NCBI GenBank assembly: GCA_029258835.1
Contig: JAPDJY010000074.1
Span: forward strand, 1-17,460
Direction of reading: 5' to 3'
Source of the DNA: Thermoproteota archaeon
GTDB taxonomy: Archaea > Asgardarchaeota > Jordiarchaeia > Jordiarchaeales > Freyrarchaeaceae
Length of the DNA stretch: 17,460 nucleotides
Below are positions 1-17,460 of this stretch, one piece after another (position 1 is the stretch's first letter; the number at the start of each line of letters is the position of its first letter). The position numbers were made by a program, and so were the translations under genes. The notes beneath the pieces were generated by a model, which saw nothing but the letters and a program-made list of their open reading frames with translations, was not told where the DNA came from and searched no databases.

Positions 1-2
1 TT

Positions 3-368
3 CATTTCTTACTCGAGGAAAAGTGTGAACAGGCTGGCGTTAAGGTTGAAATGGGGAAAAACGTTACAGGAGTTAAGATTAAGGATGGCTACTTAAGAGA
101 GGTAGAAGTGGATAAAGAGAAAATCACACCTTCGGTTGGCGTCGTGGCCACAGGATGGATGCTGAAGAGCATTTTAAGAATTAAAGGACTACCCCTTCAG
201 GTAAACGAGAGCCTAAATGTCGAAAAGAATGGTGAAAGAGTGGAGAATCTTTTCCTAGCATTGTCATCAGTCTCCTATGAGAACATGATAGGTCTTGGAG
301 CAGCTATTACTTCAGGTTACCTAGCTGGAATAAACGCTTTAAAGTATTTGAGGGAGGGAAGGGGTTGA
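3..368 (+). CDS. glpB: C-terminal part of a GlpB-like FAD-dependent oxidoreductase (anaerobic glycerol-3-phosphate dehydrogenase subunit B-like); 5' end lies outside the window
   Basis: Frame is open from position 3 (HFLLEEKCEQAGVKVEMG...). It contains VVATG, ENLF and GLGAAITSGYLAG motifs typical of the GlpB C-terminus and overlaps a glpC-like gene by 4 nt. Confidence 0.6.
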   Translation, partial: HFLLEEKCEQAGVKVEMGKNVTGVKIKDGYLREVEVDKEKITPSVGVVATGWMLKSILRIKGLPLQVNESLNVEKNGERVENLFLALSSVSYENMIGLGAAITSGYLAGINALKYLREGRG

Positions 369-1438
369 CGCTTAAATTGCTACTAGAAACAGATAAGTGC
401 ATTCATTGTGGTTCCTGCACGTCCGTGTGCCCCTTACTTAATGCTGGGTTAAAGGGAGACCCACAGAAAAATGGGCCAGACGCGTTGAAAGACACAGAAA
501 GAGTCAAGTATCTTACCAATTTACCCTTCAATTGTACTCTTTGCCTTGCATGCCAGGAAGTTTGCCCGGTTAATGTACCTATACCTAGAGTTGTAGAACA
601 CCTCAGAGGTAAAGTTAAAGCACCCGAATCCATAGAGCAAATGATAGAAAACATTAAGCGAAGCGAAAACATTTTCGGTTTAAAAAGCGAGGAAAGGTGG
701 ATGTGGACGTTTGAACTAGATGTAACACTAGAGGAGAGAATAGATGTTAAAGCGGACATCGGATATTTCACCGGATGTAACTCGGCTTTTTCACCGTTAC
801 TTTCCAAGATCCTTACGTCACACATATCTCTCCTTGAGAGAGCAAACGTTAACTATACGCTGCTCTCTGAAGAGGCATGTTGTGGATTTCCCTTAGTAAT
901 AGCAGGTAGAAGAGAACTCGTAGCGCCTCTAGCAGAGAAAAACATAGAGAACTTTAAAAAGAAAGGTGTAAAGAAGGTGATTACGTCATGTCCTGCATGC
1001 CTACGATCTTGGCGAGAAATCTATCCGAAAATTAAAGAGGTGCCATTTGAAGTCCAACATACAACACAGTTTCTCTGGCAACTTGTAAAAGAAGGAAAAC
1101 TTAAGGTGGCAAAGACGAAGGAAGCGTTTGTGTATCAAGATCCATGCGAGTTAGCAAGAGGATGCCATATAGTCGAAGAGCCTCGAAAGCTGATAAAAGA
1201 AACAGGAGCTAAGCTTCTAGAATTTCAAGATAAGAAGCTAGAAGCAACTTGTTGCGGTGGGGGAGGATTACTGAGAGCAACTAACGTACAGGCCGCATCT
1301 AGAATAGCCTTACTAAAGCTTCAGGAAGCAAAGCGATTAGGAGCTAAAGCAATAATAACAGCCTGCCCAGCATGCATGCAAAACTTCGTGAAGGCAGGAG
1401 GAAGAATGCAAGTGCTGGACGTTAGCGAGATCCTCTAA
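365..1438 (+). CDS. Fe-S oxidoreductase, GlpC/HdrD-like (2x[4Fe-4S] plus two CCG domains)
   Basis: CIHCGSCTSVCP and CTLCLACQEVCP ferredoxin motifs; YFTGC, ACCG, TSCPAC, YQDPC, TCCGGGG and TACPAC CCG-domain motifs; GGAGGG RBS before TTG. Confidence 0.9.
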   Translation: MTLKLLLETDKCIHCGSCTSVCPLLNAGLKGDPQKNGPDALKDTERVKYLTNLPFNCTLCLACQEVCPVNVPIPRVVEHLRGKVKAPESIEQMIENIKRSENIFGLKSEERWMWTFELDVTLEERIDVKADIGYFTGCNSAFSPLLSKILTSHISLLERANVNYTLLSEEACCGFPLVIAGRRELVAPLAEKNIENFKKKGVKKVITSCPACLRSWREIYPKIKEVPFEVQHTTQFLWQLVKEGKLKVAKTKEAFVYQDPCELARGCHIVEEPRKLIKETGAKLLEFQDKKLEATCCGGGGLLRATNVQAASRIALLKLQEAKRLGAKAIITACPACMQNFVKAGGRMQVLDVSEIL

Positions 1439-1872
1439 TGCTGCTCCCTTCTCCTCCTTCTCCTAATTCTCGACGTTACTCTCTCAAGAACCCTTAAACC
1501 CACTGCAAGCCTTGCACTTCTTGAAATGAGACCGGCAATAAGTATGGTATCGAAGACTTCCTCTATAGAGGCGCCCTCACGTAGCGCAGCTTCTATGTGA
1601 AAATCAGTGCAGTGTTCGCAACCTAAAGCCACAGCAGCAGATATAGCGACGAGTTCCGCCACTTTAGGACTTAGGACGGTAGGCTTCCTCAGCGTAAGAA
1701 GAGTGCTTAAAGCATCTAACACTAAAAGCTCAGGTTTATGTTTAGCAATTGAATCGGCGATGAAAGGCACCCTACCATAACTTTCACGCATTTCATCAAT
1801 AATATCCTTTACACTTTCATCTAAGCTTTCAAAAATCTGTTTAACAAGCCTCCTCAAAGCCAAAGCGATCAC
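1435..1872 (-). CDS. Carboxymuconolactone decarboxylase / AhpD-like protein
   Basis: LSPKVAELVAISAAVALGCEHCTDFHIEAALREGASIEEV is the CMD/AhpD core with CxxC. Exact start is uncertain. Confidence 0.85.
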   Translation of the reverse strand: MIALALRRLVKQIFESLDESVKDIIDEMRESYGRVPFIADSIAKHKPELLVLDALSTLLTLRKPTVLSPKVAELVAISAAVALGCEHCTDFHIEAALREGASIEEVFDTILIAGLISRSARLAVGLRVLERVTSRIRRRRRREQH

Positions 1873-2027
1873 CCATAAATTTAAAAGAAGAGAAAAATTT
1901 ATCCTTTTGCTTAAATAAGAACTAGGAAAAGGAAAAATTAAAAAAGAAACGAACTTAACTTTCTAACAGGCAAGGATGACGGATGGTGCGGGGATGCCCG
2001 AGTCTGGCCAAAGGGGCTGGGCTTAGG

Positions 2028-2045
2028 TCCCGAGAAGGGTGAGAC
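2028..2045 (+). other. tRNA intron, canonical 37/38 position (18 nt)
   Basis: BHB: helix CTTA/TGAG, bulges GG|T and AC|A, inner helix CCC/GGG. Confidence 0.92.
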
Positions 2046-2059
2046 ACCCAGTGGCGTAG

Positions 2060-2076
2060 ACGTTCAAGCGGCGTAA
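2060..2076 (+). other. tRNA intron in the variable-arm loop (17 nt)
   Basis: BHB: helix GCGT/GCGT (two G-U pairs), bulges AG|A and AA|G, inner helix CGT/GCG. Removal restores GGCGTAGGCC. Confidence 0.88.
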
Positions 2077-2093
2077 GCCTGCGCGCGTTCAAA

Positions 2094-2121
2094 AGGGTGT
2101 CCTAGATAGGTACCCTGAAAG
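2094..2121 (+). other. tRNA intron in the T-loop, 59/60 (28 nt)
   Basis: BHB: helix TTCA/TGAA, bulges AA|A and AG|T, inner helix GGGT/ACCC. Removal restores TTCAAAT. Confidence 0.92.
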
Positions 2122-2234
2122 TCGCGCTCCCCGCACCACACCTTCTTGCTTTTTATCCGCATTAACATTGACTCAACTGTTAAACGTTTCAGTGTATAAG
2201 GGATTGTTTTTACATTTGGGTTGGAGGTGAGGAT

Positions 2235-3026
2235 TTGGAAAGAGGCATTCGGAGGATAGAGGAAAAGTTAGATAGGGCAAGAATTAAAGAGAAAAGGTCG
2301 GAGGATTTTAAAACCGTTGAAGGCGTATTAGACTCTAGTACGCTAATGGTATTATATGAGTTGGCTAACCGCGGATATTTTGATAAGCTTTTAGGCGTCG
2401 TCTCAACGGGGAAGGAGGCGAACGTCTACTGGGCTACTGATGGTGACAGGGATTTAGCCGTAAAAATTTATCGTACTTCAACGCTTGATTTTAAGAAAAT
2501 TTGGATGTACATTGTAGGCGACCCGCGATTTGCCAAGATTAAAAGAAGCACTAGGGGTATGATGTATATTTGGGCTGAAAAAGAGTATAAGAATCTAAAA
2601 CTTGCAAATGAAGTAGGGGTAAGAGTACCCAAGCCACTAGTTCAACGTAAAAATGTCCTAATAATGGAGTTTATAGGGGAAGACGGCGTTCCGGCCCCTA
2701 GACTAAAAGACATTAAACTAACTAGCAGAGAGTATGAAGAAGCACTTAAAAAAATAGTCGAGTATATCACAATCCTTTATAGAAACGCGGAATTAGTCCA
2801 TTCAGATCTAAGTGAGTATAATGTTTTATGGTGGAATGAACCTGTGCTGATAGATCTCTCCCAAGCAGTTCTTATAAGCCACCCATTATCCCAAGAGTTC
2901 CTTGTAAGAGATCTTAAAAACATTTTAAAATACTTTTCAAACGAGGGAGTAAGGACGCCGACACTTGAAGAAGTATACCACCGAGTAACGGGGGAGAAGC
3001 CGCCATGGAAGCCAGGGAATACATAA
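2235..3026 (+). CDS. rio1: RIO1 serine/threonine kinase
   Basis: STGKEANVY, AVKIYRTS, WAEKEYKNL, LVHSDLSEYN and IDLSQAV motifs; GGAGGTGA RBS before TTG. Confidence 0.95.
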   Translation: MERGIRRIEEKLDRARIKEKRSEDFKTVEGVLDSSTLMVLYELANRGYFDKLLGVVSTGKEANVYWATDGDRDLAVKIYRTSTLDFKKIWMYIVGDPRFAKIKRSTRGMMYIWAEKEYKNLKLANEVGVRVPKPLVQRKNVLIMEFIGEDGVPAPRLKDIKLTSREYEEALKKIVEYITILYRNAELVHSDLSEYNVLWWNEPVLIDLSQAVLISHPLSQEFLVRDLKNILKYFSNEGVRTPTLEEVYHRVTGEKPPWKPGNT

Positions 3027-3565
3027 AGGTGCCAAAAGAACGAATAGGAGTAATAGTCGGGAAAAAAGGAGAAGTTAAAAGAAGAGTAGAGCAAGAAACA
3101 AAAACTAAAATAACAATTGACAGTAAGGATGGAGTGGTCTCAATAGAAGCAACCGATGAAACAGATGATCCGCTCGCAGTCTGGAGGGCAAGAGATATAA
3201 TAATAGCCATGGCAAGAGGATTCAGCCCTGAAAGAGCAATGCGCCTCTTAGATGAAGAGCAAATGCTAGAAGTCATAGATTTAACTAGGATCATAGGAAG
3301 ATCACGGAACACACTCATAAGAGTTAAAGGAAGGATAATAGGAGAAGAAGGGAAAGCTAGAAGAATAATAGAGGAAACATGTGGTGCCGTAATATCAGTA
3401 TATGGCCACACGGTAAGTATAATAGGAGACATAGACCAACTTCAATGCGCGAAAAAAGCGATAATGATGCTCATCCACGGAGCACGCCACTCAACAGTAT
3501 ATAAAACCATCCAAAAAATAGCACGTTCAATTAAAATGAGAAAAATAATTCCACGTCCATTCTGA
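3005..3565 (+). CDS. dim2: KH-domain pre-rRNA processing protein (archaeal Dim2/Pno1)
   Basis: IKVPKERIGVIVGKKG, RGFSPERA, RVKGRIIGEEGKARRIIEE and GARHSTVY motifs; conserved adjacency to rio1. Confidence 0.93.
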   Translation: MEAREYIKVPKERIGVIVGKKGEVKRRVEQETKTKITIDSKDGVVSIEATDETDDPLAVWRARDIIIAMARGFSPERAMRLLDEEQMLEVIDLTRIIGRSRNTLIRVKGRIIGEEGKARRIIEETCGAVISVYGHTVSIIGDIDQLQCAKKAIMMLIHGARHSTVYKTIQKIARSIKMRKIIPRPF

Positions 3566-3644
3566 AAAATAGATAAACATTAAGGACTATAAGGATGGTC
3601 AAAAATAGAGTGGTGCGAGGGGTGGGATTTGAACCCACGCAGGC

Positions 3645-3661
3645 TTACGCCGTTTAAACGT
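3645..3661 (-). other. tRNA intron in the variable-arm loop (17 nt)
   Basis: ACGTTTAAACGGCGTAA has the same BHB and position as the 2060-2076 intron and is 15/17 identical to it. Confidence 0.9.
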
Positions 3662-3696
3662 CTACGCCACAGGAGCCTCAGTCCTGCCCCTTTGAC

Positions 3697-3715
3697 TTAG
3701 CCTCATCCACTGGAT
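3697..3715 (-). other. tRNA intron in the D-loop between G18 and G19 (19 nt)
   Basis: Helix AGCC/GGCT with bulges AG|A and AA|G. The inner helix is short, so this is a relaxed BHB/BHL. Confidence 0.85.
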
Positions 3716-3860
3716 CTGGCTCGGGCACCCTCGCTAATCCATCTAGGGTTAAAGGTAGTTCGAATTCTGAATAATGAAATGTAGGTTTTTATAGTTTTCT
3801 CTTTTTAGGAAGGCATCGTGAAGGTTCAAATTGAAAGGATAATTTTTCTTAGTAAGATGG

Positions 3861-4577
3861 TTATGCTTTTCCTTGGGGAGAAAGGATTATTCTAGCGTCT
3901 ACTGCTTTTGCTCCTTCGGGATATGCAAAGATCGGGTTGAGGTCCAATTGGTCTATCTCGGGATGGTCCATGGATAGGTCTGATACCTTTAAGAGTATGT
4001 CTATTAGTGCATCTAAGTCTACTGGGGGTTGACCTCTTATGCCCTCTAGGATCGGGTAGCCTTTGATTTCTTTTATCATTTCTTCTGCATCATACCTTGT
4101 TATAGGGGCCACTCTGAAGGAGACGTCTTTTAGCACTTCTACGAATATTCCTCCTAAACCGAACATTAGTGCTGGGCCGAACTGGGGGTCTTTTGCCATA
4201 CCTACGATTACTTCTCTGCCTTCTGGAGCATATTCTTGAACTAGGATGCCTATGATTTTTGCGTTGCTTTTATACTTTTTGACGTTTTCTTCTATTTCTT
4301 TGAAGGCTGTTTTTACTTCTGTGCTGTTTTTAAGGTTTACTTTTACGCCGCCTGCGTCGCTTTTGTGTATTATGTCGGGAGAAACTATTTTGAGGACAAC
4401 GGGGTACCCTATCTCCTCGGCATGTTTAACTGCTTCGTCAGGGGTTTTCGCTATTTTGAAGGTAGTCGTCGGGATTCCGTAGGACTGAATTATCTCTTTT
4501 GCTTCGGGTTCTAAGAGGTATGTTCTCCCTTCACTCAGTGCTTTTTGAATTATTTTTGAGGTTACGTCATTGGACAT
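3861..4577 (-). CDS. acdB: ADP-forming acetate/acyl-CoA ligase beta subunit (ATP-grasp)
   Basis: LLEPEAKEII, GYPVVLKIVSPDIIHKSDAGGV, DPQFGPALMFGLGGIFVEVLKDVSFRVAP and LDLNP motifs. Start moved to ATG 4577 because of a GTGAGGT RBS. Confidence 0.92.
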   Translation of the reverse strand: MSNDVTSKIIQKALSEGRTYLLEPEAKEIIQSYGIPTTTFKIAKTPDEAVKHAEEIGYPVVLKIVSPDIIHKSDAGGVKVNLKNSTEVKTAFKEIEENVKKYKSNAKIIGILVQEYAPEGREVIVGMAKDPQFGPALMFGLGGIFVEVLKDVSFRVAPITRYDAEEMIKEIKGYPILEGIRGQPPVDLDALIDILLKVSDLSMDHPEIDQLDLNPIFAYPEGAKAVDARIILSPQGKA

Positions 4578-4664
4578 TTTACCCAACCTCACGCCTTTAG
4601 TTCTGACTAATGAAAAACCAAACTTAATAGAAAAACGTTTTGTTGAGGGAGTCTTCATCCAGGA

Positions 4665-4682
4665 ATTATATTAAAACTTTTC
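4665..4682 (-). promoter_or_regulatory. Putative BRE-TATA promoter upstream of acdB
   Basis: Minus strand GAAAAGTTTTAATATAAT. Confidence 0.5.
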
Positions 4683-4793
4683 AATGGAAAGAGGGTAGAT
4701 GCTGGGAGGTAATGGTTAGAGGGGTGAGAGGCGAAGTGTGATCTTAGTTTAGGTTATGTTTTGAACATTTTCGGGTGGGGGAAGTGGAATGAA

Positions 4794-5558
4794 CTAGGTG
4801 AGGGGTTCGCCGCCACAATATATTCTCTCTAGGGATGCTTGAAGGATGTCTAAGCCTTTGATCCTAGTTGAAGACGTGGGGATTGGGACGTCAAACATGT
4901 GGATTTTCGTTAATGCATCGTATATGTTTAGGGTCATTTCCCTTTTTATTCCCTTAACTTCCTTCTCTACGTCTTCTAAAAGCGTGTGCGGTTCTGCGAT
5001 CCAGTTAATGATCTTTTGGCGCTCTTGATCTGTTAAGGTGTCAGCTTTTGAGAGAACGTTAATTTGAGGAAGGATGAAGCGGTATTGGACGGAAGCTCCT
5101 AAAAGAAGAACGCTTATGAATCCCGAGGGAGAACGCACAAGAAATGGATCCATTAAAAAGCAGACTGCGCTCTGCGCCCCTCCCAGCGCAGATGTTATTA
5201 TTGGACCTGACTCCCTGAAGGCGAACAGCTCTAGCTGGCCGGGGGTGTCTATTAGCACGTGGGTCGCAGCCAAATCCTCCAGCTCTCTCTTTAGGTCTTC
5301 TACAAAGTTTATGGTCATGTCTATGCATGCAATTAGGCCTCCGTTTGGACCTAGATTGAAGGTGTCCATTACATCTTCTAGGACTATGTATTCTCTTATA
5401 TCGACATCGGGTGTATATGGAATATATCTTGCTCCAGGATCCAAGTTGACTGTGACCACGTCTACATCATGGTCTCCAAGCCATTCTGCAAAAACACCGG
5501 CTAATGTCGATTTTCCGCTTCCTGCCGTTCCTACGAAAAAAGTGGCGTAATAGGAAAT
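4794..5558 (-). CDS. GPN-loop GTPase; probable non-canonical ATT start
   Basis: Frame extends upstream of the ORF call to include Walker A (YYATFFVGTAGSGKST); NLDPG, LGPNGGL, DTPGQLE and SKAD motifs are present. There is no in-frame ATG/GTG/TTG upstream of Walker A, and ATT at 5558-5556 lies 8 nt after a GGGGGG RBS. Confidence 0.88.
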   Translation of the reverse strand: MSYYATFFVGTAGSGKSTLAGVFAEWLGDHDVDVVTVNLDPGARYIPYTPDVDIREYIVLEDVMDTFNLGPNGGLIACIDMTINFVEDLKRELEDLAATHVLIDTPGQLELFAFRESGPIITSALGGAQSAVCFLMDPFLVRSPSGFISVLLLGASVQYRFILPQINVLSKADTLTDQERQKIINWIAEPHTLLEDVEKEVKGIKREMTLNIYDALTKIHMFDVPIPTSSTRIKGLDILQASLERIYCGGEPLT

Positions 5559-5635
5559 TTTCCATTCCCCCCTTCAAGTCCATAGAAAAGCTAAAAAGAA
5601 ACGACGTTGAAAAAGTTTATGGAGGTTTGCTTCCC

Positions 5636-5782
5636 TTGGACGAATACTGTGCTGTGGTAAACTGTAAGAAGAAGCTTAAGGAAGGGGAGTACATAGAAAT
5701 TGATGGAACAAAGTATTGTAAATCATGCGCGGCCCTTATTGCCAAAGAGATTGTTTTAGGATTGATGAAACCAAGGGAATAG
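5636..5782 (+). CDS. Small (about 48 aa) putative Zn-finger protein
   Basis: GGAGGT RBS at 5621-5626 and TTG at 5636. Product is MDEYCAVVNCKKKLKEGEYIEIDGTKYCKSCAALIAKEIVLGLMKPRE (Cx4C...CxxC). Confidence 0.6.
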   Translation: MDEYCAVVNCKKKLKEGEYIEIDGTKYCKSCAALIAKEIVLGLMKPRE

Positions 5783-5855
5783 TTAATTAATGGAATGATC
5801 AATGATGTTAATTTTTACATCTCCTAAAAATAGAAAGCGGCTTTTCCCATTTCAT

Positions 5856-5871
5856 AACGTTAAAAAACGTT
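5856..5871 (-). terminator. T-rich hairpin at the carS stop, candidate terminator
   Basis: Minus strand AACGTT-TTTT-AACGTT directly at the TAA, in a convergent intergenic gap. Confidence 0.35.
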
Positions 5872-6551
5872 TACCATGGTTCCTTCTTAAGGTTCAATGC
5901 ATAGCCAGTAATGTTGGCTGTTAGATGCACAGCAGGAGTTAACAATAGGGCTGTTACCAAGATTTCTATTGGTGGTACGTAGAAAATCGATGAAAGTAGA
6001 ATGGCGCCTATCACGAAGTCAAGCTGGTCTAACCCAGGAGCCGGCTTACCTCTTTCCATTTTCAAACGTCGCTTAATGAAGGAGCCTGCAAGGTCGCCTA
6101 CTAACGCGCCCATTGAAAGAAGGAACCCCTTTACGGGGGAGGGAATTATAACTTCTTTAATTGTTAAGGGGTAGCCTAGGAGCGCAAAATAGAAAGGAGA
6201 AAGCAGTAGGGAATTAAGTATTATAAGGGATATGAGCGATTGGAAGCCAAGCACGTGAAGCATTAAAATAAACTGTAAGGTTACTGGTGAAAAACGCAGC
6301 ATAAATATACCTATGGTGTTTCCTGAAATGGTTTGGGCAAAACCGACGAGTGTCCCCGCAAGGATTCCCCCTAAGAAGCCACGTAATGTTTTTCCTGCTC
6401 CAAAAATTCGCCTTCCATCGATAAAGTTTTTCCCTAGGTCTAGGGGGATATTTAAGCGGCTGCCCCTCCCAAAAACCACAGCTAAGCCATTTGCGGCATA
6501 GGCAGGAAGGATGTACCAGAACATTAAGAGAATGAGAGTTAAGGCGTTCAT
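5871..6551 (-). CDS. carS: CDP-archaeol synthase, with a hydrophobic internal insertion
   Basis: ILPAYAANG, PLDLG, DGRRIFGAGKTLRG, GDLAGSFIKRR, GLDQLDF and C-terminal LKKEPW motifs. Confidence 0.92.
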   Translation of the reverse strand: MNALTLILLMFWYILPAYAANGLAVVFGRGSRLNIPLDLGKNFIDGRRIFGAGKTLRGFLGGILAGTLVGFAQTISGNTIGIFMLRFSPVTLQFILMLHVLGFQSLISLIILNSLLLSPFYFALLGYPLTIKEVIIPSPVKGFLLSMGALVGDLAGSFIKRRLKMERGKPAPGLDQLDFVIGAILLSSIFYVPPIEILVTALLLTPAVHLTANITGYALNLKKEPW

Positions 6552-6589
6552 CTATTTAACCTCCCTTCAAAACCAAAACAGGGACTTAT

Positions 6590-7258
6590 TTAAATTAGTT
6601 TTCGCTCTTTAATTGTTAATTCTGCCGATGAGTTCACATTACCTTTTCCTTTAACAAGTGTAACCCTGATTTTTCCAGGCATTAAACGTTCTAGCTTTAA
6701 TTCGATTGCCGACCAATAAGAGACGACGTTTCCTCCGACAGGACGCACACATGCCAGTTCAGGGTCTACGGCAACATGGTTTGTTAGGAGGATAGAGGAG
6801 GGTGTCTCTTGGGCTAAGTCCAGTAACTCTGCAAGTTGCAGGTTCAGTTTACGGTTCACGGCAATGTTCTGTTCTTTTTCCCCAAGTTCTAGGCGGTACA
6901 TCGATGCAATACTGTCCACGATTACTAGTGATGATGGCGGGAGAAGAGCGTATAAGCGTTCTATGAGTTTCTCCTGCTCTGCAAAGGAGTTAGGTTTAGC
7001 CAGCATAATGCGGTCTAAAACGTTCTTCGGTGCAAAATTGAGGAGCATCCTAGGATGAAGGCTGTGGTCTGCGTCGATATAAAAGACCTTTCTTCCGTGT
7101 GATGCCGCTGAAAGAGCGCAATGAAGGCTAAAGAGGGTCTTACCACTCCCCCTAGGGCCAAACACGTGTGTTATTAAGCCAAAGGGAAGACCACCAGAGA
7201 GGAGGTCGTCTATCTTGCGGATTCCAGTAGAGATTTTTAAGCTTTGATTTGCATCCAC
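6590..7258 (-). CDS. radB: RadB-like RecA-superfamily ATPase
   Basis: ISTGIRKIDDLLSGGL, Walker A GPRGSGKT, VIVDSIASMYR, LLTNHV and PVGGNVVSYWS motifs. GTG start at 7258 follows a GAGGTG RBS. The usual C-terminal KHR patch is not evident. Confidence 0.8.
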   Translation of the reverse strand: MDANQSLKISTGIRKIDDLLSGGLPFGLITHVFGPRGSGKTLFSLHCALSAASHGRKVFYIDADHSLHPRMLLNFAPKNVLDRIMLAKPNSFAEQEKLIERLYALLPPSSLVIVDSIASMYRLELGEKEQNIAVNRKLNLQLAELLDLAQETPSSILLTNHVAVDPELACVRPVGGNVVSYWSAIELKLERLMPGKIRVTLVKGKGNVNSSAELTIKERKLI

Positions 7259-7445
7259 GGCTTTACACCTCTGAATTATCAGTAGCCTTTGCAACTTCAA
7301 AGGAAAAGTATTTTTTGAAGAGTTTTCATAGCGTCTTCCCTATAGAAGAGGGACCTAAATGTCTAATATAGGAGGCGAGAAAAATATATTTTCAGTTCTG
7401 AAGTGGTGGGAAGTAGCCGCTTAAAAGGGGAAAAGAGGGGGTTCA

Positions 7446-8735
7446 TTGGAAACTATTAAGATGGAAGATGGGCAATGTATCCTGGTCAAGGGTCCGGCTA
7501 ACGTTGAAGTTCAGGAGGGAGAACTTTCCGTTCTCGGTAAAAAGTTGAGGGCAAAGGAGCATCTTGTCATTCCTAAGGGGAAAGCCGTTCCCATGAGGGC
7601 AAGCGTTAAATCAGTATTAAGAGTGTTAGCAGGAGGCATTGAGCAGATAAAAAACGATGTACCCCAGCAGTGGTGGGATGCTATTGACGCATTAGAGAGA
7701 AGTGAAAAGCCAGTAGTAGCCCCTATCGTAGGCGGTACTGATACAGGAAAAACAACGATGACCACTTTTCTAGGGAACACGTTGCTTAAGAAGAAGGTGA
7801 AGGTCGCTGTTGTTGATGCAGATGTCGGGCAGAGCGACATTGGCCCACCATGCAGTATAGCCATGGGAGTTCTTAACCGTCCAGTTACAAGTATTTCAGA
7901 GTTGGAAGTGGAAGACGCGTACTTTGTTGGAGCCACCACACCGTCAGCGTACCCGCATAGAGTTGTAGCAGGAGTAAAACTCATGGTTGAACGTGCTTTA
8001 TCGTTAGGGAGCGAGATGGTTTTGGTTGATACGCCAGGGTGGGTTTTAGGTCGACGCGCGAGAGAACTTAATATAACGCTCATCTACGCCCTACAACCGT
8101 CGATTGTAATCGCGCTTCAAGAAGGGGAGGAAGCTGAAGGAATACTTAGAACGTTTACTCACTCGAAAATACGTGTGTTAAGATTACCAGCCATAGAGGC
8201 ATATAAGAGAGATAGGGAGACCAGAAAGTTTCTGCGTGAAAGAGCGTATCGGCAACATCTTTCTGGAGGAAAATTGGTAACTTTGGATGCAAACAAGGTT
8301 TCGCTTGCGTACACCACACTTTTCAGCGGAGAACCATTAACACCTGAAGCGATAAAAAATATTTCAAAAACGCTTAACCTAGATTTTACATACATAGAAG
8401 TAGCCGCCGACGTGGTAAACGTAATTCTTCCTGAAGGAGAGAAAGCATGTAGAGAGTACATAGAGGTTTTAAAGGGAGCCTTCAGCAGAAGAGAAATATA
8501 TTTAATGCATGAAAAAGCCTTTGAGAACCTTCTAGTATCATTTTTAGACGAAAAAAATAGGTATTTAGGTATAGGAGTATTAAAGAAAATAGATTATAAC
8601 TCACGTAAAATTACTGTTTATACTCCCGTTTCACCAAGCCAGATATCAGCGGTGCTATTTGGCTCCGTTAAAGTGGTAGAAAATGGAGAGGAAATAGGAA
8701 CGGTACATTACAGGCAAAAACGGCAGATAGCCTAA
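7446..8735 (+). CDS. Clp1/Grc3(Nol9)-family polynucleotide 5'-hydroxyl kinase
   Basis: GGTDTGKTT Walker A, DADVGQSDIGPP, YFVGATTP, VDTPGW, RxxRKxxRE lid and C-terminal LGIGVL...YTPV...FGSVK. Confidence 0.9.
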   Translation: METIKMEDGQCILVKGPANVEVQEGELSVLGKKLRAKEHLVIPKGKAVPMRASVKSVLRVLAGGIEQIKNDVPQQWWDAIDALERSEKPVVAPIVGGTDTGKTTMTTFLGNTLLKKKVKVAVVDADVGQSDIGPPCSIAMGVLNRPVTSISELEVEDAYFVGATTPSAYPHRVVAGVKLMVERALSLGSEMVLVDTPGWVLGRRARELNITLIYALQPSIVIALQEGEEAEGILRTFTHSKIRVLRLPAIEAYKRDRETRKFLRERAYRQHLSGGKLVTLDANKVSLAYTTLFSGEPLTPEAIKNISKTLNLDFTYIEVAADVVNVILPEGEKACREYIEVLKGAFSRREIYLMHEKAFENLLVSFLDEKNRYLGIGVLKKIDYNSRKITVYTPVSPSQISAVLFGSVKVVENGEEIGTVHYRQKRQIA

Positions 8736-8754
8736 ACCTTTAAGCTTAAAGGTT
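8735..8754. repeat. Perfect 20-bp palindrome between convergent genes (candidate bidirectional terminator)
   Basis: AACCTTTAAGCTTAAAGGTT equals its own reverse complement. Confidence 0.7.
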
Positions 8755-8786
8755 AAAAGGAAAGATGAAAGGTTATTTAGTGTCGG

Positions 8787-9965
8787 TTACTTTAATCCAA
8801 TCCAAAGAGGGGACTGGGGAAATTCGCCTTTCTCTAACAGATCAAACACATGCTTTAGTGCGGCAGATTCTTCTTCGGGTGTTACGTCTCTACCTCCAAG
8901 CCCAGCAATGCATTCTAACACTAACGGTTCACTTTGGTGGCGGTAAAGAGATGCTTTAAGTTCGGCTGAGACCGCACCCCCTTTACCTGGACTTAAATTC
9001 CTGTCAATAACAGCGATTCCTTTAACTTTTCTTGCAATGCGTCTAAGCTCCTCGCTTGGGAACGGTCTAAAGGCTCTGAGCTTAACCGCGCCAGCTCTGT
9101 ACCCTTCTTCCCTTAACACGTCAACGGCCACCTTGGCTTGATCAGCCAAGGCCCCCATGGAAACTAAAACCGCTTCGGCGTCATCACACCTGTACTCTTC
9201 TATGAGGTGGCCGTGATTACGCCCAAAGCGCTTTTCGAATTCTCTCGAAACTTCTACGATTTTCTTCTTAGCAGATTCCATAGCTTTATGCATTAAAAAG
9301 CGGAACTCATAAAACCAGTCTTCTGGCAGTTGAATGTTTCCATGAGTTATCGGTGCGTCCACATCTATTAGTATATGCTTCCAGGTTGTATGCGGAATGA
9401 AAGCGTCCACTTCTTCCTGGCTTGGAAGAGAGACGGGTTGAACAGTATGACTGAGGGTGAAGCCCTCTAAGCACACCATGACTGGGAGGAGGACGTCAGG
9501 GTCTTCGGCGATTTTGTAAGCTTGAAGTATCGTGTCAAAGGCATCCTGATGATTGCTGGTATAGAGCTGGATCCAGCCCGTGTCTCTCTGTGATATTGCA
9601 TCGCTATGGTCGGACCAGATGTTCCATGGAGGACCTATCGCCCGGTTTACGACGGCCATAACTATAGGAAGCCTCGTAGCAGCAGCCCAGTGAACCATTT
9701 CATGCATGTATGCTAAACCATGGCTACATGTTGCCGTGAACGTCCTTACCCCCGTTAAACTGGCTCCTATGCATGCAGCCATAGCCGAATGCTCGGATTC
9801 GACTGGGACGAAAACAGCGTCGAGCTCACCGTTACTTATGAAGTCAGATAGCTTCTCCACGATCCCGGTTTGCGGGGTTATTGGGTAGCATGAGACGAAA
9901 TGGACTTTCGCCATTTTAACTGCATGTGCGATCGCGTGATTTCCGGTTACAATTATGGTTTCCAT
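8787..9965 (-). CDS. porA: Pyruvate/2-ketoisovalerate:ferredoxin oxidoreductase alpha subunit
   Basis: TGNHAIA, YPITPQT, VESEHSAMAACIGA, QRDTGWIQ, RPFP and GLGGRDV motifs. ATG at 9965 is coupled to the upstream stop (TAATG). Confidence 0.92.
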   Translation of the reverse strand: METIIVTGNHAIAHAVKMAKVHFVSCYPITPQTGIVEKLSDFISNGELDAVFVPVESEHSAMAACIGASLTGVRTFTATCSHGLAYMHEMVHWAAATRLPIVMAVVNRAIGPPWNIWSDHSDAISQRDTGWIQLYTSNHQDAFDTILQAYKIAEDPDVLLPVMVCLEGFTLSHTVQPVSLPSQEEVDAFIPHTTWKHILIDVDAPITHGNIQLPEDWFYEFRFLMHKAMESAKKKIVEVSREFEKRFGRNHGHLIEEYRCDDAEAVLVSMGALADQAKVAVDVLREEGYRAGAVKLRAFRPFPSEELRRIARKVKGIAVIDRNLSPGKGGAVSAELKASLYRHQSEPLVLECIAGLGGRDVTPEEESAALKHVFDLLEKGEFPQSPLWIGLK

Positions 9966-10888
9966 TAAGTTGCCTCCCACCTTTCTTCAACGATCATTCT
10001 TATGGCTTCTTTAGGGCACTCGGTAGAGCAGATGCCGCAACCCTTGCAGTAGTCATAGTCTATCTGCGGGTACCCTTCACTATTTACTGTTATGGCCGCC
10101 TCGGGGCAATACATCCAACAGAAAAGGCACTTGACACATTTCTCTTCATCTATTACGGGTCTATGAGTGCGCCAACTGCCTGTTTTCCCTATGCTACCTT
10201 TACTAGGTGTTGAGACTGGGACTGGAGGCAAGTCAGTCCAATGATGTATCTCTGGTATACGTACTGGACGTGAGGGAGGAATAGGGCTGACATACTGGTC
10301 GGGTTTCAAGGGTAACTTATTAGTTGAGGTGAAAGCCTTCTCCACTGCTTCAAAGTTTTTCTGGAAAAGTGTTCCTGTGAAGGATTCTTTAAAGGCTTCT
10401 TTAAGACTCCTTATGCTTATCATGCCGGTTGCCTTCGCAAAGGCGCCGAGCATGGGTACACCCAGAATTTCCAGCCCGGCAACTTCTAGGTTTAAATCCA
10501 TACAAATCATGGTTGCATTCACCGCGTATACTGAGCATCCTTCCGGGACTTGGATGAACCTTAGAAGGTTAGGGTTATTGATATTTAATAAGAGTAAACC
10601 GCCACTCTTTAGCCCTCGAATAACTGCCTCATTATTTTCCAGTATTATGGATGGGTCAGCGACTATAACTACGTCGGGCTGGTAGACTTGAGAATGAAGA
10701 AGGATGGGTTCATTAGAGATGCGGTTGTAAGCTTCTATCTGGGCGCCACGTCTCTCCGCACCTATCCATGGGATAGATTGTACGCCTTTAAACCCTTCAT
10801 GGAATGCTGCTACTGCTAGGAGTTTTGCTGCGGTTACGATGCCTTGACCGCCACGGCCATGCCATCTAACCTCGAAGACCTTACCCAT
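9965..10888 (-). CDS. 2-oxoacid:ferredoxin oxidoreductase fused gamma-delta subunit
   Basis: N-terminal EVRWHGRGGQG and GAERRGA (gamma); C-terminal KTGSWRTHRPVID, CVKCLFCWMYCP and YDYCKGCGICSTECP (delta). Confidence 0.92.
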   Translation of the reverse strand: MGKVFEVRWHGRGGQGIVTAAKLLAVAAFHEGFKGVQSIPWIGAERRGAQIEAYNRISNEPILLHSQVYQPDVVIVADPSIILENNEAVIRGLKSGGLLLLNINNPNLLRFIQVPEGCSVYAVNATMICMDLNLEVAGLEILGVPMLGAFAKATGMISIRSLKEAFKESFTGTLFQKNFEAVEKAFTSTNKLPLKPDQYVSPIPPSRPVRIPEIHHWTDLPPVPVSTPSKGSIGKTGSWRTHRPVIDEEKCVKCLFCWMYCPEAAITVNSEGYPQIDYDYCKGCGICSTECPKEAIRMIVEERWEAT

Positions 10889-10900
10889 TTGGACACCCTC

Positions 10901-11818
10901 TTAAAAGAAGATTTTCTTACCTTCTAACTCGGCGATTTTCTCCCATCTTTCATCAATAAAACTCTGGAGAAGCTTTACTTCCTCATTAGATATTGTTCTA
11001 AAACGCCCCTGCGCCTCAAGATACTTCTTGACAGGAACTCTTTTTTCAGGGTTTTCAAGAAGCCTCTTAGTTGGAGAGCTCAAATGGAATACGCCGTTCT
11101 CTATTTCGTATAGAAGCCACATGCCTGACTGCACGGCGAGACGGCCAATTTCAACTGTTAAACCGGTGTCAAACCTCCACCCTGGAGGGCAGGGTGCCAA
11201 GATATGAATATAGCGCATACCCTTAATTGTCTTTGCTTTCTTCGTTTTTTCATACAGGTCGAGTGGAAAAGAAGAGCAAGCTGTTGCGGCATAGGGAATC
11301 CTATGCATAGCCATTACTAGGGTCATGTCCTTTTTGTTTTCTCTCTTACCTCTTGGAGTTGTCGTAGTCCAAGCTCCTAAAGGAGTGCTACCTGAGCGCT
11401 GAGTGCCAGTATTCATGTAAGCTTCGTTATCGTAGCAGAAGTAAATATAATTAGTGTTCCTCTCAGCACTTCCTGAAAGGCTTGAAACGCCTATGTCTAC
11501 TGTTCCCCCATCCCCAGCCCAACACATAACAGTAATATCGGTTTCACCTTTAGCCTCTAAGCCACCCACAATACCTGACGCCGCAGAAGGAGCTGCCGCA
11601 AAAGCCATTTGAATGTACGGCACACTCACTGCTGTGCGGGGGTAGAGACCAACGTAGACGCAACCACATGACGCCGGATTAACTATGACGGTTCTCTTAC
11701 CTAACGCCTTTAACACCCATCGAAGAGCTAACGTTGAGCCACAACCCTGACAAGCAGAGTTTCCAGGTAAAACATACTCTTCCGGAGATTCACGAAAAGC
11801 CCTTTTAGCTGACACCAC
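10901..11818 (-). CDS. porB: Pyruvate/2-ketoisovalerate:ferredoxin oxidoreductase beta subunit
   Basis: ACQGCG, GDGGTVDIG, YDNEAYMNTGTQRS (TPP-binding), PCPPGW and QGRF motifs. Confidence 0.93.
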   Translation of the reverse strand: MVSAKRAFRESPEEYVLPGNSACQGCGSTLALRWVLKALGKRTVIVNPASCGCVYVGLYPRTAVSVPYIQMAFAAAPSAASGIVGGLEAKGETDITVMCWAGDGGTVDIGVSSLSGSAERNTNYIYFCYDNEAYMNTGTQRSGSTPLGAWTTTTPRGKRENKKDMTLVMAMHRIPYAATACSSFPLDLYEKTKKAKTIKGMRYIHILAPCPPGWRFDTGLTVEIGRLAVQSGMWLLYEIENGVFHLSSPTKRLLENPEKRVPVKKYLEAQGRFRTISNEEVKLLQSFIDERWEKIAELEGKKIFF

Positions 11819-12125
11819 TCACCGCCTCAAGAACGCTAATACTAAGAAAGGGATGGTTTTTAGTAATGAAAAGCATAAGTTCCTTAAAAAGCTAGTGTTT
11901 CTTTAAGGCAGCGTGAAAGCGTCCACGTCCAACGTGAGCTCTTTTTAGAGAAAAATACGTTTGGTTACTTTAAGTTTGTTCTTTTTTCAGTTTTCGCCCT
12001 ACTTGCCTGCTCATAGATAAACTTTTTAGTCTCTCTTTAACATAGAATGTTTAAGATGTTTTCAAGATGTTTTTAAGGGGAGCGCTTCATTTTTAACGTT
12101 GTTTTGTTGATTGAGGTGGAGGCGG

Positions 12126-12560
12126 ATGAGCGGTAGTATTACGTCCAGTAGTTTTTTTAGAGAGTTAACAGCCTTAGTTGGTAAGACTATCAAGGTGAAT
12201 CTTGAGGGAGGAAAGGCGTATATTGGGAAGCTACGCGGGTATGAAGCGAACAGCTTAAGCTTATGTCTTACAGATGCAAAAGATGAAGAGGGAAACACTT
12301 ACAACAAAGTCTTCATTAAAGGAGAGAGGATAATTGAATTCTTCCAGACAGAGGAAAGCTTCCTAGGAGAGCTCTATGAAAGAATACGTAAGGTTTTCCC
12401 TCCAGGAGACGTTGAGTTCCTTGAGGATAATAACTTGATACTTGTAGTTAAGAAAGTGAAGGTAACAGAGAAGGGTGTGGAAGGAGAGGGGCCTATCGCG
12501 AGGAGAGTTAAAGAAATATTCGACGAGTTCATGTCTGAGAGAAAAGCGGCGATAACTTAG
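12126..12560 (+). CDS. Augmented Sm-like archaeal protein (SmAP3 type)
   Basis: Sm1/Sm2 motifs (VGKTIKVNLEGGKAYIGKLRGYE...LSLCLTDA; KVFIKGERI) plus a C-terminal domain (VFPPGDV...KVKVTEKGVEGEGPIARRV). ATG at 12126 follows GAGGTGGAGG. Confidence 0.85.
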   Translation: MSGSITSSSFFRELTALVGKTIKVNLEGGKAYIGKLRGYEANSLSLCLTDAKDEEGNTYNKVFIKGERIIEFFQTEESFLGELYERIRKVFPPGDVEFLEDNNLILVVKKVKVTEKGVEGEGPIARRVKEIFDEFMSERKAAIT

Positions 12561-12565
12561 CGTTT

Positions 12566-12888
12566 TCATCCATCGTCTACCGAGTGTACTCTGAAAAGAG
12601 CCACAGCCTCCCATTTTTTTCTAGGGCAGAGCTTTTCTTCGGCCTTTTTCATCCTAGAACGAATGCACCGTCTGCAAACTTCATGACGCGGGTCGAGTGG
12701 CCCAGCTTTAAGCTGTGTGGCCCTTCACAGGAAGCACAATGAAGGAGAAGAACGTTGAAACCTCCTATTTCCGCCTGAAGAAATTCTTCTTCATCATATT
12801 CTGGCTTAAAATCAGGCCAGACTTCGTAGAGGTCTGGTGCTTCAAGGACTTCTTTCAACCGCTTAAATAGTCTTTCGAAGCTAGTCAC
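12566..12888 (-). CDS. Intron-interrupted hypothetical protein, 100 aa after splicing (exons 12888-12717 and 12696-12566), CxxC-x10-CxxC
   Basis: Removing 20 nt at a BHB gives ...LLLHCASCEGPLDPRHEVCRRCIRSRMKKAEEKLCPRKKWEAVALFRVHSVDDG*. GAGGGGG RBS lies 7 nt before GTG, and the spliced stop lies 5 nt from the convergent SmAP3 stop. Confidence 0.8.
12697..12716 (-). other. Putative mRNA BHB intron (20 nt)
   Basis: G-GGCC-AC|A-CAGCT-TAA-AGCTG-GGCC-AC|T-C: 4-bp all-GC helix, two 3-nt bulges and a 5-bp inner stem. Confidence 0.8.
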
Positions 12889-13021
12889 TTTTACGCCCCC
12901 TCTAGCCTTTTTAGGTCAGGAAACCCTTAACTAATGCTACCTTTAAAATAGATTAGTCTTCTCAAGGGAATATTCTCGCAAAGTTAAAACGAGGAAGATA
13001 GAAGGGTTATAGGGGTTTAAG

Positions 13022-13873
13022 TTGAAGGAGCTAAAGCTAACGGTTGCGATTCCATCTTCTTTCCTTTCTGATGTTAAAGACTTAAGGTCTAAGACCGTTA
13101 AGGTCGGTTTCATAGCGAGAAGCGCAGCAATATTTCGAGTTGACAGAATACTGATTTATAGTGATGAGAGAACGCGAAGTGCTATGGAAGATGTAAACAC
13201 AATGAAAGACATACTCGCATACATGGAAACGCCACAATATTTAAGGAAGTACCTCTTTAAGAGGAAAGCGAGTTTGAAGTACGCAGGAATTCTTCCTCCC
13301 CTTGCTACACCGCATCATCCCTTGAAGAGCAAGCTTAAAGGCCTAAGGGAAGGCGAGGTAAGGGAAGGGGTGGTTGTGGCTAAGAAAGCAAAAGGAGTAC
13401 TCGTCGATATAGGGGTGGAGAAGCCGATATTACTTAAGGAGAAAGCGAACATAGGGGAGAGACTAACCCTTAGAATTACACGTAAAAATGGGAGAGTGGA
13501 GGGGAGACGGATAGGAAAACAGGAGGTAAAAGATTATTGGGGGTATATGGTTGAGGTGTCCGAGCATCCATTAGGGGATACGCTAAGGAAAAATAGAGAG
13601 TCCGTTAAGGTCCTTACTTCAAGATATGGAGAGCCATTAAGAGAAAAGTTAAATCAAATTCTTTCAGCATGGCGGAAAAAGAGAGAGATCCTTTTAGTTT
13701 TCGGAGGGCCTTACAGGGGAGTTTTAGACATGCTTTCAGAGGAAAGATACCGCCCAGAAGAAGTGTCAGACTTCATAGTAAACACTTTACCAAATCAAGG
13801 AACACGAACCGTTAGAACGGAGGAAGCTGTTCATGCCACATTAGCCATACTAAATTTATTTAGAGATCCCTAA
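13022..13873 (+). CDS. SPOUT-family RNA methyltransferase (MTH1/SPOUT1-like)
   Basis: VAIPSS, IARSAAIFRVD, YMETPQYLRK, AGILPPLATPHH, YWGY and NTLPNQGTRTVRTEEA motifs. Confidence 0.93.
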   Translation: MKELKLTVAIPSSFLSDVKDLRSKTVKVGFIARSAAIFRVDRILIYSDERTRSAMEDVNTMKDILAYMETPQYLRKYLFKRKASLKYAGILPPLATPHHPLKSKLKGLREGEVREGVVVAKKAKGVLVDIGVEKPILLKEKANIGERLTLRITRKNGRVEGRRIGKQEVKDYWGYMVEVSEHPLGDTLRKNRESVKVLTSRYGEPLREKLNQILSAWRKKREILLVFGGPYRGVLDMLSEERYRPEEVSDFIVNTLPNQGTRTVRTEEAVHATLAILNLFRDP

Positions 13874-13892
13874 AGAAAGGAAAGAAATTTTC

Positions 13893-13908
13893 CGAAAAGA
13901 TTTAAATT
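13893..13908 (+). promoter_or_regulatory. Putative BRE-TATA promoter for rpl23
   Basis: CGAAAAGATTTAAATT. Confidence 0.55.
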
Positions 13909-13952
13909 TTAACCAGTTTAGTCTCTAAGTGAAAGCAGGAGGTGCTTTAACA

Positions 13953-14213
13953 TTGGACCCTTATAAGGTTATAAAGGCGCCTTTAGCAACAGAGGCAACG
14001 TTCAGAATGGTTGAAGAAGAAAATAAGTTAGTGTTCCTTGTAGACCGCAGAGTTAACAAGAAAGAAATAAAAAATGCCGTAGAGAAGCTTTACGATGTTA
14101 AAGTAGAGAAGGTTAACACGCTCATTACACCTAAGGGAGAAAAGAAGGCATTTGTTAAGCTTAAGCCAGAATATAATGCTGCAGACATAGCGACAAAAAT
14201 AGGGTTGTTCTAA
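13953..14213 (+). CDS. rpl23: 50S ribosomal protein L23 (uL23)
   Basis: [42 protein letters not shown] and ADIATKIG motifs. TTG at 13953 follows GGAGGTG. Confidence 0.96.
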
Positions 14214-14222
14214 GGTGTTTTT

Positions 14223-14852
14223 TTGAGCCTCCATACTCTAGTTAATAAAGTGAAGAGTTTAAAAGAAAATAGGAGAATTAGGCGGAAAGTAAAAGAAAGA
14301 ATTGAAAAATTTGAGAAGTTGCCTCCGGATATGTGGTTTTCGGAGCTTTGCTTTTGCATTTTAACAGCAAACTCTTCAGCGGAAGTTGGAATTAAAGCTC
14401 AGAAAGAGCTAAGGTTAAATGGCTTTTTGAGCATGAGTAAGGAGGACACTGCAAGGGAATTAAGGCGGCTTGGCCACCCTTACCCGGAGAGGAGAGCAGA
14501 ATACATTGTTGAGGCTAGGGAGCATAAGGACATTTACAAGAAAATTTCTTCTTTTAAAGATGAAAGGGTGGCGCGGGACTGGCTAGTCAGGAATATTAAA
14601 GGGATAGGGTATAAGGAGGCAAGCCATTTCCTACGGAACGTCGGATTCAAAAACGTAGCGATAATTGATAGACACATACTTAAAGTAATGGTGAAACATG
14701 GACTAATCGAGAAGACACCTAAAACACTAACACGGAAAAAGTATTTAGAGCTGGAAGAGAAGCTTAAGGAAGTGGCTGAAGAAACAGGGTTATCTTTAGC
14801 CGAACTAGACCTTTACTTATGGTATATGGAAACGGGGAGAATTCTTAAGTGA
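14223..14852 (+). CDS. ogg: 8-oxoguanine N-glycosylase/DNA lyase (Ogg2 type)
   Basis: ELCFCILTANSSA, HhH motif IKGIGYKEASHFLRNVG, AIIDRH, LDLYLWY and C-terminal LK. Confidence 0.93.
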   Translation: MSLHTLVNKVKSLKENRRIRRKVKERIEKFEKLPPDMWFSELCFCILTANSSAEVGIKAQKELRLNGFLSMSKEDTARELRRLGHPYPERRAEYIVEAREHKDIYKKISSFKDERVARDWLVRNIKGIGYKEASHFLRNVGFKNVAIIDRHILKVMVKHGLIEKTPKTLTRKKYLELEEKLKEVAEETGLSLAELDLYLWYMETGRILK

Positions 14853-14853
14853 C

Positions 14854-15624
14854 CTAGAAAAAGCTGAATAAGAAGACAGCTAGCATTATGATAGTGTAAG
14901 AAGACAGCATTGAGATGCTTGTGGAAAGCTTAGCAAGCTTACGGATGCCGGGTGTTAGAAGGAAGGCAACTCCTAGTAGGCACACACACTTAGTAGTTCT
15001 CCCGAGGTTCCACGAAGAATAAAGGTAAAGTTGCATCATTATCATTTGGATAAGCAGTGGGCCATGTAAAAGTAAGGGGTGACCGCTGAAGACGGTTAAT
15101 GCGAGCAACACCATCTGTCCTATTATCACTATTACATATGCATGGCCAACCATGGAAATGAAGCTTTTAAACCGTCCACCACGACCCAGAAGCTTAAACG
15201 GCAACCAGTAGAGGAAGCTTACTATGAGAAGCTGCAAAAAAGTAAATGCTAAGTTAAGAAGTAAAACTTCGATGAGTAGGAAAGAGCCGATAAACCTGAA
15301 AAGAAGAAGATCAAGAAAGTTTGGAAGAAAAATGTTATTCCAAACAACCGAAAAGTAGAACGTGGCAAGAAGCCCGCTTAGAAGCACTGCGAGAAAGGGG
15401 CCTAAAACATCAGGTGCGATGGCGATGTTGCCAAACACGACATTCGGCTTTATAGGGCCAACAAAAAACCTATAATAGAAAGGTAAGGGAGTGGCTGGTT
15501 CCTCCAATGGTTTCTTTAAGAGAGGCAACAAACGCTCGACGATTTCCTCACCAACCTTGGCCCCACAGCTAGGACATTTAACCTCATCAACTGGAACCTC
15601 CGCTCCACAGCTAGGACAACGCAT
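14854..15624 (-). CDS. Zn-ribbon plus multi-pass membrane (Yip1-like) protein
   Basis: N-terminal CPSCG...CPSCG, about five hydrophobic segments and a KLLGRGGRFK loop. ATG at 15624 follows GGAGG. Confidence 0.7.
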   Translation of the reverse strand: MRCPSCGAEVPVDEVKCPSCGAKVGEEIVERLLPLLKKPLEEPATPLPFYYRFFVGPIKPNVVFGNIAIAPDVLGPFLAVLLSGLLATFYFSVVWNNIFLPNFLDLLLFRFIGSFLLIEVLLLNLAFTFLQLLIVSFLYWLPFKLLGRGGRFKSFISMVGHAYVIVIIGQMVLLALTVFSGHPLLLHGPLLIQMIMMQLYLYSSWNLGRTTKCVCLLGVAFLLTPGIRKLAKLSTSISMLSSYTIIMLAVFLFSFF

Positions 15625-15697
15625 ATGTAAGCCTCCTAAAAAGTGTGATAGGAAATACCTATTCAAGCTAAAATATTTTTTCTCGAAAAAACAACCC

Positions 15698-17041
15698 TTA
15701 AACTACCTCTATAAGCTCGTTTTCGATAAAGCCCTCATAATTAATCTTCAAAGAGAAAACATATAAGGGAGTCCAAGGTTTAGCGCCATGAACAAGCGTA
15801 TAGTTAAAACGCTGAGAAAAAACGAGAATCCTATCCGCCAAGCTACAGATAGCATTGGGTATGGTGGAGCCGGCAATCACTAAAACAAACTTTTTCTCTC
15901 TAGCATGACGAGCAAAGTTATAGACAAGCCTAGTCGCATTCTCAACGCCGAAAAACACGTTTAAATAGTCAAGATCAAGAAGAACCAGTGAAGGAGAATG
16001 TTGCTCCCATGGGAAAACCCCGCCTTCAATAAAACACTCCTTAAAGCAATCCTTCAGCGAAACACGAAGGTAAACACCCTTCTTAACGCATTCTTCGACG
16101 AAACTTAGAGCGCAAGGGGGGAGTTGAGGGCTAACTGGCTCCAACCCGACCGAAACAACCTTACCACCATCAACTACGAAAGAGTTAACGATACTTAAAA
16201 GGAATATGTAGCGCAGCAGAGAGGGAACCATGGGTTTAAAAATGAGGACGTAAAGGCAACCCTCAGGGAGGCCGCCGAAGAATCGGTCAAAGCTATCAGA
16301 ACCAAAGCTAAAAGTGACTTCGCCGAGGAAACCAGTCTGTCTCCCCCCGACCATGGGGAAACCCTTTAGCTTATCACGAAAGCCGTAGGGTAAATTCTCA
16401 AATTCAGACAAAGACGGCTCGATGAAAGTGAAGCGGCCACCTAGGAGGGTAAATACGCCATAGAGGCATGAAATCTTTACACCCCTGAGCTTCCTGAAAA
16501 GAAACTCCCTGATGAGGCGCCCACCCAAACTTTTCCTTTTAAGAGACACTACACCATCAACAACCCGATCAAAAACATTCCGTATTCCAGTAGCTACTAT
16601 ACTACGCACATTAACCCGTCGAATAAAATCCACATATAACTCCATAGTAGAAATAGGATCTAAACCTATAGCGTTGCAAACACCCTCAAAGTCGTCTAAA
16701 AAAATAAACGATGAACCACCTACCTCCTCAACTTTCTCATAAACATACCTTAGAAGATTAGGCAAATTAGACCTTACAGCCACTTCATAGGCATCACTCT
16801 CCTGGGGAAAGGGAAAATCAGAGGCATCAATCACTACACGCACGTAACGATCCAGCCACCTACAACGTTCAAAAAGAGCATCCTCATTAACACCACATGA
16901 AACATAAATCCCGCATCCAACATCCCCAACCTCCCTCAAAACCTCAAAGCCAAAAAGAGTTTTACCAACCCCAGACTCGCCACAAACCAGCAAAACATTA
17001 TTTCCCTCTAACTCGAAAAAATCCCTAAGAACCCTAAACAA
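15698..17041 (-). CDS. GvpD/KaiC-like RecA-fold ATPase (two domains, second degenerate)
   Basis: Walker A GESGVGKT, DGVVSL and RKLRGVKI...FTLLGGRF (GvpD-type). A second repeat starts FSFGSDSFDRFFGGL and lacks a P-loop. Confidence 0.7.
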   Translation of the reverse strand: MFRVLRDFFELEGNNVLLVCGESGVGKTLFGFEVLREVGDVGCGIYVSCGVNEDALFERCRWLDRYVRVVIDASDFPFPQESDAYEVAVRSNLPNLLRYVYEKVEEVGGSSFIFLDDFEGVCNAIGLDPISTMELYVDFIRRVNVRSIVATGIRNVFDRVVDGVVSLKRKSLGGRLIREFLFRKLRGVKISCLYGVFTLLGGRFTFIEPSLSEFENLPYGFRDKLKGFPMVGGRQTGFLGEVTFSFGSDSFDRFFGGLPEGCLYVLIFKPMVPSLLRYIFLLSIVNSFVVDGGKVVSVGLEPVSPQLPPCALSFVEECVKKGVYLRVSLKDCFKECFIEGGVFPWEQHSPSLVLLDLDYLNVFFGVENATRLVYNFARHAREKKFVLVIAGSTIPNAICSLADRILVFSQRFNYTLVHGAKPWTPLYVFSLKINYEGFIENELIEVV

Positions 17042-17180
17042 TACAGATCACCCGTTAAAAGTAATTATAAAACCTAAAAATAAAAGTTATATCTCCATAG
17101 GAATCGCCAGCACAGCACCCACCCACTGCAGAAAATACTTACACCAGAAAATGAAAGACATATACACCGTGACGGGGCAA

Positions 17181-17196
17181 CAGAAAATTTAATAAA
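17181..17196 (+). promoter_or_regulatory. Putative BRE-TATA promoter for the tRNA half / radical SAM gene
   Basis: CAGAAAATTTAATAAA ends about 27 nt before tRNA position 1. Confidence 0.55.
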
Positions 17197-17223
17197 CTTT
17201 CTAGCTAACGATTTCATGAACAT

Positions 17224-17273
17224 GCCCCGGTGGTGTAGTCTCACGTTTTTAACGTGCTATAACGGCCTAGCAT
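17224..17273 (+). tRNA. 5' half (positions 1 to about 25) of an Asp/Glu-type tRNA containing a 22-nt D-loop BHB intron; no 3' half found in the window
   Basis: GCCCCGGTGGTGTAGTC [17241-17262] CGGCCTAGCAT gives U8, A14, G15, G18G19, A21 and D-stem GTGT/GCAT. Intron BHB: helix GTAG/CTAT, bulges TC|T and AA|C, inner stem CACGTT/AACGTG. Confidence 0.8.
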
Positions 17274-17279
17274 CGCGGA

Positions 17280-17460
17280 TTGCTTAGAAGGGGAGTGCTG
17301 CAGGAGGAGGCTGGTGGTGGGAAGGTAAGATGTCTTGTCTGCATGAGGAAGTGCGTCATACCGGATGGTGGACTCGGGTTCTGCGGAACCAGAAGGAACG
17401 TTAAAGGGGAAATCCACACCCTAACCTACGGGGACATATCATCCATAAGCGTTAACCCAA
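17280..17460 (+). CDS. AmmeMemoRadiSam-system (PFL-activase-like) radical SAM enzyme, N-terminus; runs off the window
   Basis: TTG start gives MLRRGVLQEEAGGGKVRCLVCMRKCVIPDGGLGFCGTRRNVKGEIHTLTYGDISSISVNP, matching the CxxCxxxC-x9-C...YG...P N-terminal signature. Confidence 0.8.
   Translation, partial: MLRRGVLQEEAGGGKVRCLVCMRKCVIPDGGLGFCGTRRNVKGEIHTLTYGDISSISVNP

What the first reader, a model, noticed from the sequence alone, without database searches (positions are those of the whole stretch)
12566..12888. Protein-coding gene interrupted by a 20-nt tRNA-type BHB intron
Seen: on the minus strand, after CASCEGP, the mRNA reads G-GGCC-AC|A-CAGCT-UAA-AGCUG-GGCC-AC|U-C. This is a textbook BHB with a 4-bp GC helix, two 3-nt bulges, a 5-bp inner stem and an outer G-C pair. 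Cutting after the second base of each bulge removes 12697-12716 and shifts the frame. The 79-aa ORF becomes a 100-aa protein with a paired CxxC-x10-CxxC motif (CASCEGPLDPRHEVCRRC), and its stop lands 5 nt from the convergent SmAP3 stop. Established: the archaeal splicing endonuclease cuts BHB motifs, and mRNA examples are rare, with crenarchaeal cbf5 the classic case. Inference: this lineage splices mRNA of a gene unrelated to cbf5, making a metal-binding protein dependent on the tRNA splicing machinery. Such genes would be misannotated as frameshifted.
Basis: partly seen in the sequence, partly recalled or inferred. Interest (0 to 1): 0.92.

Follow-up and report, generated by a model that had tools for sequence, protein, structure and literature searches.

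The report
tRNA-type intron in Asgard protein gene
A small conserved zinc-finger-like protein gene of an uncultured Asgard archaeon (class Jordarchaeia) is split by a 20-base insert shaped like a tRNA intron, so the full protein can very probably be made only after the mRNA is cut and re-joined by the tRNA-splicing enzymes, a process published so far for hardly any archaeal protein gene.

Summary
On the minus strand, 12697-12716 is a 20-nt insert. It folds as a 4-bp GGCC/GGCC helix between two 3-nt bulges, plus a 5-bp inner stem. Cutting after the second base of each bulge joins a 79-aa ORF into a 100-aa protein. That protein aligns end to end with uninterrupted orthologues in Ca. Jordarchaeum, Odinarchaeia and Bathyarchaeia. 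Ten further distinct Freyarchaeia-type sequences carry an insert at the same codon. These inserts are 20, 21, 22 or 25 nt long, keep the fold through compensating changes, and all splice to G-P-L-D-P. In these sequences exon 2 varies mainly at third codon positions of the spliced frame. DNA contigs from four runs all contain the 20 nt. The genome encodes two EndA paralogues and RtcB. In the same genome I verified eight more protein genes split in the same way, including EF-1alpha, aIF2gamma and rpl44e, so this splicing must work here. No RNA data were available, so splicing is inferred and not shown. The outer helix is a single pair, so the motif is relaxed rather than textbook. Published precedent is cbf5 of Crenarchaeota and one Haloferax mRNA. 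Earlier notes of this scan report similar introns in other Asgard genomes. Verdict: a real intron and a new member of a known kind, within an apparently genome-wide system.

The parts
12717..12888 (-). Exon 1. It starts at GTG (12886-12888) and encodes 57 codons (MTSFERLF...HCASCEGP) plus the first base (C, 12717) of the split Leu codon, so the intron is phase 1.
   Evidence: The N-terminal half is 61-72% identical to orthologues in 9 other Jordarchaeia genomes.
12697..12716 (-). The 20-nt BHB intron, ACAGCTTAAAGCTGGGCCAC. The cuts fall between 12717/12716 and between 12697/12696.
   Evidence: It is absent from orthologues in Ca. Jordarchaeum, Odinarchaeia and Bathyarchaeia. It is present at the same codon in 10 other distinct sequences.
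12695..12723 (-). The relaxed bulge-helix-bulge motif. Outer pair G12723-C12695. Central helix 12719-12722 with 12699-12702. 5' bulge 12716-12718 (ACA). Inner stem 12711-12715 with 12703-12707. Loop 12708-12710. 3' bulge 12696-12698 (ACU).
   Evidence: MFE and centroid fold. 97.3% of cells are paired across 11 distinct sequences, against 11-55% when the partners are slid.
12566..12696 (-). Exon 2. TC completes the Leu codon. It then encodes DPRHEVCRRCIRSRMKKAEEKLCPRKKWEAVALFRVHSVDDG and ends with the stop codon at 12566-12568.
   Evidence: It is 55-65% identical to the contiguous C-terminal half of Jordarchaeum orthologues. Third-codon-position bias in the spliced frame is shown.
12111..12560 (+). 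The convergent neighbour, SmAP3-type Sm protein (LSM plus Lsm_C domains). It ends 5 nt from the stop of the spliced gene. This is context only and not part of the intron.
   Evidence: The same convergent neighbour is seen in Freyarchaeia-type contigs.

Best explanation
The 20 nt at 12697-12716 are a genuine archaeal bulge-helix-bulge intron inside a protein-coding gene. The pre-mRNA folds so that the exon-1 end GGCC pairs with the GGCC at the 3' end of the intron. This presents two 3-nt bulges on either side of a 4-bp helix, propped by a 5-bp intron hairpin. The genome's splicing endonuclease cuts after the second base of each bulge. This enzyme is inferred to be an (alpha-beta)2-like pair: a 190-aa catalytic EndA and a 308-aa paralogue that lacks the catalytic His. 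RtcB then joins the exons, giving ...GGG CCA C|TC GAC..., and a 100-aa protein with four invariant cysteines (CxxC-x10-CxxC) is translated. Unspliced mRNA would give only a 79-aa product with one CxxC and a non-conserved tail. Shown here: the motif, its exact position at the frame break, its conservation, the intact conserved spliced reading frame, and the presence of the enzymes. Inferred: the cleavage and ligation themselves. On origin, the intron most likely arose once in the ancestor of the Jordarchaeia and was precisely lost in the Ca. Jordarchaeum genus.
For: (1): the motif sits exactly at the frame break, and excision gives a 100-aa ORF. (2): four Jordarchaeum species, three Odinarchaeia and about 70 Bathyarchaeia or other homologues are contiguous across G-P-[LS]-D-P and align with both exons to the C-terminus (KKW.AVALFR). 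(3): ten other distinct sequences (5 Freyarchaeia-type species genomes plus metagenome contigs) have an insert at the same codon. The inserts are 20, 21, 22 or 25 nt, so all three length classes modulo 3 occur. The 21-nt insert carries an in-frame TAA. All give G-P-L-D-P when cut by the same rule. (4): 97.3% of cells are paired, against 11-55% for slid partners. Pair 19-28 occurs as UA, UG, CG and AU, and four other pairs switch between a Watson-Crick pair and G-U. (5): in exon 2 of 8 intron-bearing sequences, variable columns by codon position of the spliced frame are 12/9/34. (6): contigs of 4 runs from 4 studies cover the intron without any indel. The two in-gene SNPs of a variant strain (12656, 12844) are synonymous in the spliced frame, and 12656 would be Leu>Pro in the unspliced frame. 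(7): two EndA paralogues and RtcB are encoded. (8): EF-1alpha, aIF2gamma, rpl44e (Pfam positions 1-36 | 38-75), ahcY, hypD, dnaG, gatE and an aconitase-family gene of the same genome carry 17-43-nt BHB inserts, and no uninterrupted P-loop copy of EF-1alpha or aIF2gamma was found in the motif and Pfam searches of this 95%-complete assembly, so such introns must be removed in this organism. (9) PMC11291895 and bioRxiv 10.64898/2026.10.13.758758: this class has the heaviest tRNA-intron load known, which implies a very active BHB splicing machinery.
Against: No RNA evidence exists: no RNA run holds this locus or its Freyarchaeia homologue. The outer helix is a single pair. The fold energy is unremarkable against shuffles. 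Covariation is modest: only one pair changes on both sides, and 39 of 500 shuffles reach the observed covariation score. The sequences are related. The 5' strand of the central helix is also under coding constraint (Gly-Pro). The assignment of catalytic and structural EndA subunits rests on my reading of the sequences only.
Confidence: 0.88

Rival explanations
1. The insert is a tolerated inactivating insertion: the gene is a pseudogene or makes only the 79-aa truncated protein, and the BHB-like fold is incidental.
For: Gene callers see only truncated ORFs of 61-79 aa. The fold energy is not exceptional. The protein has no known function.
Against: The insert persists at the same codon across two families. 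Both exons are kept open and conserved in the spliced frame. Exon 2 shows third-position bias. The unspliced tails are not conserved. Insert lengths of 20, 21, 22 and 25 nt all restore the same junction. EF-1alpha and rpl44e carry the same kind of insert.
Confidence: 0.04
2. The ribosome skips the 20 nt during translation. This could be gene-60-like bypassing from the CCA at 12718-12720 to the CCA at 12698-12700, or a programmed frameshift, without any RNA splicing.
For: In this genome the take-off and landing sequences are identical (GGGCCAC...GGGCCAC), and a hairpin lies between them.
Against: Most relatives lack the repeat: the 3' copy reads GGGCTAA or GGGTCAG, so the landing codon does not match. 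The base pairing, however, is kept through G-U pairs. No stop codon follows the take-off codon. Gap lengths of 20-25 nt in all three frame classes cannot be served by one frameshift mechanism. The other interrupted genes of this genome show no such repeats.
Confidence: 0.03
3. The 20 nt are an assembly or sequencing artefact, or a duplication private to one strain.
For: The 7-nt direct repeat at both ends could suggest a slippage duplication.
Against: Logan contigs of four runs from four studies, two of them a SNP-distinct strain, all contain the 20 nt with no indel. Homologous inserts are present in ten other distinct sequences.
Confidence: 0.01

Closest known systems
cbf5 pre-mRNA intron of Crenarchaeota (Aeropyrum, Sulfolobus, Desulfurococcales; Watanabe 2002; Yoshinari 2006; Yokobori 2009, PMC2738675)
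   Same: Both are short inserts in a protein-coding gene that form a relaxed BHB. Both are predicted to be cut by a hetero-oligomeric (alpha-beta)2-type splicing endonuclease and re-ligated. Both show patchy presence and absence among relatives, implying gain and precise loss. Gene callers mis-annotate both as frameshifted or truncated genes.
   Different: The host gene is different: an uncharacterised 100-aa Cys4 protein rather than an RNA pseudouridine synthase. The phylum is different (Asgard, class Jordarchaeia). The insert is only 20 nt. It is one of many interrupted genes in the genome rather than the sole case. cbf5 splicing is shown experimentally, whereas this one is inferred.
HVO_1309 mRNA of Haloferax volcanii, cut by the alpha2 splicing endonuclease (PMC7714728; discussed in PMC10485636)
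   Same: It is an mRNA substrate of the archaeal tRNA-splicing endonuclease with a BHB motif, and the spliced form is the major RNA.
   Different: It occurs in a euryarchaeon with a strict-specificity enzyme. I did not examine that gene or the location of its BHB here.
BHB introns of tRNA genes in Jordiarchaeia and Atabeyarchaeia (PMC11291895; bioRxiv 10.64898/2026.10.13.758758)
   Same: Same lineage, same motif class and presumably the same enzymes. About 2 or more intervening sequences per tRNA gene show a very permissive and busy splicing system.
   Different: Those papers treat tRNA genes only. In the text I searched they do not mention interrupted protein-coding genes.
IRE1/RtcB unconventional splicing of XBP1/HAC1 mRNA in eukaryotes
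   Same: It is spliceosome-independent. A protein endonuclease cuts an mRNA at paired stem-loops, an RtcB-type enzyme ligates (in metazoa), and removal of the intron shifts the frame and changes the C-terminus.
   Different: The nuclease (IRE1 kinase/RNase) is unrelated and the RNA motif is different. It is a regulated stress response. There is no evidence of regulation here.
Translational bypassing in phage T4 gene 60
   Same: A short gap in a coding sequence with matched flanking codons and a hairpin (true in this genome only).
   Different: Relatives lack the matched codons, there is no stop after the take-off codon, and gap length varies. I rejected it as the mechanism.

Membership tests
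Archaeal bulge-helix-bulge (splicing-endonuclease) intron | A 4-bp central helix flanked by two 3-nt bulges on opposite strands | tested here: met
   GGCC/GGCC with bulges ACA and ACU. It is kept in 11 of 11 distinct sequences, and all central-helix cells are paired.
Archaeal bulge-helix-bulge (splicing-endonuclease) intron | Flanking helices on both sides (h and h' of the strict hBHBh' motif) | tested here: inconclusive
   The inner helix is 5 bp with 96% of cells paired. The outer helix is a single G-C or G-U pair with 91% paired. This is a relaxed form, as reported for cbf5 (PMC10485636). By published work it needs a broad-specificity enzyme (PMC5829648, PMC12397907).
Archaeal bulge-helix-bulge (splicing-endonuclease) intron | Cutting after the second nucleotide of each bulge yields a functional mature RNA | tested here: met
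   The spliced ORF is 100 aa and the junction codon is Leu in all 11 sequences (CTC, CTT or CTA). This matches the Leu of intron-less Jordarchaeum orthologues. Shifting the cut by one base would give His or Ile instead.
Archaeal bulge-helix-bulge (splicing-endonuclease) intron | Structure maintained in evolution by compensatory change while loop sequence and length drift | tested here: met
   one pair changes on both sides (UA/CG/AU/UG) and four pairs switch between Watson-Crick and G-U. Loops are 3-8 nt and intron lengths are 20-25 nt. The signal is modest because the sequences are close relatives.
Archaeal bulge-helix-bulge (splicing-endonuclease) intron | The host encodes the splicing endonuclease and the RtcB ligase | tested here: met
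   there are two proteins with tRNA_int_endo_N plus tRNA_int_endo domains (G000 C1:11942-12511 and C6:39157-40080) and one RtcB (C1:78966-80273).
Archaeal bulge-helix-bulge (splicing-endonuclease) intron | Spliced RNA junction and/or excised intron observed; cleavage by EndA shown | not testable with these tools
   No RNA run on record holds the window locus or the Freyarchaeia homologue. An experiment is needed.
Cys4 zinc-binding small protein (host gene product; no curated family) | Four invariant cysteines arranged CxxC-x10-CxxC | tested here: met
   C51, C54, C65 and C68 are invariant in 59 homologues. There is no Pfam hit. The AlphaFold model has pLDDT 79 and no fold match in the PDB or the Atlas. 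Metal binding itself is not testable here.

The most novel reading that the evidence does not exclude
This intron is one element of a genome-wide, obligatory mRNA splicing system in Jordarchaeia. Tens of protein-coding genes are interrupted by 17-43-nt BHB introns, including genes for translation factors that are essential in other organisms. I verified 9 here, and a crude excess count suggests about 50. Expression of core genes in this close prokaryotic relative of eukaryotes would therefore depend on the tRNA-splicing endonuclease and RtcB. That would be a protein-only mRNA splicing layer that may also be used for regulation.
Probability: 0.7. Interest if true: 0.9.

Novelty: new member of a known kind. 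Interest (0 to 1): 0.75.

Why it matters
According to a 2023 review (PMC10485636), endonuclease-mediated mRNA splicing in archaea rests on two genes, cbf5 and HVO_1309. This locus adds a well-supported new host gene in a different phylum, the Asgard archaea. It does so in the class already known for the most intron-laden tRNA genes. Together with the eight other interrupted genes I verified in the same genome, it suggests that mRNA splicing by the tRNA machinery is routine here and not exceptional. This has three consequences. First, standard annotation mis-calls such genes as truncated or frameshifted; databases hold this protein as 61-79-aa fragments. That affects metabolic reconstruction and completeness estimates for these MAGs. 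Second, it provides natural minimal substrates for studying relaxed-BHB recognition by an (alpha-beta)2-like enzyme. Third, it bears on how intron-bearing protein genes and enzyme-based splicing could exist in the archaeal lineage nearest to eukaryotes.

Tried and rejected
RNA evidence: the look-up of sequencing runs listed no RNA holder for the window or for the Freyarchaeia homologue L028. Expression and splicing therefore could not be tested, and I spent the single read-laying run on DNA runs.

Rfam and tRNA scans of the window found nothing.

A genome-wide scan for a BHB motif that merges two ORFs was swamped by chance hits at gene boundaries. It gave 6674 candidates against about 6420 in control bulge geometries. 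Adding a hexamer coding score did not rescue it.

A homology scan of ORFs from 400 kb of Jordarchaeum G001 against G000 found only a few unclear G000-specific insertions.

Requiring the junction to be conserved between G000 and G001 gave no excess over the control, 25 against 28. Only one convincing shared intron (hypD) emerged.

Only after adding the empirical A[AC] bulge signature did an excess appear, 147 against 93. This filter was chosen after seeing four examples, so the estimate of about 50 introns is rough.

Protein function: Pfam, the ESM Atlas by features, Foldseek against the PDB and the Atlas by fold gave no credible relative.

Literature: seven full-text searches found no report of BHB introns in Asgard protein-coding genes. 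Subscription journals are not covered.

Full report
THE OBSERVATION. On the minus strand, positions 12723..12695 read G-GGCC-ACA-CAGCT-TAA-AGCTG-GGCC-ACT-C. The MFE and centroid folds of 12680-12735 both give the 4-bp GGCC/GGCC helix, a 3-nt 5' bulge and a 5-bp inner stem. The fold energy is not unusual: z = -0.35 against dinucleotide shuffles. Stability alone is therefore no argument. The ORF 12649-12888 encodes 79 aa. Removing 12697-12716 joins exon 1 (57 codons plus C) to exon 2 (TC, then DPRHEVCRRC...VDDG and a stop). The result is a 100-aa protein. Its stop codon (12566-12568) lies 5 nt from the end of the convergent SmAP3 gene (12111-12560; LSM plus Lsm_C). The one overstatement is 'textbook': the outer helix is a single G-C pair, so the motif is a relaxed BHB.

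THE ORGANISM. Record titles of related loci place the window in the Asgard class Jordarchaeia (GTDB Jordiarchaeia). The genome, G000, is a 2.72-Mb, 91-contig MAG that is 95% complete. It is the only member of its genus in the collection. Its sister genus g2 is Ca. Jordarchaeum. The other family of the order, g3, is Freyarchaeia/Freyarchaeota and includes the complete genome CP147778.1. DNA holders of the locus are marine, sediment and hydrothermal-vent metagenomes.

THE HOMOLOGY TEST. I searched the two exons separately in 41 related genomes and re-mapped them with tblastn.
- In four Ca. Jordarchaeum species and three Odinarchaeia, the two halves are contiguous in one frame.
- In five Freyarchaeia-type genomes, the halves are separated by 20 or 25 extra nucleotides at exactly the same codon, with a frame change.
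- The printed sequences show a GGNCCNCTNGAY junction in the intron-less genes and GGGCC-ACA-...-GGCY-ANT in the interrupted ones.
- Spliced by the same rule, all interrupted genes give 100-109-aa proteins. These align end to end with the 102-108-aa uninterrupted orthologues, including the C-terminal KKW.AVALFR / PWKAVALCRIY block.
- A profile search found 84 homologues, mostly about 103-aa proteins of Bathyarchaeia, Odinarchaeia and Jordarchaeia. None carries a Pfam domain. The interrupted genes appear in the database only as 61-79-aa fragments ending ...CASCEGPHS. Their unspliced tails differ (HSLELG, HSS, HGF, HSC, HSRRLG and others), so the unspliced reading is not conserved.

MORE INTRON COPIES AND STRUCTURE. 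Contigs behind five of those fragments brought the total to 11 distinct intron-bearing sequences.
- Intron lengths are 20, 21, 22 and 25 nt, so all three length classes modulo 3 occur. The 21-nt version is in frame but carries TAA.
- Every sequence, cut after the second base of each bulge, gives G-P-L-D-P with a Leu codon (CTC, CTT or CTA). This is the residue found in the nearest intron-less orthologues.
- On the alignment, 97.3% of cells of the proposed structure form standard pairs, against 11-55% when the 3' partners are slid by 1-3 columns.
- The last inner-stem pair occurs as UA, UG, CG and AU. Four other pairs switch between a Watson-Crick pair and G-U.
- Covariation is modest: only one pair changes on both sides, and 39 of 500 shuffles reach the observed score. 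This is expected for close relatives, and half of the central helix is also a Gly-Pro codon pair.

SELECTION ON EXON 2. Among eight Freyarchaeia-type sequences, variable alignment columns fall 12/9/34 on codon positions 1/2/3 of the spliced frame. There are 354 synonymous and 191 non-synonymous codon differences. Exon 2 is therefore under purifying selection in the frame that exists only after excision.

DNA REALITY. Logan contigs from four runs of four studies cover 12300-13100 without any indel. Two of them belong to a variant strain that differs at 12656, 12844 and 13063. By my reading of the codons, both in-gene changes are synonymous in the spliced frame (TCT>TCC and CTT>CTC). The change at 12656 would be Leu>Pro in the unspliced frame. 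An assembly artefact or a private duplication is excluded.

THE MACHINERY. The genome encodes two proteins with tRNA_int_endo_N plus tRNA_int_endo domains and one RtcB. The 190-aa EndA has Tyr, His and Lys at the expected spacing. The 308-aa paralogue lacks the His and has a long S/T/P-rich N-terminal extension. I read this as an (alpha-beta)2-like enzyme, but this is inference from sequence only. That enzyme type, and the epsilon2 type, are the ones reported to accept relaxed motifs (PMC5829648, PMC12397907). The (alpha-beta)2 type is associated with cbf5 introns (PMC10485636).

THE GENE IS NOT ALONE. Following a lead from earlier notes of this scan, I checked the genome myself.
- EF-1alpha (C27) lacks its P-loop in the main ORF. 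The sequence reads ...GHVDHG, then CGGC-AA|U-AUUCCCCGGG...CCCGGGGAAU-GCCG-AA|G. This is a 43-nt perfect BHB, and excision restores GHVDHGKST.
- aIF2gamma has a 30-nt BHB with an in-frame TGA at the same P-loop codon.
- Pfam coordinates of the separate exons confirm further cases. These are rpl44e (29 nt; profile positions 1-36 | 38-75 of 76), ahcY (23 nt; AdoHcyase 1-216, then the NAD domain from position 1), hypD (17 nt, also present in Jordarchaeum G001), dnaG (31 nt), gatE (30 nt) and an aconitase-family gene (29 nt).
- No uninterrupted P-loop copy of EF-1alpha or aIF2gamma turned up in the motif and Pfam searches of this assembly, so these introns must be removed in vivo. That makes removal of the present one the default expectation.
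- A crude estimate comes from ORF-merging BHB candidates with A[AC] bulges and four Watson-Crick central pairs: 147, against 93 in a control geometry. This suggests on the order of 50 such introns. The filter was chosen after seeing examples, and simpler scans were dominated by noise.

RIVALS.
- Pseudogene or tolerated insertion: contradicted by conservation of both exons, by third-position bias and by the non-conserved unspliced tails.
- Translational bypassing: suggested by the GGGCCAC direct repeat in this genome. However, most relatives lack the matching landing codon while keeping the pairing through G-U. Gap lengths also vary across frame classes.
- Assembly artefact: excluded.

EVOLUTION (inference). 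The introns of G000 and of Freyarchaeia are clearly homologous (ACAGC...GCTGGGCYA). The protein of G000 is closer to the intron-less Jordarchaeum proteins (68-72% identity in exon 1, against 61-65% for Freyarchaeia). The simplest history is one gain in the ancestor of the class and a precise loss in Ca. Jordarchaeum. This parallels the gain-and-loss pattern described for cbf5 (PMC2738675).

THE PROTEIN. It has four invariant cysteines (CxxC-x10-CxxC) plus invariant W-P, F, E, G-P, D, R-H, A, L and R residues. The AlphaFold model is moderately confident (pLDDT 79): helix, beta-hairpin, Cys loop, long helix, strand. There is no credible match in the PDB or the ESM Atlas. The intron lies between the two CxxC knuckles, so unspliced mRNA cannot encode the Cys4 site. 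In Odinarchaeia and Bathyarchaeia the orthologue lies immediately upstream of, and co-directional with, the PolD large-subunit gene DP2. In Jordarchaeia and Freyarchaeia it is convergent with SmAP3. Its function remains open.

WHAT IS KNOWN. The searchable literature reports endonuclease-dependent mRNA splicing in archaea for cbf5 of Crenarchaeota (PMC2738675) and for HVO_1309 of Haloferax (PMC7714728, PMC10485636). [quoted passage not shown] Papers on Freyarchaeia, Jordiarchaeia and Atabeyarchaeia describe an extreme load of tRNA introns (PMC11291895; bioRxiv 10.64898/2026.10.13.758758). In the text I searched they do not mention protein-coding introns. Seven full-text searches found no such report.

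EARLIER NOTES OF THIS SCAN. Earlier notes record many similar candidates in this and other Asgard genomes. Two follow-ups claim RNA-derived contigs that lack the intron. I did not test those claims, and they are leads only.

VERDICT. This is a new host gene and lineage for a known kind of intron, embedded in what looks like a genome-wide system. Direct RNA or biochemical proof is still missing.

Noticed in passing
L056:2102-2144 (G000 C27:28832-28874, minus) and L059:2054-2083 (G000 C27:26080-26109, minus): EF-1alpha (43-nt insert) and aIF2gamma (30-nt insert with an in-frame TGA) are both split at the same P-loop codon, GHVDHG|K. Both use the same CGGC/GCCG central helix and an AA|U 5' bulge. 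The shared position in two paralogous GTPases may reflect a sequence-favoured insertion site or intron spread between paralogues.
   Followed up: partly
L078:202-230, L075:755-777, L079:990-1006, L074:281-311, L076:146-174, L077:426-455: Six further BHB inserts lie in protein genes of the same genome: rpl44e (29 nt), ahcY (23), hypD (17), dnaG (31), an aconitase-family gene (29) and gatE (30). For rpl44e, ahcY and gatE both exons hit one Pfam family at successive, non-overlapping profile positions; for hypD, dnaG and the aconitase-family gene only exon 2 has a hit. Most have A[AC]N bulges.
   Followed up: yes
G000 C40:1629-1826 (minus) and C13:12559-12718 (minus): Relative to Jordarchaeum G001 ORFs, a conserved gene of 589 or more aa carries a 196-nt GC-rich, hairpin-rich insert. 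Another gene carries a 140-nt insert. No clean BHB was evident by eye. These could be longer introns or other elements.
   Followed up: no
L033:862-1785 (G000 C6:39157-40080): The second EndA paralogue has an N-terminal extension of about 130 aa rich in S/T/P. It appears to lack the catalytic His. It is possibly a structural beta-like subunit with an unusual tail.
   Followed up: partly
L071:3001-3315 and L073:3001-3327: In Bathyarchaeia and Odinarchaeum the orthologue of the interrupted gene sits directly upstream of the PolD DP2 gene, separated by 12-16 nt on the same strand. This hints at a replication-related role. The linkage is absent in the window, where the gene is convergent with SmAP3.
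   Followed up: partly
G000 C2:156000-163000 and C16:51300-58500: These are dense arrays of short, mutually similar ORF segments. They matched the ends of the fetched G001 stretch many times in the tblastn scan, with roughly 75- and 225-nt offsets. They look like a repeat-protein or repeat-element region.
   Followed up: no
window 12656, 12844, 13063: A variant strain in two runs (X4, X5) differs by A>G, A>G and C>T. The two changes inside the gene are synonymous in the spliced frame.
   Followed up: yes
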